Shown: positions 1-64,000 of the stretch, one piece after another
How positions within the stretch are numbered: position 1 is the stretch's first letter
How the letters are laid out: each line of letters begins with the position of its first letter
Assembly (NCBI GenBank): GCA_001643675.2
Contig: LSRY02000043.1
Coordinates: forward strand, 1 to 64,000
Length of the DNA stretch: 64,000 nucleotides
From: Monocercomonoides exilis PA203
Lineage: Eukaryota; Protista; Preaxostyla
Direction of reading: 5' to 3'
Program-made: the position numbers and the translations under genes
The notes under the pieces: model-generated
The model's input: the letters and a program-made list of their open reading frames with translations, nothing else
Databases searched by the model: none
Told to the model about the DNA's origin: nothing

Positions 1-761
1 AAACCCTAACCCTAACCCTAACCCTAACCCTAACCCTAACCCTAACTCCTAACCCTTCTAACTCCTAATTCCTAACCCTAACCCTAACTCCTAACCCTAA
101 CTCCTCAACTCCTAACCCTAACCCTAACTCTTAACCCTAACCCTAACCCTAACCCTAACCTCAACTCCTAACCCTAATCCTAACCCCTAACCCTAACTCC
201 TAACTCCTAACCCAACTCCACCCTAACCCTAACCCTAACCCTAACCCTAACCCTAACCCTAACCCTAACTCCTAACCCTAACCCTAACCTAACCCTAACC
301 TTAACCTAACCCTAACCCTGCACCCTAACCCCTAACCCCAACCCTTAACCCTAACCCTAACCCTAACCCTAACCTAACCCTAACCTAACCCTAACCTAAC
401 CCTAACCCTAACCCTAACCCTAACCCTAACCCTAACCCTAACCCTAACCCTAACCCTAACCCTAACCCTAACCCTAACCCTAACCCTAACCCTAACCCTA
501 ACCCTAACCTAACCCTAACCCTAACCCTAACCCTAACCCTAACCCTAACCCTAACCCTAACCCTAACCTAACCCTAACCCTAACCCTAACCCTAACCCTA
601 ACCTAACCCTAACCTAACCCTAACCCTAACCCTAACCCTAACCTAACCCTAACCCTAACCCTAACCCTAACCTAACCCTAACCCTAACCCTAACCTAGTT
701 TAACCCCCTAACCCTAACCCTAACCCTAACCCTAACCCTAACCCTAACCCTAACCCTAACC

Positions 762-802
<41 letters not shown>

Positions 803-2703
803 CCCTAACCCTAACCCTAACCCTAACCCTAACCCTAACCCTAACCCTAACCCTAACCCTAACCCTAACCCTAACCTAACCCTAACCCTAACCCTAACCC
901 TAACCTAACCCTAACCCTAACCCTAACCTAACCCTAACCTAACCCTAACCCTAACCCTAACCCTAACCCTAACCCTAACCCTAACCTAGTTTGAACCCTA
1001 ACCTAACCTAACCCTAACCCTAACCTAACCCTAACCCTAACCCTAACCTAACCCTAACCCAACCCTAACCCTAACCCTAACCCTAACCCTAACCCTAACC
1101 CTAACCCTAACCCTAACCCTAACCCTAACCCTAACCCTAACCCTAACCCTAACCCTAACCCTAACCCTAACCCTAACCCTAACCCTAACCCTAACCCTAA
1201 CCTAACCCTAACCTAGTTTGAACCCTAACCCTAACCCTAACCTAACCCTAACCCTAACCCTAACCTAACCCTAACCCTAACCCTAACCTAACCCTAACCC
1301 TAACCCTAACCCTAACCCTAACCCTAACCCTAACCCTAACCTAGTTTGAACCCTAACCCTAACCCTAACCCTAACCCTAACCCTAACCCTAACCCTAACC
1401 CTAACCCTAACCCTAACCCTAACCCTAACCTAACCTAACCCTAACCCTAACCCTAACCCTAACCCTAACCCTAACCCTAACCCTAACCCTAACCCTAACC
1501 CTAACCTAACCCTAACCCTAACCCTAACCCTAACCCTAACCCTAACCTAACCCTAACCCTAACCCTAACCCTAACCCTAACCCTAACCCTAACCCTAACC
1601 CTAACCCTAACCCTAACCCTAACCTAACCCTAACCCTAACCCTAACCCTAACCCTAACCCTAACCCTAACCCTAACCCTAACCCTAACCCTAACCCTAAC
1701 CTAACCCTAACCCTAACCCTAACCTAACCCTAACCCTAACCCTAACCTAACCCTAACCCTAACCCTAACCCTAACCCTAACCCTAACCCTAACCCTAACC
1801 TAACCCTAACCCTAACCTAACCCTAACCCTAACCCTAACCCTAACCCTAACCCTAACCCTAACCCTAACCCTAACCCTAACCCTAACCCTAACCCTAACC
1901 CTAACCCTAACCCTAACCCTAACCCTAACCCTAACCCTAACCCTAACCCTAACCCTAACCCTAACCCTAACCCTAACCCTAACCCCTAACCCTAACCCTA
2001 ACCCTAACCCTAACCCTAACCCTAACCCTAACCCTAACCCTAACCCTAACCCTAACCCTAACCCTAACCCTAACCCTAACCTAACCCTAACCCTAACCCT
2101 AACCCTAACCCTAACCTAACCCTAACCCTAACCCTAACCCTAACCCTAACCCTAACCCTAACCCCTAACCCTAACCCTAACCCTAACCCTAACCCTAACC
2201 CTAACCCTAACCCTAACCCTAACCCTAACCCTAACCCTAACCTAGTTTGAACCCTAACCCTAACCCTAACCCTAACCCTAACCCTAACCCTAACCCTAAC
2301 CCTAACCCTAACCCTAACCCTAACCCTAACCCTAACCTAACCCTAACCCTAACCCTAACCCTAACCTAACCCTAACCTAACCCTAACCCTAACCCTAACC
2401 CTAACCCTAACCCTAACCCTAACCCTAACCCTAACCTAACCCTAACCCTAACCCTAACCCTAACCCTAACCCTAACCCCTAACCCTAACCCTAACCCTAA
2501 CCCTAACCCTAACCCTAACCCTAACCCTAACCCTAACCCTAACCCTAACCTAACCTAACCCTAACCCTAACCCTAACCCTAACCCTAACCCTAACCCTAA
2601 CCCTAACCCTAACCCTAACCCTAACCCTAACCTAACCCTAACCCTAACCCTAACCCTAACCTAACCCTAACCCTAACCCTAACCCTAACCCTAACCCTAA
2701 CCC
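1..2703 (-). repeat. Telomeric repeat array (TTAGGG)n on the minus strand, chromosome end
   Basis: Continuous CCCTAA repeats from base 1 to ~2703, with frequent CCTAA 5-mer variants, CTCCTAA variants in the first ~270 bp and five CCTAGTTT(G) inserts. Confidence 0.99.
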
Positions 2704-3294
2704 ATTTATTTTTTCCTTTCCCAAATCAAAAAAGAACAGTTTTTTTATTTGGGGGGTAGTACTTCATCCATGGTATTATTAAGGCTTTCCAATCATCCGT
2801 CCTTAAAGTTTTTTTTCAATGTTTTTATATTCAATCATTCATACGTTAAAAACCCTTCAAAAGGTTTTAAGAGAATATCTATGAATTTTAAAACATTTAC
2901 TTGTGAGATTTTAGACGGACTTTTTTTTCGTTTCCTACTTAATCAAAAATTTTTTAATTGGACAATATTCAGAGTTAAGCCTCAGTAAATCGTGCAAACA
3001 AAACACTCTGAGACGCACAGCCCTCTGATAACTCGGATTCGTCTAATCCGTCCTTCTCAGGCATGACCCCTTTACCAATACTCTCATTTATCTTTACAAT
3101 AGCCAGGCATATGGTCCAGCGAATGAAACGATTAATTCCAAACTAATGAAATCCGTTTTATTACATTCACCATATGTTTTTATTGGACCAACCGTTCCGG
3201 CCAAATCTTTCAAAGGCGGTACAACCAATCCTTCAAGATCCTCGACTTGGAAATAAAATATCTCAATTTCCTTTTCTTATCCCCTTGTAAAGCA

Positions 3295-3797
3295 GTATAA
3301 TATAGAATCTCAGTCTATATACCAGCTTCCATCCACAAGGCATTTAAAGGAGATACAAGACCCATCACATTATATTCTAGTCATATATGTTATTCTACAG
3401 CTCACCTGGAAGATACGACCCCATTTACACACATCCCTTTTAACAGGATCTTCCCTTATCCAATCGTCGCCGACCGTAGATAGGAGGGTTGTCAATATCC
3501 TCGATGGCCATGGTCTTAATTTCCATATCTCTATTTTTATCTTTTAACATCAATTCCCTTTCTTAACAAAAGGCATGCCCAGGAGATTATCAATATAATC
3601 CTTCAATTGTCTTCTTATAATTCTCTGGAATAGATTCTGACTTAGAGGCGTTCAGTCATAATCTAACGTATGGTAGCTTCGCGGCACTAGTTTCTCAACT
3701 AACCGCAAATGCCAATTATACGATTCTAGGGTTCCTCTCGTACTTACTAGAATTACCATCTTGACAATAATTACACAATATCAGTAGGGTAAAACTA

Positions 3798-3835
<38 letters not shown>

Positions 3836-3962
3836 TGTTAGTGGGTGAACAATCCAACACTTGGCGAATTCTGCTTCGCAATGATAGGAAGAGCCGACAT
3901 CGAAGAATCAAAAAGCAACGTCGCTATGAACGCTTGGCTGCCACAAGCCAGTTATCCCTATG
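3295..3962 (-). rRNA. 3' portion (~670 nt) of a large-subunit (28S) rRNA gene, 5'-truncated, oriented toward the telomere
   Basis: Minus strand has the peptidyl-transferase region GGGATAACTGGCTTGTGGCAGCCAAGCGTTCATAGCGACGTTGCTTTTTGATTCTTCGATGTCGGCTC, then GAGCTGGGTTTAGACCGTCG, the sarcin-ricin loop AGTACGAGAGGAAC (~3741-3754), and GAACGCCTCTAAGTCAGAATC. The 3' end is estimated from a CTGAGATT motif at ~3305-3315. No recognisable rRNA upstream of ~3998. Confidence 0.93.
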
Positions 3963-5204
3963 TCCCCTCACTCACATGTTACAAAGGGGATAACTTTTAT
4001 TTTATAACTTGACATGACCCTGGCTGATCTTGACGATAATTAACCATAGGATATATGGATGGTTGACTAGATGATGTAGATAACTCGTTTAATTGATAGA
4101 CCTCTATTTGGTGAGAAAAAAATATTTTCTGGTTTGACTGAAAAATGACTGAAAAATCATTCAAAAATTCATATCTCCACAAATGCTGAAGATAATAACC
4201 TGATATTATTTCAATAAACAGTAGAAGTTATTGCCAACATAATACATATTTATATTTGAAATGAAAATTCTGAGTCAAATTTATTAAAAATCTTTTTATC
4301 TCATTTTCTGTGATATCCTGAGTGAAGAAAAGTCAATAAATGTGAATATTTTGTAATTTTTCATATTTTTTCTGTGTTTTGGAATATCACCGATAATTCA
4401 CAACTAAGATGTGGGTGAAAGTATTTGGCTCAATTCCCCTTCCCCACCGAGATACACTATTTTTAGTGTTTCGAAATTTTAGCTGATTTTTTTTTGTAAG
4501 TTTAACATGAAAAATCATAATTCAACACAAATCGAGTTGAAGTGAATAGAGCAACTCATCATTCAAGCTATAATGCATTTCACCTGATAAAATCAGGTCT
4601 TTATCGAAAAAAGTGAAAAAAAAACATCAAAATGCTCAGAAATGTCTTGAAAAAGGATTGGTTTTTTTTTTGGTAAATTGTTTTTTTCTAGTCATAATAA
4701 AAAATGCAACAAATGGTTCTATTTTTTTCAAAATATCCTTTTTATTCCATAGGATATAATAGTGTCATCTTTCAATTTTCCAAGAAATAATTATTTTTTA
4801 AAGAAAGAATTTTCATTTGTTTTAATTGTTTTGTCGAGGTTTGAAAAAAATCCGACTTTTCGAGACAATGCTTCTATTATAACTACGAGATAAGGGCATA
4901 TTTTCAATAAATAAATTCCAACTGTACACTTTGATAGAAAATAAAATTTGACTTGAGTTTTTGGGGAAAAAAACTTAAAATGTGCAAAGAAAAATGATGC
5001 AAGTGTTGCATATGCGTTTGGACTAAAAAAAAGTGTTTTTTTTTTCGAAAAATCTGAGCTTTTGAATTTTAATTACAGAAGAAAAAGATGATTTGAAAAT
5101 TCCTTTGTTTGTATCAAATTTGTTTTGTCTATTGTCATTCAAAGAATAGCTGAAAAAAAAAGTCAGTTTTTTTTATATGATATTAGTGATCTTTGTCAGT
5201 TTCT

Positions 5205-5236
5205 ATCTATCTCTCTCTCTATCTCCATCTCTATCT

Positions 5237-5291
<55 letters not shown>

Positions 5292-5306
5292 CTTTCTCTC
5301 TCTCTT
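5205..5306. repeat. Compound (CT)n/(TTTC)n microsatellite
   Basis: Directly visible simple repeat. Confidence 0.9.
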
Positions 5307-6107
5307 GGTGCTGGAATTCTGTTTTTTATTTTCATCCAGTTCTTCAAATACACACAAAATCGCTTTATTGCAAAACTTAAAACAAACAAAAATGTGATGT
5401 CACATAATCAATGATGAAAACATGACTATAAACAAATGACATGAACAGACTCTTTCTTCAAAATAAAATTCATTTCTCACATGTAGCACAGTTTTGAAAT
5501 ACAATAAGAAGGAAAAAGAAAGTGAGCACATGCTGAACAAAAGAAGAGAAAGCCTCAAAACTGATATAAACACACATAAATTGAATATCAACTTTGAATT
5601 GCAAGATGAACTCAAAAAAAGACAAGTCATCGAATTTAGGTTACAAGGATAATTGACTATTTACACATATAAGGGGAAAAAACAGATTCTTCACATCAAA
5701 AAATGTATGAAAAAAACAAAGAAAATGCAAAAGAGAATGACAGCCACCTCAGCCATCAGCCCAAGCCAGCTGCATAATAAATTTGCAAATTGAATTACAA
5801 ATAATAAAAGAATCAATAAAACAAATAAAATTGAACGAAGAAATAATACACATAAAAGAAAAAAAGAAAGCTCTCTGAAGCAATTGTTCATTAATGAAAA
5901 AAAATTTACTGTATTTTTATCGAAATTTTTGCATTTTTTAATCAGCATCTTCTGTGTTGATGTCCAGTGGTGATGCTTCCAATAAATCAAGAGCGTGTGT
6001 TCACAATCGGACACACATCATTCACTCAAACATTATAAAAATTGCTGTTTTTATTCATTATTCAAAATCTTCTTTAAATGTAATTTCTTTTCCTTAAATT
6101 CTTCTTT

Positions 6108-9100
6108 TCAGTTTCTCTCGTATTTGTTGTTTGGGCTGTTTCCTTCGCCAACTATAATATTGTCTTTGTTCTCTTCATTTAGAACACACTCCACTATTCT
6201 GCTGTCTCTTTGAAAACAATTTTCTCGTCTTTCTTCGTTGCTATCCCCTGCATAGCACAGAGCATCTGTCGCTGTCAGCATCGCTGCATTCGCTGGAAAC
6301 AGTCCAATGAATTCTCTCTTCATGCTTGAAAGCGAAACTCTGTCTGGCGTCTGCACCAGGACACTTTTCTCCACCACTCCTTTCAGCCGAGATCCCTCAA
6401 CTTTTTTCATATTCGGTCTCTCTCCATTCACTATCTTCTGCCCTGCCACCTCTGCCTCATACTCCCCAAACGGCACATCCAACGTCAGACACTCCCAAAG
6501 CATCATCCCAATCGAAAACACCACCGACTCCTTTGTTGCTCCCATCTTCTTGTTCATCTGCAACTCAGGTGCCTTCCACCTCAAACACTCTTTTTTGAAG
6601 TCATCCTCATCTTCAAACGCAGATGAGGGCAGAAAGTCATCATCATCATCGCTGGTTGAAGTCACAACAGTTGATGAGGAGATGGATGATGAATCCGAGT
6701 CATCATCTGACGAGCAGTCGGAGTGCATCACAATGCAGATCACCATGTGCTCTGAGAATAACACAATGTGCGGACTCAGGTTTGCAAGAGATGAAAGAGG
6801 ATTCTCCATTTCATCAAAGGAGTGAAGTGCAAGATTTGCCACCCAGAACAGGATCTGTGCAGCTGTTTGCTCCCTCTCCTTCAAGGAACCGATAGGCATC
6901 TCCTTTGTCTTATTCCTTCCATGCAGCAACATGAACAGCGAATCCCTCAAATCCACAATCAGCTTTTCATGTGGAGACGAGCAGGCCATTGCATCCACAA
7001 GGTTTGACATGGATGAGGTGGTTGGGCACAGACTCTCTGGTCGGATAAAAGTGGAATCTGTATCTGTCGTTGAAATGGATGAGATGGATGAAATTGATGG
7101 TGAAGGAGTTCGCTTTCTGGTCTCTTCCTCTTCTTCAACCTTCTCTAATGCCCATTCAGGAATCTTGTCCGAGTCTTTACCCAATATATATTCAGTCGAT
7201 CCACTTTCAGCCAGTAAGTGTTCTGACGATTCTGAATGTCCCAAACTTTTCGCATATACCCTCTTCTTAATTTTCTCATCGTTCTTCTTCTCAGCTTCCT
7301 TTTCCGCTCTCTTCCACTGCTCTTCTGGAGACATCTCCATTGTAACCATCTCAAATGCCTTCGGATCCTTTCTGATATTATCATTCACAATCTCTCTCAG
7401 ATCTTCTGCTTCACTCTTGACCTTCTTCCACCGAACAATAAATATAATAGATACAATAAGAACAATTAGTAATATGATACCCATGATTATTATAATTAAC
7501 AGCCAAAAGGATTTTCCTTCTTTGTTTCCTTCTTCAACAATCCTTTCATCTCCTTTTTGCTCAATCTCGCTTCTGTTCTTCAGGATGAACGATTCAGTTG
7601 CCGAGGGAGAATGACCATCTCCAAACAAGATGCACACCCTCACTTCTGCACTCGCCTCTGCTCCCCTTACCATCTCCAACCCAATTGTTCCATGCACTTC
7701 CTCTTCGCTCACAAACCCAGATTCACTTATTTCGTGTGTTTCAATCTGCTCAACATCTCCTACCGATGAAACAACTCGAAATGACAGGTTGCATGGCAGA
7801 AGAAGTGTGCCTCTGAACACAACGCCCAACACCCCTTCCTTCTCCTCGGTCTCCACCGATCGGAGTGTGGGGATAAACAGTGGTGATGCTCGCTCCTCAA
7901 CAATCCCCTTCAAACTGCATCCATCATTTAAGATCCAAAGAGAAGAATTGGGCATAACCCCATCTCCGCCTTTCAAGCTGGAAATGTTTAGTGAAGCAGA
8001 GTCTGAGCAAATGATGTTTCGATGAAGAGAAGGGTATTTTTCAATGAAAGGATTGTTGTTTGCTAGCATTCCCATCTCGATGACAGCCTTTCCTCCTTTT
8101 ATCGAAATACCTCCTTTCGATGAATTCTCGATTTTAATATCATTCACCTGCAAATTGGAGCCTTCAGAATGAACGAGAGATCCGTTCCATTTACATATTT
8201 CTTCAAAAGCATTTGCAATCTCAATTTCACTTTCTTTCGCAAGTGCTCCAGTAAATCGACTCAAATCCATCGAAAAATTCGATGCATTATTCACATTTAT
8301 TACGCTCCCTTTATCCGATAAAGAAATGCAATTTGAGCAGGAACAATTTGTGAAAGTAACATATGCAGACGATGAAGACACAGAAAGAACAGAAGCTCCT
8401 TCTGAGTTCCTTGAACAGTTATTGAACGAGGATATTCCAATAGAAATTGTTCCTGAAGCAGAATCTTGAATCGCAATGATACAGCCTTTAGATAGATTCA
8501 TTCCGTCAGCCACCACCCAATTAAATGCAACGCTTCCACAATTTCCAATCTCAAAAATATCAGTCTTTGCTTCAATCTGTTCCAATTTCACATTCGTCAA
8601 CGAAATTTCATTCCCACAAAACAGAAAAGAAGGCTTCTCGAAGAAAAGCATTGTTATTGTGCAGTTGTCAATGTGCAAATTTCCATTTTCAACTTTCAAC
8701 AAAGTCGAGTTAAGAACAACAGATTCAATGTTTTCTGATTGGCCAACAGAAGAAAAGTCAACAAACGAAAGAGAAAGTTGTCCGTTTGCTTCATGAATTA
8801 CAGAGCGACCTGAATACGAAAACAGCTGACCAATGCTGAATTTCAATCTTTCAATCCTAACGTTTCCCGATGTCCTGATTAGACTGCCTTCATTGAAATT
8901 AATTGTTGAGTTCAGATGCACCAAGGCGGCTGAAGGAGATTCCAATGAGCGGATTGTCACATCATGGACATCACATTTCCCAACAATTTCTGTTTGCCCC
9001 AAGATCAACAGCTGTGAATACAGAGATGGAATGATGTGCTGGACTCCAAAACTCAATGAGTGGCATGGCGTGTCGAACTCTCCACATTGCTTGCTATCTT

Positions 9101-12100
9101 CGTGATTCTCTGCAACAGATGACACAAATATTGTCTCGCTCTGATATCTCATAACCCTCAGCAAAAGATCCTCTTCCCCCACAAACGAGTCTGTTGTGCA
9201 GCCCCATATCGCCCGCTCCTTCACAAATGGCGCTCTGAAATCTAGCAAGAATTGCTCATCAACAATTTGTGTGTCAATTGAGTGGCATTTCACATACGCA
9301 TCTCTCCCTCTCAATGCAGAGTTGTCTCGAAATGTGATATTTGACAGAACAAAATTCAGTGGATGCTCAGCTGTTGAGGTGCATTCCAGAAATAGCCACC
9401 CACCTCTTCCTGTGTTGGAGCAGAAGCACTCAGAAATCGTGCAAAATGAGCAATCAAAGCTCCCTCCCTCATTCAACACATTAAACATCCCTCCTCCCTT
9501 TCCACACTTCAACCCTCCACATCTTTTCATCGTTGTGTTCCGAATCACCATTTTTAATGGCTCATCATTCTCATTTCGAATGATCGAGATGTTTTCTGTT
9601 GTGTCTTGGGTGACTTCTTCAAACAAACTCCACTCAATATTAATGTTTTTTTCTCCTTCATTGCTCCCTCTCTTCTCTCCAGCTGATCCCTTTGATATGC
9701 TCAATCCGCTTGCTCCTTCCACCTCAATATTCTTCATCGTCAGGTTTTTCGCATTCAACACCGTTGTTGACAACACAGAAATAACATCCTGCGAAAAGCT
9801 CAACAATTGCATTGTCACAAATTCCAGCACAACTGTCCCTCCTTCTGCCTTGATCAACCCATAATCTGTCAATTCTTCTCTCTCATCTCCTTTTTTGGCG
9901 AATGAGCAGTCTTTCACAGTCAATAATCCCTCGCTTGAGCCAACATGCATCAAAACATTCACTCCACTTGCGAATGAAGATGGAATCACAAACTTCATCA
10001 GCTCGAAACAGGTAATGCCACAAATCTTCATTGCTGCTCCTTCTGCTCCTTCAAGCGATGAGACACATTCCAATGAGCACATGCTGCTCTCATCCGATTT
10101 CACTGATATTCCACTCACATCAACACTCTTCTGAAGATACCCTTTTCCAATGATGTTGACATTCCTTTCATTTCCTTCTGGCAGTCTTGTCAACGAATGA
10201 TCCATCGACAGACACGGATAATCTGAGAATCCACACACACATACATCGCAACCTTCGCTCCCAATAAATATCTCTGAGCCAAGTGAGATCCAGAAATTGA
10301 CCAGCGGAATGGCATTCGTTGTGTCATTCCCATCAAAGCCCCTCATAGAATTCAATGAAATATCAGAAAGATGCCCAGTCACAAACGGAAGAGAGGTGTT
10401 TGTGATGCTCTTTGTCAAGTTTGGCGATTCTACAAACAGGTCATTTCCATATTTCGCAGCATTAGGTTTGTCTGCCTCAAAAACAGGGGATGAGATCACA
10501 AATGAAGAATAGTCATCGATCAACTTCAGTGCCATCCCTCCCCCAAAGCCAGCCATCTCTTCTCCAGCTGGTGCTGTGCATCCTGTGAATGTGCATGAAA
10601 CAATATTCATTTGAATGCTCCCTTTCAACTTTGCATTGATAGCCCCTCCTCTGCTTACATCTGCCAGCACTGAGCATCCATCAAAATCACATTCTTCAAT
10701 ATTTATTTCTCCATCTGTATTTTCATCATTGCTGTTATCGATGCTCACACATCCTCCACTTCCAGCTGCTCTGTCGATATCTGTGAAATTGCTGTTCGTC
10801 ATATTAAACCACAGAGTACTCATCAACTCGGTATTTGTGCTGCTTCCAGACAAAGAGATCAATGGATTTCCGCTCAAAGTGATTGACAAAGCTGAGAATG
10901 AATCAATTGTCAGGATTCCTGAGGCTATGGATAAGAATAAGGATACCGATTCTGATGAAGAATCTTGAAGAGTTAAAGAACATTGAGACAGCGTTAGTGA
11001 TGAAGAAGATGATGAAACAAAAGTGGAATGTGATGAAAAAGAAGAAGGAAGAGAGAAGATAAGACTTGACAATTCAGTTTCGATGGTTGCTGTTAACAAC
11101 GCTGAATTGGATGTTGTGCTTGCATCAGAGACAGTCCATCCACTTTGATCATCATTTCCTCGAATTTCATGTTTCTGTCCGGCAAAGGTCAATTCATCGT
11201 TCATAATTATCATTCCATTCACAATAATTTTCTTTGCCCCTGCAAGTCGTGTGAGAGAGTGCTTCAAAGTCAAACATGGGAATTGAACAATTCCACAGTG
11301 TGAATGATCGAATGATTCGATGTTACTCACATATATTTCTTCTGGGGTGGGGAGGAGATAGATGCACAGAGGAATGGCCACACTGTTGTTTCCGTTGTCA
11401 TATCCTCGAACTTTGTCAAATGAATCCAATGAATCTGTAACACACGAGATCTTTTGTGATTTTGCAGTCATTTCCAAATTTGGTGAGAAGACGAAGATAC
11501 AGCTTCCCCATTTGGCTGTGTTTGTTCCGAATGAAGAGGAGATCAGGAAATTGGGATTTTCATTCAATAATCGAAGAAGGATTCCTCCCCCAAATCCATA
11601 TGTTGCTGAGCAAAAGCATCCATCAAAAGATCCGCCTTTCACTTTCACTTCATTTCCATTCCCAACACACAGCATCATCGATCCCCCATCAGCCGATGTT
11701 CTGCTTCCACATCCTTCAAAAATGCAACAATTAAGATCAATGCTTGCCTTATCATTGGAAAACGACATCACTGCCGCTCCGCTCGTTGTTCTCTCAACCC
11801 CATAAAAGGTGCACTCTGAAAGTGTCAAGGAAATCTCATTTGTTGAAGAAAGTGAAAATAATGAAGTTGTAGAAATTGTCTTTGCCCAGTTCACATGTTC
11901 TATCTGAAACATCCCATTCTGTACATTAATCAGTTCTGTCGAAAAAGCTGTTTCTGACGTTTGCGTACTTCCAGCAGAAATGTTCAATCTGCTAATATGT
12001 ATTTCTCCTGTTCCAGTAATCTCAAACAGCCTTGAACCACGATTATTCAGATGAGCCGAGTCATGCACAAGAATAAGGTCACTAACAGTCAATGTGCCTG

Positions 12101-13952
12101 TTAAAACTGAAAAAAGAGACAACCCAGATGCTTTAAATTCTGTTTGAATTGCTGTACTCATATTGCTTTGGCCATAAACAGTAAAACTGTTTGCTCCACA
12201 ATCAAAACTATTCGTTTCAATTATTGTTCCAGAAAGGACTTCAACATTGGTCACAAAATCCGGAATGAGTTGAGTCAAACAATGGCTGATGGTGCTACAT
12301 GGATGAGACTCATTAATTCCGCATGCATATGTATCTTTGACATTAGGTTGCGTTTCAGTCGAAGAAACAAATCTGGTTCTTCCACCATCATTCCTAAGCC
12401 ATTCACTACGATCAACAATTGAGTCATATTTAATGCTAACTCTGTTTGTTGTTTGCCTTGTTGAATAGCAACTTGTATCAATGTTATTAGATGTTGAGCT
12501 TTGCAGAACAATATCATGTCCTGATCTTCCACATGTGTTATTGTGAAAAAAACAGTAATAAAACAAAATTCCATTATTATTTGCATTAATATGTAGGCAT
12601 ACAGCTCCTCCTCCACACTTTGAATAGCAATAGCAAAACAGGCAATTTGAGGTGATTACTTGATCTGTACAGCCATAATGCTCCATTGCTCCTCCTCCAG
12701 AATTTCCTGAATGTAGCGCGCTGCAATTTGAAAAAGAACAATCCAGAACACAATTTTTCTGTTTTTTGGTCATCGTCTGGCGGAGATCAATTGCACCCGC
12801 ATCGTTTCCTGATGAACAGTTCTGAAAAAAGCAGCAATCAATAAGGGATTGAGTTGATATTTCTTCTGCATTTATTCCTCCACCGCCACAGTCTGTATTT
12901 ATCGATGCGCAAGAGCATTGAATAAATGTTGTGTGTTGAACAATGCATTCAGCGATTTTCAAAGCACAGATTCCTCCACCTCTTGTCGATGAAGCATTGC
13001 ATCTTGTGAATGATGAATTCTCAACTGTGAGAATGGCACTTGCATTGCCATGAACATAAAGAGCTCCTCCTTGTGGGGATGTGCAATCAATCCATTCACA
13101 TAAAGAAAAGGATTGGCTTTCCGTTGTGTTCAGCTTTTCTTTTTTCTTCAAAGCATTTGCTTCTCTTTTCCCGAAGTTTATTGTTGTGTTTTTGCAGACA
13201 AATTCCTGAGAAGAATATGACCCACTCGAAATCCCTCCTTCAAAGACATTCACGCACGAATAAATAAGGCAGTTCTCCATAGAACTCCGAAAACATGAAT
13301 GTTCCGCAAAATGATCACTATTCGCATCATATTTCACAGACATGTTCCTGAAGGCACAATTTATAATCTGTTCGCTTTTGCTCTTCCCTGATAACAGGAA
13401 ATTGTCTGATGTTGAAATAGCCAGATCAGTAATGATGGAATTGCTCAAAACGACTGAATTGGAATCATCATATGAAAATATGAGACTGGATGGGTTAAGA
13501 CTCTTTTTGGGGATCAAAGTCAAATTCACCATGTTAATTGCCCCACTTTGTAAAAGAGACAAAGATTCCGATTTTTGGTGGGAAATGCAGGAATCCAGTG
13601 TTGCACTTGATTTATCTGTTATTAACATCAACGATGAAGACAATTGTTCAAATGCCAAATTTTCGAATCCAATCGAAGAATTGGAAAAATGTAAAAATGT
13701 ATTAACAACTGTAACTATTTTTGGCTTCAATTTTTCTATTCTAGAGAACGTATTCTGTTTAAACAAATAATTGTTATCGAACTTGGATTGAAATTGTGCT
13801 TCATTTGAAATTATTTGACCAAAATAAAAACAGTTATAAGGCAACTGTGCAAGAGAGCTAATTTCAATATTTTTGAATGTATCATTTTGTGCATTGTCGT
13901 GCATAATCAATTCTTCTGCAAACAAAAAACATGCAAATAAAAATAAATGCAT
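6108..13952 (-). CDS. 2614-aa type I membrane protein: parallel beta-helix (pectin-lyase/PMP-like GGA[ILV]) ectodomain, single TM, cytoplasmic pseudokinase
   Basis: Intronless ORF. Hydrophobic N-terminus, many CxA...GGA/GGG repeats, four CGxxxxPCx(T/S) modules and a TM helix (FWLLIIIIMGIILLIVLIVSIIFIV). Kinase C-lobe motifs RWKAPE, VFSIGMMLWECLT, PF and GERP are present, but no GxGxxG, HRD or DFG. Confidence 0.9.
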   Translation of the reverse strand: MHLFLFACFLFAEELIMHDNAQNDTFKNIEISSLAQLPYNCFYFGQIISNEAQFQSKFDNNYLFKQNTFSRIEKLKPKIVTVVNTFLHFSNSSIGFENLAFEQLSSSLMLITDKSSATLDSCISHQKSESLSLLQSGAINMVNLTLIPKKSLNPSSLIFSYDDSNSVVLSNSIITDLAISTSDNFLLSGKSKSEQIINCAFRNMSVKYDANSDHFAEHSCFRSSMENCLIYSCVNVFEGGISSGSYSSQEFVCKNTTINFGKREANALKKKEKLNTTESQSFSLCEWIDCTSPQGGALYVHGNASAILTVENSSFTRCNASSTRGGGICALKIAECIVQHTTFIQCSCASINTDCGGGGINAEEISTQSLIDCCFFQNCSSGNDAGAIDLRQTMTKKQKNCVLDCSFSNCSALHSGNSGGGAMEHYGCTDQVITSNCLFCYCYSKCGGGAVCLHINANNNGILFYYCFFHNNTCGRSGHDIVLQSSTSNNIDTSCYSTRQTTNRVSIKYDSIVDRSEWLRNDGGRTRFVSSTETQPNVKDTYACGINESHPCSTISHCLTQLIPDFVTNVEVLSGTIIETNSFDCGANSFTVYGQSNMSTAIQTEFKASGLSLFSVLTGTLTVSDLILVHDSAHLNNRGSRLFEITGTGEIHISRLNISAGSTQTSETAFSTELINVQNGMFQIEHVNWAKTISTTSLFSLSSTNEISLTLSECTFYGVERTTSGAAVMSFSNDKASIDLNCCIFEGCGSRTSADGGSMMLCVGNGNEVKVKGGSFDGCFCSATYGFGGGILLRLLNENPNFLISSSFGTNTAKWGSCIFVFSPNLEMTAKSQKISCVTDSLDSFDKVRGYDNGNNSVAIPLCIYLLPTPEEIYVSNIESFDHSHCGIVQFPCLTLKHSLTRLAGAKKIIVNGMIIMNDELTFAGQKHEIRGNDDQSGWTVSDASTTSNSALLTATIETELSSLIFSLPSSFSSHSTFVSSSSSSLTLSQCSLTLQDSSSESVSLFLSIASGILTIDSFSALSITLSGNPLISLSGSSTNTELMSTLWFNMTNSNFTDIDRAAGSGGCVSIDNSNDENTDGEINIEECDFDGCSVLADVSRGGAINAKLKGSIQMNIVSCTFTGCTAPAGEEMAGFGGGMALKLIDDYSSFVISSPVFEADKPNAAKYGNDLFVESPNLTKSITNTSLPFVTGHLSDISLNSMRGFDGNDTTNAIPLVNFWISLGSEIFIGSEGCDVCVCGFSDYPCLSMDHSLTRLPEGNERNVNIIGKGYLQKSVDVSGISVKSDESSMCSLECVSSLEGAEGAAMKICGITCFELMKFVIPSSFASGVNVLMHVGSSEGLLTVKDCSFAKKGDEREELTDYGLIKAEGGTVVLEFVTMQLLSFSQDVISVLSTTVLNAKNLTMKNIEVEGASGLSISKGSAGEKRGSNEGEKNINIEWSLFEEVTQDTTENISIIRNENDEPLKMVIRNTTMKRCGGLKCGKGGGMFNVLNEGGSFDCSFCTISECFCSNTGRGGWLFLECTSTAEHPLNFVLSNITFRDNSALRGRDAYVKCHSIDTQIVDEQFLLDFRAPFVKERAIWGCTTDSFVGEEDLLLRVMRYQSETIFVSSVAENHEDSKQCGEFDTPCHSLSFGVQHIIPSLYSQLLILGQTEIVGKCDVHDVTIRSLESPSAALVHLNSTINFNEGSLIRTSGNVRIERLKFSIGQLFSYSGRSVIHEANGQLSLSFVDFSSVGQSENIESVVLNSTLLKVENGNLHIDNCTITMLFFEKPSFLFCGNEISLTNVKLEQIEAKTDIFEIGNCGSVAFNWVVADGMNLSKGCIIAIQDSASGTISIGISSFNNCSRNSEGASVLSVSSSSAYVTFTNCSCSNCISLSDKGSVINVNNASNFSMDLSRFTGALAKESEIEIANAFEEICKWNGSLVHSEGSNLQVNDIKIENSSKGGISIKGGKAVIEMGMLANNNPFIEKYPSLHRNIICSDSASLNISSLKGGDGVMPNSSLWILNDGCSLKGIVEERASPLFIPTLRSVETEEKEGVLGVVFRGTLLLPCNLSFRVVSSVGDVEQIETHEISESGFVSEEEVHGTIGLEMVRGAEASAEVRVCILFGDGHSPSATESFILKNRSEIEQKGDERIVEEGNKEGKSFWLLIIIIMGIILLIVLIVSIIFIVRWKKVKSEAEDLREIVNDNIRKDPKAFEMVTMEMSPEEQWKRAEKEAEKKNDEKIKKRVYAKSLGHSESSEHLLAESGSTEYILGKDSDKIPEWALEKVEEEEETRKRTPSPSISSISSISTTDTDSTFIRPESLCPTTSSMSNLVDAMACSSPHEKLIVDLRDSLFMLLHGRNKTKEMPIGSLKEREQTAAQILFWVANLALHSFDEMENPLSSLANLSPHIVLFSEHMVICIVMHSDCSSDDDSDSSSISSSTVVTSTSDDDDDFLPSSAFEDEDDFKKECLRWKAPELQMNKKMGATKESVVFSIGMMLWECLTLDVPFGEYEAEVAGQKIVNGERPNMKKVEGSRLKGVVEKSVLVQTPDRVSLSSMKREFIGLFPANAAMLTATDALCYAGDSNEERRENCFQRDSRIVECVLNEENKDNIIVGEGNSPNNKYERN

Positions 13953-14855
13953 GCTAAGTCAGAGAAATCTTCCACAACGAAACAAAAAAATATGTTATGC
14001 ACATGATCAAACAATATCCTCAAAAAAAACTAAATATTTCTGATGAGAAACTTATTAAGTATAGTATGCGCATATTAATTATATAGTGATTAAAGAATTT
14101 AAATTTATTTTTTATTTTAATAATCAAAATTATTTAAACTCCACTTAAACATTTTGATGATGAATATTATTGTGATTCCAATCTGCTCAGAGAAATGAAA
14201 ACAGTGAAAATGAATAAACTGACGCATGCGCAATTATTCTATCTGAATCTCACGGGAGGGTAGAGAGTGTAATTTATGAAGTCAAGTGATTGAAACATGA
14301 CGTAGTTATTGGATCTACACATATTTTTTTTTGACAAATAGCAAAAACTGAACGAATGTGAAGAGAGAATGAGAATCTCATTTTTCACAGAAAAGTGTGA
14401 AATTGAAGAGTTTTAAGGAAGAAAGACAGGCAAAAGGGTGATTGGTGAATCTGTTGATAAAGTCATTCAAATGAGGAAGAGGAAGAAGAAGATGCACAGA
14501 GAATAGAGATAAATAAAAATTTGGGCTTTAGCAAATGGAGAAAGGAAGGCAGACAAAGAACTTGCACAACGCTATCATTTGAGCCTTTCAATTGTGCTTG
14601 TGGTATTAACCACCACTGCTTTGGAGAATGGAGCAGCAAATCTTTGTTTCTGAGGAGCCTTCTAAAAGAGTCAAATAGCCTGTAATTTTTATCGTTGGGT
14701 ATCCAAATTGTGTTGATAGTGATTTCATCTCTCTCAGATTCTGAATTGATCTTTTCACTCGCATTTCATTCGATTCATTTGACGTTTGTCGAGAATGTTT
14801 CACGAATAGAAAAATCTTCTTCATCTTCTCATTAATATCGCTTTTGTCATCGCCT

Positions 14856-14906
14856 TCTTCTTCTTCTTCTTCTTCTTCTTCTTCTTCTTCTTCTTCTTCT
14901 TCTTCT
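14856..14906. repeat. (TTC)n microsatellite
   Basis: Directly visible. Confidence 0.9.
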
Positions 14907-15059
14907 ACCTCTATATCATTGTCATTGTCATCATTATTACAATTAACATCATCATTATTACAATTCTCCTTCTCTTCTCCTTCTCCTTCTCCTTCTTCTC
15001 ATTTCAACTCCTCACCTGAAAAAACCAATTTCTCATTCATTTTCCCTTCGCTCGAGAAC

Positions 15060-18000
15060 TGAGAGCTTTCGCGGCTGGTTGATCTTTCTGATCCTAATGT
15101 GGATGTTGTGTTTTATCACATGCAGAGCTGCCAGCAGACGTGATGTGGTATCTGAAAAAGCTTCTTGTGGCAGAAGCAGTGCAGCAGTCATCTCTTCACT
15201 CAGCGCCTTTGTCTTCTTCCTCTTCTTTAGTTGGAACAGCTCGTCTGACTGTTTCGCCATTCAGAAGGCGGAGAAACGAAGAGAAGAAGGCAGCAGAAGT
15301 TGAGAAGTCATTTTCATCTTCATCATCAGCGCCTGCGATTGACCCTTCGGATGCATCTGCGGTTGCGGCGTCATACACATCGGCAGGAGCGATGAACGAC
15401 ATCGAGAGGCGGCTGGGGCGTATGAAAATCACAGATAGTCGTTACTGAGGGAGCAAAGACGCTTTGAGGGATATAGCTTGACACAGCTGGTTGTGTTGAT
15501 GGGGGTGTAGTTTGTGAATACGATGTTGCATTTTTGGAGATGCTTTCGGTTCCGCTGGTGGCGCCGCTTCAGTCGCTTGCAGTGTCGGTGGGCACGAAGT
15601 CGGGGAGAAAGCGGATCTTTGCAGCGGCAGATGTGGATGTTCATTCTTCAATCTACGATCTGTTTGACCCGTCACTGCAGATATGGCGATCTCCGCAGTC
15701 GAGGCATGCGGAGTGATGAAGCTGGTCAACAAAATGAGGAGGCGAATGGTTGCAGTGAATGAAGTGGGAGAGATTGCGGAGAAGGCACTGGAGGCGGTGG
15801 AGCAGAGGGGCTGATGATGGAAGATGTGGTTCTGCCGCATGCAGCGATTGTGCTGCATTTGCTGGAAGAAGGAAAAGAAGAAGAAGAAGAAGAAGAAGAA
15901 GTTATAAAAAGGAAAAGGAGGAGAATATGATGAGCGGGCTGACAGAGCAGCTGCAGGAGAAGGACAAGATCATCTGGATGCAGCAGAGGAAGATTCTGGA
16001 GCTGAGTGAGAAGCACAACGCAGAGGTGAAGGAGTTGAAGGAGCTGCAAGAGCAGCTGATGGAAATGAAGGAGAAGAATGAACTTTCGGATGTGGTGATT
16101 ATGAAGGAAAAGTCTCGTACGCAGCATGACGAAGTTGTGAGTGGACAGCGTGGACACGCTGGTGATGTCGGTGTTGTAGCTTGCCACGTCTACTCCGTCA
16201 GTTTCCGTGTGTGGCATGATGATTCCGTCTTCAGCTTAGTTGATCTTGCCTTCAGGGCTGCGTGAAAAGAACCAAGAAAAGTTTTCCACGAGTATCGGAG
16301 ATGACAGCGTTGTGATGCTTGGTCCGAATCCAAGCTTGAAGGAGCTTTCTGTGAAAGTGGAGAGTCTGGCGAGTGCAGCGAGAGAGGCAAATAGTGGTGA
16401 TGGAGGAGGAGACGGATGTGAAGGAACAAAGTTAGAGACAAGCAGGAGGTTGGAGAAGAACGGCATTGGGACAAATGGAAGTGGGGGAGGTAGCATTGGT
16501 GGTATTTGTGGTGAAGGAGAGTGGAAGCAACTGTGCGGCAGAAGATGAACAAGATGGAGAAGGAAAATGAAGATGCTGACGAAGCTGAAGTAATGCAGGA
16601 GCAGACGATAAATGTGCAGAAGGTGCTTTTCAAGAAGGTTATTGCAAAGCAGCAGATGGAGCTGCGTTTAAAATTAGCAGGTGCAGAAGAAAATGAATGC
16701 GTCGTATGAAGAGACGGTGCCGCGCCTGGTTGGGTAGGTGAATGAGCAGGAGGAGCAGGTTGGGCTTGGGGACTTTGGAGGTGGCAAGGAAGGCGGGGCA
16801 GAGGAGAAAGATGAGAAGGAGAAGGATGTGGCGAGGAGGAGGAAAATCAAAAGTTGAGGCGGAAAATACCATGAAGCTGAGGAAGGTGAAAAGGGAGAAG
16901 AAATAGATGAGAGCGCGCCGCATGGGTTTCCTCTATCGCAGTGTGAAGATCTAACGAAAGAGTGAAAGGACTGGATGCTAGCTGTTGTTCCATATTGTGA
17001 AGAAAAAGGGGTGGGGAAGGCGATTATTGTGCAGCGGCTGTACATGCTTCTTGAGCAGACGACAGACAACAGAGACCGAGAAGAGTCGAAGTGATCTGCT
17101 GCGCATTTTTGTGGATCTGGGGCAGGGTTGTCTGTGGCAGGCGGGGCGCCTTTGCCAAATGGGAAGACAGAGATGAAGCGGCTGATGAGCACGGCGTCAG
17201 GTGTGCTGGGGCAAGTGGCGTTCAAAACTGTGCACGTGCTTCGGATGCCACCCATACTGCGGTTGTCTGTGCAGATGGAGCGGCTGAAGACGGGGCTGCA
17301 GCCGTCACTTGTGTGGACGCTTTCGATGATCCGAGGGATATACTGAGACAAGACAGAGGCAGATCCGGGTAGGGGCAGGGATAGGTTAACAGGGATTGGT
17401 GAACTTTGTGTACATGTAGCTGGGGGAGAAGCACGCGGAGCAGAAGAAGAGTGAAGGTGCGTGATGGACGATTGTCTATCGGATGGAGCTTTTCTGGAAG
17501 TACTTTGCGGAGGTGTGCCTGTTTGGAAAGTTTGTGCAGGAGGAGTTCATGGAAGACGAGCTGTTGTTCTTCCTGTACTTCTATTCGGTGCTGTTTGAAG
17601 GGGCGCTGCTGCAGCCGATGGAGGAGAGCGATAACTTTCTGTTGGTTTCGTTCCGGATGTGCCGTAAGTGCAACAGCATTGTGGTTGAAGTGGCGTTGAA
17701 GAAGAAGATACAGATGTTTCTGGGGGTAGTATGAGAAGGTACAGTCAAAGACGGGAATGGAAGACGCGTCTGTTCTTTTGCGGCTTTTGATGAATAACAG
17801 CCGGGCAGAAGCAGCAAAGCGTAAAGAAAAGACGATGAAGGCGCTGCATGATTCAAGACGTAGGGGCTTTCCATTGACTTCATCAACTTCATCAACAACA
17901 TTATCGGGGGCAGTGTGTAGAGGGATCACATACTCGAAGCTGGAGTCTCTTTTGTGTGTGTGTGTTATCCACAGAAGCCGCAGGCGCTGTCGCTGCGGAT

Positions 18001-18522
18001 CTTTAGGGATGCGTACTGGCTGTCTGGCTGCTGTCTGCCATCGTTTGCGTCTGTGCCGGAGGCGTTTCAGCACAACGACTTCTTCACGCTGTGCCTGCGG
18101 CTTCTGGATGTGTGCGATGCAGCAGACCGAAGTGTACCTCTGAAGGAGTCTGAGAACAGCGCAGTTGTGAAGACGATGAGCCTGGGCTTGGCGCTGCTGA
18201 AGTAGGTGCTGGACAACCGGGCGCGGATGCTTTCGGGGGCGTCGGTGGGGAGTTGGCAGGGGCAAGGGAAGGTGCAGGGGCAGGGCTGAAGCGGTTGGGA
18301 GGAAAGAAGGCGGAAGGTGCTGTTCCGGATGGCGCAGCTGCTGGCAGTGCAAGTGGAGCTGCAGCCAGGGAAGAACGAGATGGAAGGGGTAATCTGCTTT
18401 CGGCTGCTGACTGTTTAAGGGCAGAAAGTGATGCAGTTTCACGAGACGATAGCATCGAAGAGGGAAGAGGAGCCGCGTCTTTCTATGTTTCACAATTATC
18501 GGCTTCTTCAGCTCAATATTAA
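15060..18522 (+). pseudogene. Decayed GC-rich gene for a coiled-coil protein, possibly with a TSNAXIP1-like C-terminal domain
   Basis: Protein-like segments in shifting frames (MMSGLTEQLQEKDKIIW..., WTLSMIRGIY*DK, LFGKFVQEEFMEDELLFFLY) interrupted by many TAG/TGA stops and frameshifts. GC is much higher than in the flanks. The family guess is from motif memory only. Confidence 0.6.
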
Positions 18523-18974
18523 TAAGTTCTGAGTTCGAAAGAGATGACTATTAACAATTCACATCAATCTTTTGAGTGAGCATTGGATGGGAACTTTCAT
18601 TTGATTTCCATGTTCACTTTTTCATCGGTGTTATTGTCTTCATCAAAGTCAACTTATTTTCTTTATTCTTTCATTTTTATCTCCTTTTTCTTATCGCATC
18701 CATTTCCTTTCAAAAAATATTTTGAAAGAAGCAAATATTTGATAAACGTCTAGAATGCAAAGTCTTCTTTTAACACTGTATTGAACTAAATGCATAATAA
18801 ACAGAAGAAGAAGAAGAGGAAGAGGAAGAGGAAGAAGAAAAAGAGGAAGAAGAGGAAGAAGAAGAAAAAGAAGAAGAAAAGGAAGAAGAGGAAGAGGAAG
18901 AATATGAATAAGAAGAAGATCTTGTTCTGCTCAATGGAACAAGAGGAGAAGAAGGGCGGAATAAACCAGGAACA

Positions 18975-19100
18975 GAAGAAGAAGAAGAAGAAGAAGAAGA
19001 AGAAGAAGAAGAAGAAGAAGAAGAAGAAGAAGAAGAAGAAGAAGAAGAAGAAGAAGAAGAAGAAGAAGAAGAAGAAGAAGAAGAAGAAGAAGAAGAAGAA
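18975..19100. repeat. Pure (GAA)~42 trinucleotide tract, preceded by a degenerate GAR tract (18803-18900)
   Basis: Directly visible. Confidence 0.97.
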
Positions 19101-21249
19101 GGGGAAGGAGAAATAGAAAGATTGATGAATGTAAGGAGCAAACACTTCGCTTCAATCAGCTCTGTAAAAGCAGGAAATAATACATGAAGGTGTAATTCTG
19201 AAAGAAGTTAGCTTTTCTCTGTACATACTCAACTCTGCGGTTATAATGATCTTTGGTTGAACAGCGTCTGTGTTTTATTCCACGTTTTTCATATTTCTTC
19301 TCTTCCTTTCTTCTTAACAGAAGACACTTTGAGAACGAGAATGAAAAGCGTTGGATAAAAAATAATGCAGGAAAAAAAGATTGGAAAATTTCTGTTGATT
19401 GGCCGGAAGAATGTGAAGATAGAAGAAAAAGAAATAACCCTTGAGATATTTGCCTTTGATTTCTCCTCAAGCAATGGATGAATGTTACATTTGCAAAGAA
19501 AAAATGAAGTATCAATCTGCTTCCGGTATTCCTTCAGAAAGTGCAATTGCTTCCCTTTCTGCCATCTGAACAGTTGAAGTGTTTGAACCAGCAATGCTTC
19601 AATAATTATTTTCAGCTGATTTGTCTCTTCTCAAATACAACATCAAACTTTTCATCTCAGCCTATTACTATTCAGTAAGAAAGACACATTGACTGTGGCA
19701 AAAGATTTCCTGTAATTCAATTCTCTTTTAATAAATCGCAGTGCTCTGAGCAAGAAAAGCGAAAAAAAATGAAAACTTTGAGTATTCCTTCTTGTTGTAT
19801 GTCGAAAAAACATTTTTTGATTTAACGCATCAAAATAAGGATAAGGAACTGATCTTTATTCATCTGTGAAGCTGCAGAAAAGAATGTAGAATTCGTTGAG
19901 GGGCTTATAAGACAGATTTTGCAATATTTCCAACATAAGAACCAGAACAGCCAAGCTGATGTTAGAACAAATTGTTGTGGTTGTGAATAAAGGCTATTTA
20001 ATTTTACTACTGCTGTGCAAGCAAAAAAAAAGATCAGAGATGTTATCTGTGAAGGCCATAGTGAATTAGAAGAAACATTCTGAGAGTTTCGAATGAGAAA
20101 TGGCAAAAAAGGCATCGTTATTCTTTCAATTATGTAAAAAGCAGTCAAAAATAGGACATTGGAGACATTCAAAGGGATATCCATTCATTTTTGTGCCATT
20201 GTTGTAAGATGTGTCCACAGAAATCCAACGAATGGTTTCTGGTTTGACCCGAGAAGAGTAAGTTTGTGCAAAAATGAATAATTGGCAAAGAATCAGAGTG
20301 TCTTTTGCTCTCTTCATTCTTTTTGGTCAAAAACTGAATTCTCTGATTATTTCTCCTAAACCTTTTGGAAAATAGCAGTAAAATATTATTCCCTCAAATG
20401 CTTTTTGAATGCTGCTATGGAGGAAATATTTTTTGTTTATCTCATTTGAACATCATACAATAGGGGGAAAAAATGTCTTTGAGGTGTAAGAGGCGTGATA
20501 AACCTCAAAGAAAAAAATTAAGTCTCACTTATTGTTTCCGTTCCTTCAATCATGAACCCCAATGTCTTTAACGTTAAAGATGGCCTTTAAGAATTTATAT
20601 TATTTGTTCATTTCACATTGAAAGCAATTTTCCATTTCCTTCAACCATTCAATTTGCCATTGAATTACATTCTTTTGAAAAGAACGCAAACATATTTGTT
20701 CAATCAATTCTTTTGTATTTTCTACTCTTTTTCCTTCAAAGATTCCAATAAGCTATCTTGAATGAAAATTGAAAATGAAAGTGGAAAAAATACAAAACAT
20801 AAATAAAACATAACTATTCGAGTATACAAACATTTTGTGCATTTGCTTCAAGCTTTAAACGCTTCGCAAAATGAAGAAATTTTCTTTTCTTTTCGGGAAT
20901 TCGGTTGTCTGCTTTCGTTCTTTCCTTTATCAATTCCATTATTATATTAGGTATAAGTTTAACTCCAAATCAAGAAGAAATGCGCTTCATGAAACAAATT
21001 GAACGAAAAATTGAAGAATTATTTTCCATTTTAAATTATTATTTATTTGATCAAAATGTTATTTTGTTTTTTTTTCTTGGTCTGTTTCGATAAGTTCTTA
21101 ACTTCGTTGAATATATATATATTTCATGAAATTCATAAAAAAGGTTTTTTTTAACTAATGTTAAAAGCGTCTCATTTTGCAAGATAAATAACAATGTTAG
21201 TATTTGTCTTTTATTTTTTGAAGTGAAAGTACAAATTTGTTCAAAAATA

Positions 21250-22546
21250 GAAATGTCAATTATGAGCAGAATGATTTCATGTTCCGTTGATAATCTTGTT
21301 TTTGGAAATTGAGAGATATCTTCTATGAAAAGTATTCTTTTTAATTATTATTAGATTATTTCTTTGAATGTTCAACATCTTATATTTAAGTTTATTTTAA
21401 AGAACTTTTTACTGATCTTGGACATTGCAGCGTGGATGAACAGAAAGAGAAAATTGTTGAAATGAATATTTTCAGGATGAAATGAATGAATACGAACTCG
21501 AATCAATTTTCAGAACCAATTTTTTCAAAGAATTTGATAAAATGGTTGAAGAATAGAAATTTTCGATGAAGTGTATCCTCGTTTTGCTGAAGTAAATGGG
21601 ATATTGCAATTAGCTGAAAAGAATTTTCCCTCGAAACTTTGAAGAATCTTTGTTGAACAAAAGATTCGAAAAGATGATCATAAATGAAGAAAAGATAAAT
21701 AGAAAAGAAAAGAACGAAAAGTTTCTGATCGATCTTTGTGAGTGCTTTTTGATTTTGTGCATCAACTGTATTTCAGAGGAATAACTTTCGATTTATGTGT
21801 AATATCTTCTGAAAGCTGCATTGAAGAAAGAGAAAAACGAGGAAACACAAAAAGAAATGGAAATGGCTTTACTGGTTTTGATCCGTGTTTGGATGTGGAA
21901 GGTATGAAATAGAATTTTCTTTGTTAATTTATTGCTTTCATTCTCGTTTTTCATAAGTATTTTGTACAAGAACTGTATCTGAATGAAATCAAAGAGATTA
22001 TGAAATGTAATCAAGCGCATCGTCATCTGACACGACTTGCGTATCAGTCTGCTTGGAAGTTTTTGATTAAGAGATTATACAAAGAAAGAGAGCTGGAATG
22101 AGTAATTGTGAATGAGCTACATTTTGTGAAAAAAGCAAGAAGAGAACAGGAAGAAATGATGAAATGCGAATTGGAAGAGAAAAGAAGAGGAAATAGGAGA
22201 AAAAGAAAGAGGAGAACCGAAAATCCTCAAGCGATGGCTTAATACGATGGCGTTTTTCTTTGAATACTGTCTGTTATGGAATGAAGACTTTGTTATGCTT
22301 TTTAGCAACATAGCGAGAATGCTTCGAGCTACAAGAGAGAATAAAAGAGTAATTAGCCATTGGTACATTTATTTCATTAGCAATGCAGTCGAAAGCAGGG
22401 CTATGATGATTGATGACTTTCTGAAAGGTGGAACAGCCGATTCTGAATTGGATGAGATTTCGCGGTCAACGATGAATGAAGGCATAAAAATGATAACTTA
22501 TCAATTTTTTGTAGTTCGAATGTTTTTCATCATTCTTTTAATCTGA
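21250..22546 (+). pseudogene. Decayed copy of an expanded alpha-helical multigene family (EETQKEMEMALL motif)
   Basis: Homologous to 27400-28859 (shared GAAACACAAAAAGAAATGGAAATGGCTTT, IVNELHF, LWNE, KGG), with multiple in-frame stops and frameshifts. 5' boundary approximate. Confidence 0.8.
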
Positions 22547-22747
22547 TAATAAGTTGAAATGTTTGTTGCAAAAAAATCACATTTCAAAGTAATTAAAATT
22601 AAATACATAGGAGAATTACAAATTTTTCAAGAATAGTTAGACAAGAAAAAAATACTAATATAAAAATTCCAAAGTTTCAAAAATAATAAAAATACAAAAA
22701 AAGAAAAAGAGTAATAACTTTCGAAAACGATATCATTCGACAGAAAT

Positions 22748-23635
22748 TTAAATAATATCTACATCAGGGAATTTCACTTTGCCTCTTGTTCCAGCATAAA
22801 ATTTCAGAATTGGATATTCGTGAACTTCTGGATCATTATCCCATCTATCTGCAACACACGTTGAGTTCCAATAGCAAGACTCGTGCAGCTTGAACCAATA
22901 ATCTACTGAATTTCGAAGTATTGCGTTTGGATTTCCATAGTATTCTCGCTGGACAACTGTTTGCATACAAACGTAAGGCGCAAAATACGTTCCAAAGTAT
23001 TCACGCTTGGTTTTTGTAGCAGCTTCGTGAATGCATGGACTTTTCATTATTATTCCGTTGTAAATTCTGTCTTTCATGTAAGGAACAACTCCCATAGACA
23101 ACATTATCCTAAATTCTTCTAAAACTTTTCCAATTAATGGGCTCCCCTTTGGCGCCATCAAATATCCCAGCTCAATGTGATACGCGGGAGGCCAATAGCT
23201 GTTGAATGCAAGCAAATCAGCCTTCGCTTCAGTTAAATCCCGATAGCAATCTTCCAAAAAGGTGTCATTTTTGAGATACATTGACACATCCATCCATAGC
23301 CCTCCATATTCATGAATCAATCGAAGGCGATAAAAATCAGCTTTATTCGCTAGAGGTAGTTTCCTCAATTTGGAAGGGATTGAGTCTCTGTCCAAATACA
23401 AATTGATTGTCGAGTCTGTGATAAAAATGAGAGTGAAATTTGCGATTTTTTCCTTCATGTTGTGCAGAAGATAGCGCACTTCCTGGTTCAATTCGCCTTC
23501 CCAATAAAGCCAGATGATCCTAGGAACTTCATACGTCTTTTCTTCTTTGATAGTTGTGTTTGCCTTTAAAAAAGATGCGCCAAACAGAATCACAATCATA
23601 GAAAGTAATAAAGTCATGAACAAATGACGATTCAT
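22748..23635 (-). CDS. GT32/capsular polysaccharide synthesis-like glycosyltransferase, type II membrane anchor
   Basis: Intact 295-aa intronless ORF with N-terminal TM, VPRIIWLYW, KADFYRLRLIHEYGGLWMD and APKGSP motifs typical of Caps_synth/Gly_transf_sug. Confidence 0.85.
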   Translation of the reverse strand: MNRHLFMTLLLSMIVILFGASFLKANTTIKEEKTYEVPRIIWLYWEGELNQEVRYLLHNMKEKIANFTLIFITDSTINLYLDRDSIPSKLRKLPLANKADFYRLRLIHEYGGLWMDVSMYLKNDTFLEDCYRDLTEAKADLLAFNSYWPPAYHIELGYLMAPKGSPLIGKVLEEFRIMLSMGVVPYMKDRIYNGIIMKSPCIHEAATKTKREYFGTYFAPYVCMQTVVQREYYGNPNAILRNSVDYWFKLHESCYWNSTCVADRWDNDPEVHEYPILKFYAGTRGKVKFPDVDII

Positions 23636-24049
23636 AGATTCAAAAAATAAAACTTGAAATTCGATGGAAAAGATTACAAAAATTCATAAAGAATTAAAAT
23701 AATTATGTAGTAAAACACAAATTTAACAGAAAAAAACGAAAAAAGCACACTTTATAAGCTGCTTAAGTTAATTGTGTAGCAAATGATCCTGTGCGATCGC
23801 TCATATAAGTTGCGCCTGTGTCAAAAATGTAAAAAGATGATAAAAACCCTAAAACACGATAAATGTTAATATGGAAATTTCAAAAATGAAAAGCGCAAAT
23901 CGATGTGTGCAAATAACACAGAATTTCAAAAGATAAATTATACGTCAAAGCCAAAAAATTTCTTTTCTATTTTCTCACTCAAATAAAAAGACTTTTGAAA
24001 ATTACAACAAAAAACATCCGAATAACAGCAATATTATCAGCATCACATA

Positions 24050-27000
24050 CAAACCTCGCTCTCCAATGTAGAAAACCAGAACTTCTGTCCGATTGAAATG
24101 TTCTTCAAGATTCCAGCAAAAAAACGCCTTCAAGATGCAAATCTTGTCTCATATTGTGTTTCCAATTCTTCAAAGAAAGCATTTCTCCATTTATTCCCAT
24201 TCATTTCTTGTTCATCTGATATTTCAATCAAAATGAATTTTTGCACGCTCAAAAGTAAATTCTTCAATGTAATCAAAGCCCAAATACTTAATATGTCTTT
24301 TACCTGACTTATTTGCCTTTTACTCTTCAAATGCGCAAAATTGGATTTTGTAGTTGATTATCCGTCTTTGGCTAAATGTGTCCTGTTACAGTTGCAATTT
24401 CAAAAGCTCAGACATTCATGGAATCTTTGCATGCAATAATTTTTGAGATTGTCATTATTCTTCTAAACATTCTACAATGAACAAGAAAAGCGAATTCCAT
24501 GAAAAATTCTATTTTTCTTCATCTTCTTCAAATAATAAATGAATTTCAATTATCTCTTTCTCAGTTTAAATGAGTTACGTCAAATAACATTTGGATAATA
24601 TTATTTCTCTCAAAATGGCAAAGTATGTTAGAAGAGTCATACGAGCCAACAAACATGCAGAATTTAAATTTTAACATTCCAAGCGAATTTTCTATCCAAT
24701 TTTGAGACAATCAAATAGACGCCTTGAAAGTTGAGGTTAATGATTTGAAAATGGATTAAAAAATTAAACAAAATAAGAAGCAAAAAATGAAACCTTTTCA
24801 ACAAGCCTTCTCTCTTGCTGATATAAATAGCTTCTTCGCCTTCTTCGTCCTCGTCTTCACGTTCTTCATCAACTTCAAACTCTTTTTCTTCTTTAAATTA
24901 TACTCCCCTTCTTCTTCTATTTTTTCATCTTCCTCTTCTTTGTTTTCTTCGCCTTCTTCGTCTTCTTCGTCTTATCCATCTTCTTCCTCATCCTCTTGCT
25001 CCTCTTCATATTCATTTAGATTGGTATCTATCCGATGATCTTCAAATAGCTTTGTTGATATTTTTCGGTAATCATGCACCAATCAAATCCTGTTTATTGA
25101 TAAGACGCTTTTCTTCGGATAAGTCAATTTTATAGCCAAAATTCCAGCGAATTTCTTTGCCTTTTCCAAAAACGGCTTTTCTCATTGTGAAAATCCTTCT
25201 CCAATTCCAAAAAAATGCATAAATGACGAAGCAATATCGTACATCATCATCGTTAATATTTTCCGGCCTTCAATCCACTAATTTTGTTTCTCTTCTTTCT
25301 CCAAATTTTCTTCATCATTTTCATCATTTTCATCATTTTCATCATTTTCATCATTTTCATCGCTTTCCCCCATTTCAGTCACATCATTCTGCTTTTAGAT
25401 TCTAATCATTCCGCCAAAATCTTCATTCTTCATCATTTTCCTCCTCTGTCTCCTCTTTCATTTCCCTCAAATGTCCATCCAGAAAATAGCATAACATCAG
25501 CAAAATAACATTTCTTCGCATGGATATTTCATCATCTGTAAGTTCCTTTGCTTTTAAAAAATATCTTCGCCATTTTATTGTCTCTCTTTCTTTTTCGCCA
25601 AATATATTGCGTCAAGTTTTCGTTTCATCCTACCAGAAGTTTGTGCAACTGAACTTAGCCGAAGAAGTCCTATGTAAAATCTCTCTCTTCCTTGTATCAA
25701 TGGGGAATGAAAGGCTCATTCATTCAGAATGAACTTCAGTCTGAGCTGGCTGTTGGAGCGCAAAAGGAAAGGTCAAATCTACTTCACATCGAAGAATAAC
25801 TCTTTTCCAAATAAGAAATAGAGGAAGTAGATTGGTCGTTTTTCAAATATTGTAGCACAAGTGAAGATTTCTAACAACATTTATCATGAAGACGAAGTAA
25901 ATGAAGTTAAAGAATTCGAAGAAGATGAAATGGATAAAGAAGAGGAGGGTGAAGGAAAACAAGAAGAAGATGATGATGATGAAGAAGAAGAAGATGAAGA
26001 AGATGAAGAAGATGAAAAAGATGAAAAAGATGAAAAAGATGAAGAAAAATAAAAAATATCAGCTTTTCCAAGTCAGGTTGTTCAATAGAAAAAACTGAAT
26101 GTGTTCTATACGCGAATGCCCTGCCAGATCATTAGCCTCGATAAACGAGTCGTTTCTGCCAAATACCCTCAACAAATATGCCAAACAAACTGCTTTTCTC
26201 TTTCAAGCTCATGTTAAGCATTTTCATGTTATACAGCATGCAAAACAGATGGCAGAAGTCACGAATATCATCGTTGAATGCAATGCAAACATGAATAATC
26301 TCAAAAGTTCTGACTCTTTTGAAAAATGTTAAAAAGGTTTCTTTTCGTGTCATTCCTGTTCGTGGCCAATCTGTATTCACTAAAAGAGCGTCATTAAAGA
26401 AAAATGAATGAAATATAAAAGGTCAAACCATCTTTTTGACTTTTTAATATTTTTCCATCTTAAATGGATAGGTAATTATTAACCCAACTTGCTTTCTTGT
26501 TCTCCAAAATTGCCTCTTGCCATATGAAAAAATTCAGACAGCTGGACAATAAATGGCTGGCAAAGAACATCATCGAGCACAGAGAATCCATTGTGAAGCT
26601 GGACATGATTCCAAAAGAAATAGCACATTCTCCAAATTAACAAGAAATCCACTCCTTTTCAAAGACTTATTCAACACCATGTCTTCGCTGATAGCTTTCC
26701 AGCAGGATTCGTGCAAAATTCAAATGAGATTGTTGTTAAGACCAGCTGAGTGCTTCGTTCAACTCGCTTCCTCCATTGTCCAACCCCCAATTCCCTTTCC
26801 TTTTCCACAAAATCATCCTTCCCTCAAAAAATCACGCAAAACAAGCCCTGAGCAAAAGGTATGCCAAGTGAAACACATTTCCCTCGAAATGAACAAGAGG
26901 TTCAATTCAATATTTCGGATATTCTGTTAGCTTTTTCTGCATCTTGCTTGAGTTATTTTTCATCAAAATATCGCAGCCAGCGTTATGCCATATGTTTTGT

Positions 27001-27250
27001 AATTTATTACCAAGTTCAAATCTCATATAATTTTACTCACCAATTCACTTTTCGCAAACAATATTGGAAAACAGCCACTTGCTCCTCCATCTCCAGGTTA
27101 AAATCCCTGTTCTTCTGCAGTGCTATAAATCGCATGGGTGCATCTGTTGCTATATGCCAAAGTAACTCAAACATGCTCTGGCTGCTGAAAATCATCTATC
27201 AAAAATCTTAACTTAAAAATTATAGGTTGCAAACCCTTATTTAATTGCTC
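24050..27250 (-). pseudogene. Patchwork of degenerate coding fragments with acidic low-complexity tracts
   Basis: Short protein-like ORFs and E/D-rich tracts broken by stops, with an opposite-strand acidic fragment at 25861-26052. No intact gene can be assembled. Confidence 0.4.
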
Positions 27251-27399
27251 AAATAGTTATTTTTTTAATATAAAGATTTGCATGTTTCGATGCAAAAGAC
27301 ATTGATGAAAATTGAAGATTTTTGGACTCATGTGTTATTAGATGTTTGACTTGTTGTTTTTAATTCTATTGATTCAATTGCACCACGAATATTTCGAAA

Positions 27400-28859
27400 A
27401 TGAATTTATTTGTTGTTAGAAATAATTTTGCAATTTTGCGGTTTCTTTCGAACAAACAAATATTTCCTGATATATCTATATTTTGAGAAAACGATTGTTC
27501 GGATGATTAATTGTTTTATTTTCCAATTTTTTAGAAAAACTGCTGCAATTGGAAAAATGCACCGACGCTGAGCAGAAACAAAAAATCGAAAAATTGAGCA
27601 ATGTTTTGGAAGAAATTTGCAAAGAAGAATTCAAATCCGTTTTCACAACAGAGTTGTTTGATGAAATTCACACAATGATTGAAGAAAGGAAGCTTTACAT
27701 GAAAAATGCAATCTTATTGTTGAAACACGTTGGATATTGCAAAAAGTTGGAATGTTTGTAATCTGCATTTTGAAGAAACTTCGTTGTGCAAAGGATTTGA
27801 AGAGATGATTATTGAAGAAGATGAGAAAAAAGAGGAAAAGAATGAAAAGCTTCTTTTTGATCTTTGTGAATGTTATCTTTCATTGTATTACGAATTCACG
27901 GACATTCCAGAAGAAATAACTGATATTTGTGGAGTAAATCTTATGAAAATTAAACTGAGGAAAGAGGAAAACGGGGAAACACAAAAAGAAATGGAAATGG
28001 CTTTGCTAGCTTTGTGTAATATAAGATTTAATGTATGAGAAGTTCTTTTTCATTTTTGAATTTTTTTTATATTTTTATTTTATTTTGTTTTTATTAGTTT
28101 TTCGAAAAAGAACTATATTTGAGTGAAGTTATAGAAGTTATTAAGCATCATCAAGAACTCAACAATCTCTCTCAACTTGTCTATCAATCTACTTAGTTAT
28201 TTTTGATGAACAGATTTTTCAACGACCAAAGCTCGGAAGAAGTGATTGTGAATGAGCTGCATTTTGGAAGAGAAGCAAGAAGAGAATTGGAAGATCTGTC
28301 AAAGAGTGTTGATTGGAAGGGAAAAGAAATGAAAAAAGGAAAAGAAGTGAATGAAGTACTTATAATCGGGAGATGGTTCACTGTTATTGAACGTTACTTT
28401 TTCTCATACACATTGTGGAACGAAGTACTTGCTGGACTAATCGACAGCATTGTTCAGATATTTGGAGCAGCGAAGAATAATCACAGAGAAATTAGTCACA
28501 AGTGCATTTTTTTCTTGAGAAATGCAGCGGAAGGCAAAGATGTGCATGTTGAAGACTTGTTCAAGGGAGGAGCTATTGATGCTGTATTGGAGGAAATGAA
28601 TCAATCAACGTTGAATGAAGGTGTGACATATGAAAGCGTTCACTTCTTTTTGAATATTTCAAAGCGACTGAAAGGAAAGGAGGAAGGAAAAATCGAAGAA
28701 AAAGAAAGAAAAGACATGAAAAGAAAGATATTTAAAAGGATGGAAAAAGAAGGATACGAAGATATCGCTACAAGCCTTTATGGATTCATTTCTTTTCAAA
28801 ACGATAAATATCATTATTATTTATCGTTAGATGTTTCTGATTATTTTGTGAATGTTTAA
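27400..28859 (+). pseudogene. Second, less decayed copy of the EETQKEMEMALL multigene family
   Basis: ORFs 27549-27761, 27730-28038 and 28203-28859 join through a frameshift (~27760), a GT-AG intron (~28033-28097) and an in-frame TAG (~28193, where the paralog at ~22054 has TGG). Confidence 0.8.
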
Positions 28860-29820
28860 GAAAATGAAAAGCATTTCACTTTATAACTCAAAAATTAGTT
28901 GAGATGTGAAATTACAATCCAGTTTTCCCTATCTTCCATTATTTTGCATTGAACATTTCAACTTTTAAAATCCAGAAATTTTTCATTGAATGAGTTTTAC
29001 GAATATCGGATTGTATTTTTGAAGTTGTAATTTTTTTCTCGACACAAATAGAAAAATTTAATATATTAATTTATTTATTTATTTATTTATTTATTTTTTT
29101 ATTTATTTTTTATTTTTTTTTTACAATAAAACAGGGATTAAAAAAGAATAAGTTGTTTTTTTAGATAAAACAAACTGGTTTGACAATCACATCGAAGTCA
29201 CAAATAAAAAATCTGGAGAAACCTTAAATCAAAAAATAACTTTATCAGAAAAAGAAAAAGTTGTCATTAAGTTATTAAGTCAAAACTTTTAACACACAAA
29301 AAATTTCCAATGCAAGCTTCTTAAAAAATATTGCTCAAAATTATACATTATAGAAATCCAACAAATCTTGCTGATTATTATCATTTACGGAATATTAACC
29401 GGTTTATCAAAAAAATGTAATGTGCAACAACGATGGAAAAAATTTTGTTTCTCAAGGTTAAAAAAAATTAAAAATGTTTCAAATGGAAATTCAAAAGAAA
29501 TTCCAACAAGGAAAACATTCGGTATCAAAATATCGCGAAAACACGAGCAAAACATTGATCAAAATATGAAACTGATAAATTACAGATCTTTCTCATGATG
29601 AATTTATTTTCTAAAATATCAAGCATGAAACATTGCAACGAAATATTATTTATTTGGAAATAATTATCATCAAACGCAAGCTTCTATATGAAGCAATATG
29701 AGAAAAATTTATGGGATCGAATAAAAAACTGGGATCTTATATAATTTTTATCCAGTCTATTTCACAAAAACAGTTAAATATTCTTCTTCAATAAACCAGT
29801 TCGTTAATAAATATATTACT

Positions 29821-30374
29821 TAAATTTAGGGCAAAATATTTCCCTTCAGGCTATTTCATTGAAAAATATTGCTCTTTTCATTGACTTTTTGAGATCAAAA
29901 AACACAATAAAAATGAATTCATTTTTCTCCATTCATGAAATGTCACAAAACTTTATGTTTTGATTTCAACGATGCCTGTTTAAGAATTTGACAATCAAAT
30001 ATATTTTGAAATTTGAAAAAGGGAAATAAAGTTATGAGCGAAGTAATTTTTCAAAGCTTTGCGCAAAAAAAAGCTTTTAAATTCGTATTTTCCCTCATTT
30101 GGTGGGAAATATGGACTTTCAAGCTTTTTATGCACAAAGCATAAAAAAATTGTTTCACTTATAACATTTTTAAACTTTACCAGATTACAAATTAAATCGA
30201 ATTTTCACAACTGTAAATAAACAATATTGATATAATAACAAAATGTGTTGTGATATCTCACGTATTTCGAAATAGAGACATATTTTTTCCAAATATCTTG
30301 ATCACAAAAAGTTCATCAAATGTGCATAATTTTTCAATGAAAATGCCTGAAGTCAAATATTTTGTCCCATTTAA
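29821..30374. mobile_element. ~555-bp imperfect fold-back palindrome (MITE-like), centre ~30099
   Basis: GGGCAAAATATTTCCCTTCAGGC...GACTTTTTGAGATC...AAAAAGCTTTTAAATTCGTATTTTCCC mirrors GGGAAATATGGACTTTCAAGCTTTTT...GATCACAAAAAGTTC...GCCTGAAGTCAAATATTTTGTCCC. A single-arm copy lies at ~39815-40088. Confidence 0.75.
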
Positions 30375-31887
30375 TGTTTCTTTTCTTTATCATTTCATTC
30401 TTTCAGTTTTAAAAACTTTTCTTCATTTTTAATGAGTGATTATTTTTACTTCTTATTTTTTCCGAAAAGTTTTTCAAACTACGCTTTATTCACAAAAAAT
30501 AGAATTTCATCCAATATTTTTAATATTAATATTTTTGCTTTTCAATGTGTTTATTTTCTAAATGTTTATTGTCGAGAAACCAATTTCAAAGAACAAAACA
30601 TATCAATGAAATTTCTTTCGTTTGTAACTCAAATCATGAAAATAACCAACTATCCAAAAATTAACATGATTTCAAAAATAATCACACAAACAGAGAATAA
30701 GAAAAGTTTAAGTCACTTGTTTAAATGGAATAACGATTGAATATCATTGAACTTTTTCGAGTGGTCTTTCTCATGTATTTTTGAATGTGAATTGCAGCCA
30801 GAAGCATATTCATTTAAATAATTATATTTTATAAGAACATGTGTGGTAAGAAGATAAAAAGAAAAAACAATAACTCAAAAATAGCAATTTTTATTCATTT
30901 GTTCACTCTTTTTTGAATAACATAAAGGCAAAGATATATGTCAAGAAGCAACGTATAATTGTTCTTTCTTTGTTGTGAAGGATTCAAAGATCAAACAATA
31001 ATCTTTGAACTTTTAATATTTTTTTGTTGATAATAACAGAATAGTGTGTGAACTCTTCCAAAAGAATTAGAAATACCATTTCCAATGATAAGAGCTGGCA
31101 AAAGTGGAAATAAGTTGATATTTGAATTTCATGACTTAATTTTCGTAATTCGATGACCTAATATAAATATCATTTATGTTATTAAATATAAATATTAGCA
31201 TGAATATCAATTTTATTGTTCCACTCATCTTAAAGATGTTTCTGTCAGTATTTTTTCCAAAGCCCAGGAAAAATGTGTTATTGTTGAAATGGTAAATCTC
31301 CTCTTTGGAGGGCAATGCGACAGGAATGGAGCTGGTTATTATATATAAATTAGGAAATAAAGAAATATGATTAAGTGTTATGCTTTTCTTTATCTTTTAT
31401 TTAAAGCAAGAGATGAAAACAAATCACCAAATAATATATAGAATAAGGGTGGAAAAAAATCCTTGAATTCAAAAATGTGTTGATTTTTGAAAAAGACAAT
31501 TTGTTAATTGCGTTATTCAAAAATTCCGGTTGGAATAACATTCAAATTCAACAATAAATTAAAAGAATATAAAATGGATACAAAAATTCTTTTTAAAGAA
31601 TGAGAGACAATAGCAATGGAAACAATCTCTGGTTCATAGCAATGGTAAAGCTATCCCGACTCTTCTCTTTCAGAAGACTCAGCAAAAAGTTAATTGGAAG
31701 CGTTTTTCATTTCGCAAATGAACTGATTTTCAAGAAGCAAAACAGTTCCATTGGCGCTTTAATCTGTTGAAAGTTCTTTCATTGTATAATTCATTCTGAT
31801 TTCTGAGCATAATTCTCCCATCTCTCTCATCCTCCTTCGTTTTCTGAAGCAAGTGCATCCATATAATCTGCCCTGCTCAACAGCCTT

Positions 31888-34800
31888 CTATCCCTCATCA
31901 AGCAACCCCATTTCAGGATCATCCAGAATAATTTCTGATTTCTCTTCCATTTTCTGATTTCTCTTTTTCTTTTTCTTTCTCCTCTTTTGCTTCTCTTCCC
32001 CTATTTCTTCTCTTTCTCTCTCTTCCACCACTTCCTTTTCTTCTTCCATTGTTCTCTTCATCCCCTGATCTTCTGAATCGTCTCCAATCATCGAAAAATG
32101 GCTATTTGGTGCTGAACTTATCCTGATATAATATTCTGTCTGCTTTCCATTTCTTCCATCATCTGCAGCTGCAACCTCACCAAACTCCTCAAATCCAATC
32201 TCGCATCCTCCCCTCTCATCCATAATTTCATCAATCTCTTCCACTTGTTTTCGTTTCTTCCCCTTCCTTCTCTTCCCCCTTTTCGCTTTTCCATCTCTTT
32301 TTCGCATATTCTGATCTTCTATTCCACCCGCACAAGCAACACTCTCCGTTCCTTCTCCCTCTCCACAGCTTTGAAGCAAAGCAACTGTTAGCATTTCAAC
32401 ATAATTCACTGGTATCACTCCGATCACTTCCTCACAATCAAATCCGCTCTCCACCATTTCTTTGTTCTCATGCACATCAAGCTCCTCAACTTTCTCTGTT
32501 GACATTCCCATCTTATTTCCCGTTTCTCCATCCAATAATACTTGCATCTTATCTTCTTCCTCCTCCTCTCTTTGCACAACATCTTCTTTTCTCCATTCCC
32601 CTCTCACAATATTATTTGTTTCTTCTATTTCTCCATCTCCAATTTTCCTTTTTCCCTTATTTTGTTTCTTCTTAAGCACAACAATTATTGTTATTACAAA
32701 CAACAGAATCGCAACAACTATCACACAACCAATGAATGCAATCAAACTCCATTGGATTTTGTTCTCTTTTTCAACAATCCTTTCATCTCCTTTTTGCTCA
32801 ATCTCGCTTTTGTTCTTCAATACGAATGGAATTGTTGATAAAGGAGATTCTGCATTCCCAAACAAAACACAAACACTCACCTCTATTTCATCTCCACAAT
32901 TGCTGATTATATCTTTCGCAACGCTTCCTTCAACTTCTCTTTCTGACAAAAACCCATTTCTATCAAAATCATAATGTTCAATCTCTTTCTCTTCTCCATT
33001 TCTCTTCACAACTGAGAATGCCAGATTGCATGGAATAAGAAGCAACCCTTTAAATATCAATTTCATTCTATCTGTCTCTTCTTTTGCCTCCACACCCTCC
33101 AACGCAGAAATGAAAAATGATGAATCCCTTTTTGAAACAATCCATTCAAAACTGCATCCATCATTCAACATCCAAAGAGACGTGTTTCTTTCCCATCCAT
33201 CTCCTCCTTTCAAGCTCATCACATTCAATGTCCCAGAATTGGAACAAATGATGTTTCTTCTCAGAGATGGATATCCTTCAATCGATGGATTATTGTTCTC
33301 AAATCTTCCATCATTAACAGTCATTTCCCCTCCACTCATCGTAATTCCACCATCTGGTGAATTCGACAATGTTGTATCTTTCATCACCACAGAACTCTTG
33401 GTGATATCCACGAGAGATCCATCCCATTTGCACATCTCTTCTTCTGTATTTGAATTCTTTTCATTTCTTTCATTTGAACTTCCATCAAAAATGCAATTGT
33501 CCATTGAAACATCTGTGCAATCCTCCACTTTCATCAATTTCCCTTTTGTGATCTTTGAACTCACTCCACCCATTGTGAAATTTGTCAATTTCATCGTCTT
33601 TTTAATTGATAAGCACGATATCAATGATTCTTCATTTCCTTCAACTGAGATATTTTCTGTTTTGAAATCCTTTATTGTTAATTGACCACATTCATTTATA
33701 TCCAATAGAGATTTTGAAATTGTTGAATTGCTAATCGTTAATGAATCAATTACTGATGGAAGAAAAGATGAAAGAAATAATGCAGATTCATGAATAATGA
33801 GATTTGATATTGTGCATTCATCAAGTTGCAATTCTCCTTTTTCCATATTAATAATGTGAAATGGAATGTTTGAAAATGCTGCATTTCTTTCTTCTGCTGA
33901 TTGTTTTGTTGTGAATGAGCAATTCATTATCTCAAGAATTCCTCCTTCGGGTGATATTTATGATTCATGTTGAGAGTTGAAATTCGAATCAAACACAAAA
34001 TTCACTCTCACCAACGAGACTGTTTCTCTTGTTGAAATCAAAGAATCTTTTGTTTTTTCAATTTCTGATTTCACTTCAACTTTGCACATCTCTCTGCTCT
34101 TCGAACTCAGACTCATCTCCTCCAGTTCTATCTCTTCCCCAATCACACTCTCTTCAACAACAATCATCACGCTCATGAAATCTGAAGTCAGATGCATCAT
34201 TCCATGATCAATCGAATCACATGGAAGTGTGTTTGTTCCACATTGCCTCTCATCCGATCCATTCACACTGCTCACAATAATTGTGTCACTCTGATGGATC
34301 GTCGCAAACCCAATTAGATCTGTGTCGCTTTGGTGTTCGCAATAATCTCTTCCAAATATCGCGTTGAAACGATCGTAATAGCCTTCTCGAAGATCAAACT
34401 GGAATTGGCTTTCATTTGTCTGTGATGAAATGTTGAAGCATTCAATGAAAATGTCTTTTCCAACACTTGCACTGTTGTCACTGAACTTCACCCTCACAAA
34501 TGTGAAATTCAAATCTCCTCTTTCCTTTGTTGCCAGATACACTCCTCCTCCTCTCCCTGAACTAATACTGCAGCTGCATTGACTGATTGTTGAGTCGATC
34601 ATCTTCATTGATCCAGATGCACCTAATGTGAAGAATATGGCTCCTCCTTTTTCACTTGATTCTGCTTTGCCTTCTGTGATGTTACTCTCATTCACAATAA
34701 AACAAATCTTTTTCTCACTCTTTGACTCCAAAATACTTGCTCCATTATCACTTCTCTTCACTCCTGAAAATGATGAATTATCAATGTTGAGACTCATTTA

Positions 34801-37800
34801 CTCGTCCACTTCATTTAACTTTGTTGCTAATTCAGGTCCTTTGATCAGAAGAAGACAACCTCCACTTTCATTCAACGACTCCACTCGAACATTTAAGAAA
34901 TGACAAGTAATTCCAGTGTCATGAATGGAAAAAATACTGTTTCCAACGTTGCATGATTCAATCGACAAATCATTCACTTCCACACTGTCTCCAATCACGT
35001 CCACAAACACACAATCAAATCCATTGTTCACTCCTGCCTCTGAATTGAATGAGCATCCAGTTATCACCAATTCTCCATTTTTGTTGGAAATAATTGTTTT
35101 GGATGAGTTATCAAATTCAGATGTTAATTGGAGCTGGATATTTGTTAATTCAAGATGAACGTTATTCACCATGAAATATTCCAGTTGACTTCCAATCCCC
35201 TTTTCAAAATTCAATGTTGCTTTTGTTTCTTCATCTCCCATCTTCACATCCTTTTTGATCTGATAATTGGAAACATTGAATGAATCTTGAATAACAGCTG
35301 ATCCTTCAATTTGAATTGTTTTATTTCCAATATCCTTTTTCATGTTTTTCATCCCTTTCCACATCGTGAAACATGGCTCTTCCTCACTTCCACATCTTGC
35401 AACATCAAATCCTTCTGATGAGATAAATATCTCAAAGGAGCTGTATGGAATCAGAAACATAAATAAATCTTTGTTTGAATGATAGCTATCACTTCCAACA
35501 ATCAGAGTTTTATCATCCTTCATTGAGGAATAATCAAACTTGAATGACTCATTTGTCACAGAACTGTTCAAATCCTTTCCCAAAATGAACATATTCTTCC
35601 CTTTCCATACACTGCACAAAGCAAATGTAATGCTCTCCAATGAAAATGTTCCCATTTGATTGACAAATTCAGCAAACATCCCTCCTCCCATTCCTCTCCC
35701 TCCATTCTCAACATCCTCTGATGGCACAATACATTCTGACAAATTCACTCCTTTCACTTTCAATGTTCCTCCGCTTCCAACTGATATCATCATCCCTCCC
35801 CCTTTCATTCCACTTCCACCTGAGCAGGTTGATGAAAAATTGCTTTCTTCAATTTTCACATTCCCATTAACGCCCATCCCAACATTCAAACATCCTCCTC
35901 CTCCATTTCCACCTGCAACTTCCACCTCCACTCCACTCATTCTGCTATTCAAAATCTCCAATTGCACTCCACTTGTCATCGTTATTGGAGATTTCCCATT
36001 CATTGGCAGTGTCACTCCACTTTCCATCACAAATCCATCAACAATCAGATTCCCTCCTGCCATCTCAATGATGCTGTATCCTATCCTTCCATCGGTCAAT
36101 TCCCCACTCTCAGATGAGACAGAACAGTTCTTCACACTGAGTGTTGATGTTGAATGGATGAATGCACTTCTCCTTGATTTCAGCTGACCTTTCACAACAT
36201 ATGAAAGTCTCCTCATTTTCAATGAACTCGAACATCCAACAAGCCAATCTTGAGTGGCTGATCCTCCATCACTCACATTCACTTTCACCATTGTTATCTC
36301 TTCTCCTGTTGTCACTTTCCCCGAAACACTCTCATTGAATGAAGGCCCGATGATTTCATCCTTTATTGATGATTCAGAAGTAACCTCAACTTTTTGGAAG
36401 CCTTTCGGAACTCGAGTGCTCATGCAATAATTGATTGTTTGACACCCAAACCATTCAAATCCACAGTAGTTGTGATCCAATGCCCTCTCTCCGCTCCCAT
36501 CGACAGTCAGCTTCGATTCGATGGTGAGCAAATACACAAACAGTGGAATCACTCCACTTTCATTACCATTTTCACTCCCACTCAGCTTCAGCACATCTGA
36601 TGGAATAACCCTTGTGTCAAAGAATGCAAATGAGCTTGTATTCACTTTTGACTCCAAAAACACTCCACTCCCACAATCAACAAACACATCCTTCCCATAT
36701 GTTGCAACATTCCCATTCACTTTCGAAAACTGAACATTCTGCCCAATTGTCAATCCACATCCCCCACTCTCCATAAACACAAACATCCCTCCTCCTTTCC
36801 CTCCTCTCCTTCAATTATTATCTGCCTTATTCCCATCAATCACACTCGTTCCATTCACAACCACTTTCCCATTTCCCTTCAATCCAACATATATTCCTCC
36901 CCCATTCCCATTCGCACATTCACATCCTTCCATTGTTGTATTCCACACCACAAATGTCTCTCCTTCCATCACGCTCTTTGCCATCACCACCCCATCTCCT
37001 TCAGTCAGATTCACATTTCGAATTGTCACATTTGACAGAAAACTCTCTTCTGATTCAACTTCTCCTGATGATGGTTCTGAGAACAGAGACTGGCTAACTT
37101 TCATAGTTTTGATCTCCACATCAATCATCTTCCGCTGCGTCAGCGCCACTTCAAACACACACTTCGTCATTCCACTCCCTCCTGATTTCGAAGAGTCGAT
37201 CAAAACATCCTCCAGCGAAAGAGTGCCACTCCCCAATGACACCATAAACACACTCGGCGATGAGCTTCTTGTCGAGTTGTGATCGATCCCCATATGTCCC
37301 ACCTCCAGTTGGCCAGTAGATATGCTAAACAGCGTTGTCGAAGATGAAGAAAGAGAACTTGTCCCAACCACGCTCACCGTATTTCCTTTCCCTGTAATTA
37401 TTATCTTCTTTTCCCCAACACTGATCGTTGATCCTTCACTCACATGCTTCCCTCCCAGCACTGTGATCGTTGAGCTCAGCTGCGCAATACTCGACCCCAC
37501 CGCATGCCCCACTGTCTTGCACGGAGCAGACTCGCTTATCCCACAATACAAGTTTGAATCGCTTCCATTCGTTCCCACAATTCTATCCTTCAATCCTTCG
37601 TTGAGCCACCACTTCTTTTGCGTTTGCTGATAAATCCAAGTATCTTCAAATAAATAAACATAGCATATTCTCTTGTCATTTGTATTTGTTGTATATGATT
37701 CATAGAACGGATTTGATGAATTTGATACTTTGTAATAATCTTCGAAATACACATCGTGACCATATGGAGTGGTATTGGTGCATCGACAATCAAGAAAGAA

Positions 37801-39395
37801 AATGAAATAGCAAAAATGGTTATTACTTGGAAGTGTTTGTTGTTTTGGATAAAAATCTAATCCTCCACCATATGAATTTGCTGTGCAAAAAATATACTGG
37901 ATTCTCCTCATTTCAAATGACGAAGGAATGCCAAAGCAATACATCCCTCCGCCCCATGAATTAGTAATTGAACATGAAGTAAAATTGCAGTCAAAGATGA
38001 ACGCATTTTCTTCTTCTTCATTCTCGACTTCGATACATTCAGATCCTAAAGCATTGAAAGAATGAAGAAAGAGACCTCCTCCGTCATAGCTTGCCTCACA
38101 TTTTTGGAATTGACATCTGATGATTCGAGCGCATTTTGAAATCTGATAAATAAACATACCCCCTCCATATTGATTTTGTGCGATGCATGTGTTAAACAAA
38201 TTATTTTCAAAAAATACAGATTTAATAGAAAAGCACATAATCCCTCCACCACACCAATATGACGAGCAGTTGCTAAATTTGCAATGAGTAACTGATAGTT
38301 CGCTATTTCTTAAATTGTTCATGCATATTGCTCCACCACTCGATATTCCATCTTCCCAAGAATTGTTAGTTCCTGTTGTCTTTGATCCGTTCCACTCGCT
38401 CCAAGTAAAAATATTTGCACAATCAGCTGTAATTCTCTGTCTCGTTGGCTTTAATGGATTTCTTTCACTTCCAGAATATGCAATATTTCTTGTCCTGCAA
38501 CATCCAATAAACGAGATGTTTGAAGCAGTCAAAGAGGTAAAGGGATTATTGAAAGAGGGTATTATTCCGTCATCGCATGCATCGCAGACAGATGAAAACG
38601 AGCATCCATTCATTAATATTGCATTTCTGCTCTTGCAAATTAAATGAGAGGATTGAAATGAATGAATTGATGAAATGTTTGCGAACAAAGAATATTCCAA
38701 GAAAATGAAACTGCTTCCAACGCACCCCACAAACGGACAAGCAGCAACGCCCAACGAAGAAAACGCGCAAAACGCAACAAAAATGGTTGTTTCGGGCGCA
38801 GAGTGAAATGGAGGTTGACACGCCTCAACAAGCGAACCCACAAAGCCATTTGGCAAAGACGGAAGCACACTGAAGTTGCAAAGGATAATCTGGTTGCTGT
38901 CAGCTGCAGAAGGTGTTGGAGATGAAATTATAAACCCTGTGCGAGAAGATACGAGCAAGCACGACCAAACAGCCAAGGACAATAAACTCCCAACTTCGCA
39001 AATGTGTTTCTGAAAAATCGGCTCAAAATTTAGGCTTCGCAATTACAGGCTTGTATTCGCTTCAATAATAACTGTGCATAATTTATTGGCACCAATTTTG
39101 TATTTCGATGCATAAAATCCTTTCAAAGAATCTGTCGTTGAGTATTTTCGAAGGCTGAAATAAGAGTTGTAAAATACACGAAGCAAGCTAAATTAAATAA
39201 AGTATCGCTTGCAACAAACTTTTTGCTTTTTGTAAGAATAATCTCGTTTAATGTACCATCAGAATAACTCATATATATGAAGTTATGATTCTCTTTGCTG
39301 AAATCAGTAAGCATTTCTTTCATAAATGAATCGCTTGTTTCATTGTATTGCGCATATATAATTGCCATCATATATAAATATCTAATTTTCATTAA
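31888..39395 (-). pseudogene. Paralog of the beta-helix surface receptor, TM plus charged tail (no kinase), disrupted by in-frame stops
   Basis: ORFs 36811-39042, 34798-36786, 33958-34797 and 31888-33927 are in one frame, separated by single stops (TGA 36811, TAA 34798, TAA 33958; another TAA at ~39043). There is a probable frameshift near 39190. Shares CKWDGSLV, NNPSIEGYPSLRRNIICS, SLKGGDG and EIEQKGDERIVE with 6108-13952. Confidence 0.85.
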
Positions 39396-39814
39396 ATATG
39401 TATTTACTGAATAAAATCGAAAATACAATTATTATCTTTTTTATAATATTTTTCACTTTGATCAAAATTTTCATTTTTTGTTCGTTTTTTTTAAATTTTT
39501 ATTAAAATAAATTGTTATTATGTTATATTAAAAATCAAATTACTGGGATAAAGAAAGACTTTATATTTTGAAATATTATTGTAAAGATTAAAATCACAAA
39601 AAATTCTGGAAAAAAACTTTAGGGTGATTTATAAACCCGAACATTTTCATAAACCCGGTTATTTTTTTTTGTTCATTGAAACAGAATAAATACAACATAG
39701 AAATATAAAAAGCAAACTTTCACAAGTTTAATTTTCTATTTTACGACAGAACAAATAATTTTTTGTTTCAACTTTAGTTTTTGATGATCAAAGGAATTTA
39801 AAATTTATTTTTGA

Positions 39815-40088
39815 TCATTAGGAGGAAAACATGAAACTTCAAGCTTTTTCAAAGAAAAAATTTGCAATCTTTATTGACTTTTTGCGATAAAAAACATGAA
39901 TGAAATGGGTTCATTTTTTTAATACTTGTGATGTCACAAAACATAATATTATGATATCAATGATACAAGTTTACAGATATGAGAATCTTATTTATTCTGA
40001 AATCTGAGAAAGTTAAGTAAAGATATGAGTGAGGCAATTTTTTTGTTCTTTGTGAAAAAAAGCTTGAAAGTTCATATTTTCCCCCATT
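39815..40088. repeat. Single-arm copy of the 29821-30374 palindrome family
   Basis: Colinear similarity (TTGACTTTTTGCGATAAAAAAC...TGTCACAAAAC...AAAAAGCTTGAAAGTTCATATTTTCCCCCATTT) that ends at the position matching the palindrome apex. Confidence 0.7.
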
Positions 40089-40151
40089 TATTTTGCTCGT
40101 TTTGAATCAACTCTCAGTTTTTGTTTGTTTTTAATTACAAGGTTAGAAATA

Positions 40152-40623
40152 TACATAATAAAGTTTAATTATTCGAAATGTTTTATGTTTTTATTCTTTT
40201 TTTCTGTTGTTTTTCTCATTTCATCATTTTTGTCAAAAAATTTGAAAATATGAAAATATCTATGGTTTTATTTGATATACAAATTTATATGTTACAATAA
40301 CGAATAAATAAGATAATAATGCATTGGTATTCTTAATGATTAGTCATTTTAAATTTTGTTTAATATAAAATAAGCATATTTATCATTTTCAAAAATTGAT
40401 GTGTTTATTTTTGAGCAACAACATTTCACAAAATTCTAACATGGTAATTGCTTTGTGAAAATATTTTTCTTTTCATGCACATCACTTAAAATATCGAAAA
40501 AATATTGTGCAGCTCATAATTTTCATATTTTCATATTTTTTGTCAAAAATAATGAAATGAGAAAATTAATAGAAAAAATGGATAAAAACATAAAACATTT
40601 CGAATAAAAAAACTTCATTATGT
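40152..40623. mobile_element. Fold-back/MITE-like element with ~110-bp inverted arms
   Basis: ACATAATAAAGTTT..TATTCGAAATGTTTTATGTTTTTAT...GAAAATATGAAAAT versus ATTTTCATATTTTC...ATAAAAACATAAAACATTTCGAATA..AAACTTCATTATGT. Confidence 0.75.
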
Positions 40624-40958
40624 CTGTGCGTGATAATTTTTGAAATCATATTATTTCATTTAACAATATCTGAGCAAAAATATTTTGAGAATATCAATTA
40701 AAAATATATTTGAAAAGTGATAAGGCTTATTGAAGACATTACAATCTTTTATTCGGTAAAAATATTTGTTTTTTAAAACAATTATCATGCTTTTTCTCTT
40801 TTGAATAAACATTTTCTTTCAAAAAACAAACAATCTTAGAAAAATCTACACCCCGAAAAAAGAAATGATTACAAAAATTATCTCCAACATATTTGATAAT
40901 ACTTCAACAACAAAGATTATCACATTAAATAGAAAATGAGTGAGAAGAAACAGGGATT

Positions 40959-41364
40959 TTGTTAGTGTTAATAATGGTGGACACTTTCTAAAACTGTGGA
41001 CAGTTGCATTTTCTCAATTACCATTGATAGTCGAATTGAGATAAAAAACTCAACTATTCCCTCATTGAATGTGAACTTATTTGAATTGTTTAAATCACGC
41101 ATCCAACACAGTGATATTTTATTATAATTATTTTTTATTTTCGGAGAAACTCGTAAAATCTTGTTTCTCCGAGTTTCTCCGAAAATTTAAAATGTCTCTT
41201 TCTTTATTCTTGTGAATGAGTTGTTTCATTTTTATATGATTTATTAGTTTGTATTCATTGAAGGAATAATTGGGTTCGTTGTCAAAATACAACTTTCAAC
41301 AGTTGTTGAGAAAAGGCTTCTGTTCATTGTTATTGAAAGTGTCCACCATTATTAACACTAACAA
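40959..41364. mobile_element. ~405-bp palindromic MITE with perfect 30-bp terminal inverted repeats
   Basis: TTGTTAGTGTTAATAATGGTGGACACTTTC ... GAAAGTGTCCACCATTATTAACACTAACAA. Arms stay imperfectly complementary to a central hairpin CGGAGAAACTCG...CGAGTTTCTCCG. Confidence 0.85.
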
Positions 41365-41501
41365 TAAACGTTTAAGATATATGTTCAATAAATAGGTGAT
41401 TATTTTTGGAATCATAATTTTTCTTTCAATCTTTTCGAACCGAAAAATACCTTTGAACATTAACAAATAAACATTGAAAAAAGAAATGACTTATCGAAGA
41501 C

Positions 41502-42067
41502 ATGGGTGATTATTTTTGAAATCATATTATTTCATACATAATTTTCGGTTCGAAAATTAATCTTGAATATTTACAAAAAAATACTGAAGAGTGAAAAAAC
41601 TTTTTAAATAAATTTTTATCTTTTATTTAAATAAAACGTTTGTGTCAAAAAAACAATTATTGTGCTTATTTTCTTTTGAATAAAAAATAACTTTCTAAAA
41701 ATAAACAATCTTTGCAGAATTAACACCCCGAAAAAATATTTGATTTCAAAAATAAACATCCACATCTCCATCTTTATTTTTGCAAAGACATTTGTTGAAG
41801 AAACAACTGGAAAGTGTTTTGCATTTGTCAAAATTTTTTTGAAAATTTCCTTTTGTTTAATTTTCAAATAAAGAAAAAATTTCAAATTTCGATCAAATTA
41901 CAGTTCTCGCTCACCAAATTTCGCTGCCATGAAAATAAAATCTACACAATGTTATTATTTCCATTCAAGAAAAGTTTCGTGAGTGGGAACAGAAATTTGA
42001 TGGAAATATGAAATTTTTATTTTTTTGAAAATTAAACAAATGGAACTTTTCAAAAAGAATCACCCAT
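41502..42067. mobile_element. MITE-like element, TIR ATGGGTGATT(A/C)TTTTTGAAA, with internal palindrome 41830-42058
   Basis: ATGGGTGATTATTTTTGAAA ... TTTCAAAAAGAATCACCCAT. Related left-end copies at ~40626-40900 and ~41393. Confidence 0.7.
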
Positions 42068-42408
42068 ATTTCTAAAATAACGAAAAACTTATTGGTGATG
42101 AAAGAACCTGAAATTTTGATAATTGTTAAACAGACGAAAATTAATTAGAAAAAGTGAGCTCATATTCAATAATAAAAGTCACAAAGAAAAATTCAATTTA
42201 TCAGTCACGAATAAAAAGGATATGACTTGTCACTTGCAGCATGACGAGGAAAATGAAATGAAAAAACGAAAAAAAATACTAAGTGAGAAACAAAAACTTT
42301 TTAATTGATTTGAGTGTCAAGACTTGCCCTGAAACATTTTTTGAAACTGAAATGAAACGTGAAAAAAATGCATAATAATAATGAATGGATGAGATCAATT
42401 GTGACATA

Positions 42409-43312
42409 TGGGTGATTGTTTATGAAATCAAAACTTTTTTCGATGTGTTGATTTTTCAAAGACTGCTTGTCATTGGTTAGAGATTTTGAATCCGAATGCT
42501 AAATGCATTTCAACTGTTTCAATAACAAATGTTTTCGCGATAATATGTCGAATTTTTTTTGAAAAGTTACTTTTGTTTTATTTTCTGGTTTTTGAGAAAA
42601 CAAAATATTTTCATTATATTTTCATTCCAACTCACCTAAATTTATAAGATTGTGAATAATAACATTAACAAGCATTAATCCACATGCTGATGAATTTTGG
42701 TGAGTTGGAAGGAAATTTTGATAAAAACATTCATTTTTCATTTTTCCTGAAAATTAAACAAAAGGAACTTTTCAAAAAAATTAAGACATATAGATAATTA
42801 TGTTTTTTAATATATCTTTTCTCTTTTCAGTATTCATTTGACAACATTAAAGAAAAATTTTCGATCCGAAATTTTTGAATGATAAAATACAGTTTGCGAA
42901 AAAAAATCCCGACATCGCAAAAAATACCGGATAAGATCAATTTCACAATAACCGTTAGAGTAATAATTCTGACAATTTTCCTCAAAATATATCTCACCAA
43001 TACAAACTCATTCAATATACAAAACTTCCAAAACTTCCTCGTTTGTGCTCAGAAAAAAATTGTTTATAAAATCTCAGAGAAACTCAAAATCCTATTTCTC
43101 CGAGATTTCAAAAATTAATTTTAACTGAGCACAAATGAGGATATTTTGAATGTTTTATATTTCAAATGAGTTTGCATTGACGAGATATATTTTGTGAAAA
43201 ATAGTCAGAATTATTCCTCTTGCGGTTATTGAGAAATCGATCTTGTCCGGTATTTTTTGCGATGTCCGGGATTTTTTTTCGCAAACTGTATGTTTTCAAA
43301 AATAATCACCCA
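42409..43312. mobile_element. Element of the TGGGTGATT family flanked by TA, hosting a nested MITE and an internal palindrome (~42550-42782)
   Basis: TA|TGGGTGATTGTTTATGAAA ... TTTCAAAAATAATCACCCA|TA. Internal TTCCAACTCACC...GGTGAGTTGGAA arms. Confidence 0.7.
42890..43288 (+). mobile_element. ~400-bp palindromic MITE, TA|CAG...CTG|TA (Tc1/mariner-type ends), copy 1
   Basis: CAGTTTGCGAAAAAAAATCCCGACATCGCAAAAAATACCGGA ... TCCGGTATTTTTTGCGATGTCCGGGATTTTTTTTCGCAAACTG, flanked by TA. A homologous inverted copy is at 55483-55876. Confidence 0.88.
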
Positions 43313-43602
43313 TATATTACTCAATAATACAAAAAACAATTCAATTATAATGAAAATCATATAACAGATTTCTTTTATTATTTATTCACAAAAATATTTA
43401 TTTTATTATTTATACCAAACAAACTTAAGCAACAAAATAAATATTCAAATTTTTTCTCTTTTGAAAATAATATTTATGTACTAGAAAAAACTGCTAAATG
43501 ATAAATAACTAGGTTGAAAAATATCACGATCATCGAAACAAAAGCGTAATTTTGATCCATCATATTATTCAATATTTCTTTTCGAAAGGGTGCTGATTTG
43601 TT

Positions 43603-46412
43603 ATGTTCGCTGTTGCAACTATTTTTAAAGGTATGCTATAAAAGATTTTTTATCATAAATTATTGTTTAATTAAACAGAGCTTGGGGAAAAGGAAAATTC
43701 TTTGGTTGAAACAAATGGAAAAGTTGACATTCCTGCAAATCACAAAAAATGCAATGACATATATTGCTTAATTGCTTTCGGAGTTGTTGTATTGCTTTGG
43801 TTAATTTTATTCATATATTCATGTGCAGCTGCAAAGTTGTATATGTTTCTAAATCCGCAGGCATCAGAGTTTGTAAATATCGTAATTTGAAACATTTTCA
43901 CAAATTTATTAACGCACAACAAACATTTAGGGGAGTTTATTGTGGAGTGAAGACAAACGTCAGCGATCAACGGAAAAATACAAACTTATTCGTATATCGA
44001 TCTGAACAGTGGTGTGTTAAGTCTTGCCCCTCGAATAATGAACGATGCATGTGCAAGGGAGAAAATCCAAGCTCTTTAAACTCAAGTGAATGCGGAAGAA
44101 AAGGGTGCTATTACGTTTCATACGATTATTCTCCTGTGAATAAAGTGTGTATTGCGAAAGAATCAAGCGATACAGTTACAGAATTTGTCAATAGCTTCAT
44201 GGGTAGCTTTATAAGTGGTATATGGATGATAGTTGCAATCGCATTCATAGCAATTGCTCTTTGCGCAATCTGGATCGCTTTTATGGCATGTTGTGCACGT
44301 GGAATGGTTTGGTGTTGCCTTATCGGATCAGTTGTTGCTGTAGCAGTTGTAGGTCTTGCACTTTTCATCGTTGGAGTTATGTTTTTAATTGGTGCAATGG
44401 ATTCTGCAATGGATGGTTCTAACAACAACAAAACAAATTCAGCCGAGAATTTTTCAGGATCCACACAAATTCTTCCAGCAGTGATTTACAAAAACAATGG
44501 AGCGAGTCTATTATCTCTTCCTTCGGTACATGTGTACTCGATTCCTCAGATAACTAATGATACAAAATCTGAATCCAGATCCGAATTTGCTGAACATGTT
44601 ATTGCTTATTATGATCCTTATTATGATCCATACTACAATAATAACACGAATAACAATAGCACAAGTCGAACAAGCAAAAAACAACCAACTATTGGATCTA
44701 TTGTAGGTCCTGTATTGATGGTAGTAGGTGCGATCGTCTTATTGTCAATGTGTTGCTGTTCATGCTGCATGTACTGCGCTCGTGAGCGTATTGAGCTTGC
44801 TGCTCGTCTCACTGCAGAAACATCTTATGCAATTCGAACTAATCCTCTGCTGCCGGTCATAACCACTCTTGTTTCAATACTGACATTTGGGGTGTCAATT
44901 TTGTTTGTGCTTGGCATTTTATGCCTTGTGACTAGCTATCCGGTCAGAACTGTGAATGGAGTTCCTTTTATTGATGTTCCTGGCTACTCTGCCATCTGGT
45001 ACATCTTTTCTCTTTTTGGGTTTATTTGGATGGTAATGTTTTTGTCTGGAATAAACGAAATGACGATCGGAGGAACTATTGCGACATGGTACTTTTCCAG
45101 AGACAAAGCTAAAGTCTCTTGCTTCGAAACATTTAAAGCATTCTGGCGCACAATTCGCTACAGCCCAGGCAGCGTGGCATTCGGATCAGGATTAATTGCG
45201 CTGTGCGCTGTGCTGAGGATGCTGCAAGAGCAGGCGGCCAGCGTGTGCAAACAGGGCGGGTCTCCGCTGGTGCTGCTGTGCTGCTTGATTGATTGCATCC
45301 TGAGCTGCATTATGCAGTTCCTTGAGTACATCAACTCACAGGCTTATGTCATCATCTCGATCAAAGGAACTCCCTTTTTCGAAACAGGGAAGCAGTCAAT
45401 TTTGCTAATGATCAGAAACATCTTCAGATCAGCTGTTCTCAATTCTGTTATTCCGCTGGTGATGGGCATTGCAGAGACGCTTATCGTTCTTTTGAGTCTG
45501 TTTATTCTGTTTTTGATGGCCCGTCCGATGTGGTTTGGGTTAATGACACAGGAATATGCGATTGCGGCAGGGAAATTCACAGAGCTTGGGTGGATCTTGA
45601 ACGTGGTGATCGGACTTTTTGTGATTGTGTTTGTGGTGAGCACGATATTTGACACATACACGTTTGCCATTACGTCGATGTTCATTAGCTTCCTTCTGGA
45701 CGAGGAGATGGCCATTACAACTCCAACATGGGAGAAGTTTGGAAGCAAAAAGCTGCTGAAGCACATGGACGAGGCAGCAAGAAAGGGATATGAAAAGGCA
45801 TTGAAATACAAAGAGAAAGACGAATCGTTCGACATGAGCTATTGGAGCGTACCTGTTAAAGACGAGGGAGATGCAGAAGCTGCACCGCCTAATTCACTTC
45901 CTGCTCAGATTCAGCAACAACCGTATGTACCACCTCCTCAGCAGCCTTATCCCCAACAACCATATTCTCAACAACCATACCCCCAGCAGCCATATGCTCA
46001 GCCACCGCAACAGCCATATCCTCAACAGTATTACCCTCAACAACCGTATCCACAACAACCATATCCTCAACAACCATATGCCCAACCACCAATGGCTGGA
46101 AACTTAGTACCAATGCAGCCCATGCAGCCAATGCCAGAAGCGCCTCAAATGCAAACACTGTCGAATGACAAGGAGCAGCTCGAGGCTGAGATCAGTACGC
46201 CTGCTGCTCTTCCTGTTCATGTCCCTCCTCCACCTCCAAAGAGGGTTAAAAAGATAGAAGTTGATAGCGAGTCTTCAGGCAGCGATAGCGAATCTACTGA
46301 AAGCAGTAGCGATTCTAACGAAAGTAGTAGCGACTCATCAGAGGATGATCGATCGAATCGCAAGGGCAAAAAGACACGTCCGCAACCCAAGAGCAAAAAA
46401 GGGAGAAGATAA
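43603..46412 (+). CDS. Choline transporter-like (SLC44/CTL/Pns1) protein with PQQPY-repeat, Ser/acidic and basic C-terminal tail
   Basis: Two predicted GT-AG introns (~43631-43698, ~43869-43930) give MFAVATIFKELGEK...KKCNDIYCL...ASEGVYCG. Also IATWYF, RYSPGSVAFGSGLIA, FLEYINSQAYV and G.PFF motifs, and about 10 TM helices. Confidence 0.9.
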
Positions 46413-47658
46413 AGATACGATTGAAAAAGAAAGAGAGAGAAGTTATTTTGGAGTATTTCTTTATCTTTTTTTCAAGGATTTTATTTACAAATATATCATT
46501 AAACTTGTGTATTATTGACTTTCAATAATTTTTAAGCTTTTTCACAAGATATGATTTTATTAAATTTTGTTTTTTTTATTTTTATTTTTTTCTGTCTTTC
46601 ATTATTTTGAACGAATTATTTTTATGAAATTGCACATTTTGATGTGATTTCTATATGTGTTGGAATTTAATTTTTTGTGTTTGTTTTTAAGATTTCGATA
46701 TTATAACAGCTTTACTATGTGTTCTTTATTCTAAATTTGTATTGTCAAAATTTCTTTTCTATTCTTTCCTTTTTTAATTTTTTATTGAATTTTTGGATAC
46801 TGTTTCCTTATTGGAAATGATAAATGTGACTTTTCAATATTTTTTAAAAAAAAATATGTATTTTCCCCTGAAGTCTTTTTACTTAATTAAATATTATTTG
46901 ATGTGAATAAAGACAAAATTTGCCTCGTTAAATGGAATTGTTTCAAAAACAATTCATTATTTGAATATATCGAATGAACAGTCTTTGATATCCAATTAAA
47001 AGGGAAAAAAAGAAGGAAAGAAAAAAGAACTTTTTCATAACACTGTAAAATTATTTATTAATGATTGGAGTCTTTTAAGAAGTTTGCAAAGTGGAGAAAA
47101 AACACCAAGAATCAAAATTGTGAAAAGGGACAATCAAAGAACGATTAAAAAAGATAAAATAGTATTTTCAAACGTGAAAAAAACTCGTATAAATTAGGAT
47201 AGCGTTCGAAAGCACAGTAATTAGAAATTCATTTAATAATAATTTTTAAATAAAAAAAAAATTATTAAACTAAATTATAATATAAATTATAATATTTTTT
47301 AGAAACAACTGTAATAAAACGTTTATTTTTTTAAAATCCTTTTTGATAAATTCACCAACATGTCTTGAGAATGAACTTCACTTTCACAATTCACAATTTT
47401 CCAAAAAGTCGTTTAATTTCACATCAATGGTTTAACTTTGATCAAACAGTTGGAAAAAAAATGAAAATTGTTTTTATAAAAAGTAACATTGTTTGGAATA
47501 ACAAATTAATTCAAAAATACTTAATTGTACACAAGAGATGTGAAAGTTGTTGAATTGAAAAAATTATGACAATCAAAATATTGTTTAAAATATAACTTTG
47601 TAATAGTGAAAAAAAGGACATTTATCGGGAAAATGAAGATTCAATGAAATAAATTTAT

Positions 47659-48296
47659 TTATTGAGGGTTAAGTTTGAAGTCAATCTGGAAGTTCAGGAG
47701 AATTTCAAACACAAACACAACTGTTATAAAGATGAATTCAGTAAGAGTGTAGTTAATGAAACGAGTGTTCTGATTTTTCGAGTAGTACCAATAACCTCCA
47801 CAGGTTCTGAGATAGTAAATCCATGTGAAGATAAAGTGGATAAGCGTTCCAATCAAATACAAGTAAATAAAGACTGAATTCTTGCACGGGATTATCATCA
47901 ACACGCACACAACGATGCCAATTATGCTACATATGAATAATGTAATAATGCTCCAATCAATGGAATTCTTATATCCACATTGACCTTCAAAGAAAAAGTG
48001 AATCATCCAAAACACAGTTGTTCCGACAAACATGCATAATTGGAAAATAATAAACCATTTACTCCCTAAATAAAAGCAAAATCAACGTTATCAATTTAGA
48101 TATTTCTATTAAATTTAAAGAAAGAAGACATACATGGGAAGCACAATGTTTTAGACTTTGCAATATAATGAAGCAAAACAATCACGAACATGCACGTTTG
48201 GATAATCAAAATTATGATTGCAAATGCAAATAATGCATCTCTAGTTGAGGTGCAAGATTTAACATAATCTTTTGCTGCTGATAATTCGAAGTCCAT
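47659..48296 (-). CDS. Small 4-TM membrane protein, one intron
   Basis: GT-AG intron (~48133-48067) joins MDFEL...LCFP to WSKWFIIFQLCMFVG in frame. Four hydrophobic segments. Confidence 0.7.
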
Positions 48297-48622
48297 TTAA
48301 AATATTAACTATAAAACTGATGCCCCATTATTTCGTACAGTTAAAGTATCCTATTTAGGGTTCTTTTTTCCGGAAATGTTTTCAAAAATGTAATGATTCC
48401 AAAAATTGTCTTCAAGTTGGTATTATTTGTGAAAAGACTATTATTTGATGATTATCAAAAGTCAAATCTAATAATGGTTACACAATTAGGATGGTTATCT
48501 TTCTGTATTCACATGGATACATTTTCATAAAAATTCATTAAATTTGAATTCATATATTCTTTATTTTCTATTTTCTTTTCTTTCCATAATATTGATCATG
48601 TTAGAAAATTTTGTATATCATT

Positions 48623-50417
48623 ATGCAAAATAAAGCTGATAAAAATATTATCGATGGTTTGCTTTCTTAAGTTGATTTATAGTGACTTATGTATTCATTG
48701 AATGGTTTTTTATATCTGGAATAATATTACAAAATGTACATAAAATAAAAGCAGATGAAAAATTGCTTTCAGATTGGGAGATTAGCTTGATTGCGAGAGA
48801 GAAAGAAAGGCAACAATTGTTTGAACAGGAGCATAGTTTGGCTGTGGAAAGAATGAGAGTATGCTGCAAAAATATTTTTTTAGTATAATTTTTTTATAGA
48901 AACTTCAAGAAGAAAGAAATGAAATGAAAAATGCTGTATTTTTACAACACGTTTTTGATTTAGCTGATGAACATGAAAAATTCTTCCTCAAAATTACTGG
49001 AGACATTGCAAGAAAAGAGACAAAAGAAAATCTTGTGAAGCAACTTGAATTTAATGAATGGAATGAAAAAGTTTTCTGTAGAACGCAAAAATGTGTTGAA
49101 AATTCCATTATCCATAAAAAGCAAAGTAGGACATCAGAACAATGTAAATCTTTACAGGAATTTAATCAAATAGAACCAAATTCAAAACATCATCTTCTTC
49201 CATACTCAAAGGAAACTGTAAACTTTCATCAAAAGGATCTTTTAGACTCTAAAGCTCCAATATCATTCACTTCGGGTACCTCATTTGAGTTTGATAATGA
49301 AGAACTTACCAGATCAGCAAAAAAAGAAATTCCAAAATTACCATTGATATCACTCACGACCTTTGATACGAAGCAACCCTCGTTTGAACCATTATTTACG
49401 ACATCTCCACGATTTCTTACAAGCAGACCAGTTCCAAACAAATATCATTCATCATACAAAAGGAAATGGCGAAGGCAAAGATTAGGAATTCGAGACTCCC
49501 TTGTGACTTCAAGGGAATGTGGAAGTAAAAGAGAGTTGGTTGTATTAGCTGCGAATGACAGAAGTCCTGAAAAAAGAGAAAAGACGTGCAACTTTCGTGT
49601 TTCTGGCCAAGGCAAAGTGGATGCGCATGGCATGTCTATTTCAACGAGTGTGCCCAAAGAAATAGAACAAATCTCTCCTTCCTCTTTTCTTCAAATCATT
49701 ATGTCGCCAAAGACATCTGCTTCTTCGTGCTCAACAGAACTTTCAAATTCACTTTCGTCGCATCGTCGTTCTTGCGACCCGTCTTCTTTTCCTCTTCCGC
49801 TGGAGATCAACAGCCCCAAAACGTCTTATTCCCTCCGCTCGTCTTTCCAACGTGACGGCTTGGCAACCGCTCCGTCGCTTTCTTCTCGTTTTTCTCGCAC
49901 TCGGCGCTCTTTCCAAAGAGACACACAGCATCTCCCTTCGCTCAAAAGCCAGGACAGCCTGCACAGCTGCCTCACCCCACGCGCTTCAACGACGCAATCC
50001 TCTTTTCGCTCATCAAAAAAACCGGCAGATTATCCTCAAACTTCCTCTGCTTCTGCGTTTTCTCCGACTTTTTCTTCGTTTGCCCCTTCTCCTCTGTCGA
50101 TCTACTCCTCTCCTTCGGCGCCTGTGTTCGGTACGCGCTTCTCTATCGACCCGACGGTGTGGGGCAGCGCTCAAAACTGCGCGTTTTCTGATCGCTCGCC
50201 TTTTGTCGCTTCGAAGAAGAAGGATCTGTTTATTCCGCACAAATTCGAAGAAACAATGAACTGGAACTCATTCGACACGGAAAGCGCTGAAGAGATCAAA
50301 AGGCTCAATTGGCCAAAGTCGATGAAAAAACCGTATTTTTGCATTGATAACACGGCAAAGATATTCAATCAAGATTTGAGAAAGAAAAATGAAGATTTGG
50401 ATAAAAAAGGTGATTGA
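48623..50417 (+). CDS. Hypothetical coiled-coil/Ser-rich protein (weak FAM228-like motif EFNEWNEKVF)
   Basis: 497-aa ORF plus upstream exons joined by GT-AG introns (~48859-48899). Start uncertain. Confidence 0.6.
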
Positions 50418-50764
50418 ATAGTTGATAATTATAAGTGCATATATTTTTTTTTTCTTTTTTAATTTTTTGAAGTCATTATTTATTATATTTATTATAACTT
50501 TATTTGCAAATGCATTTTTGAAACAAGTTATCAGTTATGTCTTAATTTATGGAAAGATATTTACAAATACAAAAGAATAAACAAATATTTATTTTTTTTA
50601 TTAAACAAAAATAAAGATGCAAAAAACAATGAATATAAAAAAACAATAATAAACGTCCAATTTTTTTATTTTTTTATTTTTGTGTTATGTTTTCAAAATT
50701 CAATTAAGCATCCAGCACTTGCATCCAGAATTTCGAAAAAATGTTTAAGGGATATCATTAAAGA

Positions 50765-51402
50765 ATGATTCATTCTATTGTAATAACAAATACAGAGGGA
50801 TATATTGTTTTTAGTGAGTATTTTGTTGAAATGAAAAGTGAGGAAAGAGCTGAGTGGAATCAAAAACTTTTCGAAAAGACGCAATATGACTGGAGCCTTG
50901 GTGGGGAGCAATGTTGCATGATAGGCTCATTACTGTGCGTTTTTGCCCAAGTAAATGATGCGCGAATTTTTGTAGTTGGAGAAGAGGATGAAATACTATG
51001 TATGCTTTGATGATTTTAACGAGAAAAGAGATTTATAATTTTAAAAATCGATTTTGTTTCTTTTCTTTTAATTTTATTTTTTGTGGAAATGAATTCAATT
51101 ACCAAATGTTATATTTTTTTCCTCCTATTGAAAAGTGTATCATTTTCTTGAGTCGCTGCTGACGGTTCTGCAGAAAGTTGTTTTAAAAACAAAAATCACT
51201 TGGAATGGGATTGTTGAGGACTATCCAAAAGTTAGCTTAGCAGTCAGAGAGATGGTTAGTTCGGTATGTTTCTTGTTGCATTTCTTCCCCTCTCTTCACA
51301 AATTGTTCATTTCTTTCAAAGGGTCGAGTGGAACATTTGAATGCTGATCCAATCGACAACATTTTGAAGTTGAAGCAACCTTATTGCAAGGACAAGCATT
51401 GA
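50765..51402 (+). CDS. Sigma-adaptin-like longin protein, most like TSET/TPLATE complex small subunit TSPOON/LOLITA
   Basis: Exons 50765-50999, 51136-51263 and 51322-51402. MIHSIVITNTEG...EERAEW...IFVVGEEDEI...EDYPKVSLAVREMVSSGRVEHLNADPIDNILKLKQP follows the LOLITA pattern as I recall it (MIxAVLFANSEG...EERLHW...VVGKDEYDEL...G.LE..D.D.I..LI.LK.P). Confidence 0.75.
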
Positions 51403-52319
51403 ACATTAAGCAGCATTGCAAAAAAAATATACATTTCAATTGTTGAACTTCATTTCACAAATGTGATGTCCGAAAGCAGTTTGCCAATATCTCCCAAAAA
51501 TGCTTAGAATTCATTTAACTTTGAAAAAATCACTTCATCGCAATTTTGTTAAAATGTAGTTTATTATTTGCATCTATAGTTTCTTTTTATTGTTGAAATT
51601 AAATATTTTAGAAACCAACTGTTTTTTTTTTCTTTATTTGACAAATGAAAGAGTTGTTTTTGGAGGTAAAGATGAAAATTCGTTTCAGAAACCAAATGAA
51701 AAAGTAAATACAAGCAAATACAGAGCTCAATTTTCCAAATAGAGGAACTCCTGTTTTTCTGAAATATTCACGATGGTAATTTCAGGGAAATAATTTCTTT
51801 TGTAATTTTTTTGGTTCGTTCTTCTTCAAACAAGTTCATTTTATTTTAAATATTTCTCCAAGCTCTCGATTGTTGGTAAATGTGGTGTGTGAAGTCTACA
51901 TAAAGGAGGCTAATTATTATTGGGACAAAAAAAAAATAAAAATGAAAGTAAAAATGAAAAAAATACAAGAAAGATATTTCAAAAACAAATTGTGAAGTGA
52001 AGCAGGAATCTAAATGGTTACATTTATGAAGTAAAAGAAATATTGTTAATGAAAATACTTTGTAATTGTGTTGAATGTTCCGATAAAAATAATTATTGTT
52101 CGGCTTCTTTATTATGCTTTCTTTGCTGGTAATTGCTGGAGAAGAATATGAGGAATTTGCAGAGCATTGCGTTTATCAATGGTGAATATACACACAAACA
52201 ACAAGAAAATACAGAAATCAGTATGCAAAAAATTCCAATGCAGAAGAAGAAGAAGAAGAAAAGAAAATTATTTGAAACAGTTTTAAAAAAAAAAGGAAAA
52301 AAAAATTGACAAGTGTTTT

Positions 52320-54800
52320 CTTAAAGAGAAAAACATCCAACAATGATGGTGCTCTCTCTTCGAAGCACAACGATTTCAATCTCTCTTTCTCCCTCTCTTC
52401 CTCTCCTTCTCTCTTCCTCCTTTCAAATACAACAATCAGAAAGATATATCAGCATACAGAAATAAGACGCGGTGTAAAAGTGACCCCTTCCATTTCCTTC
52501 TCTTCTATCATCTTTTTGATCTTCTTTTCCTGCTCCTTCCGCTGCTCTTCCCACTCAGCACTTCGCTTTTCAAAGGGGGGAAGCGAAGCAGCAAGCCTGT
52601 GGGAATAGAAATGGTTGGCAAAACAAACAACAGATTCATAGTGAAAAAGGAAAAAAAAAATTATTTCAAAGTCGAATAAGCAAAATACATAAATTCAAAA
52701 AAGATTTCAAAATATCAAGTCATTCTCTATCATCTCATAATATCATTAACTCAAAAAATCATTTCCTCACCAAAAGTTGTGTGCGATGAATGATAAACAC
52801 ACTTGTGGCTCATCTTTTCTGCTTCCAGTTTTGGTTTGTGTGGCGCTATCAGCTCTTCCTCCTTCAGCACTTGTGCCTCAACCAGCTTTCTGTTCTCCTG
52901 AATCTCATTCCTCTTCAAATACAGCAAGTGAGTGCGATGCAGCGGAGACGAAGAGAAAGAAGAAGAAGATGATGATGATGATGATGAAAGGGAAGGAGAA
53001 GAAAGAGAAGAAAGAGAAGGCGAATTTGCACTGGCTGTGTTTGTCCGAGAAGACGAGCGTGTCGAAGAAAGCGTCTGAGAAAGATGTTCATCGGCAGCCA
53101 GAGCAGACGTCAGCACAGATACATCAGCAGGCTCATCAGCAACCTCACCAGACGGTGCTGCTGTTTGTGGTGAAGTGAGTGCGTCTGCAGAAGATGCCTG
53201 AGAAGGAGAAGAAGGAGAAGCAGAAGGAGAAGAATGCTGAAGTTGTGTTTTGAGAGGCAACGACTTCGAAAACCGAGGAGAGGAAAGAGATTGATGCGCA
53301 AACGACGCCTCAGCGCTCTTTCCAGGCGATTGTGTGTGTGCCAGCTGTTTGGAAGACAAAGAAGAAGGAGAGGAAGGAGGAGAAGAAGAGGAGGAGGACA
53401 AAGACGAAGTGAGAGAGGCTGAAAGAAGCGGGGTGTGTGTGTTCGAATGTGGTGTGGAATGACGTGTGATGAGTTTGGGGGTGAAGGTGCACTCAGGATC
53501 GATTGGCTCAGGCAGCGGTTCTGCAGAAGAAATGGCACAAACACAATATTATTCCATGTTTTGAATTGGATGAGGGAAAGAGAAGGGGGGAAGGGAAAAA
53601 GTTTGATATAATTCAATGAAATAAGGGAAAACAGGATTGTTGCACAATTTTTGGAGTAACAGATAAAATTATTATTGAAAAAAGTGTTTCAAAAAGCAAA
53701 GAATATAAAGCTTCACAGACCTTCTATTTTCTTTTTTGCCTCCACGATTCCATCTTTAAAAGCCTTTTGTGTTGATGTTTTCCCGTAATTTTGAGCCAAA
53801 ATTCTCGACCTTTCGCAGATAGTTGGTGAGTGTGTGCATTCGGCTGGCTTGTCTTTCTTTCTTCGTTCCTCCTCTTTTCTCAGCATCTCTTCTCGCTCTC
53901 TCATTCTCTCTTCATGCTTTTCCTTTGCCAACTCTTTTCTCTCTTCAACATTCAGCTCCCGAAGCGATGGCGCATCAGAAAAAAAGCTTCTTTGGGAAGT
54001 CAAAGAAGCAGGAGTATTTAAAGGCGTATTGTTTTGAGTGCTCTTTGGTGTTTGAATTTTTATCTCTTCCATCATTGACTTTCATTCAAGAATAATTATA
54101 TTACAAATGTTTGCATAATAGTATGTTCAAAATTTTTGAGATGCACACTCTGTGAACAAGTTCTGCTTCCTGTATAGCATATAAACGATCAAATACAGTT
54201 CCGTCTTTTGACGGATGAAATGAAGGCGTGTCTAATGCCTTCATTTGTTGAGAAGCTATTGCTATTTAAAATTTGTTAATATTCATCTTTTGAATCTTTC
54301 GGAAAATAATCAATCAAACTTGTTTTTTCTGTTGTGCCCTTTACAAGAACTGGACATTTTTCTATTATTCCATATGTTTCTTCTTTGTTTCGAACAGGAA
54401 GAGGACCATCTAATAGAAGAGGGTGATCCTGCTAAGAGTTGAGGATTACGCAATAAAATAATAATATCCATATTCAAGCCTAACAACAGATGAGTCATAC
54501 CATTGATATTTGAAAAGCTGTACTTGAAACTTTTGGAGTACCAGCATTTTTAGTCAAAGATTTTGAAAATTTAGTCTAAAGCAAATTTTTTATCAGACAG
54601 TATTTCATCAAAATAACAAAATTCAAATATTAAAATGTATTTCAAATAAATTACAACTTTGACAGATTCTAGTTTTGCATTTGCTGAAGTTAAAGATTTA
54701 ATTTTTTGTAAGTTTTTGGTATATTAAATTGTTGAATAAATTAAATGCATTGAGTCAAACATGCACTCTCTGAAATTGTATCCAGGTATCTGTTTGTCAT
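52320..54800 (-). CDS. Multi-exon hypothetical coiled-coil/Ser-rich protein (VFDRLY, ECTHSPTICERSR motifs)
   Basis: ORFs 53713-54075 and 52751-53401 plus short exons bounded by GT-AG. Both ends uncertain. Confidence 0.55.
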
Positions 54801-55120
54801 GAAAATCAGCTGCCACAAATAAGATTTTTAAGCGAATGTGGATAAATCAGCATATATTACACTTTAGATCATTCAAAAAGATAAAGTTTTTTTTAAATTA
54901 TCCCCAACTATTTCATTAATATGAAAACCAAAAAAGACAGGGATATTACGAAAAAGAAAGAATTGCTTTGGGTTTTTCTGGAATATCAGTGAAGAAATGA
55001 TTTTTGTCGAAAGAATGTTCAATTTCCTGCACAACATTAATTTTTCTATTAACAGGTTTAACTATTTGTAATTAAAAATTTTCATTCGGTATTTTAAGTT
55101 TTTGACATTTCAATTCGTTA

Positions 55121-56320
55121 CACCAAAAATAATTCTAATTCGAAAAAAAATAATTCAAATTCGAAAAAGAATAATTCAATTTCGTAATTAATATTTCTAT
55201 TTCGAAAATTAATAATTCGAATTCGGAATTAATAATTCAAAATCGAAAATTAATAATTCGAATTCGGAAATTAATAATTCAATTTCGTAATTTATTAATT
55301 CGATTTCGAAAAAGAATAATTCAATTTCGAAACGACAATTTTTTGATTTGTGGAATTATTAACTTACGTTTTGCTGTCAAAATACTCTTTATTTTTATCT
55401 CGTGAGGACACTTTGTTTATGAATATTTAAAAAATTATGTATTTTCTTCAAATAATTTTCATTCATTTTGAATGAAGATTTACAGATATCGCATAAAATA
55501 CCGGACATCGCACAAAATACCGGAAAAGAACAATTTCACAATAACCACCAGAGATATTATTCTGTTTTTTTTTCATTAAATGTCTTATTAATTCAAATTC
55601 GTTTGCCATTCAAAACTTTCAAAATAGAATCATTTGTGCTCAGAAATATCAATTTTTGAAATTTCTGAGAAATAGGATTTTGAGTTTCTTCGAGATTTCG
55701 ATGTATATTTTTTCTGAGCACAAATGAAGCTATTTTGAAAGACTTGAATGTCACATGAGTTAGCATTGTTAAGATATACTTTGAGGAAAATTGTCAGAAT
55801 TATTCCTCTTGCAGTTATTGTGAAATCGATCTTGTCCGGTATTTTGTGCGATGTCCGGTATTTTGTGCGATATCTGTATTGACTGAAGTTAATTTGAAAA
55901 GGAAAGAAACACATTTTCATGTTTAAAACCGATATTATTCAAAAATTTGCCAATGAAACAATCACATTATTGTGAAAAAATAATTCAACAATCGTGAATA
56001 AATTCTTTTAAATTTTATTTGGTTATTCAATAGAATGAATTTTTATTAAATTATTATAATTTGAGTGATGATTTTCGAAAATGAAAAAAATTTTTTAAAA
56101 AAATTGATTTATTGATTGTTGCAATTAAAAAAACAGTTTTTTATGAGCAATAAAATTTGATTGGTTAAAAAATAACTTGAACTTTTCTGAAATCCATTCT
56201 CGAGAAAAATTTAAAATTTTAGTTAATAATGAATTTCGAAATTGAAATAATCATTTTCGAAATTGAATTATTAATTCCGAATTTGAATTATTTTTTTTCG
56301 AAATTGAATTATTTTTGGTG
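55121..56320. mobile_element. 1.2-kb Foldback-like element: TA|CACCAAAAATAATTC...GAATTATTTTTGGTG|TA with tandem ~21-bp subterminal repeats
   Basis: Perfect 15-bp TIRs flanked by TA. About 10 AATAATTC(A/G)A(A/T)TTCG units at 55128-55332 and about 4 inverted units at ~56230-56312. Contains the nested MITE. Confidence 0.85.
55483..55876 (-). mobile_element. ~394-bp palindromic MITE, TA|CAG...CTG|TA, copy 2 (inverted relative to 42890-43288)
   Basis: CAGATATCGCATAAAATACCGGACATCGCACAAAATACCGGA ... TCCGGTATTTTGTGCGATGTCCGGTATTTTGTGCGATATCTG. The apex GAGAAATAGGATTTTGAGTTTC is the reverse complement of the copy 1 apex. Confidence 0.88.
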
Positions 56321-56417
56321 TATCAAAATGAAAAAATACATCAAATATTCCTAAATCAATACAAAAAAATTGTAAAAAAAGGTATGTTTAAATAGATATA
56401 AAAAAATCTCTTCTTTT

Positions 56418-56499
56418 GACAAGGTGGCCGAGTGGTTAAGGCGTTAGCCTGCTAAGTTAATTCCCTTTGGGAGCATGGGTTCAAATCCCATCCTTGTCG
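56418..56499 (+). tRNA. tRNA-Ser(GCT)
   Basis: Acceptor stem GACAAGG/CCTTGTC, A-box TGGCCGAGTGG, anticodon arm TTAGC-CTGCTAA-GTTAA, long variable arm, T-arm ATGGG-TTCAAAT-CCCAT, discriminator G and a downstream T-run. Confidence 0.96.
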
Positions 56500-56809
56500 T
56501 TCTTTTTGATTTTTAATATGTTCATTTTATGTTTTAAATGAATGTTTTTTCTTTATTTAGCTTTGTTTTAAAGGAAGAGAATGATATTTTTTATGAAAAA
56601 TTGAAAAGCAAAAGTTACATAATACTCCAATCAATATTTTAACTTAAAATTAATAAAAAATACAACATATAAAAAGGAAGTGAAAATGAAATGATTCATA
56701 AGATGTGTAATATTCATTAAAACACTTAAATATTTTGTGTAGTGGAATATTATTTATAACTTCAGAACAAAACCAAAGTTATATGGAATAATTTATGTTA
56801 AGTTCTTTG

Positions 56810-57820
56810 TTATGTTTTTTTCTTTTTATTTTTCTTTTCAACCTCGTCAATCTTTTCAACAAGCCATTTAAAAGCTTCCTGTATTCCTAAAATAATAATA
56901 ATAATTGAAAGAAAAATGGAAAAATATTTTTTGTAAATCAACATTTCACTTTATTCATGTAAAATATCCTTTAAATACCATCTCCCCGTAAAGCAGAAAC
57001 TCGAAGCAATCTGAAAGGCCTTGAAACTCCCCATTCCGCTGGTTGACAATCTAACGCTGAAGTGACTACATCAAGTGTCTGACAATCTGGAAGATCACTC
57101 TGATGTTTGATGAAAAACAAGAAAAATTTTGTTAAGAGAGAAAAGTCAGTTTGAATCTCAGATGTGTACTTTCAAAATTAATATATGCACACTTTGTTTA
57201 CGCAACACAAAATTGGAATTGAACTGAGTTCAGGTTCTCTAAGTAATTTTTGAAGTCTGTAAAAACAAAACCAATACAAATAACATCAAATTTTAATAAC
57301 TTATCACCAAAAACAAAGTGATGCTAAACTCTTCTTTTGCTTCAGTAAATTTAGATTCATCGGCTCCATCAACAACAAATATACATGCAGAAGCGTCATC
57401 AAAATGTGTACTCCAAAGTTCTCTAATAATCTAAATTTTGTTATCAAAATTAAGTAAGCAAAGAAAAAACTTATCAATACCTTCTGACCTCCCATATCAA
57501 CGATTTCCGCATCATGACCAAAAAGTATCATTCGTTCTTCAATCGACAAATAGTTGGAAAATACTTTTAATAATCACAACAAACCAATGTTTTGCCCCAG
57601 CGTTGGGGGAATGTTTCCAACATTATATTTCTTTCCACTGATTATTTCGGAAATTTTCAATAAAGTTGTTGTTTTCCCTATTAAAAACAGTTAAGTGAAA
57701 AAATCCCATCAATTCCATGAAAAAAGTATTATTTTATAAACGAAAAGCTTAAAAAGTACCAGAATTGTTCAGTCCGAGAAGGAGAATTTTTATTTCTTTC
57801 TTGGAACTGCCACAACCCAT
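56810..57820 (-). CDS. ARF-like small GTPase (ARL), multi-intron
   Basis: Spliced model MGCGSSKKEIKILLLGLNNSGKTT...PTLGQNIE...DMGGQ...VSALRG.GIQEAFKWL...KKKT*. N-terminal MGC acylation motif. Confidence 0.88.
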
Positions 57821-58042
57821 TTAATTTTATTAAGGGTTACTGTTAATGTTTCAAGAATCTTATTTAACCTTTCTATGTTTTTTATTGAACAAAGTTAAAA
57901 GGTTCAGATTTACGCCATCATATTCAAAAAGTAGCTTATTGAAAGTGAATGCGGTTTCATTATTTTTACAGTTTCATATGATGAATTTAAAGAAAATATG
58001 CATGCAACCATTAAGTAATTTGTCTTTTGATCTTTATAAATG

Positions 58043-58050
58043 TATATAAA
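58043..58050 (+). promoter_or_regulatory. Candidate TATA box of Hsp20
   Basis: TATATAAA ~86 bp upstream of the ATG. A lone TTCnnGAA sits at 57850-57857. Both are weak evidence in AT-rich DNA. Confidence 0.3.
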
Positions 58051-58135
58051 TACTAACTTCCATCAAATTTTCAGGCATTTATAAAAACCAATCTTATTGA
58101 ACTTTTTATTGTGTAACAATTACAATTTTACAAAA

Positions 58136-58768
58136 ATGGCTTTGTGGAATTTACGTCATGATTTAAACTCTCTCTTTTCTTCACCATTTGTATTTGATGA
58201 TCCATGGGAAGGATATAACGAACTGAGGCGTAGAACTCTTGATTTGTTTGATACGCACGTTCCTTATCTTGAAGATGGATCCAAAGGAGATTCAGATGGA
58301 GAAGGAGAAGGCAATAATAAAAAGGGAAGGAAAGCTCATTCGTCAACGAATCAAACAGCAATCACAAAAAAGAACTCCGATTCTGCAATAACAAAAATGC
58401 AACAACCATCATTTTGGATGCCTCGATGCGATGTTAAGGAGACAGACAATGAAGTTATAATTTCAGCAGAACTGCCTGGATTGAAAAAAGAAGATATGAA
58501 AATCGAATTTGACGAAGGAAATAACACATTGATTTTATCTGGAGATAGAAAACAAGAGAAAAGCGAAGACAAAAAAACTAAGCACGGGAGATATTATTAC
58601 TCCGAAAGGAGTTATGGATCCTTCAAGAGATCATTTAGACTTCCAGAAGAATGCGCGAGCAAAATATCAGAATGCAGTGCAAAAACAAGTGATGGAATAC
58701 TTGAAATTCATTGTCCAAAAGATGAAAAGAAAGCTGAAAGCAAAAGGAAACAAATATCAATTGAATAA
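58136..58768 (+). CDS. hsp20: Small heat-shock protein (Hsp20/alpha-crystallin domain)
   Basis: PRCDVKET...AELPGLKKEDMKIE...LSGDR...ERSYGSFKRSFRLP...DGILEI..PK...I.IE. Intronless; ATG at 58136. Confidence 0.95.
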   Translation: MALWNLRHDLNSLFSSPFVFDDPWEGYNELRRRTLDLFDTHVPYLEDGSKGDSDGEGEGNNKKGRKAHSSTNQTAITKKNSDSAITKMQQPSFWMPRCDVKETDNEVIISAELPGLKKEDMKIEFDEGNNTLILSGDRKQEKSEDKKTKHGRYYYSERSYGSFKRSFRLPEECASKISECSAKTSDGILEIHCPKDEKKAESKRKQISIE

Positions 58769-59603
58769 TGTGATGAAATTTCTGAATGTTTTTTATTTGT
58801 TTAAGTATTACAATTTATTGTTTTTACTTTTTTTTAAACATTTTCGTTACATATTTTGTAAAATTTTGTATTTTTTATAGCACTTGTTGTTCTATTTCTT
58901 TTCAACCATTCAAAATTGAATCAATATGTCTTTGATTTTATTTTTAATTAAAATAAGAAAAAAAATTTAAGTATATACCAAAGAAAAAGTTGAAAAATGC
59001 ATTTTTTGTTTCGATGAAAAGGAAGAGGAGTTTGTTATCTTTCATTGAATCAGATGATAAAAACAAACAAAGCGCAATTTGCAGTTTCTATAACAAAAAA
59101 CTTAAAAATGAATGAATCAATCAATCAAAAAAAAAAAGTAAATGAAATAAAAATTGTATTTACAACAAATAAGAATATATTTGATAAAAAATATTCCTTT
59201 TAATTCCTCACATTTGCAAATTTCAACAACGAACGAAATGTGCTTATCTTGAAGGACGAAGAGAAAAACTTTTCATTTTTAATTTGTTATTAAAGCTTTT
59301 TGAATAATAGGTTCAACAACAAATTAAAAATGAAAACAAAAATTGCAAATTAATGTTAAAAGTTGTAAATGTAATTTGAAGAAAAATTAGTGCTTCAGGA
59401 AAATAATTAAATGCATTATTTTAATGTGTAAGTATCAAAGAGTCGTAAAGAGAACAAAGATATTAATTTTTTCCAATCAATGTTAAAATCTTTCTTTGAT
59501 GTGCAAATAAAATAACAACAATGATTACCAGAGGACAAGTAGTTCTTGATTTAAAATGAAATAAATTAAGTTGCTGTTAAAACCAGAACATAAAGGATTC
59601 ATT

Positions 59604-60546
59604 TTACTCTGTTTTGTCTTTGTTGGCTTCTTCTGTTGATTCCTGTTGATTTGCTGCAATATCCGAAGAAGGAGAAGCTTCCGCTGATTGGGCAACTTCG
59701 GAAGATGGAGAAGACTCGGGCTGTTGGGTGGTTGAAGAAGATGAATCAGAATGCTTCACTTTGTTAAGAACTTTTGAAACTTGAGGTTCGATGTACTGCT
59801 GATACAATGGTTCAACTTTGGGCCACACTTTTTCCATGAAGATTTGTGCTGTTTTTGTGTGAATGTTGTACTTTATAATTGCAGGTACGATAAGAATTGC
59901 AACGCATGCGGTGAAAGAAAGAAATGCTCCTTTAAATATTTGTGCAAAAATTACACCAAAAATGAGTCCAATTGTTACTAACAATGGAGCATTTGTAGGG
60001 CTTGATAAAATTTTCTTTACTGATTCTTTTTCCGTAACTTTCTTGCAAGAATTTTCACACGCATCAAATGGCTTCATAAAGTAGTCAATTGCTTCGTTAT
60101 CTCTTTTCATCAAAAAAAATTTCATGATAATCAATTAAATAACATTATAAAAATATAACCAAATCAAACCCTCCTTCATTTGGCTGAACCAATTGCAGCT
60201 TCTTGAAGCACACATCGCATAAATAGATCTGAAGGCCAAAAAGGACAAAATATGATATTGTTGTAAGGTCTGTTTTTCTTACAAAACTAAAAATAATTGA
60301 ATCAATGCATATTTCCATATAAAAAAGAATTATTAAATGTTGAAAAAATGTCCAATTAATTATCCGAAAAGATTTCAGAATGACAAACACAAAATCAACA
60401 ATAAACAAAATCCACAGCAAAATGTAGCCAACAATGTTATCCAATCTCAATGAACTATAAATGAAATATGGATAGCCGCTCAATTTGTTTGCAGTTACAA
60501 AGTCTCTAACTTTATCGTGTTTTCCCAAAGTCGCAAATGACTCCAT
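59604..60546 (-). CDS. Multi-pass membrane protein (possibly reticulon/ARL6IP1-like), one intron
   Basis: Two hydrophobic ORFs joined by a short intron (~60160-60105), with long hairpin-like hydrophobic segments and an acidic Ser-rich tail. Confidence 0.6.
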
Positions 60547-60549
60547 TAA

Positions 60550-62114
60550 ATGATCAATTTCGATCCAGAACCTATGTTAAAACATTCCTACAGTACCCAC
60601 AAGTTGTGCTTGTTGATGTTGAATGATGTTTATATTTTTGATATATTTTAACATTTCAAAAGAATTTCAATAAATTTTGAATAAATTTATAGTGAGCCAA
60701 GACGTGTTTATCGTCCAAATTTTTCTCAGACTGCAAAAGCGTTTGAATTTGAAAATTATTAGCATTTTTAGTTATTCTTTTACAGACCTGTCGGAAGACG
60801 GGCTCCAAGAATATGTGTAGGTTTAACAAATAGAGATTCTCCAGAAATTTCTGAGGTTTGGATTTTAAAGTTTTTTTATTGGAAATATTTGCAATATTTT
60901 AAAATTATTTTTCTTTTTTTTTTTAAGATTATGCAACCAGAGCTAACTCAAGAAGTTCATGGAATTGAAGCACCCTTGCATTTGCAAAGGTTCGAGCTTT
61001 CTCAAAGGTACAAACGGGAACAAACTGGAATTAACTCTGCAGCTCTTGGGAAAACAAAACGTCGTCCTTTGACTGAAAAACCAGCTGAAATTGATCCTGA
61101 CGTTGCCCACATATCGCCTGCACATGTTACACAGCTTTCTGTTTGCGCGTATTTCGGGAATTAAACATTTTTAAATTAATAAATTAAAATTTTGATTTTT
61201 CATTAGCCTTTTTTGAGAAGTGACAAAACTTTCAGCCTCAAAAATGCATTTGAAGAACAAAATCAATATATGAATTCACATGTTAACAGACGCGATCCTG
61301 CCATTGCTCCTTCACCCATTACATATGCACCAAGGTTTAAGAATAGAATGACAGAAAAGCTTTTCCATCCAGCTGATTCTGAAGCAACAGTGAAGACATC
61401 ATTTACACTTCAGCGCCCAACAGAAAGCGGATCAGCACCAACCTTATCTCGGTCAATAAATGATTCTTCTATTCAGACGTCGTCTGATGCGTTCTCTTCA
61501 AAAGCAAATGGTTCTTCAAACTCGTTTTCTTTTTCTGCTGCGCCTTTCGACGATCGCACAGTCCTCAGAAGTGTGCTTGTGGCAGGCAAAGAGCGCTCCC
61601 AGAAAGTTGTTTCGCCTGCTGTCGTGACAACCTCCAAGCCGCGGGGCGACAGGGCGCTCGAGCGAGGAAGAGCCTCGTCTGAGCCAAGAAGCACATCATC
61701 GGCTGACTCAGCTCCCTCAGAAACATCTCAAAGAAGGCGCTGGGGCACATCCAGCTCGTCTGCTTCAGCCCTTTCGTCTTCTGTTCTTTTGACTACTCCT
61801 CCTCTTTACTCCTCCTCCTCCTCTTCTTCTTCTTCAGCCACACCTTCTTCACTCACACTCACTCGCACTCGAGAAGTGCCTCATCCACCTCAAATGTGCC
61901 CTCCCACACGCTTCGAGCGGACAGACTATCATTCAACTTACTCGCTCACACAGCCTCCCGAAGGCGCTGCTGCAAGAGGCGTGGGAAAAGACGTGTACCA
62001 AACAACAATGCGCTCCAACTGGACAAGAAATATCGGGGCAGATGAAAAAGAAAAGGAGGTTTGGCTATTGTTTTTTGTTTGTTTCTTTTTTAATGAAGAA
62101 TTCTTTTTTTACTC

Positions 62115-62146
<32 letters not shown>

Positions 62147-62396
62147 GTATTGTTTTTGTGTTCCAATGTTATTTGTTGTCATTCCACAGATTTCTCGCCA
62201 CGAAAATCGGCTGAATCGGCGGAGGATGAACGAAGAGCGGGTGCTGTCGATGCATCAGCAGGAGGAAGCGAAGGGCGAGCAGCACCGAGACGCCCACCTG
62301 CGGAGATTCACAGAGCTGCAGAACCAGTACGAGATGCACGCGGCTGAGGCGGACCATCGGGTGGAGGCGGTGATGCGCGACAGGCAGTTGATGTAG
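60550..62396 (+). CDS. Hypothetical Ser-rich protein with C-terminal coiled coil, ~5 introns
   Basis: GT-AG splicing joins MINFDPEPMLKHSYSTHN/EPRRVYRPNFSQTAKA/PVGRRAPR...SE/IMQPEL.../PFLRSDK.../ISRHENRL...QLM* in frame. Start is 60550 or 60574. Confidence 0.7.
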
Positions 62397-62639
62397 ATGG
62401 TGTTTATGAATAAATTTGTGTTGTGATATTCTTTTGTTTTTATTATTTTAATTTTAAAAAAATAGAAAATCGATTATTTTTCTTCTTTAAACATTTCATC
62501 TATTTTTATTTGTAATTTCCTTTCTGTTTTTTGTTTTAATCAAAATAATAAAATAAAATTCATCCAAAAATTTCCGCACAATACTAAAACCTTAAAAAGA
62601 TTAATATTTTTCTCTCTGCACGGAACAGAAATATCCAAA

Positions 62640-62767
62640 TAGATAGAAAGAGAGAGAGAGAGAAAGAGAAAGAGAAAGAAAGAAAGAAAGAGAAAGAAAA
62701 AAAAAAAAAGAGAAAGAGAGAGAAAGAAAGAGAGAGAAAGAGAGAGAAAGAGAGAGAAAGAAAGAAA

Positions 62768-62826
<59 letters not shown>
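62640..62826. repeat. Compound (GA)n/(GAAA)n microsatellite between convergent genes
   Basis: Directly visible. Confidence 0.9.
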
Positions 62827-62827
<1 letters not shown>

Positions 62828-62899
62828 CATTTTAGATATTTATAATATCAATCACACAAGAATTCTAATGAAACAAAAAAACAGTTTTGTTTTGTTGTC

Positions 62900-63962
62900 T
62901 CAAAGATCTCTGTCAATTTCTTTCTCAATCGTTGTCTCTCCTCCATGTCCAGGAATTACACGGGTTTTCAAAGGAAGATTATGAAAAAGATAATTTAATG
63001 AGGTCTTTAATTCCGAAGACGATCCTCCCTAAAGCAAAAAAGATGAAACAATTATGAAAATAACATTATTATGTTAAAAGAAAGTCAAAAATTAGAAAAT
63101 CAAGTTTGTTAGAAAGAACCAAATAAATAAGCAATCAAACGGGAAGATCTGTTCGCCCTGTAATTGTCAATTATAATTCAAAAATTGTATATATATTTAC
63201 CAAAATAACACGTGCAGCATACCAACACTGTTAAAAAATCACAAAAATTATCAAATTCGATTAAAGAGAAAAAATCAATTTGGCTAATCAAACCCATTTC
63301 GAAACAAAGTATCTCCAGATGCAAGAGTATCTCCAAAGAGAAAGCAGCATGATCCTTTAATACGAAAAAAAAATTGAATTCTTTGCGTAAATATAGAAAA
63401 ATTACCTTTACTATGACCAGGAGTATGAATTATCTTTCCTTTGATAGATCCAAATGAAATCATATTATCCTTTGAATGTGACTCAACCTATATATGGTTA
63501 TATCAATAAAAGAAAAAATAAAAGAAAAAATTTGATACCTTTGCAATGCTCTTCAATTTTAGTTGTGAATACCCAAACATTTTTCTTTGGTCATTAACTT
63601 TGTAATACAACTCAAAATCATCTGGATGAAGAGATGCACTACAATTGTAAACACGCTGGAGCTCACCACTAGGATCTATATGATCAAAATGTCCATGTGT
63701 GTCTGAAATTATTTATTCATAATAAAAGTCGAAATAACAAAAGTTTCCCGCATACAAAGAACATGTTTGACATTAAGTGATTTTTTGTTAACTTCCTTTA
63801 TTATTTTATCTAAATTATGTGGGAAATGTACAGAGTTCTAAGTTTTAACTATTTACCTATTTTGTTGCTTGGATCAATAATTATTGAATCTCTTGTATTG
63901 GTGTCATACGCAATAATAGTATTTGATTGCAGGTACCCAATGGAAAGCACAATAAATTCCAT
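62900..63962 (-). CDS. Metallo-beta-lactamase-fold hydrolase, YcbL/GloC (glyoxalase II)-like; 8 exons, absent from the ORF track
   Basis: Spliced model MEFIVLSIGYLQSNT...IIIDP...YTHGHFDH...LHPDD...IHTPGHSKGSCCF...SGDTLFRNGVGRTDLPGGS...VIPGHGGETTIEKE*. All introns are GT-AG. Confidence 0.9.
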
Positions 63963-64000
63963 CTACAACTTATAAACACACAAAAATTTTCACTTTGATC

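Follow-up and report, generated by a model that had tools for sequence, protein, structure and literature searches.

Why does one non-telomeric string return again and again within a telomere of Monocercomonoides exilis? The window analysed here, 64,000 nt at the start of contig C40, opens with an array of CCCTAA repeats that is interrupted by such a string, and an earlier note, made from the letters alone, had proposed that telomerase with a leaky 5' template boundary occasionally copies adjacent telomerase RNA into the chromosome end. One protein encoded in the window shares 99% identity with an M. exilis protein. M. exilis has TTAGGG telomeres with a mean length of ~2.1 kb (PMC6759080). In the Nanopore-based assembly by Treitli et al. 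(2021), ten chromosomes run from telomere to telomere and 65 contigs carry a single telomere (PMC8767320). The telomere passages of these two papers mention neither variant repeats nor a telomerase RNA.

The units at 1-2703 were tallied as 374 six-mers, 53 five-mers, six seven-mers and four inserts, and the border with unique DNA, at 2703/2704, reads CCCTAACCC followed by ATTTATT. As the earlier note had it, CCTAGTTTG matches exactly at 985-993, 1212-1220, 1340-1348 and 2241-2249 on the + strand (four matches in the window, 0.37 expected; four or more in 0 of 100 shuffles), and reading through the array bears out the register CCCTAA-CCTAGTTTG-AACCCTAA. The unit patterns surrounding the four inserts differ from one another. 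Because direct tandem copies were also found elsewhere in the genome, we take the natural unit to be 11 nt long, CCTAGTTTGAA, or TTCAAACTAGG on the G strand (Table 1). The G-less copy reported near 694 is likewise real and shares 17 nt with the other copies, with an extra C; it may be a genuine variant or a Nanopore consensus error.

Table 1. Coordinates of the telomere array in the window, its insert copies and their match to the candidate telomerase RNA locus (L067)
Feature	Position in window	Strand	Remark
Terminal telomere array, C-rich strand (CCCTAA)n	1..2703	+	start of contig C40
20-nt stretch identical to candidate telomerase RNA (L067:1497-1516)	976..995	+	CCTAGTTTGAA at 985-995
Second 20-nt stretch identical to L067:1497-1516	1203..1222	+	11-nt insert at 1212-1222
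Third 20-nt stretch identical to L067:1497-1516	1331..1350	+	11-nt insert at 1340-1350
Fourth 20-nt stretch identical to L067:1497-1516	2232..2251	+	11-nt insert at 2241-2251
Variant insert copy	685..701	+	17 nt in common with the candidate telomerase RNA, without G18, then AACCCCC

Five-mers (CCTAA) account for 15.5% of units. Just after an insert their share is 13%, against the 15.5% baseline; as a test of re-alignment on UAG this comparison does not discriminate, so that the five-mers may reflect either a true cycle of 5 nt or deletions in the Nanopore sequence. Positions 1-330, the distal part of the array, are visibly error-rich, with many CTCCTAA- and CTTCTAA-like units; this has the look of telomere miscalling by Nanopore where a contig ends at low coverage, and not of biology.

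We searched the M. exilis Nanopore assembly (82.3 Mb, 101 contigs) with the 17-mer CCTAGTTTGAACCCTAA, which gave 134 matches, compared with none for the reversed control. The 100 matches listed fall on at least 43 contig ends on 39 contigs, and among them contig starts carry the string on the + strand and contig ends on the - strand. All loci that were retrieved for inspection are telomere arrays, and the gaps separating the copies vary from one chromosome end to the next. Occurrence at no fewer than 43 ends, in one orientation and with unshared spacings, therefore excludes a local duplication; confinement of the insert to this one telomere, named beforehand as the result that would speak against a telomerase origin, was not what we found, and the differing unit patterns of the window copies agree with this.

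A further genome search for CCTAACCTAGTTTG where it does not continue as telomere returned two classes of match. At junctions, the array ends in the CCTAACCTAGTTTG string and unrelated unique DNA follows (C1, C18, C34, C36, C39, C41, C45, C47, C56 and others). The second class consists of short copies with unique DNA on both sides, all of them subtelomeric except one at C13:635066; the subtelomeric ones, on C12, C19, C24, C27, C33 and C47, comprise the same 18-20 nt. The exception on C13 (locus L067) lies 635 kb into its contig and is the sole copy distant from a chromosome end. The earlier note had anticipated one transcribed non-coding locus. One non-coding locus covered by RNA contigs was found, but with the insert in the opposite register; the register that had been predicted is absent outside telomeres.

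The locus (G000:C13:635062-635083, L067:1497-1518) reads TAACCCTAACC-TAGTTTGAA-TC, or 5'-UAACCCUAACC-UAGUUUGAA-UC-3' as RNA, within the wider context ..AAATG-TAACCCTAACC-TAGTTTGAA-TCAT.. (L067:1492-1520). Its identity with the telomere arrays spans exactly 20 nt (1497-1516), with divergence on either side. A template is expected to hold at least about 1.5 repeats, and TAACCCTAACC (L067:1497-1507), at 11 nt, amounts to 1.8. Complementarity to the insert is found in the template's 3' flank, UAGUUUGAA, whereas the 5' flank is AAAUG. Since the insert thus matches the 3' side of the template in the only good internal locus, it points to an extra alignment register and not to a leaky 5' boundary. 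The principle that telomerase records RNA flanking its template is upheld, although the flank is the 3' and not the 5' one; a fallback offered at the time, a second extended template region, comes close to an extra register 3' of the template.

L067 is intergenic, lying between two genes; within L067:1169-2126 no ORF reaches 60 aa, and there is no reverse transcriptase ORF close to the motif. The 320 nt 3' of the motif (L067:1519-1840) are single copy in the genome. The candidate region has a GC content of 0.42 between flanks of 0.24-0.26, and compared with shuffled sequences it folds well on the + strand (z = -4.25) but not on the - strand (z = -0.29). When the template was kept open, a single-sequence fold, numbered from L067:1480, paired nt 1-10 to nt 227-238. 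The predicted 5' leader helix would enclose the template domain and stop 7 nt upstream of the template, and U-rich and A-rich strands are present 3' of the template. A scan of metagenomes with the 20-mer gave 0 matches and hence no orthologue for an analysis of covariation.

In four runs of a single study from 2024, Illumina RNA contigs span L067:1480-2470 with 0 differences. They are unstranded and merged with a spliced neighbouring mRNA from the minus strand, and in all four runs an edge falls at L067:1480, 17 nt 5' of the template. The poly(A) signals given for M. exilis, AAAUAA and AAUAAA, lie 20-30 nt ahead of the cleavage site (PMC8767320). On the minus strand the nearest such signals are at L067:1840, which predicts an end of the neighbouring gene at ~1810, not at 1480. 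We therefore infer that the 1480 edge is more plausibly the 5' end of an RNA from the + strand. The genome also encodes a TERT RNA-binding domain (C36:2215302-2215691). No Rfam telomerase RNA family matched the window, or L067 even at E values up to 10, as expected for a distant lineage without a described telomerase RNA (TER). Internal T5 runs in the candidate make a Pol III origin unlikely; H/ACA-like and Sm-like 3' motifs are weak hints only. With its presumed strand, ends and TERT binding, L067 is the one good telomerase RNA candidate in M. exilis.

These data are consistent with a model in which the 11-nt unit is a telomerase copy of the RNA directly 3' of the canonical template, encoded by L067. 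We give this reading a probability of roughly 70%; which strand is transcribed, where the RNA starts and stops, its TERT binding and the exact alignment steps are what we infer. The candidate RNA would be encoded at G000:C13:~635045-635400 (L067:~1480-1830, + strand) and read 5'-..AAAUG-UAACCCUAACC-UAGUUUGAA-UCAU..-3', numbered from U1 = L067:1497. In a normal cycle, positions 11 to 1 of the 11-nt template UAACCCUAACC would be copied as GGTTAGGGTTA, and for translocation ...GGTTA would re-align on UAACC (U7-C11). In the off-register step, the nascent ...GGTT would re-anneal on AAUC, 11 nt further 3', where two A-T pairs, a G-U pair and a G-C pair would form with A19-A20-U21-C22. Extension from there would copy GUUUGAUCC and then re-enter the template, leaving one insert, and the predicted product, CAAACTAGG followed by a normal repeat, is the exact context seen in the arrays. 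Two inserts in tandem would result if the jump recurs after A8 rather than A2; the tandem 11-mers fit a jump from any ...GGTT end. The alternative register would be used in about 0.5-1% of cycles, each use leaving a discrete 11-nt scar. For non-telomeric ends the same 3' flank would serve as the entry site, and new telomeres would start with all or part of CAAACTAGG; a hairpin predicted from U24 may limit the usual entry.

The places where telomeres begin bear on this last step. Out of ~85 telomeric ends, we sampled 19 junctions via internal inserts or the window, blind to the junction sequence. In nine of these 19 unbiased junctions, CCTAG continues past the last repeat, stopping at G14 of the RNA (six junctions) or at U17, G18 or U21; in one of the six that stop at G14, a near-match to the remaining motif follows. 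Junctions selected by the motif continue with GAAT, as in the RNA, in 10 of 16 cases. In two junctions, agreement with the RNA flank extends to 27 and 32 nt. Telomeres thus start at a register defined by the template, and the motif-selected ones abut unrelated unique DNA. That a string cut at variable points starts many telomeres is expected if telomerase heals non-telomeric ends.

Several other arrangements were seen near chromosome ends. At the start of G000:C38 (L046), the junction reads CCTAG-GAATC, the RNA flank minus UUUG, which may mean that a segment was skipped or may be coincidental. Telomere tracts of 6 to >20 repeats, ending in the motif seen at telomere-subtelomere junctions, are interstitial at C26:1190855, C21:6716, C43:29574, C83:43085 and C19:15232, 7-43 kb from contig ends, and look like relics of former chromosome ends. 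A repeated element ending in ..ACGAAAAGCT or ..GTCTAGACTAAACGAACGAAAAGCT is joined straight to TAACCC on C12 (L060), C47 (L064), C33 (L070) and C27 (L055); beyond the TAACCC come the healing motif or telomeric repeats and then unique DNA that differs between copies. It has the look of a terminal element that joins onto short, newly made telomeres and so gives rise to nested relic telomeres; the 1.5 kb examined around it held no reverse transcriptase ORF. At the start of G000:C89 (L059:1569-1640), a telomere abuts what we take to be the universal 5' end of eukaryotic SSU rRNA, in reverse orientation, so that telomere addition apparently took place ~70 nt inside an rDNA unit; an Rfam search of this short rRNA piece at gathering thresholds gave no match.

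The window itself holds two further features. A truncated LSU rRNA fragment at 3461-4016 (- strand; Rfam LSU_rRNA_eukarya, 371 bits), in which model positions 2389-3399 are squeezed into 556 nt, lies ~760 nt inside the telomere junction and is a subtelomeric rDNA remnant. At 6108-13952 (- strand) there is an intron-free ORF of 2614 aa whose only match is to a tyrosine/serine-threonine kinase domain, at the C terminus; the ORF is probably one of the expanded kinase repeats reported from the M. exilis genome (PMC8767320).

How well do other origins of the insert account for these observations? With a leaky 5' template boundary, CCUAGUUUG would lie just 5' of AACCCUAA in the RNA and read-through would add CAAACTAGG. 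The array register is compatible with this, and a G stands directly before TAACCC in seven rare array variants, five of them beside insert pieces, as would fit if read-through had gone 1-4 nt into AAAUG, the 5' flank in L067; such read-through may be a minor event. However, that flank would yield CATTT and not CAAAC, the junctions start with the string, as fits entry from the 3' side, and the predicted 17-mer (5'-CCUAGUUUG-AACCCUAA-3') has no non-telomeric copy in the genome, flank-exclusion searches returning telomeric variants only. The leaky boundary would need a TERT-bound RNA with CCUAGUUUGAACCCUAA; it is already largely refuted, and we regard it as highly improbable. Variant repeats can also spread by recombination, as happens in other organisms, and inter-telomere exchange or duplication of this kind (ALT-like or by break-induced replication) would suit the clusters at some ends, such as that of C39, where copies are separated by gaps of 70 and 63 nt. 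Yet the spacings are unshared across ends, the four window copies sit in differing unit patterns, cut-short forms of the string occur at borders with unrelated DNA, and recombination would not account for an internal locus that matches over 20 nt, all of which makes spread by this route very unlikely. An artefact of Nanopore basecalling or assembly inside the repeats is scarcely credible: Nanopore data underlie the assembly (PMC8767320), errors abound in the array's distal 330 nt and the 15% of five-mers are possibly homopolymer errors, but miscalls do not typically yield 134 exact copies that keep to one register, and the same string stands at junctions with unique sequence and in an internal locus matched by Illumina RNA contigs without differences.

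A different objection concerns L067. The template may belong to a telomere-targeting retroelement or to an unassembled TER, and L067 may be the relic of a healed break within a long 3' UTR. Given the short subtelomeric copies with unique flanks, L067 could in principle be another such relic; the element joined to TAACCC on C12, C47, C33 and C27 indicates that terminal additions of other sequences occur, and the RNA contigs carry no strand information. Set against this are the remoteness of L067 from any chromosome end, the recurrence of its 3' flank at the junctions (GAAT and the two longer matches) and the single-copy, GC-richer region that follows, with a good fold on one strand only; nor is there a reverse transcriptase ORF close by. 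We consider this reading unlikely.

If L067 does encode the telomerase RNA, a wider picture can tentatively be drawn. L067 would be the first metamonad TER, its single-stranded 3' flank would be the default entry site, and CAAACTAGG would be written at each poorly aligned initiation or re-initiation. Telomeres and subtelomeres would form a readable record of past termini, healed breaks, nested relic telomeres and attached terminal elements, and frequent breakage and healing would lie behind the 40-50 small chromosomes. We see this picture as possible, though short of probable.

Telomerase RNAs diverge so quickly that, to our knowledge, whole supergroups have none known, and we know of no TER described in Metamonada. 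According to a 2024 review, the TER of Giardia is still to be found (PMC10999387), and the literature we searched links no telomerase RNA to Monocercomonoides. Judged from sequence, two things appear to be new here: a discrete register outside the template, 11 nt to its 3' side, which would be used both within telomeres and at their starts, and a concrete TER candidate in Metamonada. Natural telomeres would show the scars left by an off-template alignment site, and the insert could serve as a sequence tag that marks where chromosomes have healed in M. exilis.

Several known systems share part of this behaviour. The telomerase RNAs TLC1 of S. cerevisiae and TER1 of S. pombe reportedly have several alignment registers or flexible template use. 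As there, one RNA would give heterogeneous repeats through pairing of the nascent end in or beside the template; unlike there, the main product in M. exilis is a regular six-mer and the alternative register falls outside the template, 11 nt away on the 3' side, whereas the S. pombe case concerns the 5' boundary. The closest described phenomenon is found at double-strand breaks of vertebrates, where telomeric repeats are flanked by retrotranscripts of telomerase RNA (TERC-ITS; PMC2246262, PMC8537989), and template-flanking sequences are named among their sources (PMC8537989). In both cases template-adjacent RNA would be copied into DNA beside telomeric repeats at a broken end. The vertebrate TERC-ITS are, however, rare and internal, known from comparative genomics (41 loci in 22 species), whereas in M. 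exilis copying of the flank would be routine, appearing at about half of the sampled end junctions and recurring within arrays.

Ciliate telomerases place non-telomeric primers in a default position during de novo telomere addition. In M. exilis, similarly, the templating region would admit non-telomeric 3' ends at its 3' edge, in a preferred start register; in contrast to ciliates, the entry region would lie beyond the canonical template, so that the start is marked by non-telomeric bases, and we know of no programmed fragmentation in M. exilis. In plants and insects, telomere variants have been used to predict telomerase RNAs. There as here, telomere sequence is the search key for a template among transcribed non-coding loci, but in M. 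exilis the key is a rare insert and not the repeat itself, and it provides a nearly unique probe of 20 nt. Because this probe singles out one locus, a metamonad TER becomes directly testable, which bears on the structure and biogenesis (Pol II versus Pol III) of TER in early eukaryotes.
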